Assembly: GCA_026023565.1 (NCBI GenBank)
Contig: JAPETS010000003.1
Location: 930,001 to 994,000, forward strand
DNA: 64,000 nt
Direction: 5' to 3'
From: Cirrosporium novae-zelandiae
Lineage: Eukaryota
Shown here: in pieces, positions 1 through 64,000 of the stretch
Position numbering within the stretch: the stretch's first letter is position 1
How the letters are laid out: every line of letters starts with the position of its first letter
Program-made: the position numbers and the translations under genes
The notes under the pieces: model-generated
What the model was told of the DNA's origin: nothing
What the model saw: only the letters and a program-made list of their open reading frames with translations
Database searches by the model: none

Positions 1-103
1 ACTAGCTAGAGATGAATAGTTATCGAAAAACTCGAAAGGTGATAAAGAGAAGTGGTTGATCAAGATATCATAATATGCGTGTTTGTGGCTATTTAAAGAA
101 ATT

Positions 104-134
<31 letters not shown>

Positions 135-386
135 GGAAAAAGGTAGGAGGGGGGAGGATGGCTGCTGTTTCCTGCCATGCTTCAACTCCTGGACACCCCA
201 TCATTGTATCCCATCTGCTGGCGCAAAATGTGTTTTCATTCTGGTTCTATATTCCTTTTCTTTACTTCCAAGATCTCTAACCGCTTTCTTTTCTACTCTT
301 TTAATTTTGGCGTCTCGAATGCGAACCCTATAGTATTCTAGTTAGTTGTCCACTACTTCGATAGCTATCCTATCACGCAGCCTGAA

Positions 387-3300
387 TTAGGCGCTGCCCT
401 TACAATGATATAACGGGGTTTCACCCCGATTATTTGAGGAATTTAGTTCCGCCCCTTTTTCTACAGCCCAGTGCAGTGGGGCATGACCAAATATAAAGTC
501 TTTGACGTCTATATTATCCAAGTTTTGGTCAATCAAGTCCTTAAGTATCACTTTATGTCCCAGGATTGATGCTATAGCCACAGTTGTAAGGTCTAGACTG
601 ACTTTAGAGATGCTGAAGCCCATATGTAAGGTCCTAAACCATGTTCTGTACTTGTGGTAGCTTCTCAGAGCTAGATATCCAAGTTCTGTATCTTCTTACA
701 CTTCTTTAAAGTGGCCTGGCCAATAGCTTGTAGCGTAATCAAACAATGAATGACTGAAGGTATCACTTTTTATCCTCCTTTCAACTTCCCATGATAGTGC
801 TTGATTTTGGAAATTAGATAGGAAAATATATCGCAAGCAGATTTCAGCAAGAACACGGTTCGATTCGTATAATGAAATAGAATGTTTCCAAGGAGGGCTA
901 AGGTGGGATGGATCTTCCGGCAGTTTGATCAAGAATTCTCTAGCAGTTTGGTGGACCAGATATACCCTCTTATCAATTATCCTGACAAAAAGGCCACAGA
1001 GACCCTTGATCGTGTTTTGTATAGAGGGCTCGAGGCTTTCTTTCAAATTTTCTTCTGAACTATGATGACCTTTTATGGAAAAGGCGAAGTTCATTTCTGT
1101 GAGAGAGAGTGGTCTAGCAGCACCAACAACGATATACAGAATTTTTCTTGTTTGTGGATTATCGGATCCGGCCTTGGAAAGCATATTTTCGTAGACCTCG
1201 TCCAAAGTACTAGGTATATCTCTCAAATATTTTTCTAAGGCAGGTTTTGAAGCCTGGTGCTCCTTGTCGATGAAGTACAGAATAAGAGATACCCAAAGGA
1301 ATGAATGATCAGCAGATCTAATGAGTTTTTGGGTTAATTCACCACAAACATCCTCTGAAAGCCCTTTATCTCTACCAATCTCTCGGACCTTATCCCTAAC
1401 AACGAGTTTTATATCGTTATCGGTTGACGCCAATTCGTCTTCGCCTTTCAGTCTAATTGTAGGAAGTTCTTTAAAATTTCTCTCGATTTCCCGATAGGGA
1501 CGACTTGTCACTAAGACTTTTAGAGAGATATGATTCGCGACAGATTGATCCGAGTAAAGCTGAACAAGAGAACGGATAAGCTGGTTTCGAGTAGAAACTC
1601 CGCACTCGTCTAGGGCATCGATAACACAGTATATGTTCCCACTCCCGGGATCCTTTGCTGCACTTATTAGGATTTTCCACAGAGATTCAAATTCGTTAAC
1701 AAATTTCGAATCCCTTGTGTTGTATATAAGCATCGCATGCTCAAGAAGATGAGGTTTAGCAGAAAACAGCTGATGAAGTAAAGCACGGAGTGCCAGGACC
1801 GCGCTCTTCTGTTCGTCACTATCATCTTTGAAGAAGAAATAACAGGTTTTACAAGACAGTGACGCAGAATTTTTACTCAATGCACTGAGCTTGTCGGTTA
1901 TCCATGATGCCAGAACGGACTTCCCACAGCCTGGGTCTGCGGATAGCCAGAGAAGGCTTCCCCCCGGTTCCTGAAACCATGTCTGATATTTTTCGTGCTT
2001 AGAAAACCATTCACAGGTACCAGCTATTCGATGCAGCACCCTAGCTTTGCGTTTTTCATAGGACGGATAATATAACAACTATATACATGCCTACTGTTCT
2101 AGGGATAAAGTTGGAGGCTCAATAACTGTTCATAATTTGTGAGACTTTATTTTATAATAAACTCAAATTTACGTACAGGAAGATGTTAATGCTACAGATA
2201 TCACCAAATTCTTCACAGCTACCCAGACCTGCCTATATTTTGGACTTTCGGCGTCATCAAACTTGCACATTGTCTTATGATTTGTACCATCAATACCAAC
2301 AGGAGTCTCGTTTGGAAGATGTAATGTGGCTGAATCTTCGTCCACAATCTGAAGAAAGTCAGACTTAAAGATTTAAAATTTTGTACGCTTTAAATATAAA
2401 ATACGCTGGTAGGTGATATAAAGGTTCATATTAAAATTGAAGGCTCTTCGGTTGTATGAAATCTTGCATAACTTACCACTTGGTTTCCCATCTTTTCCGT
2501 TTCGAAAAACGTCCGAATTTGAAGCTGAGTACCTCTTTCGACAAATTGTCGAGATATATTTGCGAGAGTGGGCGAATTTTTTACTAATGCATCAATAAGA
2601 TTTTTATTGACTTTAAGGCCCAGTTGCCCATAATCAAGAAGGTTTGCAACAAATCTCCCCCAATAGGCGATATCTGCGCCACGATGAGGTACTCCAAAAA
2701 ATATACATGCTTTCACAGAGTGCAGAAGGGATTTGTATAGCATCAATCGTTCATTAGCAATAATCATAGCCTATAAATTATCAGCCAACCAAATTCTTTA
2801 TTTGTAAAGTTCAAGACAGACGCATCATACAACACCTACCTTCTTCATCACGATACCTCCAAGACTGTGACATATGAATAGAACTGGTCGATTCATTGAT
2901 GCTTTACCGCGTTCTCCCTCTAGTCGATCAAAAAGTAAGGTAGTTACCTTATTAATGTTTATTACACTATTAATAAAGTATACACACGAATCGTATTCAA
3001 AAACATAATTCTCGCACTAAAGCCGGCATCGCGTAGTTGATCTGGAAGAAAATCTTTAAGCCAGAATTTTCTATCGTCCGTCCATGTGTCTTTCCAGTGA
3101 CCACCTAAGCCATGGATAGCAACAATGCTAGCAGTTCAATTAGCCATGTACAGTATGAAAAATAGTTATACAACAAATCCGGACACTCAGGTTTTGGAAA
3201 GAGATCAAGGATAGTATGATGTTGGATCCTTCATCATGTATATAGTACGGAGGCTCATTACAATGGTACTGCACCATTGTGAACAGCTTCAAGACCCTAG

Positions 3301-3730
3301 ACATTCATTCTGGCATACTAGTCATTCTCTAGTGCCCACTTTGGTTTTCAAATAAAGACGAATATCCATCCGCGTAGCTCTAGAACTGACTGGAGGACCC
3401 CAGGAGCTTTAAAGGTGTAGAACCTTTGCAGTTGAACATGACATTGTATTGGTTTGTCAACGAATAGCCAGCCTGGTCCCAGCAACCGCGAATATCGTAA
3501 ATGGTGGTCGAAGGTCGATAAAAATGACTCACTCGATCCAAGGTTTCTCATTGTTTTGCAAATCGCTCAGGATAAACAACCCATTCCTTTCTGCAGGTGG
3601 TTGGTGCTGCTGATGATATGTTAGTCCCATGAAAGAATCGAAAAGATAAAGCCCTTACACTCCAACTTTCCGGAACTAGCTTTAAGTCCTCGTCTTTAGC
3701 TCTACGCCAGAAAGAGAAGCGCCAAGGCAT
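387..3730 (-). pseudogene. NLR-like gene: SesB-like alpha/beta-hydrolase + NACHT NTPase + ankyrin repeats; inactivated
   Basis: Spliced reading gives IVAIHGLGG..TW..FWLKDFLP, FICHSLGGIVMKK, FFGVPHRG and NHKTMCKF (hydrolase). Walker A is ADPGCGKS and Walker B is CVIDALDEC, followed by LVHQTAREFL and ankyrin motifs GHAPLHWAV and GETPL. In-frame stops lie at 2091-2093 (TAG), 2079-2081 (TAG) and 696-698 (TAA), with a 1-nt frameshift in the A5 run at 2999-3003. Confidence 0.9.
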
Positions 3731-5724
3731 ATCGAGCCGCTGAGGTCACTGTCACTCATATAGATCACAACGCAAATTGATGGGAAAGTAAAGATAAGAT
3801 GGATGCTTTAATGTCAAGCTGACAGGTCTCTAAACTGAAGAGTGAAGAAGATAATTGAATCCTATCGCTTATGTCGCAGCCTTACACTTCACCCCTCCAT
3901 TGCAAGGGCTCATTTGATTTGAGCACTCTCTTCTTGCATAGACGACATGGATGTATACCCGAGCTGTATCGCCTCAGAGGTCCAATAGCAGATGCTGTAA
4001 ATCTTAAACAATCGAAATAGAGAAATTCAGTCAAAGTTCAAAAAATATTTAAGAAAATATATAGATATATAAATGATTCTACAATACTAGGAGAAGCATT
4101 CGGTTTTTGGGCAGTCCTTACAATTTCCATCTACCCAGTCTTCGACAGTCAAAATACAGAGGTACACTCGAAAAGTTATACAACACCCAGACCCTCCAAG
4201 TAGTCAAGCTATAGTATAGGCAGACTATAAAGATACTGATCTATTTCAGTTTGTCGACTAGAAAAGGTGTAGGAGATGAATATTGGATTAGATAGAAAGC
4301 ATTAGTAAGGGTTGAAGACTGATAGAATACTTGTAACTACCTAGGTAGTGACGAATGCCAGAAATCTCTAGCAAATTGAAGTATTTCGGCTTCGAGTTGT
4401 AACGCATTAAGCGAAAAGGTCTGATTTGTTATTTTATGTAAAAGGATGGATGTACATCTGTAGAATTAATTCTATGAAAGTTATGCTATTTATACATTTG
4501 GTGTAGTCCAGGCCCCATGGATTACTTCGGGGAGATGCGACACATCCTTCTGTTGTAATTCTCCCGACTTAGCGCATCTATGTTTTCCCGCTGCTGTCAG
4601 GACCCGAGTTTGCCAACGCCATTTTCTTCTCCAAAGTTGCCATCACTCTGTGGTCATTCACGGGTCCCTTAATATATTTGCCATATCTAACGCTCTTGCT
4701 CCATATATTAAAGTGGCACCGTAAGTGCTTTTGTTTGTTATCCATGACTGCAACCCTTCAGATGACGGCTACACTTTCGGACATTTGACCTTTCTGCTCC
4801 CTCTTTTACTTTATGTCTTTCTATCAGCTGCACAGTTCCCATGCTACCTGCCATTTCGACATCATCCAGCTTACGACAACAAGCTGTCGATTCCGGAAAA
4901 TTCATTGTGATATCTCTTGGTGTTTTGGAGCAATGTCTTAGAGCAATGCCTGGTTAGACCCTCTAATAGTCGATTAGCAATAATACCTTTATCTCGTCGT
5001 CTCGCCTATTGTTATCTGGCCGTTTCGATGCCGTGGCTGGCCGCTTCCCCGTACCTGTCAAGAATCCCACTCCTCTTGGCGGAAATCTTGGCGGAAATCT
5101 TGGCGGAGGTCTTGGCAGATGGCTTTGCAATGAGAAGTCTGCGATATGCGCTGCCAAGGACCAGACTTGTTCTTAGTCTGTGATCCTCAACTCAACGGTT
5201 TCTTTAAACAAGATTTCTTTAAATTACTTAGCAAGCATTCTATTCTTGGCGTACATGAGTGGTACTGCAGCCGTTCGGGCCGCTTATGCAAAGAATCCCG
5301 GCAAACATGGGGTTTTTTTTGTCTACCGACAAGCTAGGTTATATCTACATCCAATACCGGAGAAAACATTGAACTTCAATTAGCACCAACCTGGCACCTA
5401 GATAACCAACCATACGACCCATGACTTAAATTATCTCTTCATCAAATACCTACCCGATACTGAGATGGCCTGTCCACTTCTTGTTATCTCTACAACTCGG
5501 AGCATATTTCCAAAGACCTGGTCATCTGCAATGGAACAGCAGACGGCATTTCGAAACGGAGGAATTCATATAGGGGAGGGCATTGCGCGTCGAAACACGT
5601 CCTTATAAAGACCACTGGAAGCCTTCGAGAAATGTAGATCTTCCATAGGAGTTACTAGACCTTTGTCTGCCCCTGATTTAACTAGTCTGTCTAATACACA
5701 AATATCCTATTTTCTTATACTATC

Positions 5725-7052
5725 ATGAAGTTCTTCATTGCCGTCGCAGTCTCCTCAGCTCTCGGGGCATTGTCAGCTCCCACGCTGCACCGACGCGATA
5801 CCGAAGCGTACGATGTGATCATGACTGCCGATGCTGATATCACAAGCATCCTAGCTCAAATCAACCTCAGCCCTTCCAGTGACGATGTGACTCAAACGTT
5901 CAACAATAGTGCCTTCAATGGTTTCGCTGGCAGCATCACAGCAGCCGAGGCCTCAACCCTGGAGGACGTGTCCGATGTTTTGGCTGTATCTAAGCAGGCC
6001 ACCATCTCTATCTCCGCTACACGCTCGAATGCCCCATGGGGCTTGGAGCGCATTTCCCAAACTGATGCTGTTTCCGGCTCTGCCTCTTCCTTGACTTATA
6101 CCTATACATATTCAGATACTAGCCTTGGAGAGGGTGTCGATATTTATATCGTCGATACTGGTATCAACACAGAGCACGAGCAATTTGGTGACCGCGCCAG
6201 CATGGGCTACAGTTATTACACAAGTAACACCGACGACAACGGTCATGGCACACATTGTTCTGGTACAGCTGCTGGCAGCACATATGGGATTGCCTCAAAT
6301 GCAAACCTGATTGGCGTTAAGATCCTTGATTCTTCGGGATCAGGAACTTCTACAGGCGTAAATGCTCATACTTCCAGCCATAATGAAAATTATGTAAACT
6401 AACTAGTAGCAGTGTCTTGCTGGGCTAGAATATGTCGTTGAAGAGCATAACTCCCGGTCGAGCGATAGCGACTTTGTTGGGTCCGTCGCTTCAATGTCAT
6501 GGGGGTTCGATGGGCGCTCTACTTCGGTAGAAACTGTTGTCGAGGCTCTAGTTAGCGCGGGCGTGCATGCTTCAGTATGTCTTCAATTTTTATTCAATTA
6601 TGAATCCCATCTCCCAAATTCCATTAACATAGCCTTAGGTCGCAGCTGGTAACGACTATGGCAATGCCTGTTCATACACGCCTGCGTCTTTGGGGGGTGA
6701 CTCGGGTGTTGTTGTTTCTGTCGGCGCCACTAACATCAACGACGAAGTAGCATATTTCTCCAATACAGGTTCCTGTGTCGATATCTATGCGCCCGGCCAA
6801 TACGTTATTTCATCTTATATTGGAAGCGACAGCGCCACAGCAATTCTGTCTGGCACCAGCATGGCTACACCCCACGTCACGGGTCTCATAGCTTACTTCC
6901 TTGCAGCCGACAGCAGCTTGAGCACTCCAGCACTGATGAAGTCGTACTTGACAAGCAATGCCATTTCCGATGCCCTGAGCAGCGGGTCCGCGAATATCGT
7001 CAGTGGTAGTGATTTGATCCTTGCATATAATGGAGGGGCCGATGGGTTCTAA
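5725..7052 (+). CDS. Secreted subtilisin-like serine protease (S8A, proteinase K-like) with propeptide; 3 exons
   Basis: Signal peptide and NAPWGLERIS. Catalytic motifs are IVDTG (Asp), GHGTHCSG (His), AAGN (oxyanion) and SGTSMATPHV (Ser). Removing introns at ~6358-6412 and ~6575-6638 restores the frame. Confidence 0.96.
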
Positions 7053-8355
7053 ATTAGCATGGAACACACCTAGTTTGGTCGGCATCAAAAGTTTAATACA
7101 AACTAGGAGTTACTTTCCGGCCAGCAAGGGTATCTAAGTTGAAACGGGTTAGGTCGGATGGACTTCTTGCATGCGCCGTACCTGGTTAGCTGCTGTACAT
7201 ACCTTATCTTATCCAATGAAACATTTATTCTCCTAGTGTATACAGCATCAGCTATCGACATATTATATTTGCTGTAGTCCATCTATTAGTCCATAATTGA
7301 TCAGCCGATAATTCGAGCACATTGGCCACCCCTTTACTGGATATCTATCACGTACCTGCAGTCAGATGGTCTGTCCAATGCTAAAGGAAAGATATCTTCA
7401 CAGTCTTCAACAAATGATTGGACTATTAGATGCGCACTATACTCGAGTAGAACTACTTAGATAGGGTAGGTCAGGAGGTTTTATATAGTGTGCTGTACAA
7501 AGCATTGTAGCGCACATGGATTCCTATGGTCTTTTCACTGTTATTTGCTAGTAGCCATACCTTTACAGTTTTCTTTATTAGATAACAGATAACAAGGCGG
7601 TAGTTTTCTGTATCACAGCATAATCGAGACAAAGCATTATCAGTAAAGAAATGCTCTGAGCAGACCCCCCCTGGCAAGACCAGGAAAAGTGATCGAGCAG
7701 CTGGGTACATGTTAACATGGAAGTGTGACAGGTTAGAGAATCCCAGCTGGCGGCTTCAAATTTCTAAAAGGGCTCCATGAGTATTCATTCATCACTAGAG
7801 GGCTATAAGAATGATGAGAATGATATATTGTCGTCCGATGTATTACAGTATCCTATGTAAACGTCATTCCGAAGGATTTGTAGCTTAGCCGAGTCTAGAG
7901 CGTAAGTAATTCTCCTGGGGCTGAGAAAGTATAAGTACGACTGTTGCTACCAAGTTAACAGTGGTCAATGTTCGCGGGGATGATATCTTCAAAACGACCC
8001 CGTACAGCTGCCAATTGATCCCTTACAAGTTTGTTTCTCTCTATCATTTTCACTGTATCAACTTTTCCTTTGTGCGTTCTTTCCTGCGAACTGAGCTGTC
8101 GAATCCATTGTAGGACAATTAATAAATTGAAAAATTAACAGAGCTTAATAATTTGCATGAGGGAGGCTTTCGAGGAAAAATGGGCAACAGATATTCTTAG
8201 TCGGAGCGTTCCGAGGCATTTAAGATGATGCGGCTGCAGGAGACTGGAGTGAATTAGAGGATCAATCATTCTGTCTAAGCAAAGGTGCTCTTCTTGATAC
8301 CAGCTCATCCATGACTTGGTAAACGTCTTGAACATCCTACTTGAAAATAACCAAA

Positions 8356-9415
8356 ATGTGTCTTCCATGTTGGCCTTTTGCGGATGTATACTTGGAAGAA
8401 CCTCCTCCAAGGAGAAGAGAGAGAAAGACATATATTGTGTCAAATGGAGGTTATGTTACTGCTGAGAGAGCTGGCCCAAGAGCTCCAGTCCCACAACAGG
8501 TGAGTTGCCATTTCTATTCACTTCAAATATCTCTTCAGCGACGAAAGGGCCTCCATCACCACCTTCTTCATTTAAACCCCCACCCTCCCATCTTTTCACC
8601 TCTTCATCCTTTCCACTTTGTCATCTTACCATACACCAACATCAACTCAAGTCGTTTGGTTTTAAACGCCACAACATAAATTCCCCACCGAACACTCTCA
8701 ACTTTGTCAAAGAAATTCATTTCATCTCACTTCGTTCAACATGCCTGAGTGGATTCCCGCTCAGACGTACCATTATGTTCCTGCCATGAGACCAGCTACC
8801 CAGGCACCTCCAGCTGCAGCTCCGGGTCCAGGCCCAGGTCCGGCTCAACCAACATACGCATACATTCACGAATATGCTCAAAATGGTCCAATTTATACCT
8901 ATGGCCCAGCACAGGATCCTGTTTGTGTATTCTTAACTTCACCTCACCACTTTGATCTCATCTATGTACCCGTCACTAACACCTAATATCTTTAGATCGC
9001 TTATCAAGGCCCAGCTGCTACTGGTTACTATACTTTGGCTGGTAATAACCTTACCACAACTCCGGCTGATGGTTATTACACCTACCTTACTGATCCTCCA
9101 GCTCCGGCTCCAGCGGCCCCAGCAGGTCCTGCGACTCATGTAGCCCCACCTTTGCCAAAAGACAACGTCTACTGGTACGGCCTGACCCCAGAACAAGTTG
9201 ACGCGCAGAATCATACCCATGCTCAAAGATCTGGCGCCAACAATGCCTATCAGCTTGCTCCCGCCGCTCAGGCCGACCAGGAGTTCTGGGTTAGAGAGCT
9301 TGATGCTAGCTACACCTTGCGCAAATACTGGGACATTAACGAGAATCTTCAGCCTGGGTATTGGACTACTGTGGGTACGCAGAGGCCTTATTTCGTCAGG
9401 CAGCGTACTGCTTGA
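8356..9415 (+). CDS. Pro/Ala/Tyr-rich fungal hypothetical protein; exons 8356-8499, 8765-8920, 8996-9415 (alternative start 8741)
   Basis: GTGAGT donor at 8500, in-frame acceptor CAG at 8764, and intron 8921-8995 with a CTAAC branch site. The C-terminus (QEFWVRELD..PGYW..RPYFVR) looks globular. Confidence 0.7.
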
Positions 9416-10233
9416 ACAGGTGAGTGAAGCTAGAAACCATTTACAAACCTTTACATTAAGCTCATCTCATAGTGCCTAGTATTCTGTCTTCGAAAGCTTA
9501 GCGGTTTCATTATATATCCTCCTACGCTATAGAATGACATGACTCGGCTTATGATGAAACGATCCATGCTTTTCCTTTGTGTTTACGAGATCTTCTTGTG
9601 CCAATAGGAGTGAATATTCAACCCCAGCGTGATCCAAAAGAGGCTAGGTTATTCTTTTTTGATCAATTCATGCAGTGTACAATAGCGACTATAAAGGTCA
9701 TGGCGGATGATTTGTTGGTTTTTCGAGCATTCATTCTGCAGCTTCTATTCGGATAAAATGCTGGCCTAGCTAATTACTTACGAAATGCGGATGGTGTCTA
9801 TTGAGCAAACTCATAATGAGGCCGCTAGTTTTATGCGAATGTATCCTAGAACGATGTGCTAGCAAACGGGTTCAATTTGACTGGCAATTGTAAGATTCTT
9901 TTGGGATTATTCTGCGTATAGAGCCTTTAATGCAGCCCCAATCCCATAATAAAGAGAGTCAAGCCTAGGTGGGTTTATATGAATTACTACTCGACTTTCG
10001 TTTTTGACCTACGGCGTTATACCATATAATACTAGAATCATGACGCCCTTCTCCTTGTTACTAAGAGGGGTTACTATACGCGTTACATCTCAATACTCAA
10101 GCTATCACTGGTATCTTTATTACCTCCTCCACCGAACCAAACGTAAAAATTACCCTACCTCTCAATAACGCGAGTCATCGTAGGTTGGAGCAGCTTCTGG
10201 AGTATCCATCAACAGAACTTCACTGTTTTACTC

Positions 10234-11052
10234 TTAGTGCTTTCTCTTTTTCCCTTGCTTCCCTTTCTTCCCACCACCCAGCCCTTCCCCGAAATCACCA
10301 CTCCTCCTAGCTTTCCGATTTTTCCCTCTACTCGGACAATCCGACTTCATGTGCCCTTGCTGTCCACATAGATGACACGTTCCGCTGAAGCTCGACGACC
10401 CCCCTCCCCCAGAAATAGACGTCAGGCCCTTCAGACTGACGGGCGGGGGCTTCTGTTGCTGGGAATGGCGCTGGTTGAAGCTTGATTTGCGGCGACGAGG
10501 TGTATCAGACACGGAAGAGGAATCTGAGTCTGAATTATCTTCGGAGTCTGCTCCCTCCTCCTTGTCCGAATCCTCATGTCCCTCTTGGTTCTGAACCTCA
10601 TTCTTTCTCTTCCAGCCACCGAAACTGCGCCTGCCCATTCCAATTCTTACTGTTTCTTCATCATCATCATCCACCTGGCCCGTCCACTTTCCCGAGCTCC
10701 GTATTTCTTTAATGACCCTTTGCTCGGATCGATCTTCATGTTCCTGGAACCCTAAAACCCACTCCGTCTCCCTCGGCACCTCGCCCTTCTCCATCATCGT
10801 CTTGGCTAGCGCAGCCTTCCTGGTCTCCTCCTCCTTTCGTATCGCGGCATTGATGGCATCGATTTCGGGCGCGGGGGTCGTGGGCGTGGATGACGCGGAG
10901 AGCCTTTGGCGCTTCGAGGAGCGTGGAGAGGTTTCGAGGTTGTTGGAGGCGACTACTGATGCGGTTGCGCCGCGTTGCATGAATTTCATGGTTAGGAGAC
11001 GTGATGACATTGTTTTGGAGGGCTTGCGCTCCAGTGGAGGTGGAGCAGCCAT
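10234..11052 (-). CDS. Mpp6-like nuclear exosome-associated factor with a C-terminal CCHC zinc knuckle
   Basis: The motif MSSRLLTMKFMQR and the later GRRSFG are characteristic of the MPP6 family. Zinc knuckle CHLCGQQGHMKSDC and a basic NLS-like tail. The ATG at 11052 is preferred over the TTG start with its His microsatellite. Confidence 0.78.
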   Translation of the reverse strand: MAAPPPLERKPSKTMSSRLLTMKFMQRGATASVVASNNLETSPRSSKRQRLSASSTPTTPAPEIDAINAAIRKEEETRKAALAKTMMEKGEVPRETEWVLGFQEHEDRSEQRVIKEIRSSGKWTGQVDDDDEETVRIGMGRRSFGGWKRKNEVQNQEGHEDSDKEEGADSEDNSDSDSSSVSDTPRRRKSSFNQRHSQQQKPPPVSLKGLTSISGGGGSSSFSGTCHLCGQQGHMKSDCPSRGKNRKARRSGDFGEGLGGGKKGKQGKKRKH

Positions 11053-11355
11053 TTGTGAGGTTTGCGTGATGAGTAGGTAAAGTGAGTGATTGCGGTGATG
11101 ATGATGATGATGATGATGTACAGTACACAAATAGTAAAGTAATTAGACAGAATTTCACATAAACTTCAATTATTATGTATCCGTCGCGAACATTTTGAAG
11201 TTTGAACCGAACTTAGCTGTCCACGGATGTTGCCGCAACTACAGTACCGAGAGGGAGAGAGCTGACCTACCTCCATCTCAACCACCAAAGGTTGATGTAA
11301 ATCAAACCACGAACCTCCCCCAATCTCCCCTCTACCAAAAAGAAAAAAAAAAGAA

Positions 11356-12402
11356 ATGCTCCCAACCCTACGCACCCGCGGGGCCTCCTCCCTCCTCCTC
11401 CTCCGAGGTTTCTACTCCTCCCCATCGCCTCTCATCCGCGCCTACTCAACACCACCGACCCCCACAAAAGCCCCCGCCGGCGGCGCCGACCCCAGCGCCG
11501 ATCACATCCCCACGAACGACCCGGCGCCCAAACCGCAAGTTCAAAATGTGTCAGCGACGAACCAGCTACCTACGAGCCCGATGGGGAGCATGGATAGTTC
11601 GATCCAGGAGGGTGTAGAGGAGGCCGAGGAGAAGCGGGTTGCGCAGGCTCCGAACCGGAAGGGCATTTGGAGTCGCAGTCAGCAGCCCAGGGAGAAGGCT
11701 ATGACGGGCCCGAGGTTCGAACAAACGATGATGGAGTTTCAGGTATGCGGTCTTGGTTCAATTGGATGGTCGCCCTCCACCGGAAGTGGGAGAAAAGATA
11801 GCATGTGAGAGAGGAGATCGACATTGATGTTAATCCCTCTTCTCTTCCCTTCCTCTCCAATTGCCATGCACAATTCATACTGATTTACATGATGCTAACG
11901 CCTTATCTCTCTTACCCCCCCATAGCCCCGCCCTCACGCCGCAATTGAATTAATCCACAAGCAACCCGTGCGGTGGGTGGATACCCGCATGGTTTCCTGC
12001 GACGGTGGCGGGGGACCCCTCGGTCACCCTAAGATCTTTATCAATGTCGATAAGCCCCAGATCTGCTGGTGCACTTATTGCGGGATACCCTTCGTAAGCA
12101 ATTCCATTCCTCTACCCTTTTTTGATCTTATAACTATTTTGGCTTCGAGGGGGAAGGGAGATACCCCCGGGGTGGGGAAGTCCAAGAACCACCTACATTC
12201 CAATATTCCGCCCCTCCATATTAGTTATTTCATCTCCTAAGCTACACTGCTAACACCCCCACCAACCCAGGCCCATTCCCACCACCGCCACGAAATAGAA
12301 TCCAAGCCCCACCTGCACACATATCCCCTAGACCCAACGGGCCACGAAGCAGAAGTCGAGGAATCCCAGCGCGTGACCGATGAGCCGTTTGGACAACGGT
12401 AG
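11356..12402 (+). CDS. NDUFS6: NADH:ubiquinone oxidoreductase zinc-finger accessory subunit (NDUFS6/NUMM-like); exons 11356-11742, 11926-12093, 12271-12402
   Basis: Arg-rich mitochondrial presequence, QAPNR..WS.SQ.PR..AM.GPRFEQ, and zf-CHCC motif VSCDGGGGPLGHPKIFIN..CTYCG. Splice sites are canonical and preserve the frame. Confidence 0.93.
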
Positions 12403-12905
12403 ATTTGCTGTGTTTCGGTTTTGTGTGAAGGAGAAGACGATACAGAAGAAGAAAATGAAGATATGGGCGGGATGATGGGGGGGTGATGGAAAAGGGGAAG
12501 CAAGATTTGGATCTTGGAATGGAATTGGGTTTATGTATATAATGATATCGTAGGAAGGTTAGCTAGTATGATAGCCGGTGGGTGAGAAATCCTAGAGGAG
12601 AAAGTTCATTAGCCAAGTTGGCTATGTACACGTCCTATCTAAGGATATGATTTTCTTTCTATCAGGGAAGTTGATGGTGTGTATACTTACTACTTACCCG
12701 CATCGTCGTTGTCGAGATCCTTACCTATTTACATGCATGTACAGTACATATGTACGCCATTCCGGTATAAAACATTCCTCCAGAAACCAGAAAACCCAAT
12801 AAAAAACATTCCTCAAGACTAATTAATTAACTTCATTCCCCCTCCCCCCCCAACCAACCACCTACACAGAATACGTAAACCCGTCCCATCCCATCCCATC
12901 ACCAA

Positions 12906-13526
12906 TCACATCTTCTCCCCCTGCAAAGTAGCAACGACCTTCCGAACATGTCTCCCATTCCGAAACTCCAAATACCAAATCCCCTGCCAAGTGCCCGTGG
13001 CCAACTTTCCATCTTTGATTGGAACCGTGACTGAGGCACCTATGAGGGCGGATTTTACGTGGGCCTTTTGTTTTTTGAGATGGGGGGTTAGTTTTTTTTG
13101 GGGGAGGAGACTTACAGGCATATCATCTAATCCTTCTGCGGAGTGACGGTATAGGGTTCCTTTTCTGTCTTCGGGGACTAGACGGTCTAGAGCGTCGGAC
13201 ATGTCTTCTCGGACCTATATATGTATATATATTAGATATAAATTCACTTCATTTCATTTCATCATCAATCCCTCTTTTTTTTTCTCCCCTCCCTTCTTCT
13301 CCTTTCCTTTTCTCTCCCCCCCCCCAAAAAAAAAGAAAAAAACACATACCTCTTCATCCCAATTCTCATTCAAACTCAACGCACAGCTCGTATGCTGCAC
13401 AAACAAATTCAACAACCCAACCTTATAGCCTGCAATCTCCGGGAGCGCTTGTTCCACATGATCAGTAATAAGATAGGAGCCCCGTGAGCGGGTGGGGAGC
13501 GTGAATTGTTTTTGGAACCAGGACAT
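12906..13526 (-). CDS. UPF0047/YjbQ family protein; exons 13526-13350, 13214-13116, 13064-12906 (possible upstream ATG at 13841)
   Basis: Motifs [40 protein letters not shown] and [14 protein letters not shown]. Confidence 0.92.
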
Positions 13527-14519
13527 TTCGTTTGTTGCTCCTGTTGTGGATGCAGATATCGTGGAGGGAGAAGATGGTGGGATACACGCGGGGATACAAG
13601 TAGGAGGGGTGGAGGAGGGGTCGGGGGGTTTTGCGGGAAAGAAAAAAAAGGTCGCTATTGAGAGGGGGGATTTTAGAAGGGTGAAAATCAAGGAAGGGAA
13701 AAAGGAGAGGAGAAATAGGGCTAGGAAGATGAGGGTTGGGTAGGTGTAGATTGGTGTTGAGGTTGAGGTTGAGGTTATTGTTTTTGTTTTTGTTCGTGGT
13801 GGTGGCTGTAGTGGTGGGGTTCTTGGATCTGGGGGGGGCATTCAATTTTGTGCCGTGCCCTTTTTTGGAGGAGAGGAGGTTCAGTTGGTTGGTTCGTTCG
13901 TTTATGTTTGTTTTTTTCTTTGACGGGGGTTTTATGTTTGTACTCGAGTATATTTGTTAACTTGTAAACTGTGTGATAATAATGAATGAATGGTGGGATT
14001 TAGAGGAGGAGATGCCAATGTACCGAGGTGGTTTGATTTGATAGGGTGATGTCATTTTTTCTCTCGTAACGGTTTGAACCGATGAGATGGGTGGTTGGTT
14101 GATAAGATAAGCCGAGGGGGGTGGGTTTCTTGGTGGGATACTTTAATAATTACCTACGCACTAATATTGACATGGATGAATTATTTTGAATGCTGTTCAT
14201 TTATATATTGGAAAGTACTAGCAATGTTAAAAAAATAGGCTTAGTATTTCGATAGGCCTTGGGTTAATGTGTGCATGTGTGATAAGGACTGGAATAAAGA
14301 TGGAATCATGTACTGTACAAAGTATTATCTATATCATATTACTTGTAGGCTAATCTTATACCTTAGACAGCACTTGATGCCTCCAAAAAAAGCCGCTCTC
14401 CCCCTTATTTCGTGCCTCTTTCTTGTGTCACGATCCCATATGAATAACCATCACCCTTTACAGATAAAAACCCAGCTCTTCCATCTGATGCCACATTAGT
14501 GTCACCACCCAATGCACAC

Positions 14520-16085
14520 TCACCACTCAGGCACATCCTGCTGAATATACATAATCCCCGACCTCGGATCCACCATATACCTATTCCTCCTCGGATCCCC
14601 CATCCTAACCCTCTCATCCCCCTTTAGACTTTCAAAGTAGCTCGTAACGCGTTCATGGTCCGGAGAAAGGTAGATGAATGGCGTATATCTGGTTTCTGGG
14701 GGACTCCATGTTGAAAGGATGGGTGAATGGTGAGGGGCGTTTCCAGGTGAGCCTGGAGATGAAGAGAAATATTGGTGGTGAAAATCATTGTCGATCCCGC
14801 TGTCAGAGGAAGAGGAGGAGGGGGTTCTTAGAGGGAGGGGGGAGTCGATATCAAGATCACTTTGGTAGTCGGAGAGGACAGGGGTGGGATCTTCTTCTTC
14901 CGGGGCCCAGGAAAACGGACCAGGGTCGACGCCGATTGAAGAATTTGACTCGGCGTCATTGTCATGAGAAGGATGATGAACAAATGTAGGCGAAGCCATG
15001 GCCGGCGTGGATGTACGATGAGGCACAAACTTTATATCAGAGTTCGCTGCATTTGAACGGGCATTCGTGGTGACGTTAGGAAGGAAAGACGGGGTTGTAG
15101 CAGTTGTTCCTATAGTTGCTTGTTCGAGAACGCGATCACCATTACGCACGCCATTCACAATCATCTCTTCCCAGCATGTTGGATCAATAGCACTCTCGTC
15201 GTCGCTGTTGAGACCAAGGTCAGAAAGCCAGTCATTATCCTCACTTTCAGGCGGCGAGACCGCTACAGTTCCATCAAGACTTGAAATTCTTGAACTCGAA
15301 TGGGAGCTGCTTGAAGGTGAGCTAAAGTAAGTATTTGGAAACGTTGGCATGGTTTGAGAAGGGAGATTCCTCTTTGGAGTAAGAATTCTAGGGCAATTGT
15401 TTCTGTGGGCTGGATTCTGCCTAGTGTGGTATGGAAAATAATTAGGCGCTGCAAGTGTAGGATGTGAAGACCACTTGTTGTGGTGGTGAGGCGGTGGTGG
15501 GGTGTGAGGACGTGATGAGAAACAAGGAGATCTAGGTGGGTCGTCTTCAGGTGGAAGGTCGAATCGAACCTTTTTAGGACGACAGGACGAAGAGGTATTG
15601 GATGAAAATCTTTGGGATGAAGGAAGATCTGCTACCATGTTGCAGGACCACTCGCCTTCGTCAAATGATGACGTTTCGCTTTGTTCTACGGCAACGCAAT
15701 GATTATTGCAAGGCTTTTTGCTTATATTAGATTGTTGCTTTCTTCTTCCATCTATTGTTGCTGCTGTCCCTAGTGCTGGCTTAGCAAGCAGAGGCCGACT
15801 GTTTACATTGTTGCTTGCACGTGTTGATTGTGCTGCTTGAGCTGGCTTAATTCCAGCATCTGATCGGCCCCGATAAATATCCCAGGGCACTAACACAAAC
15901 CTTTGATTCACTTGGCCATCCAGGTACGGCGACCTTTCTGGAAAAAGGATACGATTTGGTGGTGGTAGAGTCGCTCCCCTTACTGTGTTCTGGGGGAGGA
16001 CAATGGGCCTAGGAGATGGCCCTGGAACCATGGTCGCATTTCTTAGTAAAGGATCCGGATCCCTGATTCGAAGTGTTATGCACAT
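14520..16085 (-). CDS. Hypothetical, largely disordered Ser/Pro-rich protein with a short ordered C-terminal segment
   Basis: Uninterrupted 521-aa ORF containing a KKVRF (RVxF-like) motif. No family recognised and the true start is uncertain. Confidence 0.6.
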   Translation of the reverse strand: MCITLRIRDPDPLLRNATMVPGPSPRPIVLPQNTVRGATLPPPNRILFPERSPYLDGQVNQRFVLVPWDIYRGRSDAGIKPAQAAQSTRASNNVNSRPLLAKPALGTAATIDGRRKQQSNISKKPCNNHCVAVEQSETSSFDEGEWSCNMVADLPSSQRFSSNTSSSCRPKKVRFDLPPEDDPPRSPCFSSRPHTPPPPHHHNKWSSHPTLAAPNYFPYHTRQNPAHRNNCPRILTPKRNLPSQTMPTFPNTYFSSPSSSSHSSSRISSLDGTVAVSPPESEDNDWLSDLGLNSDDESAIDPTCWEEMIVNGVRNGDRVLEQATIGTTATTPSFLPNVTTNARSNAANSDIKFVPHRTSTPAMASPTFVHHPSHDNDAESNSSIGVDPGPFSWAPEEEDPTPVLSDYQSDLDIDSPLPLRTPSSSSSDSGIDNDFHHQYFSSSPGSPGNAPHHSPILSTWSPPETRYTPFIYLSPDHERVTSYFESLKGDERVRMGDPRRNRYMVDPRSGIMYIQQDVPEW

Positions 16086-16661
16086 CCTCCACTGCCCTAA
16101 TATAGAGCGTCATGGCGAATTTTTACATATTTCCAACTGAATTCGCTTACAGACCAACTTTGGGGTTGCATTCATTAGCGTCAGGTACCAGGGGAATGGA
16201 ATTGCCGTAGAAGGCAATTGCACGTACTGTGTCATCGGCAAGTCCATGACCTGCAGGGCTGTTGGATCAAAATATATCAAAAAGGAATATTTTAGAAATA
16301 TGGCCATGGTTTCTTGCCAGCTCTAGATGGAAGCGGCACTATAATGACACTTCAAAGGCCTTTACTGCCATGTTCACTTGGAAGGAAATAAATGTTAAGA
16401 GGCTAAATATGGTAGATATGGAAAGGGTTTGGATTGTAAAATTTAATGATGAGGCGAGAATCCCCATAACGGGCTCGATCTTTTGACAACGACAGAAGAA
16501 GAAAAGGTACTAGGAGACTGAAGGAGGATGGTTGAAAGGTGACATTATTATCGGATATGGGACGGCTGGTCTCCCGCCCAGAGCTGGTGCTGTTCAAGCC
16601 GAGTAGGAAGAATATAGGAAAGAAGAGTTGTACAGTATAACAATAACACAAGATACGAATA

Positions 16662-17483
16662 TCACAGTTTGGACCGCTCTTTTGCTTTCATGTCCTTCCA
16701 CCTGCGTGCCATCAACCACGATCTCAGAAATTGGTACATGGCAGCCAGTCCTCCGAAAGGTGGAACAATCAGCAATAGCCAACTCCACCATTTTGGATTC
16801 TTTTGTTGGATCTTCATCATAATTTTCTCTAGCTCCCTTTTTAGATCGTCTTTATCTCCATCATTCCAGACTACCACTCCAGCTCCTTCTCCTCTCATTT
16901 CGGCTCTGCGCGCCTTATCCCTTACATCCCATTGGCTTGCGACTCGATTGCGCGCATCTTCTTCCGTAAGATGTGGATCTCGATCTCGTAGTCTTTTCAT
17001 TTGAATTTCAGGGTCAGAGACTGCGACGACCATAACAGTTCCGCATAGTAAATCCATTCCTGCTTCGAAGAGTAGAGGAACATCAAGGACAACAGCCTGA
17101 TAGCCTCGAAAATAGGATTTCAGTAGTGATTTATACATCTCCCATCGTACCGCAGGATGTACGATTTTATTCAGGATAGCTCGATCTTTCTGCCGCTCCA
17201 GAGTGTTTCCAAAAACTCGTCGACCAAGTGCGGGACGATTGAGCGGCCTTCCCTTACCATCGGGGCCATTTTCTCCCACTTCGCTAGCTGGAAGAATGAG
17301 ATCTGGGGTTGTTGGAGAGAAGTAAGTAACAATTTTATGATAGCCAGTAGTTCCAGGCTCGACTACTCTGCGCGCAAGAAGGTCGGCATCGATAAGAGGG
17401 AGGTTGTAAGGTGGGGACGACAGAAGCAAGGATACCGTGGATTTACCAGTCGCGATAGACCCTGTAAGGCCAATAAGGAGCAT
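16662..17483 (-). CDS. CAB5: Dephospho-CoA kinase
   Basis: P-loop IGLTGSIATGKST, LIDADLLAR, LNKIVHPAV and VLDVPLLFE, with a C-terminal hydrophobic anchor. Confidence 0.96.
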   Translation of the reverse strand: MLLIGLTGSIATGKSTVSLLLSSPPYNLPLIDADLLARRVVEPGTTGYHKIVTYFSPTTPDLILPASEVGENGPDGKGRPLNRPALGRRVFGNTLERQKDRAILNKIVHPAVRWEMYKSLLKSYFRGYQAVVLDVPLLFEAGMDLLCGTVMVVAVSDPEIQMKRLRDRDPHLTEEDARNRVASQWDVRDKARRAEMRGEGAGVVVWNDGDKDDLKRELEKIMMKIQQKNPKWWSWLLLIVPPFGGLAAMYQFLRSWLMARRWKDMKAKERSKL

Positions 17484-17994
17484 TATATGTTTTCGTTTCC
17501 TTTTCGCAATCCTATGTTATTAATAGTAGCATACAACCACCTTTTATTTCTTGTCTCATCAATGAGGGGTCCTGTAGGTATTGTGGGGTTGTATTTGGAA
17601 AGTTGAAGAATTGCCGAGGCTAGGTACGATTACAAACTCAACAGCTAGAGCTATAGATGCTGGATAAAGTAGACCAAAGAACAACAACTATCTAAAGTGT
17701 AAAAGGACAAGATACTATACATTGATATATACTTTATAATTATGAAGACGATTCTGATCTCCATTCAGTCAACTTTGAAAGTTTAGTTATGGTTTCTTTA
17801 GTCTCATCTTTAATTTCTTCTCGATGTCTGTTTCTGGTTCTTGTGATTGACATTTATTACCATGCTCACTCCTCTATCTTCTGACCACACATGGGATATG
17901 CGTTCGATAACCACATGTAGGTTGGTAAAACCGGGGTGAAAAAGATATCGCACCCAGAAGTGCCAGCATTCTTTCTCGAGCGTTCTAAAACCCA

Positions 17995-19007
<1,013 letters not shown>

Positions 19008-19468
19008 CTAAATCATGACTAGCAAGCAAAGGGCGGAAGGTAAGAGCGATCGTCAATGGACACTGATAAGAGGCTTGGAAAGAACTATGCGTTGGCAAAG
19101 AAGGACAAGGCTTTCCACGGGATCAATTGTTGCCAAAGAAATGAAATGAGACAGATACCTTGATGGCCTTGACAAGCTTGAAGTTGCTCAAAACATAAGG
19201 TACCAAAGTAATTACCGGAGTTGGCGTTAGGCTGTAAGTTAATTACCACTAATCGTCAATTCTGCCCCGGTGAAGTCGGTGAGGTCGGATATACTGTGGC
19301 CCGCCTGAGGCCTCAAATCTGACATATAGTTGTAATCATCCGCATCTTTTCTTCAGCTCTTCTTACATTAGTTAGTATAATGCCGGACGTCTTTGTCAGA
19401 TACTTTAGGCTGCGTTTGCACTGACGCTATCAGCCTGAAGCCAAGCTGTATTCAGACAACAACCGCCA

Positions 19469-22400
19469 ATGCGAGGTTCTTTGATTTCCTGTGCATACTT
19501 CTTCTCAAGGCATCTTCATCGTATTGTTCCATCCTCTTCTTTGTTGCGGGTGTCCTTCACTTCAACATTTCCTGCAAATCCCTTTCGCATCGGGCCTTCA
19601 AATTCCCTGATATATCGTCCTGCCTCCACCATGGCTTCTATTGAACGCATTACCGATGAACTGGAAAAACCAGAACTCGATGATCGATCATATAGAGTGA
19701 TCAGGCTCTCGAACAAATTGGAGGCTCTGCTGGTTCATGACCCGGACACGGATAAGGCCAGCGCCTCTGTGAATGTCAATGTCGGTTAGTGCTAGGGTGC
19801 TGAGACTATTGTCGCATGTGCGTCAATGAACTCATGCTGACTTCTCGAAGGTAGCATGCTTGATCCTGAGGATATGCCAGGAGTGGCTCATGCTGTAGAA
19901 CATGTATTGTTTATGGGAACAGAAAAGGTATTTACTACAGCCTTGTCGATAAAAGGAAACATGCTAATGTACACAGTTCCCTGTCGAGAACGACTATAAT
20001 CAATACCTAAGTTCTCATTCCGGCCATTCAAATGCTTACACTGCCGCAACTGAAACAAACTACTTCTTTGAAGTGGCTGCGCAATCACAAGCTAGCAAAG
20101 AATCCTCAGACTCAGAAATAACTACGACGAGTAATGGCTCTGACTCTCCCTTTTATGGCGCTCTAGATCGGTTCGCACAATTTTTCGTTGCGCCTCTCTT
20201 TGATGCCTCAACCCTTGATCGTGAGATGCAAGCAGTTGACTCGGAAAACAAAAAAAACCTTCAGAGTGACGATTGGCGTCTGAACCAATTAAATAAGGCG
20301 TTAGCGAACCCAAAACACCCTTACAGTCATTTTTCGACAGGTAATCTGGAGACGCTGTCTATAGAACCTCAGAAGCGAGGGGTTGAAATCCGAGACGAAT
20401 TCATAAAATTTTATGAAAAGCATTACTCTGCGAATAGAATGAAAGTCGTCGTTTTAGGTCGTGAGCCTTTAGATACATTGGAAGCATGGGTTGGGGAATT
20501 GTTTTCGCCGGTGAAAAATAAGGATCTTCCACAAAACCGTTGGGATGATGTCGAACTTTACACACAAGATATGATCCTTACCCAGGCCTTTGCAAAGCCA
20601 GTGATGGAGGCTCGATCCCTAGACATGTTCTTTCCATATCAAGATGAAGAAGAGCTGTGGGAAGCATCACCGCAACGGTATATCAGCCACCTAATTGGCC
20701 ACGAAGGGCCTGGAAGTATACTTTCATATATAAAGGCTAAAGGATGGGCAAATGGTCTCTCTGCTGGTGGTGCACCTGTTTGTCCAGGGTCGGCATACTT
20801 CAGCATCTCTGTTCGTCTTACCGAGGAAGGCTTGAAGAATTACGGCAAAATTGTTGAGGTTATATTTCAATATATATCTCTAATTAAGGAGACACCCCCT
20901 CAAGAATGGGTTGTCGATGAAATGAAAGGCATGTCGGAAGTTGATTTCAGATTCAGAGAAAAGTCTCGTGCAAGTTCCTTCACAAGGAAATTAAGTAGCG
21001 TCATGCAAAAACCTTTGCCCCGGGATAAACTCCTTAGTGGGTATAGTCTCATTCGCAAGTTCGATCCCGAAGGGATTCGCAAAGGTCTTAGCCATCTTAA
21101 GCCCGACAACTTCAGACTGACAATTGTCAGTCAAGAGTATCCCGGTGGTTGGGATCAAAAAGAAAAATGGTATGGAACAGAATACAAACTAGACAAAATC
21201 CCGCATGATATGATCCAGGCATTCAAAACAGCTACAGACCTAAAAGGCTCACAGAGAATACCTGATTTGCATTTTCCACATAAGAACGAGTTCATCCCAA
21301 TCCCAAGCCGGCTTGTCGTTGACAAGAAAGAAGTCTCGAAGAAGCTAAAGGCGCCAAAGCTGATTCGCAATGATGAGGGTGTTCGTACTTGGTGGAAGAA
21401 AGACGATACCTTTTGGGTACCAAAAGCCTATGTTTTCCTGCATTTACGGAACCCTCTCATATGCACTTCTCCTGCCACTTACATCAAGTCGAGATTCTAC
21501 TGTGACTTACTACGGGATTCGCTTGAAGATTATGCTTATGATGCTGAAATTGCTGGTTTGGAATATGCGGTCATGGCTCACTCATCAGGTATTGATGTTG
21601 GTGTCTTTGGCTACAATGACAAACTCCTAGTTCTTCTTCAAAAGGTCCTTACCCGATTACGTGACCTCGAGATCAAGGAAGAACGCTTCGAAATCATGAA
21701 AGAACGACTTTCAAGATTCTACCGAAACTTTGATTATTCCCAGCCCTATCGCCAAGTCACTGATCACATAAGAGGGTTATGCTCTGAAGCAGCATGGACT
21801 ACCGAGCAATGTGGGGCCGAGATCTCTGCTCTTACATCTGAGGACATCAGATCGTTCTTCCCACATATACTTTCACAACTCCATATTGAGGTTTTTGCCC
21901 ATGGAAATCTACGCAAGGATGAAGCTTTGTTTCTTACCGATCGCGCCGAATCAATCCTAAAGTCACGAGTCTTGCCTACATCGCAATGGCCCATATCCAG
22001 AAGCTACATATTGCCTCCTGGAAGTAATTTTCTATACAAACGGACGCTCAAAGATCCCGCCAACGTCAATCACTGCACTGATACTTGCTTCTATGTTGGT
22101 CCCAGCAGTGACCAAGTTCTACGAGCCAAGGTTGAGTTGTTCGCGCAGCTAATGGAAGAACCAGCTTTCGACCAACTTCGAACCAAAGAACAATTAGGAT
22201 ATATCGTCTTCAGCCACGCCAATGTCGGCCGCACAACTATGGCCTTCCAAATTCTCATTCAATCAGAACGTAGTGCAGAGTATCTAGACCGACGCATTGA
22301 CGCTCTTCTCTTCGGTTTCTCCACCTATCTCAACGATCTCAAAGAAGAGGATTTCGAGCGCTACAAGCATAGTTTGATTACGCGGAAGCTTGAGAAAATC

Positions 22401-23030
22401 AAAAATTTGGATCAGGAGTTCGATAGGATGTGGAATGCCATTACAAACGAACGTTTTAATTTCCAACAGCATGAACAAGATGCTGAAACTATCAAGATCC
22501 TAACGAAAGCAGACATTATAGATTTCTACAAGCAATACATTGACCCACGCTCCGAGACAAGAGCTAAGCTTGCTGTGCACATGTATGCCCAAACAGACTC
22601 AAGCGACAAGTCAGCCTATATCATTGGAGCCATTGAAGAATCCCTCAAGCTACTAGGTGTCACCGTCAAATCAGCAAAATTCAAAACAGGATTTTCTTCC
22701 ATCGACTTTTCAAAACCAGACGCAGACGCTATCATTCAAGTGATCCAAAAATACTTATCCGACGACGCGAAGTACACAGCCGATCAAATCGCACCTATTG
22801 TGGCCCAAGGCCAACAAATACTTCCAAAATTACTATCTACGGCAGCAGCCAAAGCAGATGTGGATGCAGCCAGCGAGCCTTCAACGAAAGAATCTAATGA
22901 ACATCTTCCACTAAAAGAAGCTACCGTGATTGAGAACGTGCATGACTTCAAAGCCAGGATGCGACTTAGTGGCGGACCATTGCCAGCGAAGGAATTAGCT
23001 GCCTTTGAAGATTTTGAGTCGAAGCTTTGA
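19469..23030 (+). CDS. STE23: Insulysin/Ste23-like M16A metallopeptidase; 3 exons; second in-frame ATG at 19631
   Basis: Inverted zinc motif HAVEH in exon 2 (GVAHAVEHVLFMGTEK), NAYTA, HLIGHEGPGS and FDQLRTKEQLGYIV. The protein ends in ESKL. Confidence 0.95.
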
Positions 23031-25364
23031 AAATGCGTACTGTTCGAAACCACTAACACAGGAAATTAAATACTGATTTGAAAATAAAATCTTTAAGTCT
23101 GTGTATCATGACGCCTATGGCGGCAATATTCTTAGTAATATTTCTCCTAGAGGAAGCTAGGACTTAAATACGATTTGTCGCATCGTCATTGATGGCTAAT
23201 AGAGGCGCTTGTTTACTTTTTTTTAGTTTTGAAGACGAAAAGGGTTTTATGAATGTGAGATGAGGGATACATTTCGGGGTGATGGTGCATATGGAAGGAA
23301 GGATGTACACAAAGTATACATACACATTACATGCATGCATTTTGGTTCGGGAATTCCTTTAAGATGATTCAGGGTGATGTGATTCGGTTTGATGAGAATA
23401 CGACATGTTCTGACGCTTACCTTATGTTAATGTTATGCCTGACGTTATCTAGCCTCTTTCAAGTGTTTTTTTTTTTGAAAAATGAGTGATCTGCGTTGGT
23501 GGCTGTCTGTCGGGTCGTACCACACAGTAAGTAAGCGGAACTTGTGATTTCGATTTTGATAGAGATAAGACAAATCCAATCCAATTCAATCTGATAACCA
23601 CCTATATGTCCACAATAGCAAAGAAAAACTTACCGATATTGACTCGGGCTGCCATCGAGCAGATTCAAATAAGTGCGGTTGTGTACAGATTAACCGTCAT
23701 ATCCTATATTTTTTAATTTGTCACGGATATATTTATTCGACTTCAGCCAAGGCGCACATGCACTCCGCCCCTCCAATGCCATTTTATTCCCCCATCAACA
23801 TCATTTCCCTAAATGGGACGGTTTACTACTTAGACTCTTTCATTATCGTCAGCTGCAGCACAATTACTCTGGATATAAAAAAGAAGCAAGGTCCTCTTCA
23901 TCCGTCATCGAAAAACAAATGAATATTGCCTCTCCAAAGGTCACAAGAATCTTCGCAAATCCCTAGAATAGACTGCCCTGCACGAAAGGTCTGAGGAATC
24001 TAGAATTAGGGTCGAGCTTCTGGAGTTGGGGGCGATGATGCTTGCGATCATCCCTACTCCTGGTTACTTCTAGTGAATTGGTTGGAGAAGGAGGAGGAGG
24101 AGGGAATATGATTCCCATCAGATCTGCTTCTACGTTCATTTCCTTGGCTTAGATATCACCTAAAGTTGAAATCTAGCTCCATATAGAACGCATCACGGTG
24201 ACCCACCCCACAGCAAAATATAGGATATTGAAAATTATATTCTGGTTCGCCGCCACAAGAGATTCTATGTTTGTACCCGAGAAAGGTATCTATCAGGAGG
24301 AGTGAGAAGGCTTTCGAGGCCGTTTGGGTGTCTTTTTTTTTTTGTGTTAATGAATGGTTGGGCATTTAATATTTTGTGAAGACTTTCCTCGGGCTCTCCT
24401 TTGCTTTTTACTATACGTGTATGGTGGGTATCGGATATTAGAATAAGACTCGTGCATGTATCAGCCTGGAACGTGGCTTGAGCTGTACCATTTAACTTCA
24501 GGGGAAGAACAACGAGAAAGTTTTGGTGTGAAGAAATAAATAAATAAATGAGTTAATGCTCTTGAACATGAAAAAAAAAAAGAAGTTGGAAGATGATACG
24601 ACTCACTCGCCTACTTATTCATATTTATTTGTAAGTACGTACATGTGTTGAATAAATCCAACATAAAAATGATCTCACCATCTTAATAATTTATCCAACT
24701 TTTATCTGGTTCCCCAAAAGGCTAAGAAGGGGGGTATGTGTAAAACTGGTTTTTGCAATTTTGGTGGAGAGGGGGTAGGGATAAATATAAGGGTGGGAGA
24801 GAAGAAAGGGGAAGAGAAGGTTAGGAGATTCGAATGTGTGTGTATATAAATATACATCAAGTAGCGAAATATTTTAATAGGATCTTATCAAGAAAGGAAT
24901 CAAACAATGGGAAACATTCTCCTATCCATTCCTTTCACATATTATTAAATCACTCTCTCCATGATGAGAGGAGGTGAGAGAAAATATATATATAACAAGA
25001 AAAAAAGAGATCAAGAGAATTGAACCTAATCCCCTGGTCTCTAAAGAAGAAGTGAAGATTTAAAAAGATCTGCCGGAACTTTAGCTCATTAGTTAGTACC
25101 TTTCAGAGAACTGTGACCGAGTTTTCAGTTCCCGAGAGGGGTTTAGGGAATATTCGCTCGCACTCGTAGTTGAGCAGGAATGAGAAGAGGAATGCGAATG
25201 AGAATGAAAATGCACGAGAGCGGGTGGGTGAGTGAGTGCAGTGAATGCAATTGAAAATTGAAATACAAAGGTGAAGAAAAAAAACATACCTATCTATATA
25301 TCACCAACCCCCCCCCCCCTCTCATCCCCCCTCCCCACGAATTATCTAAAACCAGAAAACATCG

Positions 25365-26138
25365 ATGCCACCCCTCTGGGAGCACATAACCGTCCTCTTA
25401 ATCCTAATATTCCTAGTCTTCCTCCTAATCCCCTTCTTAACAATCCTCCTGCTCTATCTGATCGTGAGACCGATTGCTATACCAAGGAGTAGGTTGTATG
25501 TCAGCGAGGGTTTCTTGAGGATGGGAGGTGAACGGCAGAGACAGAGACAGAGACAGAGACAGCTCTCGCCGAGCGAAGACGTGATGTCTTCATTTGTAAG
25601 CCACGCAGATCTGAAAGGGGTTCGAAGTCCGAATATCGTTGACGGTGGGCTTGGGAGAGTGTGGGAGAGGGAGCGGGAAAGGGGTTTGGGGTGCGCGTGG
25701 GGCGTTGGTGATGAGGAGGGAATTATGGAGTGGAGGGATGGGATTAGGGATGGAGATGTTGGAGATAGGGGTAGAGAGGGGAAGATGAAGATGAATATTG
25801 TGGATACTGATGTGGTGAGCGTGGATCCAATGCCCTTGCCTACGATCTCAGGATTTCGACACCAGCATCATGATCATGATTATCATCACCCTGATCAAGC
25901 AATATCAACAACAGAACCCCCGCATCCACATCTGCACGCATTTCCCGTCCCCTTGAAACGTGATGACCACGACAAGAGTAAGGAACAAAATCCTCGTCAA
26001 AGCTCCGGGATGAAGCGGCTGAAGACTCTAACAAGTATGGAATCAAGAATTGGAGTTAGAGCTGTGTCGTGGTGGAAGGTTGACGGTAGTCGGAAAGGGG
26101 ATGTGGAGGATGAGGAGTGGGTTTATGATTGGGAGTAG
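25365..26138 (+). CDS. Hypothetical single-pass membrane protein with a low-complexity tail
   Basis: 257-aa ORF with an N-terminal hydrophobic stretch (ITVLLILIFLVFLLIPFLTILLLYLIV). An RQ repeat is encoded by (CAGAGA)n. Confidence 0.5.
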   Translation: MPPLWEHITVLLILIFLVFLLIPFLTILLLYLIVRPIAIPRSRLYVSEGFLRMGGERQRQRQRQRQLSPSEDVMSSFVSHADLKGVRSPNIVDGGLGRVWERERERGLGCAWGVGDEEGIMEWRDGIRDGDVGDRGREGKMKMNIVDTDVVSVDPMPLPTISGFRHQHHDHDYHHPDQAISTTEPPHPHLHAFPVPLKRDDHDKSKEQNPRQSSGMKRLKTLTSMESRIGVRAVSWWKVDGSRKGDVEDEEWVYDWE

Positions 26139-26687
26139 TTTTGACAGGGTAGATGGGGAGGTATGGGTATGGGTGTAATGATGATGGTGGTGTATTCAGC
26201 TGGGTCTGGATCTGGGTGTGTATGTATGTATATATCGCTAACCATTGGGCTATAGCCCAGATCTAAATATAAAGTAAAACGATCGGGATAGGTATCGGTT
26301 GGTTCTGAGGACATGACTTCTAGTGCTAGATAGAGTAGAAGCTTAGGCAAATTGACCGAGGCTTGTTGAGGTTTGCTCATAATACCGCTAGATAGAAAAC
26401 CAAATATGATCAATCGCAGTGATATCGCTATGCATCTTTACAATATAGTAGAACAAGGTAGATTATAATTTGCTTGGGCGGTGTAAAGAATATGGAAATA
26501 ACAAAGATGTTAACAGAAATGGTCAGATTCCATGTCGTTAAGCTCAACTTTTTGTTATAAATTGAAGGGGGTATCAGAATCTCTTTTTTAGGGCTCTCTG
26601 TGTATATATCTACCTAGAAAGTGTTTCCTTGTATTTTACAGCCATAAGTTATTTGTTTCTCGGGCTATCGCATATACTATTCTCCAC

Positions 26688-28077
26688 TTAGGTCTTCCTC
26701 TTCTTAGCCGGAGGAGGCTTGGCTCCGTCCTCCTTGCCTTTGACAATAGATGTCAAATTCGGAACTTCGTCGTCGTCGCTGTCCGACCCCTCTTCAAAAT
26801 CGATAGAGGAAAGGTCGTCTTGCTCTTGAGCTTGTGCTAGGATTTGGTCAGGAAAAATGGGATTATGCGAGGTGAATAGGGGGAGCTTACTGAAATATCG
26901 TAGAGCATTGGGATAAAGATCATCGCTGATAGAGATGCACAATTCCTCCCCATTGGGAAAAATCTCACGCTTTTCATATTCCTCGGCTTCTTCAATGTCC
27001 TCCCCATCATCCTCATCCTCGTCCATCTTTTCAGCTTCATCTTGAAATTTCTCTCCAGCTTTCACTTTGGCTCTCCGCTCTTGCTCCTTCTTCGTCGCTG
27101 CTGCGGATTCCGCCGAACTGATACTAGGTCCGCGGTATCCAAACCAAGAGAAAAGACTCAAGCTCCCAGTAGTCGAATCCTCGTTCTTTGTGGTCAATTT
27201 GATATATTCTGGCAATTTCGGAATTACGTCCTTCTGCGCCTTTTCAACGGCTTCAGGCTTCAGCCCCTTCAAGGCCTTCTTTTCGGCCTCGAAGAAATCA
27301 CATGCCGCGTCAAGTAGGCCTTCTGTCAAGTCCTTGCCTTTCTTCCAGTGGATTCTGACAGGCTCAGATACCAAGCCAGTCCAGCCATCTTTCGACCGCC
27401 TAAAATCAAATTTCTTCTCCAGGCTCTTATTTGTAAACCACTCATTGTTGCTAAACTCGAACTTGACGATAACACTACGGGGGTCGCCCTTTTCGGCTTG
27501 TTCCTTCGGTAATTCGGGAGATATCTCAAAGCGCGTGACGACAATATTAGTGAGAGAGGTGCCTAGAACCTGGGAGTCGGTGGGCTGGACGTATTGATCG
27601 ATGTCGAGAGGGGCTTGCTCAAAGACGAGGGGCCAGAAATTGGGAATTTGAGAGATCAATGATTGACGTTTGGAGTAGAGGGGGAGTGTCAGGTTGTTTT
27701 GGATACGTTCTGTGGGGATTGAGTGGTTGGTGGTCAGCTTTTTGGATTGTGCGCTTAGTGAAACTGGGGACTGCAGCTCAGTGGCCGAGCCTCAACCGAA
27801 TCTACCTAAAGGCCTCCTCAATGTCTTTAGCACTCTGGGATAGCCTCAATTCTTAATAGAAAACTATATTTTCCCACAGTACACTAAAAGGATCTCAGGA
27901 CGGGATTGAGGTTGGTTCAAGCCTTGGTTTGGCTGTATCACGCTGGCGTAGCTCTAAGCAAGTGGACTCACGCATTTCGGTTTCAACATCGTCGAAATCT
28001 TTTTCAAGCTCGGCCAAGTCTTCATACATGATAAGACTCTTCTCATCCCCATCGGGGGAAGCAGTTGCTCCCGGCAT
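26688..28077 (-). CDS. Nucleosome assembly protein (NAP) family histone chaperone, Vps75/SET-like; 3 exons
   Basis: YEDLAELEKDFDDVE, PLYSKR..ISQIPNFW, FEFSNNEWFTNKSLEKKF, IHWKKGKDLT, SLFSWF and DDLYPNALRYF, followed by an acidic tail and the NLS PPAKKRK. Confidence 0.9.
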
Positions 28078-28556
28078 TTTGCAATTAATAGTGTTGGGAA
28101 AATATAGGGTGGAATATGATGTGAGAAGAAGCTTGGAGTTTTTTTTTTTTTCGAGTGGGACTTTGATTTCATGCCAAGAACCAGGGAAGCTCTAGCTTTA
28201 GTATCGTCTGATTGGATGAAAACGCGAGCAACGGATAAATAGAAATGGCGCTTCTCTTATCGATTGGCATTCTTACTCTAACGTCAACCTTCCACCTGAA
28301 GGCTGATAGTTGATTGACTCCTTGTGAGTCCTTCACATTTTTTAGTCAATAGGACTTGAGAACTTTGGAGTCCAGACTCATATATTATATATATTTAAAG
28401 ATCCTAATAATTGCTAAGAGAATACTCTTCATGAACAAATCGATTCTTTCATCCATATTCGCTGTGACTATTGAGTCACGCTTAATTATATAGGCAACAC
28501 CCAACCAATTCTACTTTGCTTTTAGAGCCCACGAATACCTAAGGCTTTTATTCGAA

Positions 28557-29594
28557 ATGGGCGGGTCTGCATTCAGCGATTTGAATATCCCAAGAATTCC
28601 TTCAGAACTCTACTTTCAACTGAAGAATCGATACCTACAGGTGGTTAGGGAATTTTATAAGGATGCTGATTCACCAATTGAGGCTCCAGAAAAACAAGAC
28701 CATGGAGATATTGACCTCATCGTTGCCAAACCAAACTGTCAAATCCCAATCTTGAAGATCGCACAGTTGCTAGATGCCTCCCGAATTATGGGCCAAGGCC
28801 AACCTACCAAAAACCTCGCCATTCCATGTCCTGAGCTAGGGATAAATAAGCACGTACAACTTGACATCCATGAATGCAAGCCTGGAGCATTTACTTGGGA
28901 AGTTTTCCACCTCTCACATGGTGACTTGTGGAGTATCTTGGGACCATCCATCCGTGCATATGGCTTCGTTGTCACCGACACAGGGTTGCATGTATGCATC
29001 AATGAAATTGAACCACATAACAAGAAGCTTAGTCGGGTCTTTTTAACTAATGACCCGGAGGCAGTTCTAGAATTCCTAGGTCTAGATATGGAGCAATATC
29101 GGGATTTATGGGATGGGCAAAAACCATTTCCTACTATAGACGCCATGTTCAAGTTCGCTGTCGAAAACCGTTTCTTCAGGAGTAACCATTTCATTAGGGA
29201 GAATCTGAGACCTCATGATAGAAAGAGATTGAAACAAAGGGAAATCTACCGGCGGTTTATTGAGGAATGGTTACCTAACCATTACATGACGGGTGACGAA
29301 AAATGGCCGCCTACACAGACAATAGAGTCACATTCCAGCAGTGGACAGGAAAAGCACGACGTCGAAATTCCAAAAATTGCTCCAACAACTATTCTGCCAA
29401 GCACTTCGGATTTTCAAACAAGACAAGGTATCATCGATGAAGCACTGGAGCGCTTCGGAAAGAGGAACGAATATGATATGAAACTTACAGATTGGAGACG
29501 GGCCTTGCAGGAGTTAGAAGAGAAAAGGAAGCTCAAAGCTATTAGGAGGGCAGACGCAGAGGCTCGACTGGGGGATAAGAAAAGGCAGGGTTAA
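28557..29594 (+). CDS. Uncharacterised Pol-beta-superfamily nucleotidyltransferase-like protein (intronless)
   Basis: N-terminal MGGSAF, PEKQDHGDIDLIV (DxD) and HVQLDIHEC (third Asp), in a 345-aa single ORF. Confidence 0.72.
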   Translation: MGGSAFSDLNIPRIPSELYFQLKNRYLQVVREFYKDADSPIEAPEKQDHGDIDLIVAKPNCQIPILKIAQLLDASRIMGQGQPTKNLAIPCPELGINKHVQLDIHECKPGAFTWEVFHLSHGDLWSILGPSIRAYGFVVTDTGLHVCINEIEPHNKKLSRVFLTNDPEAVLEFLGLDMEQYRDLWDGQKPFPTIDAMFKFAVENRFFRSNHFIRENLRPHDRKRLKQREIYRRFIEEWLPNHYMTGDEKWPPTQTIESHSSSGQEKHDVEIPKIAPTTILPSTSDFQTRQGIIDEALERFGKRNEYDMKLTDWRRALQELEEKRKLKAIRRADAEARLGDKKRQG

Positions 29595-31060
29595 TTGAGG
29601 CTCTACCATTGTTTTTGGAAATTCCTTGCCCATAGAGGTAAAGATGCTCGAAGGGCTGGTGGCTTGGCAGGTGGTTTGGTGCCTTGCTTGATGTCCTATG
29701 CCTGAGGCATCCAATTATTTGGTTTAGCTTATTCTCAAATGAGGAGGGTGAAGAAGAAAAATGAAACGACATGGCGCATATAATATGATAAAATTCTTAT
29801 TCATTCAGGTTACAACGTGAGGAATAGCCAATAATGAAACATTATTTCATGGTTCGGGTAATGGAGGACCAACCGACGTAGTTACTATTCTAATACTGAG
29901 GAAAGACTGTGAAACCAGAGTCCAAGTACAGGGTGAAAATTTAAAAGCCATGGGCGGGGAATTTTTGAATAAAGAGGTGGCCGGATACTTTGAGTACCAC
30001 AAACACGACACGGTAGGACAACGTTATGAGATGAGTGAGGTGTTGGAGAGGTCGCGATGAAGCAGAAAGTCGGAAAGTCGGACAGTCGGGCTTGGGATTC
30101 CCCTGCAGACCGGGGGGGATGGGGGGTGAAAATTATCTATCGAGCCGCTCGGGAAGCTGCTCTCCAATGAATTGATTAACTAAAGCATTGGCAAACCAGG
30201 ACTCAGCCTCGAAAATAGGCTTACATTGCCAAGATATTGGAAATGGAAAGTTGGAAGTTGGAAGTTGGAAGTTGCATGTAAGAAATGATAGGATTCTTTT
30301 GAAAGTAGGTGAGATGAGGGATGAGAGATGAGGGATGAGAGATGAGAGGTGAGGAGACAAGTGGTCCCTCCGGCCCCTTTTACAGCGGAGATACCAACGC
30401 TTCCGGTTCCCCAATCCTCCCCCCCCCGTGTACCCTCCCCCCGTAAATCCTTCCCTCCCCGCCAAAAGAGAATCAACCGATAGGTACCTAAAGGCAAGTA
30501 AGATTTCAAAAGAGTTAAAAAAAGAAATGTCACCAAAAAATCACCATCTATACACGCTTCAACGCGCCTGAGTGCAATTTCTGGTGCCATCATCATTTCT
30601 TTTTAATTGATTCTTGTTTCTTGCAGTTCAGCTGCAGTAGCCTGGTTTATCTTTTCCCTCCCAGCCAGCTATCCTTTAAATTGTATTCGTCAATCCCCCC
30701 CCATCCCAATCCTCCTCCTTGCTTCTTATTTGCCTAACCACTACTGCACCCGTCCGTGATCTCGTAGGCTTGCCCGTCTCTAGAGTAAAGAGCTTGCATA
30801 TACTCTCGCCCGTCCCCCCCTCTTTTCTCTCCGATCTTTAGGTTTCTCGACAAGTATCCTCCTTTGCCTTCAATTCTTCAACTTTATCATTCAATTTGAT
30901 GTTGTCAAATTGAAGGCATTGTTGTTCGTATTAGACTCAGTGTTGATTATTGAACATCGTTTACGTTCTTGTTGATCCTCGACATCCACACCTGCCAACT
31001 CACATTCCTCTTCTCGTCCCACCTTAGATTCGTCAACTCTCAACTCGCGAAACCTCAACA

Positions 31061-32411
31061 ATGGCATCGTTAATTCAAATGTCATCTGCTTCAAGAAAGC
31101 CTTTCTCATCCTTGAATGTTTCCAGAGTTAGAGATCTTTCGAGCCTAAAGAATCGCCAGAATTGTATGTTGTTCCTCTCAATGCCATCGATGCCCTACTC
31201 AACGCGACGCTGCATTTTCGTGTGACTAATAAAATGTAGCATCATCCACCAACTCCTCTCCTTCCAAGCGACGATATGATCAAGCTAGTGACTTGTCCGA
31301 CAATGATAACGAAAATATTGATCCAGAATTCTTCAAATCTCCAGCCAAACGTGGAAAGAACGATGCAGGACATCCTATCAAACCACTCCGGTCTTCGCAA
31401 TTTGTTATGACCAATACTCCTTCAAACCTCAGCAAATCTTATTCCAACTCCCCTGTCCAAGCCCTTACTCCCAAACTTGACACTCAGGATGGTGTCAACC
31501 GTAGAAAGTCGATGGAGCTATCTGCTCCTGCTCCTGCAGGTAGATCACCTAAGAATAAACGTATGGGCCATCTCTCCCGTCGTAAAGCCGGTTCTCCGTT
31601 CACGCGAATTGATCCTCCCTCCTACCGTGGCTTGAGGAGATCACAAAACTCTGCGCCATTCTCAATTGATGCTGCTCTCAGTGGCACCATCTCATCATAT
31701 GAACCCAAGCCAACCAGGGTTGTAAAGGTTCCTATCCTTGAGGAATCGGTACCCAAGGGGTGGGTGTTTGATATTCATGAAGACACGCCAGATGAGGAGA
31801 TGGCGAACATCATGGAGCATTCCACCTATACTCTTGACATCAGTGATGATGAGGGTCGTAATAAGAATAAGAATGACCGAGGAAAGGAAAATGTTCCACC
31901 TATGGATGAACTTGCTTCAAGTATTGGTGCTCGATCTGTTCCAGCAGGATCATTGCCCTCGATAAAGATTGCTGCTGTATCCCGCAAGGATATGATGACC
32001 GACGAAACTCGAACTCCACTTGGTGATCTCAATGCTGCAGATTACTATGCGGAAGGTTGTGATGCCTCATCATATGTGATTGTGTCTCCTAGTAAGGCAG
32101 ACAATGAATCCGTCGAGGGACCACTACCACCTGCTGAGAACGAGGCGAAGAAACAGACCGTGGAGTTGACGGAAACTGTAGCAGAGCCTACCGCTTCAGC
32201 TATGAGTGTTGCCAATATCCTTGCTAATGTTAATACGGGAAAGGAAGATGCTAAGCCTGAATGCCCCACTTCAAAGGATTGTAGCAGTGAAAAGCCTATG
32301 GAAGAGATTGAAATTTGGGAGAGTGACAGTGCTACAGATGAACGAGTCGAAGAACAGCTTCTCAAAGAGAGCGGTTTATTTGTGCCGCAGGAGTCTTATA
32401 TTGCCATATAG
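31061..32411 (+). CDS. Disordered cell-cycle regulator with ABBA, KEN and D-box motifs (Acm1-like); exon 1 31061-31163, exon 2 ~31240-32411
   Basis: ATG at 31061 and a GTATGT..CTAAT..TAG intron join into the 372-aa ORF. Motifs FDIHED, GKENVPP and RTPLGDL, with many S/T-P-x-K sites. Confidence 0.8.
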
Positions 32412-33859
32412 GCATATATTTCTTAGTTCTCGTTTGGAGTTTCCTATGGTCGGCGGTCTGTATGAATTAACCATGGTGTTACTTGTTATGATACCTTATT
32501 GCTTATTCTTACTCCTCGCGTCGGGTATCACCCACCCGTTTCGGTTGTTGGATGGACCTAGCCTGTAGCGTTTAGTTACTCTCAGGCTCCCACTCCGTTT
32601 TGGTTCATGAGAGCGAAATGTGGTACTTGAAGATTTTCAAGTATTTCATGTCTGAATCTTTCAAGGATAAGATGTTTTTGGCTTTGATACTGGGATCGTT
32701 TATGGTTCTATGCTCTGGATGTCTGGAATGCGGTGGATCTGGGTTCTAATAAGACGGAGATGAATTATGGATTTGGTCAATGTCTTGGTACGGTCTCTAC
32801 TGGCTTGCTTGTAATGCGAATTGATGATACGGCATGGTTCCTGCAGAGTTTATGTGAAGAGATGTTGTTTCTCTTGAAATAAATGGTTTCTCCTAAAAAG
32901 CTATCTATTTCGAATGATTCCTCTTCTTTAAATAAGCACCCAACACTAATTCTTCCAGCTCAAGTGGTCCAACGGGGTCCAATGCTAGAGTGTATCTGAG
33001 ATTTTTGCTTTTGTTGAGTAATGCGTATCATTTGCAAGATGTGTGCCAGTAACACTCGTTCGGCCAGTATTTTTGGTATTTTTCTATATGGGGTTCAAAA
33101 TGGTAGAAATCTTCACATGTCCCTTATCAGTGATCTGAGTGGGCGGTAAAAGTCTTGGCATAGCGGGATTCCCGTTGATTTTGGGCTTTAATTCAACCCT
33201 TTTAAGCTGAACAACTACAGAGACCATCTTCATCAAACAAATCAACTTCCAAAATCCCCTAATCTCCGTCTAGAGTTCCACTAGCATTGAGACACATGCA
33301 GCATATCAGAATGTCGCCTGTTCTAATCACCCCCCGCCTTCCATCTGACCTTTAATAGCCAGTTTCCTATCAGTACTATTCAAGGTAGTTCACTACTTGG
33401 AAAGCTTAATAGACTGATACAGGAACTCCTTTCTCTATTTGCCTTTGCACATCAAACATGGATTCCCATGACTGATATTCTCGGCTTTCCTGGTGTAACA
33501 TTCAGTGGATGTTTTCCCTTGGAGTTCCATTCATGCTAAAATGGGTATCAGGTGTAGAGACAATTTGCCACAGCTACCTCCACTTTTTTCACGTATCAAA
33601 TCACCATCAAGAACCAACTTCTTGAAATATTTTACTATGCAGGAACGAGATTTATCTCCATATTAAGGATCCTTGACGACCTACCAGATTAAGTTCTAGG
33701 CCGATCATCCACTTTATTTGCATGGGCGTCCATGTTAATGGGTGGCTCTAATGTTACCTCTTTACTATACCAGAGGCTATATAATTGTCGCTGATTTCTT
33801 CCTTTCGTGTTTAACCATTAATAATCCGTCCTCCAGTCTCTTAGTCTTCTAGAGCCACA

Positions 33860-35007
33860 ATGAGGTTCTCATCTCCCAGCCTTCCAGCTCTGCTCTTTGC
33901 AGCATCCACCCAAGTGCACCTCAGCAATGCGTGGGGTAGCATGGCTCACAAGGCCGTAGCATTTGTCGCCCAGAACTTTGTTACCAGTGAAACAGAGTCA
34001 TGGGCTCAAGACATCCTCGGGTCTACAGCTACTGATTATCTTGCGAGTGTTGCAAGCTGGGCTGATACGTGGAAATATACCTCAGCAGGAACATGGTCAA
34101 AAGCGGCTCACTACATCGACGCAAATGATGACCCACTCAATGATGTTTGCAATGTCAATTACCCAAGAGATTGTGGAGATTTATGTATTATCAATGCCAT
34201 CGCCAATTACGTGAGTATCTTTGTGAGGTATTTCCTTGCAATTGGCCTTACTGCTAACGGTGCAATAGACAGCCCGTGTACAGGAGAGTAGTCTCTCTGA
34301 CACTGAGGTAGCAAATTCTTTGAAATTTATTATACATGTATGTTTCTTGATCACTGTGCTGCTTTTCTCCTTTTTCACCCGTCTTGGGTTTGAACCCGAT
34401 TTATTGGAAACATTCAAGATCGGCTAGAAGGAGGATGCTATGCCGACTAATTAAGAACATTTCTTAGCTTAGTGTCGACATATGGTTTATTTTTTCCTCT
34501 TGCATTGAAATTCTTGTCATCTCAGGCTAACTATTTCTAAAGTATATCGGTGATCTCCACCAACCTCTCCACGTTGAAAACTACGAAACTGGCGGCAACG
34601 GCATAGATGTGACCTTTGACGGCGACTCCACAAATCTTCACTCGGTCTGGGACAGTGACATCGCGGAAAAGATCGCCGGTGGCTCCTCTGAAACCATCTC
34701 CAAGACCTGGGCCGCCACCCTCACCACCGCCATCAAGAGCGGGACTTATAGTTCTTCCAAATCCAGCTGGTTAGATGATGCCGATATCAACGACGCTAAC
34801 GCGACGGCTATGGCTTGGGCCGAGGATTCGAATTCTTACGATTGCACGTATGTGTTTGCGGATGGACTAGACTATATCGAGAGTGAGGATTTGTCTGGGG
34901 ATTATTATAATGAGGTTGATGATGCGGTGAAGGAGCTGGTGGCCAAGGCTGGGTATCGGTTGGCTGCTTGGTTGAACTTGATTGCGACAGGTGAGACTGG
35001 TCTGTAA
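33860..35007 (+). CDS. Secreted S1/P1 nuclease; exons 33860-34210, 34269-34337, 34543-35007
   Basis: Signal peptide, then the Zn-ligand motifs WGSMAH, WAD, HYID, LKFIIHYIGDLHQPLH, GGN, NLHSVWD and KAGYRLAAWLN. Confidence 0.96.
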
Positions 35008-35963
35008 AGCCTCCAAAAGCATTCCCGGAGAGGGCATGTGAGAATTTCCAATTGGTGAGAGCCTTGAAGTAGTTTTATCTACCTAGGTACTTGGCTACGT
35101 CTTTCTGAGACTGGAACAACTGTATTGTACATGAGTAGGTTCATTTCGCAGACTATTTGCAAATGGAATGAGAAACCACAGTTGAAATTCTGTCCCGATG
35201 GAGCACAGAATTGTTCTGCAAGTTATGTATTTATGTTTATGAGCATTTAACTAAAAATGACTAGTGGCCTCGAAATTATCCCGACCAGCTACTTGAAATA
35301 TCTAATTGCCCTCCAATTCACATCCATCAAAAACAATATATAGAACCCAAGGACTCTTTAACCGATTAAAAGGAATCCAAAAAAAAACCTCCTACTTACG
35401 CCTCCATTTCAGGAAGCATGGGTAGAAATACCTCAATCCCCTTACAAGTCCGAAGATTTCTCTCGTCCTTCCATCTTTCATTCGAATAGATGAATCTTTT
35501 TTTTTATTTCATTGTCTTCTCCCCTTGCATCCTCCCAAGGGTTTTTATCCCAAAATTGCAATGTACGAATTTTTCATACCCCGCACACGCGCCTATCGCT
35601 GGAATGCGAAAAGGTTGGTTTTACGTGCGAGCCAATATAATTCGATCCCTTGGAGCCTTGGCGGTTCAGTTTTCACTGCAATAAATTCTTGAATCACGCG
35701 TTGCCATTACTGTTGGTGGTGTTTTCGAGTATCTATTACGATCCCGATCGCGTGCTGCTAATCTACATACCACCACTCCTACATATAACGAATATATATA
35801 CCATGCCATGCTTACATTTGTCCGACTATGGAACGGAATTCCATTTATTATCTCTCTCTCATTATTCCAATCCGATCGACTTCCCTACAACTCCCCTTGC
35901 AAATTTCTTCTGAACCATCCATCGATATCTCTGTATTCAAAAAAAAAAACTTAAATCAAAAAA

Positions 35964-36850
35964 ATGCATCTCCCCCGCATCCTCCTTTCCTTCAGCACTC
36001 TCGCCCTCCTACCCTTCACATCTGCAAACAGCAATACCATTAGTATCGTTCGAGATCTAAAAGGCTTAATTTCGAGTCAGGAGTTGGTAACGCAGGATGC
36101 CAATACGATTAAGAATACACCAAGCAGTGGGAACGTGGTGAGTCTGGAGGCGGTTTTTTTTTTTTTGCGGTGTCGTTCAACTTGTTCGTTTGATCTCAAC
36201 TGGTTAGATATCATGGCATCATGCATAACCAATGGAAGAATCCAGAAGAACCAGAAGACGAGAAAGAAAGAAAAGATGGGAAGAAGGAAATACAATATGC
36301 AACACCTCCCTGTTCTCCCCTCTAAAAAGCCAAAACCCCACACCCCAACTAACGATTGAAAACCCCTCTAGCCCTCCATGACTGGCGTCACAGCCTTCAT
36401 CTGGGGCCAAATCTACACCGTCTGGTCCCACATGAACAGGGAAGGAATCTCCCCCGCAGAATGCAACCCCGTCCTCTACCACCTCCTATCCGTACGTTCC
36501 CCAATCCCCCCAACTAAATAAATAACTCACTCCACCATCACCCACACCAGGCCCTAGAAACCTCAACAACAATGTGCACCACCCTAACATCAATATCCTG
36601 CCACCCCTCCCTAACAAATCCACACACCTTCGACTACCGACCCTTCCTAGCCGAAAATCTTAGAAAAATCAAGGATTCGTATTCGAATTTGGAGTTTCGG
36701 TATGAGGTGCTTTGTGGACCGGATGGCACGGGCGAGTTGAAGGTGGCGGTTCAGGGACAGGATGAGGCGTTGGAGAGGGCGATGCGGAATTTTGAGAGGA
36801 GGTGTCCGAGGAAGGGGAAGGGGGGGAAGGTGGGGAGGAGGGGGTGTTAG
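35964..36850 (+). CDS. Small secreted Cys-containing protein (~200 aa); 3 exons
   Basis: Signal peptide MHLPRILLSFSTLALLPFTSA. Introns GTGAGT..CTAAC..TAG (~36138-36371) and GTACGT..CAG (~36492-36550) join the pieces in frame. Confidence 0.62.
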
Positions 36851-38050
36851 GGGAGGAGAGGAGAGGGGAGAAGGGGGTGGGGAGGTGTTGGTGAGGGGGG
36901 GATATGGGGATATGGGGATATGGGAGGGATGGAGATACCGTTTTCGTGTCAGTCATCAGTTGTCATCATCTATCATCTATTGGGTATCCAATATTTATTA
37001 TCCTTATTGTATCCTTGGGATACGAACCTATCTACAGTATCCACCTACCTACTCTTACTCTAGAATCCCCTCCAGAATCCTATCCCTATCTACCATCTAA
37101 CTCACGAGTCCCTCTGCCCATGCCCATGCCTTCCCTCAACTCAATCCAACCTCTTTCCATCCTCCTCCTCCTCCTCCTCCTCGACCACCACCCCCCAACA
37201 ATCCCCCCAAAACAAAAAAAAAAATTTAGTTAATAGATCTTAGATCTTATATTCATATAGAAGTGTCAAGTAGAAGTAGAAGTGGTTACAATCTATAATT
37301 CGTAGTCATATTTTTTTTTCACGTATTTTTGGAATTCGGATTGGATCGGACTGGATCAGGATTGGATAATTAATTCTGTTGCCTAAGGTTGATGGAAGAT
37401 CCAATTAGGATTGGTCGTCAAGGTCCCAAATTGAAGCTTGATTGGTTGGCGGGGATTTAATTCCTACTCCCACTTCCATTTCACCCCAACCTTACAGGTA
37501 CGAGTTCTCCGAACCAATCAACTTAGCCGGCCCAGTCAATCAACCAAGTTATGGAGTTGTGGATATAGTTGAGGTCGGGGGAGGGGGGGGGGTTATAAAT
37601 AGGGATGTGAATGGGAATGTAAATGAGAGTTTTAATTTTAGGTTTTGGATTTTGTGGAGGTGGGGTGGATGGGATTTGATATTTGATACTTGGGGGGAAG
37701 GGGGGTTTAAGCATGGGATTCTTGGTTCTGGTTCTGGCGAACTGCTGCAGGGAGACGTTAGAGAAGGCTCCAAGGCAACGAGATGGCACATTTTGTGCTT
37801 TCGCAAGTCCATCGTATAGTTAACGCATCGTGCAATCGTTTCTGAGATTTTGTAATTACCTAAGTATATAAGATATTGGAGTAGAGTGAAAAGATATAGA
37901 GATGTAAAGGCGTAAAGGAAAGAAACAAGTAGATAGATGGATAGATAGATAGTCAAACAAGCTAAACAAGAAATCAAACTGCCAACTTAACCAACCAACC
38001 AACCAATAAATCAGCAACCAATAAAGACACCACACAAGAACACTCCCAAG

Positions 38051-38060
38051 AGAAAGAAAG

Positions 38061-38090
<30 letters not shown>
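38051..38090 (+). repeat. (GAAA)n microsatellite
   Basis: Direct tandem agaaagaaag... array. Confidence 0.85.
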
Positions 38091-38091
<1 letters not shown>

Positions 38092-38951
38092 CGTAAATGC
38101 ATCGATCCCATCTAGACCCAGAAACAACCTTCCTGCCTGCCTGCTAGTTCCATTCCCATCCTAACCCTAGTAGAAAAAAATAGGAGATAAGAGATACGAG
38201 ATAGAAAAAAAAATCGACTAGATGAACGAATAAAGGAGAAGGGGGAGTGAGGGGTGGGATTGAACAAAATTGTGTCTAGTCAGTTGATGGATGGTATACT
38301 GGAATCGGGATTGGTGGATTCGAACCAAGAGTCGGAGACTTGGGACTCTGGGATGCCTTGTGAGTGTGAGGTAGGGAAAAAATGCCGATAGCCTTCCCCC
38401 ATATCCCCCCTAGCCCCTTTTTCATACCGGATGAGTGGGAAATCTTGCTTTGGTGAAGGGTGTGGGGGGGTTGTGGGATTGTGGGGGTTGGATTGAATTG
38501 AGTTGCGGATGTGAATGGATGGGTAGGTGGAGGGTTGGGGGTTCTGACTCCTGATTTCTGATTCCTAGAGTAAGGTGTTGAGAGGGGGTAGCCTAGGGAG
38601 GACTGGCTTCTGCTGGCTGGCTTTTCCTCTGGGGAAGTCGAGTTGTAGATTCTAAGCGTGGTAATCGGATAATAGGCTTGCGACTGAGAACTAGGTCCTA
38701 GGCTATGGAAATACTTCGGGGGTTGCTAAAATTGATAACTTTTTCATAATGGTTGTATAAAAAGAGTGTCATCTGGGGAGCTGAAGCTCGTCAAAAAAAT
38801 TGGCTAATCCCCTCAGCGGTGTGTAATGACCCTTATATGTATAGTATCTCATGGTCGAAAGGATGCAGCCTGTTCCGTGGATGCTGTGTCGCTTGTGCGT
38901 TTTAAACGATGAGATATGGTTTTAGAGAGAAGAAAGTGTCTTTTAGATCAT

Positions 38952-41900
38952 TTACCAAACTCTCCGTTTCCTCAGGGGGGGGGCACTTGCTAATTGATTT
39001 GTTGTTGTTGCTTCATAGTTAGACTCTTTAGATTCTCCAAACTGGATTTCGTCCTCGGTGATATCATCTGATGAAGTACTTTCCAAGTCGCTCTCAACTT
39101 CATCTTCCGAATCATCGATATCGCTGTTTTCATTCTCCACTTCGTTCTCCATCGGTATTCGCGGTACTCTTCGCGCTAGGTCCCCCATGTAACCTTCTAT
39201 CCAAGAAAGGTCGCTTTCCTGACCTAATATAGACTTTGCACCATAAGACAACAGAATATCAAGCATTTTTTGAACATTCAACCCGTGGCTGGCCATCATA
39301 TTAGTGATGTACAAAGCTGAAGGGAGCTCCCCATTTGCATTGACATCGCATTCAGCTTCTAACAAAAGTCGCGCTATCTTCAGCTGAGGTGAAATAGAGA
39401 TGTCCCAATATTTATACTTTTTTTAGGTCAACCGTATATTCCAGTAGGCCGAAATATGCAGCTTGAAGAGCATTGTAACCTTCACATGTACCGATATTAA
39501 CATCTGCGTTTGATCGAAGCAACAATTCCACGATATCAATATTGCTGCCCCTGGCAGCTGCCATCTGTAACGCAGTTTCTTTATACCGTGATATAGGTAT
39601 ATTAACATCTATATTTGATTGAAGTAATAATTTTACCATATCAATATCGTCATTTCCAATTGCTTCAAGCAACGCACTTGGCCAAACATTTTCTTCTTTA
39701 AGTTCAGTATCGGTACGCTTCTCTATTAGCATTTTTACTAAATTTAACTTACCGCCAAAAGCTGCCGTCACCAGTGGTGAACTACCACTGCCAACAATGT
39801 TAATATGGTCTACGTCTTGGTCAACTAGGTATTCACATGTGTCCCAAAGTCTCAGTTCAGAAGCCATGTAAAAAGGAGAAAGCATAGAAGAATCTAACTG
39901 TTTGTGGATCATTTCAAGGTTTGGTGATGTTAAACCTTTACCAGAGACACACATATCTCTTATTGTCCTCTTGATCTTCTTATAGTCATTAGTCAAAGAG
40001 AAAATATCTAAGCCGTTAAAGGTCTCCTGTTTGTTTCCCACGACTATGCTTAGCCATTTGAGTGTTAGCACCCTTTCTTCGAAAACCGTGGCTATCAATT
40101 TAGGTGTAGGTTCAAGCGTAGTCTGATTCAGAAGTCGGGTATGTTGTACCCAGTATTCTGACGCATATTGGAGAAGTGGCGTCTTAATCGAGATACTAGT
40201 CCAGAATTTTTCCATAGAGCTCGTTAAATAATATTTGAGCCAGTCTCATAGAATAACAAACAAACTGAAGTATTGTTTTCACTCGCTTTTGAGATCTTTT
40301 ATCGATCCGGTTTAACATCCGAGTGTACGTTTCGTCCAAGGTTTCTGGAAGAGATTTGAGGGCTTCAAGAAGGTCGGCCTTGGTAACGCACTTCTTGATT
40401 TCGTCCATCTGACAGCTAACCCAGCGGAACCTGATAAGCAATTGTTTAGTTTATCAGTTTTCATATACTGTTGATTGAAAAAAAATTGATTTATAATTAT
40501 GATGAATGAAATGGGTCCTTACATTCCTTGAGCTTTACCCATTAATGTTTCCACAATCTCTCTCCGTATGTCATCCCCCAATTTGTTCAGTTGGTCGTTT
40601 TCAAGAATGTTTCTTTCGACAAAGTGTTTGATATCGGAATTAGCAACACATTCTTCAAGGCACATTTGCGTCGGAGTAATTAGTTCCAACCCCTCTCTAT
40701 TTCTATTTCCTTTCGGCTTGTTGTCAAGATGTGAAGACCATCAATCGCAGGTTTTTGTATTTTTTCAATAGCGCTCAACATCAATTCTCTTTCGGTACAT
40801 TCGTCAAGAGCGTCCAGGACAACGTAGCTCCGTTTCAGTAAAGATGCCAAGTTTTTAAATTCAAAAACGAGTTCGTTAATTGTTAGTTCGTTGAGGTCAG
40901 CTTCGCCCCTTTTCTTGTACAGCCTCTCCAGAGACTTTGGGATACCACTGCACTTATGACAAAGTTGACCGATCAAAGATCGCAACATGCCTCTACAGGT
41001 TTGCTTAGCCTTGATCTGGAAGTCGAAGTAAAAAAATACAACTGCGAGCTCGGATCTTTCTTCACAATCTTCACGGAGCGTTTAAATTATTGCTGAACTT
41101 CAATAAATAAATATTTGCACCAAAAAGCAGGAATCATTGAAATCTCGTCTAAATTATTGAAATCAGATTTCAACTAGCATAACAGAGCAAAGTTATTGTT
41201 TTACAATTAAATCTACTAACCTTAGGATGGTCTTTCCTGCTCCAGCTGTACATAGTATTAGCATAGTCCTACTCTGACGACAACATGTCTCACCTTTCCC
41301 ATGTAGCCATAAAAAAGAATAAGGACTGCTCTTCCATTCTTTGAATTCTTGCCGATCAAAGAACCAGTCACCTGTTTTATCTTGTCGTCGGTCACAGGCT
41401 GTGCTAAGGTTTTTAGAAGGATCAATATCAGGAGGGCTAATCCAGGTTATAATTCACCGTTTCCGCTCGCCTTATAAAGTTTCATGTCAGCACAGCACGA
41501 CCAAATAATAGATGAACGACAACATCATGTATAGAAACGAAGAACGTTTATGTCAACATACATTTTGAGCGGAATTCCTGATAGAGATCTTATAGTTACA
41601 AAAGCAAAGTTGGTTGATTGAAAAACATAAAAAAATTAATCTGTGGAGGATACCAATAATACTTCCAATTCAACTACACTTGAGTGTTCCATATAGGGCA
41701 GACATATATGAAGGGCATTCCTACTTACCCTCTTCCAGCTTCTCGGCCCATGGTGGCATCCTAGACACCTTTTCCGCTTTCAAAACCAAAAGAAGTTCTC
41801 TCGCATATGCTGTGGCCGTGAGGGCGGCATATTTATGCCAATCGTCATTTTTATGGGAGTCCGAATAGCCACAGATCCCTCGTATAACTAAACAAGGGAT

Positions 41901-42664
41901 ATTACCTATAAGACCAGCGGCTTCCATCTCAAAGCACAAGACATCTAAGTCTTCATCGTTTGCATATCGATCCCGATCATCAGCATCTTTCATCATAGAA
42001 TTGCCTGAGGCGATAAGTCCATAATGAATAATTATTTTTCCAGGAGTATTGCGGTCCTTCTCGCGCTCCACGGTAGGTAATCCAGCTTCCTTGCATTCCT
42101 TGCAAGTGAGTCCACCACGATGAGGGAAGTTTTTTTGATATAATATGTCCTCAGTCGGGCGTGTGTAGTACTCTGGCATGCTGGCTATTCTCTGCAAATG
42201 AGCTTCGACTCTACCGCATGTTTCAGGATCTTCGGTATCAGTCTGTACCAGGGTGACTGCGCCGAGCAACACTTTTGGGGGAGAGTCTAGTTGACCTACA
42301 CGCTCAAAGCGCCCATTGGGATATCTTTTCCCAAAATCATATTGCACGACCCCTCCGTGCCTTTTATCGGGCGTACTAACTACGACATCTCCCAATCGAA
42401 TATCTCTTTTGGTTGTTGGTGCGCCGCCACCGATTCCCACCATCAATGCAAACCTAAGATTATGAAAGGATCTGATCATGTCTTTAGCTACTGCAGTTGC
42501 CGAGCTGGTACCAATAGAGCCTTTTAGAAGACAGCCGATCACAATGAAGTGTTTGCCAATACTGCCATAAACATAGGTATTGTTATCATGAATTTCCCCT
42601 AGATCTGGACCATCAAATTTCCTATCTAGCATTCGACGTGCGACAATAAGCTCTTCTGGTAAGG
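38952..42664 (-). pseudogene. NLR-like gene: PNP_UDP phosphorylase + NACHT + ankyrin repeats; degraded
   Basis: PNP_UDP motifs LMVGIGGG, DIRLGDVVVS, IHYGLIASGN, CFEMEAAG and IRGICGYSDSHKND.W..YAA. Walker A WLHGKAGAGKTIL is split by introns; Walker B is VLDALDEC; FRWVSCQ and ankyrin TALQMAA are present. Lesions: stops at 41454-41456 (TGA) and 41082-41084 (TAA), frameshifts near 40690 and 39418-39424, and an apparent deletion near 40240. Confidence 0.9.
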
Positions 42665-42681
42665 CTAGATTTTTTGTTCAG

Positions 42682-42809
42682 CTGTACAGTAAATCAGGGG
42701 TTTCGTAGTAAAATTGGCTCTGCTGAGGTTTGTGTTGTGAGATCGTGGCCCGTGCGCACAGCTATTGCAGTTTCATCCCCCACAATATTACTCTAGACTT
42801 ACTGTACAG
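42682..42809. mobile_element. Possible Tc1/mariner-type MITE relic (~125 bp)
   Basis: The ends form an imperfect inverted repeat, CTGTACAGTAAATC ... GACTTACTGTACAG (13/14 match), which can be read as TA|CAGTAA...TTACTG|TA. Confidence 0.35.
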
Positions 42810-42860
42810 TTGTCACGTCACACCTCACTCTCACTGAGGCACTGACTGAGGCTTAGGTAT

Positions 42861-42910
42861 TTTCCTAGAGATTCTACCAAGTATTTCCTAGAGATTCTAC
42901 CAAGTATTTC
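42861..42910 (+). repeat. Perfect 23-bp tandem duplication
   Basis: tttcctagagattctaccaagta x2 followed by tttc. Confidence 0.9.
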
Positions 42911-43263
42911 ATCAAACACCCTATTAAATCGAGAAATCTACTGACTTTTGCATATTTAGATTTTTAATTCCAAGGTAATTAATTACTTGAAAACCCAAAC
43001 GCCCAGAGGCCCAATATCTAGCCTCGAGTTCCTTCCGTATGCGATGATTATACTATAATTAGGAAGAGCTTGGGAATCAAGAACGATGATTAGCAGAGTG
43101 ATATATTCTAGTTTGAATGCAGTATGTTATCCTAGCTAGGACCTCAGCATGCTTGGCTAGAATGCTGCCCGTGAGGCTCGGAGGCTTGGTAACAGTTACT
43201 TCCAGAACTTTTCTTCTAAGGTCTATATAAATATTGGATGCACTTGGAATCTTTAAGGTTATA

Positions 43264-46200
43264 TCACCAACCGTGGCTCACTTCCCAGGGGATTATATTG
43301 TCAGCGGATTTCCACCTCTTGATTCCTTTCTCGCGGCGGAGCTTGGCCTGCCGTCGTTTCAAGATCATCTTCGCTATCATCTGCATTCGAGCGAATCTAA
43401 TAGCCTCAACTTGATCCATTTCAAGCAAGTTCTGCTTTGCTTCCTCGAAGAGGCCTCGTCTTTCCAGCTTTTCTCGTCTTCGCTCAGTAATTTTCTTGGC
43501 AATCCTCTGCATTTGGGCAAACCTAGCCATCTCGTCTGTCTTCTTCAGGGTCTGGTTGGCCTCATCGAGGAGTCTTTGTTTCTTCTCTACTGCTAGGTCC
43601 TCAGATTCTCCAACATCTAGTAATTCTAGTCTGGCGACAAAGCCCATTAGAGTTCCTCTCAGCTCTTCGTATAGATAAATTCGAGCATTCGGATGATCCG
43701 GAGGGTTACTTTGAAAATGCTCGAATGAAGGTGCAAGCTTTTCATGAAACAGGGAAGCCATCGCTTCCAGGGGGTTTCTAACTTTCAAAACTTGGACCAT
43801 CGCGTCTATACTCGGTTCATGGACCGTCAGCTTCAATAGCAAGTCTGCCGCTGCATCCGAATCATCAAAGGTCCATCCTGCCTGTTCCGTGGTCTCTGCA
43901 TTCTCTTCTGTATCCACCCTTGCCGGTTCTATCAATCTTGTTAGTTCCATTAGTACTTCTGTTGTTTCAGAGATTTCGAGCTCTATCCATTTTCGTTCGC
44001 CAGGTTCGAGTAACGCAGAGAGAATCTCGAGTAGGTTGCTTGTTTCCTGGATGTGCGACTCAATACGCCTAGCTGCGAGAAGCAGTTCGCTAGTCTTAGA
44101 AGATGTGGCACGAATAACATAGCTCGTATTAAAGAGTTTAGTGTGGGTGGTCGTAAAGGCGGGTTCTGACTCAGCTGCTGGCCTTTTGGTTGGCGGTTGG
44201 TTTGTCATTGCAAGCTCATTGACTTCATCCGTGATCTTCATAAAGTTATCAAAGTCAGGCTTTGAAGGGGTGGACACTGCCTTGCCACGGAGCTCTCCTA
44301 TAACCTCTATAAAATCATCTGCGTCAGATTCCAAAGGAAAATAAAGTTCAGGCCTATGATTGTTGTTCAATGAAGAGAAGATGTATCTTTTTAGCTGTTG
44401 GAACCGAATAATATTGGGCGAGACCCGTGTTAACCATCCCTGGGATTGAAGATCGTCTGTAATAAATGCTGCCCATGCAGGAATCCTAAATATGTCAGAC
44501 TATATTTCTTTCTTGGTGGATCAAAAACATACGAGAATGCCAAGCTTGACTTATGATGGCCAGCCTCGAGACGGACAACCCCTGATAAGCCATCCTTGAA
44601 TATACGGAGCGGATATTCGTAGCCGTCTTGGGTAATTACCCTTTGAAATATTAGTTCATTATTCATCGTTTTCAGGACAACACCTAGCGCTACCCTCCGA
44701 AGTACTCTCGCTCCCCTTCTAAGAAAAAATCATCCGGGTTATTCGGAGGGTCCGAGTCGTCTGCTCGAAGAGCCAGGAGACTGCGATGGAATAGGACCAT
44801 TGCTTTTTACATAAAGTTAGCGTATACTTACCCCGTTAAGAATGCTGGAAGCCTACTTTCATAAGTTGAGAAGGTAAACTTCGCCCATGGATCCAGTGGA
44901 TTAAATTCAGCGGAATTCGTCCAGAGCAACAAACTCGACTGATCTCGGAGGATGCTGAGTTTCGAGAGGTGTTCGTGTTGAAAGACGATACGGCCATCTC
45001 TCGGCTTTGTGTAGACTACCAACGTGTCGCGCGGCTGAGGGCGGGAATACAACCGCACAGTAAGTCTTGCTCTGGGAAGATTCCTGTTTTTGAAACATTA
45101 GCAAAAAAAAGTTAGGCAGAATGCCTTGTCAAACTTGATATGTCAAGCCAGAGGAGATTGGATGGAAAAAATTGGCTCCATACATTTGAAATATATATAT
45201 ATACCCATTATCTGTAAAATTATCTACGGGGGTGGAATCATCTTCCAACAAACGGTGATCGTTTGTCTGGGATTCGTCCGGCAAGTGTGTATTCGGCCTC
45301 TCCATCAAGAAAAGTTTGCCCATCCAGTGATTAGTATGCCGGTGGCCAGCTGAAGCCCGCGCCAATTCATTCTTGGGTGATTCTATTGTAGTAGAAGAAC
45401 CATCGAGCGGAGACAAAGGAGAGCCTGCTTCATTGGATTGTTGTTCCACGATATCTGGTATCTCTTGGAGGACATCCGAGTTTAGACTGGAGCCAGAATC
45501 TCTCTCGTCAAGCGCAGCGTCTTCGTCCCTATCCTCCTCGGAAGAAGAAGCCCTGGCTCTATCGGAGTGCACCTCGCCTTCAGGCTCCTTTCCATTCCAT
45601 GGGAGAATAAAAATGGCTAAGCGTTGCATGTGGCGTGCTAAATGGCGTCTTAATTGGTGACCATCCTGAAGACAAAGTGGACATTGCTCGGTAGCACTAT
45701 TTGCAACTGGATGCTCACACATGTCGATTATTGTGGGCAACTGATTTTCGGAAAAGATGGTAGAGTGATCGGATTGCAAATGCTCTCCGAAGGCTGAGCT
45801 CGATCCAAATTTCTCCTGGCATGCACTACAATTCCACTCTCGTCTATGGACTTGGACCTCGTGAGCACGCCATTCATATCGACTACTAAACATATGATTT
45901 GGTTGGATGCAATCTTTGAATGTGCACCTTGGTACAATTAGTGACGTAAATACAAGTTGATGAGGGTTCTTACACATAAGGTTGAAGATCTTTGAAAACA
46001 TGGAGTCTACATGTAATTAGCAAATGGTGAAGTCAGAACGACGAAAAAACTACCTCCAAGAATATGAACCTTTCGTTGTCATAATTTCGAAGCAGTATGG
46101 GCATTCGAAAGGTTCACCATCCAAGGCGCCATCTGGTGGAGGGGGTATACGTAGTTCTTGCTCAGGAGCGCTAATGCTAGATGCTATAGAAGATGTTTCC

Positions 46201-47162
46201 GTTTGACTATCATCAAGGAGTGGTTCAATGTCTTCTTCTTTGAACGTTGTTACAGTCGTCTGGGTATTTTCAGTTTTTTGAAGTGTACTTACACTTCTTG
46301 GCTTTGATATTTGGCTGCGTTCCTCCGGTACTTCTACGCTTCGGGGTCGTTTCTCATCCTGAGACACAGAGATCTTAACAGGCTCGCCTGTTGTCGCCTC
46401 AATATTGTAAGATATCTTGCTGTGATGCCTGCGCATATACTCTAAAAGCTGCCGACGCCTTGTGTTAGCTTGTCCCAGGCGACATACCAAGTCTCGTCTC
46501 GCATGTGGATATAGTTCCTCCACATGCCGAATATCCCAATATTCAAAATAAGAGACATCAATAAGAGCCGACTTTAACAGTCGATCTCTAGGGGCAGGGT
46601 TGTGAATTGCTATAGAGAGCTTATATAGGCATGTTATGATTTCTTTGATATCCACAAGCCTCTGTGATATTTCGCTTAGTGGTTGAATAATAACAGGGAC
46701 TTCTGTTTGGGGGTCATTTTCCGAAGACGTGTCTGATGAATCAGTTTCGAAATCTTCATTGTCGAACGGTAGTCTTTCTCCTGAGAAGATGGCATTGACT
46801 GCATATAGTCAGGACACGTTTTCTCCACCTGCATACATCGGCCACTGCAAATTTCCGCTAATGATCATACCCTCATTCAAAGTTTGAATCAAGTCGTCCA
46901 AAAGATCGACAACGCTATTGAACATGTTTCTTGCCTCTCTAAGGCGATAGTCCAAGGAGACACGGCCGACACGATGAGCCCCAAGGTTACCTGCCCAGAC
47001 TCTGAATCGGCCCTGCTCATTCTGAAGGGCAGAAGCAGGAATTTCACTCTGAAAAGCAAAATCTAGACGCTGGCTGAACTCGCAGGCCTGCACGAAGGAT
47101 TGCGCGCATTCCTGGTAGCGTGTAGCGATCGAACCAGCAACATGAAGGCTAGTTGTAGACAT
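43264..47162 (-). CDS. Large multidomain protein (~1159 aa): N-terminal helical domain (RFRVWAGNLGA..SLDYRLR), C2H2 zinc fingers, several diverged C-terminal domains including a BAG-like one; 8 exons
   Basis: Exons 47162-46871, 46798-46054, 46006-45974, 45927-45184, 45083-44857, 44802-44694, 44640-44533 and 44485-43264 total 3480 nt. All introns are GT-AG and there are no internal stops. Fingers: FECPYCF..W..HV, PYVCTFKDC..HE..VH, CSAC..HL..DH and CPLC..HLARH. Confidence 0.85.
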
Positions 47163-47489
47163 ATCTTGGAGACGTAAAAGTCCACAATTGCTTTTCTACC
47201 TTGAGAGACGCGACACCTTGGATGGCGAATACTGTTAAGAATATATTCTCAAATGAAAATCGGGTTATGGGGCGCTTCCAGCCGGAACGAATGTTTAAAC
47301 ATGATCGTAAATCTGTCAGTTGCTTTTGCCCCACCCGGTTATCTGACCCGAGTAGTTCGTGGCTGTGCGTGGCTACTCCGTGCATGGATGGCAATCTTTC
47401 GGGGTAAGCATAAGGAACAAGATATAATCCATTGAAGAATATATTTTTGAATCTCAGTTACTACCTGATGGTTTTCGGTGACCTTCCAA

Positions 47490-49494
47490 ATGGCAGAGAC
47501 TGCTGGTCTTGTTCTTGGAGTTTTCCCTTTGGTCATTGAAGGGGTCAAGCAATATTTAGAGGGTGTCAGAACCATTAAAAGATGGTGGAAATACGCCTCG
47601 GTCTTAAATCACCTACTAAGAATTTTGAAGAGGGAGAAAGCAATTTTCGAGAATACGTGTGATCTGCTTCTTTGTGACTTAGTTCCTGCATCTGTATTGA
47701 ATGATCTGCTCCAGCAACCTGGTGGCGACTTGTGGAAAAATGATAGTTTGCAGGCGAAGTTGCAGCATAGGCTGGGACGAGGATTCGATACATATCTCGA
47801 TGCAGTCACAGATATGGCGGAGATTTTGGATTCCTTCAAGGCCAAACTTGATTTAAATGAAAATGGGAAGGTATGAATGTCTAGGCATACAATGACGACA
47901 AATACCAGTCAAAACTGACAGCCTCCATAATAATAGCCTAGATGGGTGGATTACAAAACTTACAAACGAGAATGGAAGCGAGTGAGATTAATTCTTTGCG
48001 AGGAAGAGAATGAAAGAGACTTGAAAAGAATTGAGAAGTATAACAAGGATCTACAAATTTTGTTGGATCAAGGCCTGAGGCTGCAATCCCTAAAGGACTT
48101 CAAAGCATCCAGGGCATGTTCTAATGCAAAACGCTATCAGCACGTCCGAGAGCATGCTAGGGGAGTTTACAATGCACTCAAAAGAAGCTTCAGTCTTCCG
48201 TGCGGATGTCAAATCCTACATAACGCAAGCCTCCAGCTTGAACATCGTGGTAGTATGTTATCTCCGGAGGTCGATAATAAGGAAGTCGACGCAAAAAGAC
48301 TACGTTTCCATATCATTTTGCATTTTGAATTGAAGTCTACCAATGTACAACCCTTGCCATGGCACTGGCATGAAACTACTATTGAGCCATTCGCGCTCCC
48401 TAATGATTCAAGCACGATTACTACAGAGCGCCCTCCAATAATGGCATCCGCTCAATCATTCCCGAATGGGAGCGTTGTTTCCGGGGCCGCTGCTGCTCCG
48501 GAGGCACCATGGACCAGTCACAACTCTACAAGTAATTTAAATGCCTGGCTTAGGTAGGCATGCGCACTCCGAAGAGCTAGGATTACTGCTAATTGGATTG
48601 TAATATAGAAAGAGTTCACCCAGTCGACCAGGGAGAGCACCAAGGAGAACGGTGACATTTACAGTACCAAACATAAAGCTGGGGCTAGACGACCCAAATC
48701 AACCATCTCAAAAGGTTCCAGTACGGTCGGTTGTAAAGCCAGAAAGAATTACACTTCTTTGCAAAGCGCTGCGTGAAATGAAAAAGGAGGCTTGTCTCGG
48801 TCTCCTTTCCGACGAACGACAGCAAGAGTACTGCATTAGTGTCATGAAATCAATGGTTTTTCAAGAGTCCTATGGACACGTGGTGTCTCTTGATAGCTTG
48901 CTATCTGAAACAAGAAGGCTGGAGAAGAAGGATCGTCTCGCTTTAGGCATCAAGATATGCTCAACTCTTCTGCAGCTTCATGGGACGCCCTGGCTTAGGG
49001 AAAACTGGAAAAAGTCGGACATATCATTCTCGGATAAGCAGAGCCATATCCTCGCCAGGCCTCTACTTACTAAAAATTTCCTGTGTGGGGAAAATAGTCA
49101 GCCTCCGGAGCAACTAACAAGCAGTCATCCCAGCCAAGAATTTCCACAGGTCCGAAACCAGATTCTCTTTACTCTTGGTATAGCTCTCATTGAACTTTGG
49201 TTCGGGAAGCGTCTCGAAGACCTTCGCATAGCGGCTGACAAGGGGATAAATGGTGAGGTAAATAGTATTACGGATTTTTCGGCAGCAAGGAGACTCTGCG
49301 AGGAAGTATATGACGAGGCAGGGGAATGGTATGGCGATGCAGTCAGGCGTTGTATATACTGTGAATTCGACCAGCGCGATAATAACCTTCATACAGACAG
49401 CTTAAAGGAAGCCATTCACCGAGGAGTCATTGTTCCATTGGAGGAAAACCTAAAGTCATTCTGTGGAGGTCAGTTGGATAATGTTCTATGGTAA
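47490..49494 (+). CDS. HeLo-like N-terminal domain + degenerate kinase-like C-terminal domain protein (~627 aa); exons 47490-47870, 47937-48553, 48609-49494
   Basis: The N-terminus MAETAGLVLGVFPLVIEG resembles HeLo/HELL-type first helices. The C-terminal R.ALG..LLQLHGTPWL..W...DI.F, LFTLGIALIELWFG and YGDAVRRCI resemble kinase C-lobe helices but lack HRD/DFG. Confidence 0.82.
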
Positions 49495-51211
49495 TTGGGT
49501 GCAGAAATATTTTATGTTGAAAATGAATATAATCCTTGAGATCTCTCAGGAATTCCAAATACAGAAGTCGACTTTGGCCCACAACTGATTGCGATTAATG
49601 TCCTACTATGGAGTGACAAACTTTGCCGGAGTTTTCTCCTGCTAATGTTCTAGGCATTCAGATATGTGGGAGGGGTAAAGACTAGCGGCATACTGTGTAA
49701 GGATCCAGGCACGTCTTCTGTAAGGTCCTGAGAAGGTGAGGCAACTCGGCGGGATGAATTCGGACGATAGAGAACTCGAGTCGGCTCCGTGTCTAGTCTA
49801 AGGCAGCAGGCGCTTGACCTAGACCTAGGGTTTCCTAAAACCTTGCATTGGACCCTTTGTTTGCCAAAGGCACAAGGGCCATCGCCGTTGTGGTTCCCCG
49901 GACACGGAACGCTGGAGAAACTTGCAATGATGAGGCTAATGGTATAAGCAAGTACAAAAGTTCGGTGAGCATGAAACCATAGTACATACAGGGCGGGACG
50001 CGTGAGAGTGCCTTGGCTAATGTTAAACCGGATGGTTGTGCATAGTCTTAAAATATATGTCCTGGTCAACGATAAAGTAAGCCTATATCCATTTGCTTAA
50101 ACACCCCGTCATGGTGGGGCCTGTCCGTTGGCTGCTGACTGAGAGTGATAGCAGAAGATTCCTCCGTCGCACGAAGTAGCAACAACTTTACCCAGATGAC
50201 TAGTCTCGACGTTTGATTTCAAAGGGAATGTATGTGAGCATTGAGATTATAGGGAACCTCCTTTACTCCTGAAAGTATTCCCCAACTACAGAAGAGTGCT
50301 GGGCTCCAGGAAACCGAAGGACAGAGATGGTTCTACGACAACGTTGGGATGGTTGAGCTGATGAGTTAATTCCAATCCTAGACCAAACAATCAAAACTGT
50401 AACTAACTAAGGGACCTATTTTGCAGGGGCTCCAATGTTTAGGTCTATGCAAGTAATCGACGATAAGGCACGAATATTTGGTAGATCTTTGCCTGCCACT
50501 AGCTCCTCCGATCAGGCATAGGGGGCCTAATTTAGATCTTTATCGTGAGAAGCAGGGACCCGCAGGGCTTTGATTTTACCGCTGGTGATGAAGCTGGATC
50601 AGGATGGTGTCTGATGTCTGGTGTCTGGCATCTGAGGTCCTGAGGCCTGAGGGTCTTGCCGTCTCACCTTCAGCTACATCAAATAAATAAGGCAAGATCA
50701 TCTGGTGGGGTAACATATGACTAGTAGATTGAGATGGATCAAAATAAAGTTTGATATCAGGACAATGTACTGCAATAAGAATGGTTGCACAAGCTCTAAA
50801 AAAACAAGAAAGGGATGTTCGATGTTATATAGATGATCATATCCATTATGAGTTAAAAGGGTGGCTAGGAGCAAGGCTCATTCGAATGTTCTTTTTGACT
50901 TGGGAGATATTCGGAAGGAGAGCGATGTGCAGACGATCTCGCCCTATTTTAATTTTTGATTTTAGCAGTGTTCTCGAATCAGGTGAATATGAATGGATGG
51001 ATGGGTGAATGGATGGATGGATGGATTAATATCATGAAAGGAACGGGCATGTTGTGTTGTATTGTGTTGTGTCGAGCTAGACTGTGTTTCCGGTTCGTGT
51101 CGGGATTCGGGAAAGTAGGGGGAGTCGGGATAACTAATTGGAGGTGTTTGTTTTATTTTTTGTTTGTTTCATTTGTTTTCAGTTCCAGAAACATTTTCAG
51201 GCTTTTTCAAG

Positions 51212-51257
51212 CATTTCAGACATTCCAGACATTCCAGACATTCCAGACATTTCAGAT
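51212..51257 (+). repeat. 9-bp tandem repeat (CATTYCAGA) x5
   Basis: catttcaga cattccaga cattccaga cattccaga catttcaga. Confidence 0.85.
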
Positions 51258-52086
51258 ATTCTATCGGTGGGTTTTTTGAACTAATTGCTATAGCTTGCTT
51301 CTCAATTGCTTGCAATAGCTTCCAATAGCTTGCAATTAAATAGCTTAAACAGCAGCTCTTTTAGTGCAATGCATTCATTTCATTTCATTCCATTCATTCC
51401 ACTCAGGAAGGTCTCAGGTCAATAATATAAGGTACTACTTACATGATGCATGTATGAGCTGTCCTCAAACAAGTGCCATGGTGCCCTGAATAGAGAGAGG
51501 GTGACCCCCCCCCCCCCCCCCCCCCCAAACTCCCCCCCCGATACCCGATACTTCTTCGCTTCTGAGCCTTCTTAGTATGGCATGGCCTTATTAAAAAAAA
51601 AAAAGGTGAGGCTGACAACACGACACACCGCATATGACGGGGCAGCCAACTATTTCGAGCCCTGCAATTACAACCTCGCGGCTCCATGACTATGGCTCAC
51701 TATGGCTGGCCATGGCTGGCCATAGCTGGCTATGGATTTTGCTTCAATTCAACGTAACTTCAATACCAGCCAAGGGTCATTCCCCAAATATTTAATTTGA
51801 ATGATTGGATATAGCAAAGTTTTTTTCAGCTGTTTCCTCACCAGCATAAATGGCTCAGAGTATCTCTCACCCTTTGCTTCTCTACCCATCTCATTCTTCA
51901 CAAAATTTGCTTTAGCCAGAAGTGGATGATCTGAGCGGTTTAACCTCCCTATCCATCGGTACCTTATCGAAAAAGAACACGTCCCTTGCACCTTGTCCCT
52001 CACATCCACCGACACAGACCCTACGCTGACCCTACGCTGACCCTTCGAAGCCACCTGCATTTCACCCAAAGCTGTTTCTTGCAGAC

Positions 52087-52595
52087 ATGTCACCACGACA
52101 AGATTATTTTCTCCCAGGCTGGGGAATCTCAAAACAAATCATCTTCAGCCAATTACAATATTATTTGGGACCCGACAGCACTGTTCGACCATACTCCTAC
52201 AAGGTCTCTATCCACCGCCAAGTTCCCCGCCTATAATCTCCACACCCTCGCCGCTGACTCTCCTTCCCATCAGGGCCGCGAAGGCTACCTCATTTCTTCA
52301 TCGTCAACTCCTCTGACAAAAGTGTGAACTCCCTGGTGCTTGACAAGCTTTTTTTTACTGATTCCGTCCAATCCAGACCCAAATCGAAGACCTCCAAAAC
52401 CTTTCCCGCCAGTATGAAGAGCAATGCGCCCAGCGCATGGCATCTACCAGCAGCGCCAGCAGCACCGTTAGTAGCGCCTCTTCGAATGGCAGCTCGACCG
52501 ACCCAGAACCTTATATCAATCAACCGGTACCAATGATACAACGTGAGCACCGTCGACGACGAGAAGACGAACGCTCAAGTCGTAGGAGAAGGTGA
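52087..52595 (+). CDS. Small RfeG-like fungal protein (127 aa); exons 52087-52203, 52274-52321, 52377-52595; missed by the ORF track
   Basis: Spliced product MSPRQDYFLPGWGISKQIIFSQLQYYLGPDSTVRPYSYKGREGYLISSSSTPLTKTQIEDLQNLSRQYEEQ...RSSRRRR. Both introns are phase 0 with CTGAC/CTGAT branch sites. The pattern YF.P..GI....I...YLG.D..VRP..GY.I...LT...I.DL recalls the RfeG family. Confidence 0.8.
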
Positions 52596-54370
52596 ATGCC
52601 ATCTTCGAATATAATTATCTTCTCCTTTGTGTTTTGAAGAGAAGCAAGAGGAGGCGCGGAAAATGGATCCTGACAAATATACGTTCAGTGATGAATTGAA
52701 ATGAAATGATACCGGGCGGCTCATATTTGATTGATTGGCTGGCGTCCAGCCGAATTCCTACCTGTCTCGGATTGATGGCCCACGATTCCGTCATTTAATT
52801 GCTACCGCGAATCAGGGATCTATGATGCCGTCCCCGATAATGATCATACTAATATTATACGTTTATCAATCACTCTGCTCTAGAGGTGCTCTGGAATTAG
52901 TCTGTATGGGAAACAGATGGTGGCAATTTGGTCTCCTTCGTTTCTAGGCTTTGACCAGAGTTCCTTCGTTGGAATATTCAGTATAAGGTTTCAAGTGGAA
53001 TGGATAGGCACTTTGGGTTCACGTTTATTAAAGAATACGATATGATGATGGGATGACTGGACATGACGACTCTTATTCCTTATTTTAATATATCAAAATC
53101 ACGAAAAGCAAACGGGCAAAAAACAGGAAAAGTGTGGTCGATGTTCTATGTACGATTTCAACAATCGTTTACTGCAGAGATACGCTGGTGGCTACTCTCT
53201 TAGATACCTAGCTCACTAAATGCTGCCGAGCTTTTTTTTTTTGGCTTTGGGCCTTGGATATCTTTCCGGTGTTTTGAGCATGCGTATGAAAGCCATCTGG
53301 CACAAGAAGAATGGTGAATGAACTGCATCATGTTTGTACAGTCAAGAGTTTCTTCTCTTGAAGAATATAAATTCTATCGTACACTCATGTTCCTCTTTTC
53401 CCGACTCATATTGCCTAAAATGCAAGTCATTTTCTGACAGCGCACAGCTCAACAGTTCTCCACTGTCACCCGTATGATCCTTTTTCGTCCCACGCCCCAC
53501 ACTCTCGCGCCAATTTACTATTTGTCGCCGACGGATGCAAGGAATCACGACATAGCCACGCCCCGGTTCAGTTCGAGTGCTACCTTATGCACGCTCTGTG
53601 GGATTAGATGGTAAAATATTAAGAAAACATCTAGGGTTTGCATTAGTTAAGTGTTTCCCTCGCTATGGAGTGCAGTTTAAAGGTGAGGAAGTCAAGGTAA
53701 GTCAATATAAGAGAGCTATATAGAATCAGGAGACAGCTAGTGTCAACAGACAGACAAAGAAAATAGAGCACAGCTGTTAGACTAATAGAATACGATAGGT
53801 AGAGCCTCTTCACAATTATTACTATGGACTACTTGTATCTACCAAGTATACTAGATATAGATATGTATTACCACATTAGGCCTAGCTTTTGAACAGAACC
53901 GATTTGTAAATCGTCATCCTTACACAATACACGCAAACGATCTACACTTCTTCCATCGAAGGATCGTAATACAAATCTTCGGTAGTTCTTACTAAATCCA
54001 AACCCTTTTAAATACTAGATTTAGGGTATCCGATCGATCAATGACGTACTGTAGTGGTAGTAGTGGGAGTGGTGGGGGGAGGGGGTGAGAAAGAAGGAGG
54101 GTGATCGTGATGATGATCTGCCCGACGGAATGCCCGGCGGGCAACTACTAGTACACAACATGAGATAGACCCTACATTTCCCCAATCCGATATGATAACA
54201 ACAAGCAAAGAGGAAGAAAAGAAATTACACAGGACCAATCCATTTTCAGAAAACTTGTCACACTATACTCATCATTACTCCTACTCAACATACAGCGTAA
54301 CACGACACAACGCTACACAACACGACAAATATCCCATTACCGTTTGAACCTTTTTTTTTCCTTTGCGAAA

Positions 54371-55366
54371 ATGTCCCCCCATATTGTCCTAGCGTTTGAT
54401 GTGTACGGGACGTTGCTGTTGACGTCGTCGATGGCGGAGAAGCTAGCGGAATATTTTGGGGACGAGAAGGCTGCGAAGGTGGCGGCGGATTGGAGGATGC
54501 TGCAGTTGGAGTATACGTGGAGGTGGAATAGTATGGGTGAGTTGAGCTGCGTGAGTGATTAAGCAGCATACGCAAACACTTTTTCCATTGAAGGGAGTTC
54601 TATTTGACGATTGAAATTATTTCACCTATTATGTTTTCATAGTCTTCAAAAAAAAAAAAAAACAAGAGCTCCGACACACATATTTCTATTTCTTCCGTAG
54701 TCTAACAACCATCTCTCTCTCTCTCATTTAGAAAAATACACCTCCTACTCAACCATAACCCGCAGCTCCCTCCACCACGCCCTCTCGCTATCCAACCTAA
54801 CCCTCTCCCCCACCGCCACCGACGCCCTAATGACGAACTACAATTCCCTCTCTCGATTCCCCGACGTCTCTCCCGCGTTCTCCGCCCTCCGAACCACCAT
54901 CACCACCACTTCCCCCAACGACCAACACCCCATAACAATAACCCCCGTAATATTCAGCAACGGCCCCATATCAATGCTCCAAGCCTACCTCTCCTCGCCC
55001 CCCTCACTCGCACCCCACGCGGACATATTCAAAAAACTAATCTCCGTGGACGAAATGCCGGAGGGCGAGAAAAGGTATAAACCGCATCCGAGTGTCTATG
55101 AGCATTTAGTGAAGGAAATGGAGGTGGAAAGGGGAGATGTGTGGCTGATTAGCGGGAATCCATTTGATATTGTGGGGGCGAACATGTACGGATTGAGGAC
55201 TTGTTGGGTTGATAGGGAGGGGAAGGGGTGGGTGGATCGGTCTGTCGTCGAGGTGGAGGGGAAGGGGAGGCCGGATTTGATTGTTCATAGCTTGAGCGAT
55301 ATGGTGGGGAGGGTTACGGAGTGGGTTGAGGGGAAGGGAAAGGGAGGGGAGGGGGGCAGGGTGTAA
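54371..55366 (+). CDS. HAD-superfamily haloacid dehalogenase type II-like hydrolase; 2 exons
   Basis: FDVYGTL (motif I), WR..QLEYTWR, IFSNG, YKPHP.VY and LISGNPFDIVGA..GLRTCWVDR. Confidence 0.93.
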
Positions 55367-56843
55367 GTAAGTGATTATCAGGATGAGGGCTTGTGGGCTG
55401 AAGTGTTGATATTTGCGTGCCTATTGTCTATATGTCATTAACCCGCTATCTGCTTTCTATCAAGAGAAGACCTCAGAAAGCGAGTGAAGTACAGAAGAAG
55501 AAGAAAAAAAAGCCTACACACAATACAATATCTACGCACTTAACACCCTCGAAGCTAAGATTCCAAATGAAAATTACAAGCCCCTGTTGGGGGAGGGGCA
55601 TCATAATCCCTTACAATGAAAAACATATCAAATACACACACGAACGAACGAACGAATGAATGAATAGTCCAAGCCATGAAAGTAGAAGAAATTCCCCAAA
55701 CCCTAAATCCCTAATAATTTACCTCACTTTCCATATATAATCTGGAAAAAAAAACCTACACGGTTTGAAAAGTATTCTTGTATTTGGAACCCACCCCTTC
55801 TTCTGTGAGTGGTGGTGATGATGGTCCTACTTTACTTAACTTTTTCATTTGTGATCAGATTGGTCTCGGTGGATATAGATATATATTTTTTGTCTCTCTC
55901 CTTCGGAAGGGGGGGGGGGTATAGAGTTTCTCCGGGACTGCTGCTGTTGGGAAGGTGTGGTGTTGGAACGCATACATAGTAGTAAAGTATATCTATCTAA
56001 AGTTTCGGGATTCAGAAATGGGAGAACATCTAGGAGTTATGTCTTGGATAACGAAGTCTCTTCTCTCGGTGGATACATAACGGCGGTAGCAGGCTTTTCA
56101 GGATATTTAGGTGTTTTTTGTTTGGAATAATATTAATCTTAATTCTTTGGGAGTTCTATATTAGCTATAGATAATGAGACCGCAATGAAAACCGGCTTGC
56201 TAGCTAGCTGGTTAGCTAGGATTATGACTTGAGCTTTTAGAGTTTGGTTCTTCTTGGCTTGAAGAGGAGGAGGAGGAGGAGCGAGATTACGGGGAACACA
56301 CATTTATGGTTGAGAGAGAGCTAAAGGAAGAGAGGGTTATTATTCATTGACTTGTTGTGTCTTATTTGGAATTTATAGGGTTTTTTTTCGAACCTATTCT
56401 TCATACTTATTTATGTTGACTCACTCGTGGAGGTATAGGTGTATGTTCATTTCGTGAAATTGTTAGGAGGAAGGAGGATAGTTGAAGGTGCCTTCGTGAG
56501 CGCGCTCGCTATATGCGAAAAAGCTGTTTTTTTTTGGATGGAGATATATTTCGGGGTGTGTATTGACATGGAATGTGACAAGGTCTTCTTTTGTGGGAGA
56601 GCTTGTATCTATGTCGTAAAGAGAAGCAACCACGGCTTAACTGTCGAAGAAATCAAAGGACTAAAAACCTCCTTTCAGATGACGTAGAATGCCAACAATA
56701 AAATGATGAAAATTCAGATTCGATTTCTAAGATGCTAGACTTACCCTCCCTCCGTGGAATAAACAAGGGAAACCCAATATAAAGACTGCGCCAAAAGTCC
56801 GGCCGTGTTTTTTTTATCCGTTCATTAAAATCATCCGGGGGTA

Positions 56844-58423
56844 TTATGCATCGATTAGCATGGTATCATCTCCACCATCGCCCATACCCTCTTGGAGCAC
56901 GACTCCTCTCCCTCTACCGGCCAACAGTTCCCTCCTAATATCGGGAGCGATGCTTGCATGCCCCCTAACTAGAAGCAGGTCCAATAGTGCTTCTCTCTGA
57001 TCCTCCGTAATGTCGTTGTGATAGCGCTCCGCGAAGACCTTGAGGCTCTGGTGCCACATCACAGGTAGCTTATTGTCTCCTCCAGCTACTACTCCGGGGT
57101 TCACTCCACTCATCGCTTGATCGCCACCGGTTGTAGCCGTATCGACGGCTCGGAACCGTAGGAAATGAAATACAAGTGCATCAATGACTTTGTAGGGAAG
57201 GGCGTACTTTTTATCCAAGAGGGTCTTAATAAACACGTTTGCGGCGCTGCTCTTCTCCGCATTGCTGGACATCTGTTCGGCTGCAATATCGCAGAGTCGG
57301 AGAAGAGCTGCTGCAGAGTGCAGGACGGGGATTGATACCCGTGCAAGCACGCTTTGGATTATATGGGCTTCTCGTACGCTGCATGTACCGCCGCTCACTA
57401 GGGGAAAGAGAAATCCCTTGAAAAAGGCCGCTGGCTTGTAGAGCGCCTTCTTGAGGGCTTTGTAGAGATGCACGTTGAGCTTTCGAGTCTCACGGATATC
57501 GTCGCGGACGTGGTCGAGGATAACCCATTCTAGGAATCTTTGAACGATATGAGGCTTGGAGGAAACAAATATTCGAGTAGCTTCGTAGCACGCATTTGGA
57601 GTCCAATCTTCGGGTCGGGTTATGGAGAGAATATCCTCCCAGTGGGGAAGAGAAGGGATGATCTTGAATGGTTTGGGGAGTTTTCCTGACTTGTAGCGAG
57701 AGAGAAATATGCCGATTCTGGTGATGTATTAGAAAGACTGGGCTTGAACGCATGGCGTCGTAAACATACTGAGAATACACCTCCACTACTTTCGCGGGAA
57801 GTTCAATTGCGTCCTCGGGAGCTCCTCCACCTAGGACTTTTGGTTGGCCTCCCTGATTTGCTTCGTGCTCTGCTATTTTCTCAAGAATCAGGTCCGCTAG
57901 GTTTGTCCCTTGGCCTTCCCCGGTCGCTTCATTATTCGGCGCCGTGTCGAATGTAGGCTCCACACCTGCCGGTATGAATTTGTTGAATAACGCAAGATCA
58001 CTTGGGTCGACTTCCTAGGACCGCAGTCAGAAAAAAACATCTTGCAACAACAAAGCAATTGGACCTCACCACCTCCTCAACTATCTCCTCCTCATCACCC
58101 CAAGCTTCATCTTCATTCAGCGCCAGATCCTCCTCCTCCGACTCGTCATCTTCTCCAAACCTCGATTCGAAATTGAAGGCTATATTTGGCGCATTTGATC
58201 TCTGTTCCTGAAGCTCCTCCTCCACCAAGTCTTGTCCAATCTTCAGAATTTTCCTTGAGGCTTTTGAATCTACAAAGCGCTCCTCTTCACCATCTTCTGT
58301 CCTAGCTCTCCGCTTGCCTGACTTTGTTCTTAGATGTCCATTATTGAGAATATCTTCACCCAGTGGATTGTGTCTGCGCATCTGCCTCACAGTCGAGGTG
58401 GTAGGGGAAACTGCCTTGGGCAT
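56844..58423 (-). CDS. ENP1: Bystin / pre-40S assembly factor; 3 exons
   Basis: RHNPL, SRKILKIGQDL, LSRYKSGKLPKPFKI, ALKKALYKPAAFFKG, LLDKKYALPY and LPVMWHQSL..F..RY. Confidence 0.96.
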
Positions 58424-58674
58424 GATTGTGTGCACTGATCAGTTCATGAGGGTTTTCGTAGTAGTCACTTTTGGTCCAGAGATCGTTCAAGAATAATTTG
58501 CTGGCAGTAAGGTTACCACAGTATAGTGATTGCAGTACAGTGAGTATTGGAGTTTTAAGTTGGCAGTGATTTGTGTGCTTTCTATCTAATCAAGATTTTG
58601 ATAGTGATTGAAGGTGCGGGCGGAGAAATTTGAAAACCCACCGCCTTCTTACAGAGGCAATTTTACCCGAGATC

Positions 58675-60839
58675 ATGTCGCCTAGAATTACCCATTCAAG
58701 AGCTATGAGAGAACAAAATGACGCTTCCTCAACACCAGCAGCACCTATTGCTGCTACTCGATCTCGAGCTCAACAAGAGAAAAATCATACACCCTCTCCT
58801 CAAGCTAAGGCCCCGCGTCGCTCAGCTCGAATAATGAGTGAGGCTCTAGCAGCCGGCGGAGGCACTACGCCAAGTAACATCATCCCTCAAAAGCGCCTCG
58901 CCGACGATGTCAACGATCCAACCAAGCCTTCTGTTTCCTCTCCCTTGAACCCCGACTTCAATTCCAGCACCTCTCGTGCCAAGCGCGCCCCCGCCCGTGA
59001 GCAGCGTGAAAAGAAGGATTCATTAAAGAAGCGAGAATCAAAATCTACACCCAGTGCTGAATCTGCACGCGGAGATACCCCGGAGAAGAGCTCTGGAGGA
59101 GGCAGGAAGGGCAGCAAGAAAGGAGTGGCACAGGCAGGGCAACAGGTGCTTTCGCCGTTGAGATATAAACTTCCTCCCCCAAAACCAGCAGATTTCAATG
59201 CCCCTAGCCAACCTGCACTTATCCCCCATCATGTTAAGACTACGAGTGCAGGGACGCAGACTCAGTTCTTTGAGACCTCGGAGTTGTAAGTTACAACCTT
59301 TATATTCTGCAAACCAATATATTTAGAGATGGGTTAGAACCTGGCAATAATGCATTTGCTCAGCAGAGGATCGATTCTTTGTTGAGTGATGATAATTATC
59401 TTGCTTGGTATCCCGATAGCCCAGTGCGATGGTTCTTGTTTAATCTGAGATGGATTGAGCTCGCAGACGTTTAATTTCTAATTACTTTCTCCAATGCTCT
59501 TTGCTAACACTATTACAGCGTTCACAACAAAAAAGGTTTCCGCTATACCTACAGCATCGCCGATCCTTCTTTTCCTTCCTCGCTATACTACCGTCAAACG
59601 GAAACCGAGCCCTTTAACGCACATTTCTCCTTTGAAGATTCCTCACCTCACATTCTTTTCGACCAGCCCGCCAAAACTGTGACTACAGAGAAGGGCTTCC
59701 GCATGGCACGTGCCAATGTCGGCGCGAGAGAGGGAAATTGGTATTATGAGTGCAAGATAGTTAGTGGGATCAAGTCGAAGGATGCTCCAAATGGGAATGG
59801 CGATGATGCAGGCGGTCATGTTCGTCTAGGCTGGGCAAGAAGAGAAGCCAGTCTCGAAACTCCTGTTGGCTTCGATGCCTACAGCTACGGGCTGCGAGAT
59901 GTTTCTGGTCACAAGATGCACATGTCACGCCCGGCCTCATTCTTCCCCCCGGGTGAGGATATCTGCGAGGGCGACATCATCGGCCTTGAAATCAACCTGC
60001 CCTCGCTATCTCTCCATCGCAAGGTAGTCGAAGGCTCCTACAACAAAGCTGTGGATGTATCTCCCGAGCAGCAGGATGAGAATATAGCTGCAGTCTCGGA
60101 CATCATAAGGGATCGCGTACCTATACGGTATAAAAATCACGTTTATTTTGAGCATTTCGAATACCATACCACAAAAGAGCTTGAGGATCTTATGAACCCC
60201 TCACCCGTTAATACGCTAGGAGTAGATCCACCTCACCCTAATCATCCACAGATCCAACTTCGAACACTACCATTCTCTTGCATCAAAATCTATAAAAATG
60301 GCGTTTACATCGGCACTCCATTCACAAATCTCCTTGCTTTCCTTCCGCCAGCCTCAAAGCCCCAAAATCAACTCGGAGCCCGTGACGGCCTGGACGATGG
60401 AATACTAGGTTACTTTCCTGCTGTGAGCGTCTTCCGTGGTGGAGCTGCAGAAATAAACTTGGGACCCGATTTCTGGTATCCACCTCCTGGGTACATGAAC
60501 AAGTCAGACATACATGCCAACACAGACACCGCAATGCCCGACGCAGACGCCTCACCAGATCCCAGCAGCATCAACAAAACACCACTAACCATGCTCAGAC
60601 CAATTGGTGAGAGATATGATGAGCAGATAGCGGAGGATATTGTGTATGATTTGATTGATGAGGTGGACTTCTGGTTGCAGGACGGTGCATCGACAGACGT
60701 AAAAGATGCAGGAAATATGGCAAGCACTGTATTAGGGCCAGTGGATCCTGACGCGCCAGGCGTCGATGCTGCGGCTAGAGGTTTGGTTAACGGCAATCAT
60801 ACGGGGGAGATTAAAGAGATAGTGCAAGAGGATGAATAA
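58675..60839 (+). CDS. BRE2: COMPASS/Set1C SPRY subunit Bre2/Ash2 (CclA-like); intron ~59286-59518
   Basis: NKKGFRY, EKGFRMARANVG.REG.WYYE, GHVRLGWARREA.L..PVGFDAYSYG, GYFPAVSVF.GG and ERYDEQIAEDIVYDLIDEV (Sdc1/Dpy30-binding helix). Confidence 0.95.
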
Positions 60840-60932
60840 GCGGCTAATTGGATAAATTAAATTCCAGCATAGGCCGATTAGCGTGGTACTATCAATGGCG
60901 GTGTGGAAGTGAAAGAACTTTCTCGATCCATT

Positions 60933-62624
60933 TTATATTGATTCAATGAGTTGTCCAGCTTTGAGAACAAGGTCATCATCGCCGTATTGACCAATAACTT
61001 GCAGTCCAATTGGAAGAGTGCCAATGTCGGCTTTTGCATCGGGATTCTTGACAGGTATGCTAATTGCAGGGAGCCCAGCAAGACTAGCAGGGACAGTGAA
61101 GACGTCGCCCATGTAGATATTCACAGGCGACTGACTCTGGAGAGTTTCAAGGGTAGGGACCATCGTAGGTGCAGTGGGACAAACCAGCACATCAACTCCG
61201 TGGTTTTTTTCGAGAGTTGATGGGCACTCTAGGAGCGGGTTTGGGGACCCAAAAGCACGATCGAAATCTTGCTGTACCAGTCTCCGTACCTTTTGGGCTT
61301 GAATAAAATAATTGTCGAATGCTTCAGCGCTCAAAGAGTAAGCACCCAGGAGAATTCTCCGTTGAACCTCGAGCCCAAAATTGGTTCCACGGGTGTTGGC
61401 ATATAGAACCTTTCCTGTTCCTTCCGCTTCATCCTCTCTCGAACCGTAGCGAACACCGTCATATTTGGCCAGGTTAGAAGAGGCTTCCGCGGGAGCAAGA
61501 ATGTAGTACGCAGATAATGCTTGCTTGGTTGTGGGCAGAGAAACTTCGTGGATGGTATGACCATGGGATTTAAGGTTTTGCAGAACAGAGGCCCAAGACT
61601 GACGGATTTCCGGATCGAGTTCGGCAATGTTGTATTCCTTTGGGACTCCTATGCGAAGCAGGCCTTTAGTAAGGTTCTTTTGAGAAGATAATTCCCGAAG
61701 GCGATCCCGGGTGGCTGGAGAAAGATTTGTGGGATCTCGACTGTCGTGCCGGTTTATAATATCTAATCAAGAAAAAATAGTTAGCGATAAGATTTTGTAC
61801 ATCGCAACGAAATTAAGAGAACTGACCAAAGACTTCCCGGGCTTCTTGTACACGGCGAGCGAGGATCCCGACCGTATCTAGAGAATTTGCATATGCCACA
61901 ACACCCCATCTTGAAACAAGGCCATAAGATGGTTTGAACCCCACGATTCCGTTGTACGCCGCAGGCAGACGAACTGAACCTCCTGTATCAGTTCCCAGTG
62001 CCCTGCAAAATTGTCAGCTGCATTCGCGGATTTGGTATTCTGTGACATACGCATAGCATTGATCTGTAGCAACTGCAACCGCGCTTCCTCCTGAACTCCC
62101 GCCAGCTGAATATATCTTCTGGGAAGTACTTAGATGATTTTTCACAACACCGAATGCAGAATTTGCAGAATGCGATCTAGAGAGCAGATCTATTAGTACG
62201 GTGCAATCTATGTCTCATTATACTGCAGTATCTCACCCCATGCCAAATTCATCGAGATTAGTCTTCCCGGCAATGATAGCTCCATGTTCCTTTAATTGCT
62301 CAACTACCGCCGCATCGTAGGGGCTCGTAAAATTCTTCAAAATTCTAGAAGCACAGGTTGTAGGATAATCGGCGGTACAGATATTGTCCTTCACCGCTAT
62401 GAACCTGTCAAGAAGATTGGGTTTTCCATTTACTTGTAAATATTAGCGGGTGCAATATAGGTATACAGATACGGAAACCAACAGAAGGGACGAAGGTTTT
62501 CTGCCTTCTTGACCTGACGGCGTACTATATCCGGATTGTCGCGGGGCCTGATGAACGCGTTCAGGTGCTCGAAGTGCCTTTGGCGCTCCAAATATCGAGC
62601 TGCTCTTCCAAGCAACTCCGGCAT
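60933..62624 (-). CDS. HER2: Mitochondrial glutamyl-tRNA(Gln) amidotransferase subunit A (amidase signature); multi-exon
   Basis: [71 protein letters not shown] and [18 protein letters not shown]. Confidence 0.95.
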
Positions 62625-64000
62625 AAGGAGTGGAATTGTGGAGTTGATCTGTAACGGGCGACGGTGAGCGTGCGCAATACGTTCCAGCTCCCTTCTACAA
62701 ATGGAGGGATTTTCTTTTACGATCTTGATAAGATAATTACATGTTCCATGTAAGATTAGTTTAATTTAGCGAGGTCATTCAATCCCTATCAGTTGTCAAT
62801 TTCCAATATTATTGAAAGATATATCATCATTCACAGTATATACCAAGAGGTCTCAAACGATTAATGACATGGCTTCAATAACATTCTTACAAGGACCTAG
62901 GTTTACAACATAATTAGTGGGATGGGCTGTGCTCCCTGAAAGACGACGTTACAAGGTGATCTCTAGCGTAGTCGCGTTCTTCGAGAAACTCTCCTGGAAG
63001 TTTGGGTCCCCTGAGGGTCGACGCATAAATTTCCCCCCTTGTGGGGCAAGATATGCCGTGGTGCCTTGCGATCGAGGCACAAATTAATTGAATTTTTGAT
63101 TTGTTGGCCGTATCAAAGTTCAGGCTGCGGCCATCTTTTGCTTGTAACGACCATGTTCTCCTCTTCTTCGATGTACTGAGTAATTATCTAGTTAATTCCG
63201 TGCTTTGATTCAGATTTATCAGTTGGCTCTCAAGAATCCAAAAATAGTGCGAAACAGTCAAAACGATCAAAACGATCAAAACGATTGCGAAAGTTTTCCT
63301 ATCTGACTCCTCATTCCTCAGACTCAGGGGAGGGGGGGGGGGGGTGACCAGGTTAAAACAGTACGAGTCAAGTACGAGTAAAGTCTGTGTGTACCACAGT
63401 AGAGGGCGTACATGTCGGGATCTCGGGATTAACCGCTAAACTGAGACCGGAGCAAAAAGTAGCAAAAAGTATCCCACCAAAGTGTCCACCCAGCGCCCAC
63501 CCAGTGCCACCCTACTCAGCCAACAATCCCATCTTAGTGAGATTTCATCCATCTTATGGATAAAGCCCCTTGCGCGCCCACTGCCCTGTCCCTCCCTTCT
63601 TAAGGACACATTTCCTCTTCATCTTCCTGTTCATCCAACTTCAACCTTCCTCATTTCCCCACCATCTATTTGACTCCAGGCATCCATCATCCTTATATAC
63701 TATTCACCTAAAAGAACATGTGGCCTTTTCCTTAGGTATGTGGCAAATAGCCTTCTACTTCTTCCCTTTTGTCCCCACAAACTATTCCTCCCAGTTTGAG
63801 TCGTATCACCAAAGTTATAGCCAGTACTTACTATCTTAACAGTTTCAAGGCGTGGTAAAGAGCCGTCTTTCATACTTCTGGGATCCTTTCAAGTACATAT
63901 GGCATCTACACCCTCAGTCCAAGGGACTGCAAGTCCCTCGCCGTTTCCTGACGACTCTTGCACTACCTCGCCCGCTCCCTTGACTCTATCTGAATCTCGA

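Follow-up and report, generated by a model that had tools for sequence, protein, structure and literature searches.

Most of the window (the whole 64-kb stretch of DNA that was analyzed) consisted of housekeeping genes. On its minus strand, positions 43264 to 47162 were predicted to form one gene with eight exons and seven introns, encoding a protein of 1152 amino acids (aa). The predicted exons were located at 47162-46871, 46798-46054, 46006-45974, 45927-45205, 45083-44857, 44802-44694, 44640-44533, and 44485-43264, with the stop codon at 43264-43266. In this model, all seven introns were bounded by GT..AG, were 46 to 121 nt long, and had branch sites similar to CTAAC, CTAAT, or CTGAC. Both the splice sites and transcription as one unit are predictions, and at the start of the gene the N-terminus of the protein aligned with the N-termini of its homologues. 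A first-pass annotation of this DNA had described a string of separable modules, here called (a), (b), and (c), behind a C2H2 core. All three modules were recovered at about the same coordinates and in the same minus-strand frame, and the description was confirmed by a Pfam-supported PH pair in (a), sequence homology in (b), and the fold of (c), all within one frame. The junction between the core and (a) was located inside exon 4, and the junctions from (a) to (b) to (c) were located inside an open frame of 411 codons (43264-44499) that contained no stop. Because these junctions lie within open frames, the fusion exists in the DNA independently of splicing.

The core comprised residues 1 to 547 (45357-47162, minus strand), as delimited by BLASTP against its homologues, and contained introns 1 to 3. 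It began with a helical N-terminus bearing the GRFRVWAGNLGAHR motif, which was followed by a conserved middle region and then by C2H2 fingers and the RHLARHMQRLAIFILP motif. A Ser/Asp/Glu-rich linker at approximately residues 470 to 556 (45330-45590, minus strand, inside exon 4) followed the last finger, and no Pfam family was found in it. Word-based retrieval gave a small sample of 16 core homologues (4 of 1602 candidates and 12 of 2021 candidates). In BLASTP, 14 of them were 30 to 44% identical to the core over about 450 to 560 aa, with E values from 3e-132 to 2e-51, and the other two were partial. Precomputed annotation as PF26082 was present in 12 of the 16, and by core homology to these annotated members the gene belongs to the zf-C2H2_AcuF family (PF26082). 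In the gene described here, introns divide the fingers among exons 2 to 4, and a local Pfam scan gave no PF26082 match, even in homologues carrying the precomputed annotation. The generic C2H2 matches in exon 4 were weak and below every Pfam C2H2 cut-off. The HeLo domain (PF14479) showed no match in exon 1 at E up to 1 and was found in 2 of 12 homologues (25.9 bits in P0085 and 24.3 bits in P0088; cut-off, 23.2). A literature search for acuF or aculin C2H2 proteins gave nothing relevant among the matches listed. In an excerpt of a Neurospora crassa pangenome study, the zf-C2H2_AcuF, HET, and ankyrin families are among the most variable in copy number (PMC13412767).

The C-terminal diversity that the first-pass annotation had anticipated among homologues of the core was evident when their domains were tabulated, as none of the 16 aligned with the protein past residue 547. 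Their C-termini carried TPR repeats (two proteins), NPHP3_N/NACHT (two), ankyrin, Y_phosphatase, cyclin, or extra C2H2 fingers (one each), or nothing recognizable (eight). Some of these database fusions, e.g., the cyclin and phosphatase cases, may be gene-model merges in automatically annotated assemblies. PH_FT_N, PH_FT_C, module (b), and module (c) were absent from all retrieved core homologues. Since the 16 homologues carry other C-termini, the tail varies within the family, and this form of it was seen in this gene alone among the proteins retrieved, a sample without other PH_FT proteins; the combination of core and tandem PH domains may recur in lineages outside the sample. No full-length orthologue with an invariant C-terminus was found among the representative proteins, the long proteins, or the core homologues. 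The relationship is illustrated by the zf-C2H2_AcuF proteins of Geoglossum simile (M1840_001288; P0083), Morchella conica (P167DRAFT_353330; P0085), and Wilcoxina mikolae ("TPR-like protein"; P0079). These share a core of approximately 500 aa at 39 to 44% identity, collinear from the first residues to RHLARHM..LA.F.LP, and a low-complexity linker after the last finger. After the linker, however, they continue into ankyrin repeats, TPR_10/12 repeats, or unannotated sequence, unlike the gene described here.

Module (a) was identified as the Pfam pair PH_FT_N and PH_FT_C (PF23074 and PF23076), described as "PH domain found in tandem in fungal proteins." PH_FT_N spans 44717-45329 on the minus strand, with Pfam support from 45067 and a putative HW..LF start at 45329. 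It contains intron 4 (45204-45084), whose predicted donor has two in-phase options (45204 or 45183), and intron 5 (44856-44803). Intron 6 (44693-44641) separates the two PH domains, and PH_FT_C, placed at 44275-44636 (minus strand) by its Pfam profile, is interrupted by intron 7 (44532-44486). Exon 5 matched PH_FT_N profile positions 23 to 94 (E, 2e-8; 34.5 bits against a cut-off of 24.4), and exon 6 matched positions 95 to 123 (E, 8e-4), with 19.6 bits on its own, below the 24.4 cut-off. Exon 7 matched PH_FT_C positions 8 to 38 (E, 9e-6; 26.1 bits), and residues 5 to 70 of exon 8 matched positions 41 to 113 (E, 2.4e-11; 44.1 bits), both against a cut-off of 25.1. Read in this order, exons 5 to 8 give a tandem, N and then C. 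The profile ran unbroken over three of the four predicted introns of the module, and this continuity supports introns 5, 6, and 7. An alternative intron 5 (donor 44831, acceptor 44781), which is also in frame, was rejected, as the chosen splice gives continuity of the PH_FT_N profile from position 94 to 95. PH_FT_N positions 1 to 22 were sought in the end of exon 4 and were not found there. The PH_FT_N exon gave no usable match in the ESM Atlas, and a literature search for PH_FT_N and PH_FT_C (PF23074 and PF23076) found nothing relevant.

Module (b), a three-helix domain with the LIEPARVD motif, was delimited by phmmer and AlphaFold2 at 43765-44166 (minus strand), corresponding to exon-8 residues 107 to 240 and to about residues 853 to 986 of the 1152-aa protein. 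In a phmmer search of 1.84 billion representative proteins, 77 of the 78 matches fell on module (b), with a best E value of 4.3e-11, and a Pfam family was present in none of the 78. The 77 relatives are separate proteins of 91 to 577 aa in which the domain is N-terminal, starting at residues 3 to 85; the proposed resemblance of (b) to separate fungal hypothetical proteins was thereby verified. Unlike in all 77 relatives, the domain of this gene is not N-terminal. Its identity to them is only 23 to 35%, which places its divergence from the standalone family far back and gives no sign of recent copying. Five of 10 family clusters looked up had a named member, four of which were hypothetical proteins of Stereocaulon, Lepraria, Hypocenomyce, and Cirrosporium. 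With Stereocaulon virgatum N7G274_010105 (P0001) and Lepraria finkii ABVK25_011699 (P0105), two members of this unannotated family of Pezizomycotina, module (b) shares the whole domain of approximately 130 aa, the E-P-x-R core, and the W..(F)(R/D)D motif. In those proteins, a long stretch of disorder separates the N-terminal domain from a WL.(Y)HA.RSD.GH motif at the C-terminus, whereas in this gene the domain begins near residue 853, with module (c) behind it. Within the family, E186 and R189 are invariant and P187 is conserved in at least 90%, and all three are kept in this gene.

AlphaFold2 predicted helices in module (b) at exon-8 residues 129-158, 161-193, and 210-235, with pLDDT mostly >90. 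When the whole exon-8 model was compared by VIA, (b) matched only generic three-helix bundles (Z, 9 to 10.8). A match to the coiled-coil region of the wheat resistosome (Z, 9.7) was rejected as lying within the noise range for helical bundles. Foldseek with the same model returned nothing at E up to 0.001, and the ESM Atlas gave no usable match for (b) and (c) together. We also considered an extension of the (b) family into (c); this was rejected, as BLASTP did not bear out the HMMER envelopes that reach (c) in a few matches and showed the homology to end at approximately residue 237. No long relative of exon 8 scored among 8000 candidates, which is weak evidence. The 10-kb flanks of nine free-standing (b)-family loci contained no core, PH, or (c) sequence. 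Five of these nine genes have an intron within the domain and four have none. In the gene described here, the predicted model placed three introns in the core, four within approximately 720 bp in module (a), while the last 1222 bp had none, and the reported clustering of introns in (a), with none in (b) or (c), was thus reproduced. As a sign of stepwise capture, this pattern is compatible with the earlier proposal and, given the mixed intron content of the free-standing (b) genes, is no proof of it.

Module (c) was modeled at 43450-43779 (minus strand; exon-8 residues 236 to 345) as an antiparallel, BAG-like three-helix bundle. Folded alone with AlphaFold2, it formed three helices with a mean pLDDT of 93.1 and a pTM of 0.78. 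The Pfam BAG profile (PF02179) matched (c) over positions 2 to 77 of 78, with an E value of 0.036 and 15.0 bits, below the cut-off of 23.4; a Pfam scan of residues 236 to 406 alone listed no BAG match. In Foldseek, BAG entries, with BAG1/Hsc70 on top, filled 7 of the first 10 rows (ranks 1 to 7; E, 0.16 to 0.40). In VIA, AtBAG1 (Z, 11.8), AtBAG4 (11.6), and 5aqf_B (11.4), the BAG-domain chain of an HSP70 fragment-screening entry, ranked second, third, and fifth, and generic bundles reached Z scores of 9 to 12. The bundle is similar in size to those of the BAG co-chaperones BAG1 and Arabidopsis BAG1 and BAG4, with a root mean square deviation of 1.9 to 2.1 Å over 81 to 90 residues. Unrelated bundles scored equally well, among them the N-terminal domain of NPHP1 (Z, 12.2) and designed bundles. 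A phmmer search of PDB sequences with (c) and the tail gave no BAG match at E up to 10, the best match being unrelated (E, 0.56). On the model, (c) is a confident three-helix bundle, and among its fold matches the BAG domains are not set apart from generic bundles. The earlier label of BAG-like bundle has in its favor the three helices and the BAG entries among the top fold matches, and against it the Pfam score below its cut-off and the equal scores of unrelated bundles. No function was assignable to (b) or (c) from the fold.

A fourth element, overlooked in the first-pass annotation, follows (c). This basic helical tail (43267-43524, minus strand) contains a duplicated 23-aa motif, the two copies of which begin RFAQMQRIAKK (43524-43456) and RFARMQMIAKM (43398-43330). 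The first copy sits in the third helix of (c), and the model has helices at residues 295-342, 346-355, and 358-392 in this region. No Pfam family was found in the tail.

The downstream neighbor of the gene, on the same strand and in tandem, is an NLR gene with PNP_UDP, NPHP3_N/NACHT, and ankyrin domains. The upstream neighbor, divergent and head-to-head, is a DUF7580 gene. Within the gene itself, no exon or open frame had a Pfam match to NACHT or NB-ARC, and a head-to-head pairing with a helper NLR is absent. GC3 was 0.41 in the core, 0.49 in the PH pair, 0.46 in (b), 0.43 in (c), and 0.63 in the 62-codon tail; no break in base composition was seen between the core, (a), (b), and (c), and only the tail was richer in GC3. 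Repeats flanking the modules were searched for and not found, and no copies of (a), (b), or (c) were present elsewhere in the window.

The NACHT-, TPR-, and ankyrin-fused relatives of the core and the NLR and DUF7580 genes on its flanks indicate that the zf-C2H2_AcuF family probably belongs to a fast-evolving, NLR-related set of fungal non-self or stress-response genes. The reading that we favor, with a probability of roughly 0.6, is that the locus holds an intact zf-C2H2_AcuF gene of filamentous ascomycetes with a constant core and an exchangeable tail that arose by domain accretion. The constant part would be a core of about 520 to 550 aa, comprising the helical N-terminus and the C2H2 fingers, and the region after the low-complexity linker would be swapped between family members. 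Here, the swapped region would consist of four pieces, i.e., the tandem PH pair, a diverged copy of (b), the BAG-like bundle, and the duplicated basic helix. The order from core to tail appears to be a new domain architecture within zf-C2H2_AcuF and fits domain shuffling in a fast-evolving family. The anatomy of the gene, its homologies, and the variable C-termini are observed, and from these we infer the functions of the parts. The core would supply an activity common to the family, and the tail would provide docking modules that set place and partners. For the PH pair, the dock would be a membrane or a protein, and for the BAG-like bundle it may be an Hsp70-type partner. Through module (b), the protein would contact free-standing proteins bearing the same domain, like with like. 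In hhalign, the probability of relation was <1% for (b) against the N-terminus of the core, for (b) against the N-terminus of the neighboring DUF7580 gene, and for these two N-termini against each other; the idea of like-with-like contact is therefore left with no partner in the window.

Alternatively, the gene could encode an ordinary zinc-finger regulator with a core that binds nucleic acid, a tail that serves regulation or localization, and no link to NLR-type surveillance. This is consistent with the C2H2-type matches in exon 4, with the common occurrence of PH and BAG-like modules in regulation or docking, and with the housekeeping genes that make up most of the window. We nevertheless regard it as rather unlikely, because the fingers fall short of every Pfam C2H2 threshold and because relatives fused to NACHT, TPR, or ankyrin, as well as copy-number variability alongside HET, as reported in part of the pangenome study (PMC13412767), are unusual for transcription factors. 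A young chimeric or decaying fusion of former neighbor genes, whose tail is unselected, or production of (b) and (c) from an internal start would explain why the same tail was not found in 1.84 billion representative proteins or among long proteins, why (b) stands at the N-terminus of each of the 77 other proteins, and why in-frame methionines occur in the translation between PH_FT_C and (b). Such an origin is, however, very doubtful, as the open frame of 411 codons spans PH_FT_C, (b), (c), and the tail without a stop, the PH profile is intact over correctly phased introns, and (b) and (c) have confident folds, with the conserved E, P, and R of the (b) family retained.

The first-pass annotation had interpreted the captured modules as baits that mimic effector targets. 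In such an integrated decoy, the tail modules would copy host proteins targeted by effectors of pathogens or competitors, and effector binding would activate the core or the neighboring NLR. The variable C-terminus across the family, the derivation of (b) from a domain of a separate protein family, the NACHT domains fused to two core relatives, and the NLR gene directly downstream are in line with this idea, and a passage of the Sordariales NLR survey mentions proposals of putative integrated decoys in NLRs of fungi (PMC12258605). The bait claim was nevertheless not supported and is improbable, since the protein has no nucleotide-binding domain, the neighboring NLR is in tandem rather than head-to-head, and (b), at 23 to 35% identity to its relatives, has no parental copy within the 64-kb window. 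Neither further copies of the modules in the window nor a composition break between the core and (a), (b), and (c) was found in its favor, and nothing sets a bait apart from an ordinary binding or localization module. In a broader version, filamentous ascomycetes would have a surveillance family related to NLRs in which the AcuF-type core is a so far unrecognized output module that stays constant and is wired to NACHT, to TPR or ankyrin repeats, or directly to sensors taken over from other cellular proteins, here the PH pair, the domain of (b), and the BAG-like bundle. This would make the gene a bait-type receptor without the nucleotide-binding switch; we give this version little credence as well.

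In our favored reading of a constant core with an exchangeable tail, the gene resembles plant NLRs that carry integrated domains, and fungal NLRs that carry non-canonical ones, in having foreign domains on a conserved chassis, a variable family, and an adjoining NLR. Unlike those NLRs, it has no NACHT or NB-ARC chassis, no head-to-head helper, and no known target or effector. In the part of the Sordariales NLR survey concerned, zinc fingers are an added C-terminal domain (PMC12258605), whereas the zinc-finger core of this gene is N-terminal and constant. If this reading is true, zf-C2H2_AcuF proteins resemble HET and NLR genes in combining a conserved core with freely swapped partner domains, NACHT, TPR, and ankyrin modules among them. 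They would enlarge by one family the little-understood set of fungal genes for non-self and stress responses, and the gene would give a testable context for two modules, the LIEPARVD helical domain and the PH_FT tandem. The single gene, known here from its sequence, has an orphan architecture among the proteins retrieved. It contains the only LIEPARVD domain found here outside an N-terminus and is thus a natural start for asking what this domain binds.

The minus-strand zinc-finger gene (43264-47162) is a member of the zf-C2H2_AcuF family with a C-terminal tail that is so far unique, consisting of a tandem PH pair, a displaced domain with the motif LIEPARVD, a BAG-like bundle, and a duplicated basic helix. 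The gene model of this filamentous ascomycete, assembled from open frames and sequence, predicts eight exons on the minus strand (47162-46871, 46798-46054, 46006-45974, 45927-45205, 45083-44857, 44802-44694, 44640-44533, and 44485-43264) encoding 1152 amino acids, and the three modules that follow the C2H2 core, (a) to (c), occupy the 3' half. All seven predicted introns (72, 47, 46, 121, 54, 53, and 47 nt) are of the GT..AG type, and the start codon is supported by homologues whose N-termini align from the first residues. The junction between the core and module (a) lies within exon 4, and the junctions between modules (a), (b), and (c) lie within one open frame of 411 codons (43264-44499), thereby indicating that the fusion is real at the DNA level, independent of splicing.

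Module (a) corresponds to the Pfam pair PH_FT_N (PF23074) and PH_FT_C (PF23076), described in Pfam as a "PH domain found in tandem in fungal proteins." PH_FT_N was matched by exon 5 (profile positions 23-94, E = 2e-8) and exon 6 (positions 95-123, E = 8e-4), and PH_FT_C by exon 7 (positions 8-38, E = 9e-6) and residues 5-70 of exon 8 (positions 41-113, E = 2.4e-11; exon-8 residues are numbered within its 406-residue product). The last part of exon 4 gave no match to positions 1-22 of PH_FT_N. The profile numbering is unbroken across introns 5, 6, and 7, so that their splice sites are well supported. For intron 5 (44856-44803), another donor and acceptor pair (44831 and 44781) would also keep the frame but was rejected on profile continuity. 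Intron 4 (45204-45084) is less certain than these three; two in-phase donors, at 45204 (GTATAT) and 45183 (GTATGG), give products differing by seven residues. The four short introns that the first-pass annotation placed in module (a) thus hold as a prediction, with profile continuity backing three of them and intron 4 standing without such backing.

Among the homologues retrieved with the core, conservation is confined to the core itself. In BLASTP comparisons of the spliced model with 16 homologues, all alignments fell inside residues 1-547, with identities of 30-44%, and a precomputed zf-C2H2_AcuF annotation (PF26082) was present on 12 of the 16. This sample is small and shaped by the retrieval method, a word-indexed search for longer proteins that returned 4 hits from 1602 candidates with exon 4 as the query and 12 hits from 2021 candidates with exon 2. 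As had been predicted from the sequence, the content after the core varied among the homologues: TPR_10/TPR_12 arrays in two (Wilcoxina mikolae and Trichophaea hybrida), NPHP3_N/NACHT in two unnamed ENA proteins that are partial at the N-terminus, ankyrin repeats in Geoglossum simile, a protein-tyrosine phosphatase in Heterodermia, a cyclin in an unnamed protein, extra C2H2 fingers in Wilcoxina, and no recognisable family in eight. Some of these fusions may be merged gene models. PH_FT_N and PH_FT_C were found in none of the 16. At the N-terminus (residues 5-114), two of the 12 proteins from the exon-2 search, P0085 (Morchella conica) and P0088 (Geopyxis carbonaria), narrowly exceeded the HeLo cut-off, and exon 1 of the gene studied here gave no Pfam hit to HeLo; these matches hint that the N-terminal helical region of the family may be HeLo-related.

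Module (b) was examined by a phmmer search of the exon-8 protein against 1.84 billion representative proteins (E up to 0.001). Among the 78 hits, 77 fell on query residues of about 98-301, with a core at 107-240, a best E value of 4.3e-11, and identities of 23-35%. In all 77, the match began at residues 3-85 of proteins of 91-577 amino acids, and none of the 78 hits carried a Pfam family (threshold E 0.01 for 20 of them and 0.001 for the other 58). A named member was present in 5 of 10 clusters looked up; four such members are hypothetical proteins of Stereocaulon virgatum, Lepraria finkii, Hypocenomyce scalaris, and Cirrosporium novae-zelandiae itself. These hits bear out the earlier impression that separate hypothetical proteins of fungi contain a part similar to module (b). 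The ten family members P0001-P0010 show LIEPARVD followed by a W-V-F-R-D motif, a long disordered Ser/Thr/Pro-rich middle, and a C-terminal WL.YHA.RSD.GH motif. The protein studied here keeps LIEPARVD and reads W-T-F-D-D at the second motif. The non-N-terminal position of the domain is unusual and is the sole such case among the proteins retrieved. An alignment-based AlphaFold2 model contained three long helices (129-158, 161-193, and 210-235; pLDDT mostly >90), with which fold searches returned generic helical bundles only. By BLASTP, the homology of this family ends at about residue 237 of exon 8, which places module (c) outside it.

Exon-8 residues 236-345, modeled alone with AlphaFold2, formed a three-helix antiparallel bundle (mean pLDDT 93.1, pTM 0.78; two of five models confident). 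Chains of BAG-domain/HSP70 structures (1hx1 and members of the 5aq* fragment-screening series) took the first seven Foldseek rows, but with E values of 0.16-0.40. A VIA search, independent of Foldseek, ranked AtBAG1 second (Z = 11.8, 2.1 Å rmsd over 84 residues), AtBAG4 third (Z = 11.6, 1.9 Å over 81), and the BAG-domain chain 5aqf_B of an HSP70 fragment-screening entry fifth (Z = 11.4, 2.0 Å over 90), Z values below about 13 not being decisive for helical bundles according to the VIA guidance; the NPHP1 coiled coil (Z = 12.2) and designed bundles scored on par with them. The Pfam BAG profile aligned almost completely, yet its score of 15 bits falls short of the 23.4 required. Because generic bundles match equally well and the Pfam score is below the cut-off, the original term "BAG-like bundle" stands as a description of the fold and not as a proven family. 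One 142-residue unnamed protein (P0072) matched residues 272-345 in phmmer (E = 3e-4). Beyond the bundle lies a basic helical tail carrying two copies of a 23-residue motif, RFA.MQ.IAK.I..RR..KL.R (minus strand, 43524-43456 and 43398-43330), which agree at 14 of 23 positions by hand count. The motif matched no Pfam family, and we take it to be loosely similar to an IQ-type motif.

The description of the tail as a string of captured domains is reasonable, and the domain string itself was confirmed. In the 64-kb window, tblastn with the spliced protein gave no additional copy of a module. When nine (b)-family proteins were used to scan metagenomes, nine loci were recovered with flanks of up to 10 kb per side (three without the full flank), in which tblastn matched module (b) only, with no core, PH pair, or module (c) nearby; there is thus no sign that such genes were habitual neighbours that fused. 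In five of these loci (L005-L009), an intron of about 130 nt interrupts the domain after about residue 48, some 140-280 nt into the match; the other four (L001-L004) lack one, so that the intron-less state of module (b) here says little. The match statistics of L006 and L007 are identical, and the two may be one organism sampled twice. No repeats bracketing the modules were found, nor was a sharp GC3 shift between core, PH pair, (b), and (c).

Fungal NLRs have been suggested to carry integrated decoys, and in the survey concerned (PMC12258605) the NLR forms the chassis and zinc fingers are a C-terminal addition. In contrast, the fingers here belong to the N-terminal core, and Pfam scans of exons and open frames detected no nucleotide-binding domain in the zinc-finger protein. 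The suggestion that the tail might serve as a bait mimicking effector targets is a speculative idea, and several defining features are absent. We infer all functions of the zinc-finger gene; most likely, the tail would provide docking and targeting for the conserved core. The core itself would belong to an NLR-related, fast-evolving set of fungal genes. In Neurospora crassa, zf-C2H2_AcuF is named, together with HET and ankyrin families, as one of the families whose copy number varies most (PMC13412767).

The next gene downstream, on the same strand, is of the NLR type and is found in pieces (42677-39415): a PNP_UDP_1 phosphorylase-like domain at the N-terminus (41724-42677) is followed by NPHP3_N/NACHT (41196-41453 and 40683-41081) and then by ankyrin repeats (39415-40245). 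A second open frame of the NACHT type is present on the minus strand at 699-2078 (NPHP3_N, E = 3.5e-44, with a GPIID winged-helix domain). A plus-strand gene with a helical N-terminus and a DUF7580 domain (47490-49491; E = 1.3e-20) lies upstream in divergent orientation. Some 330 bp separate its start from that of the zinc-finger gene, so that one promoter region may serve both. When its N-terminus was compared by hhalign with module (b) and with the N-terminus of the core, neither pair showed a relationship. The remainder of the window contains housekeeping genes. In addition, a 23-nt unit is perfectly duplicated in tandem at 42861-42906, in the intergenic stretch that separates the zinc-finger gene from the NLR-type gene.
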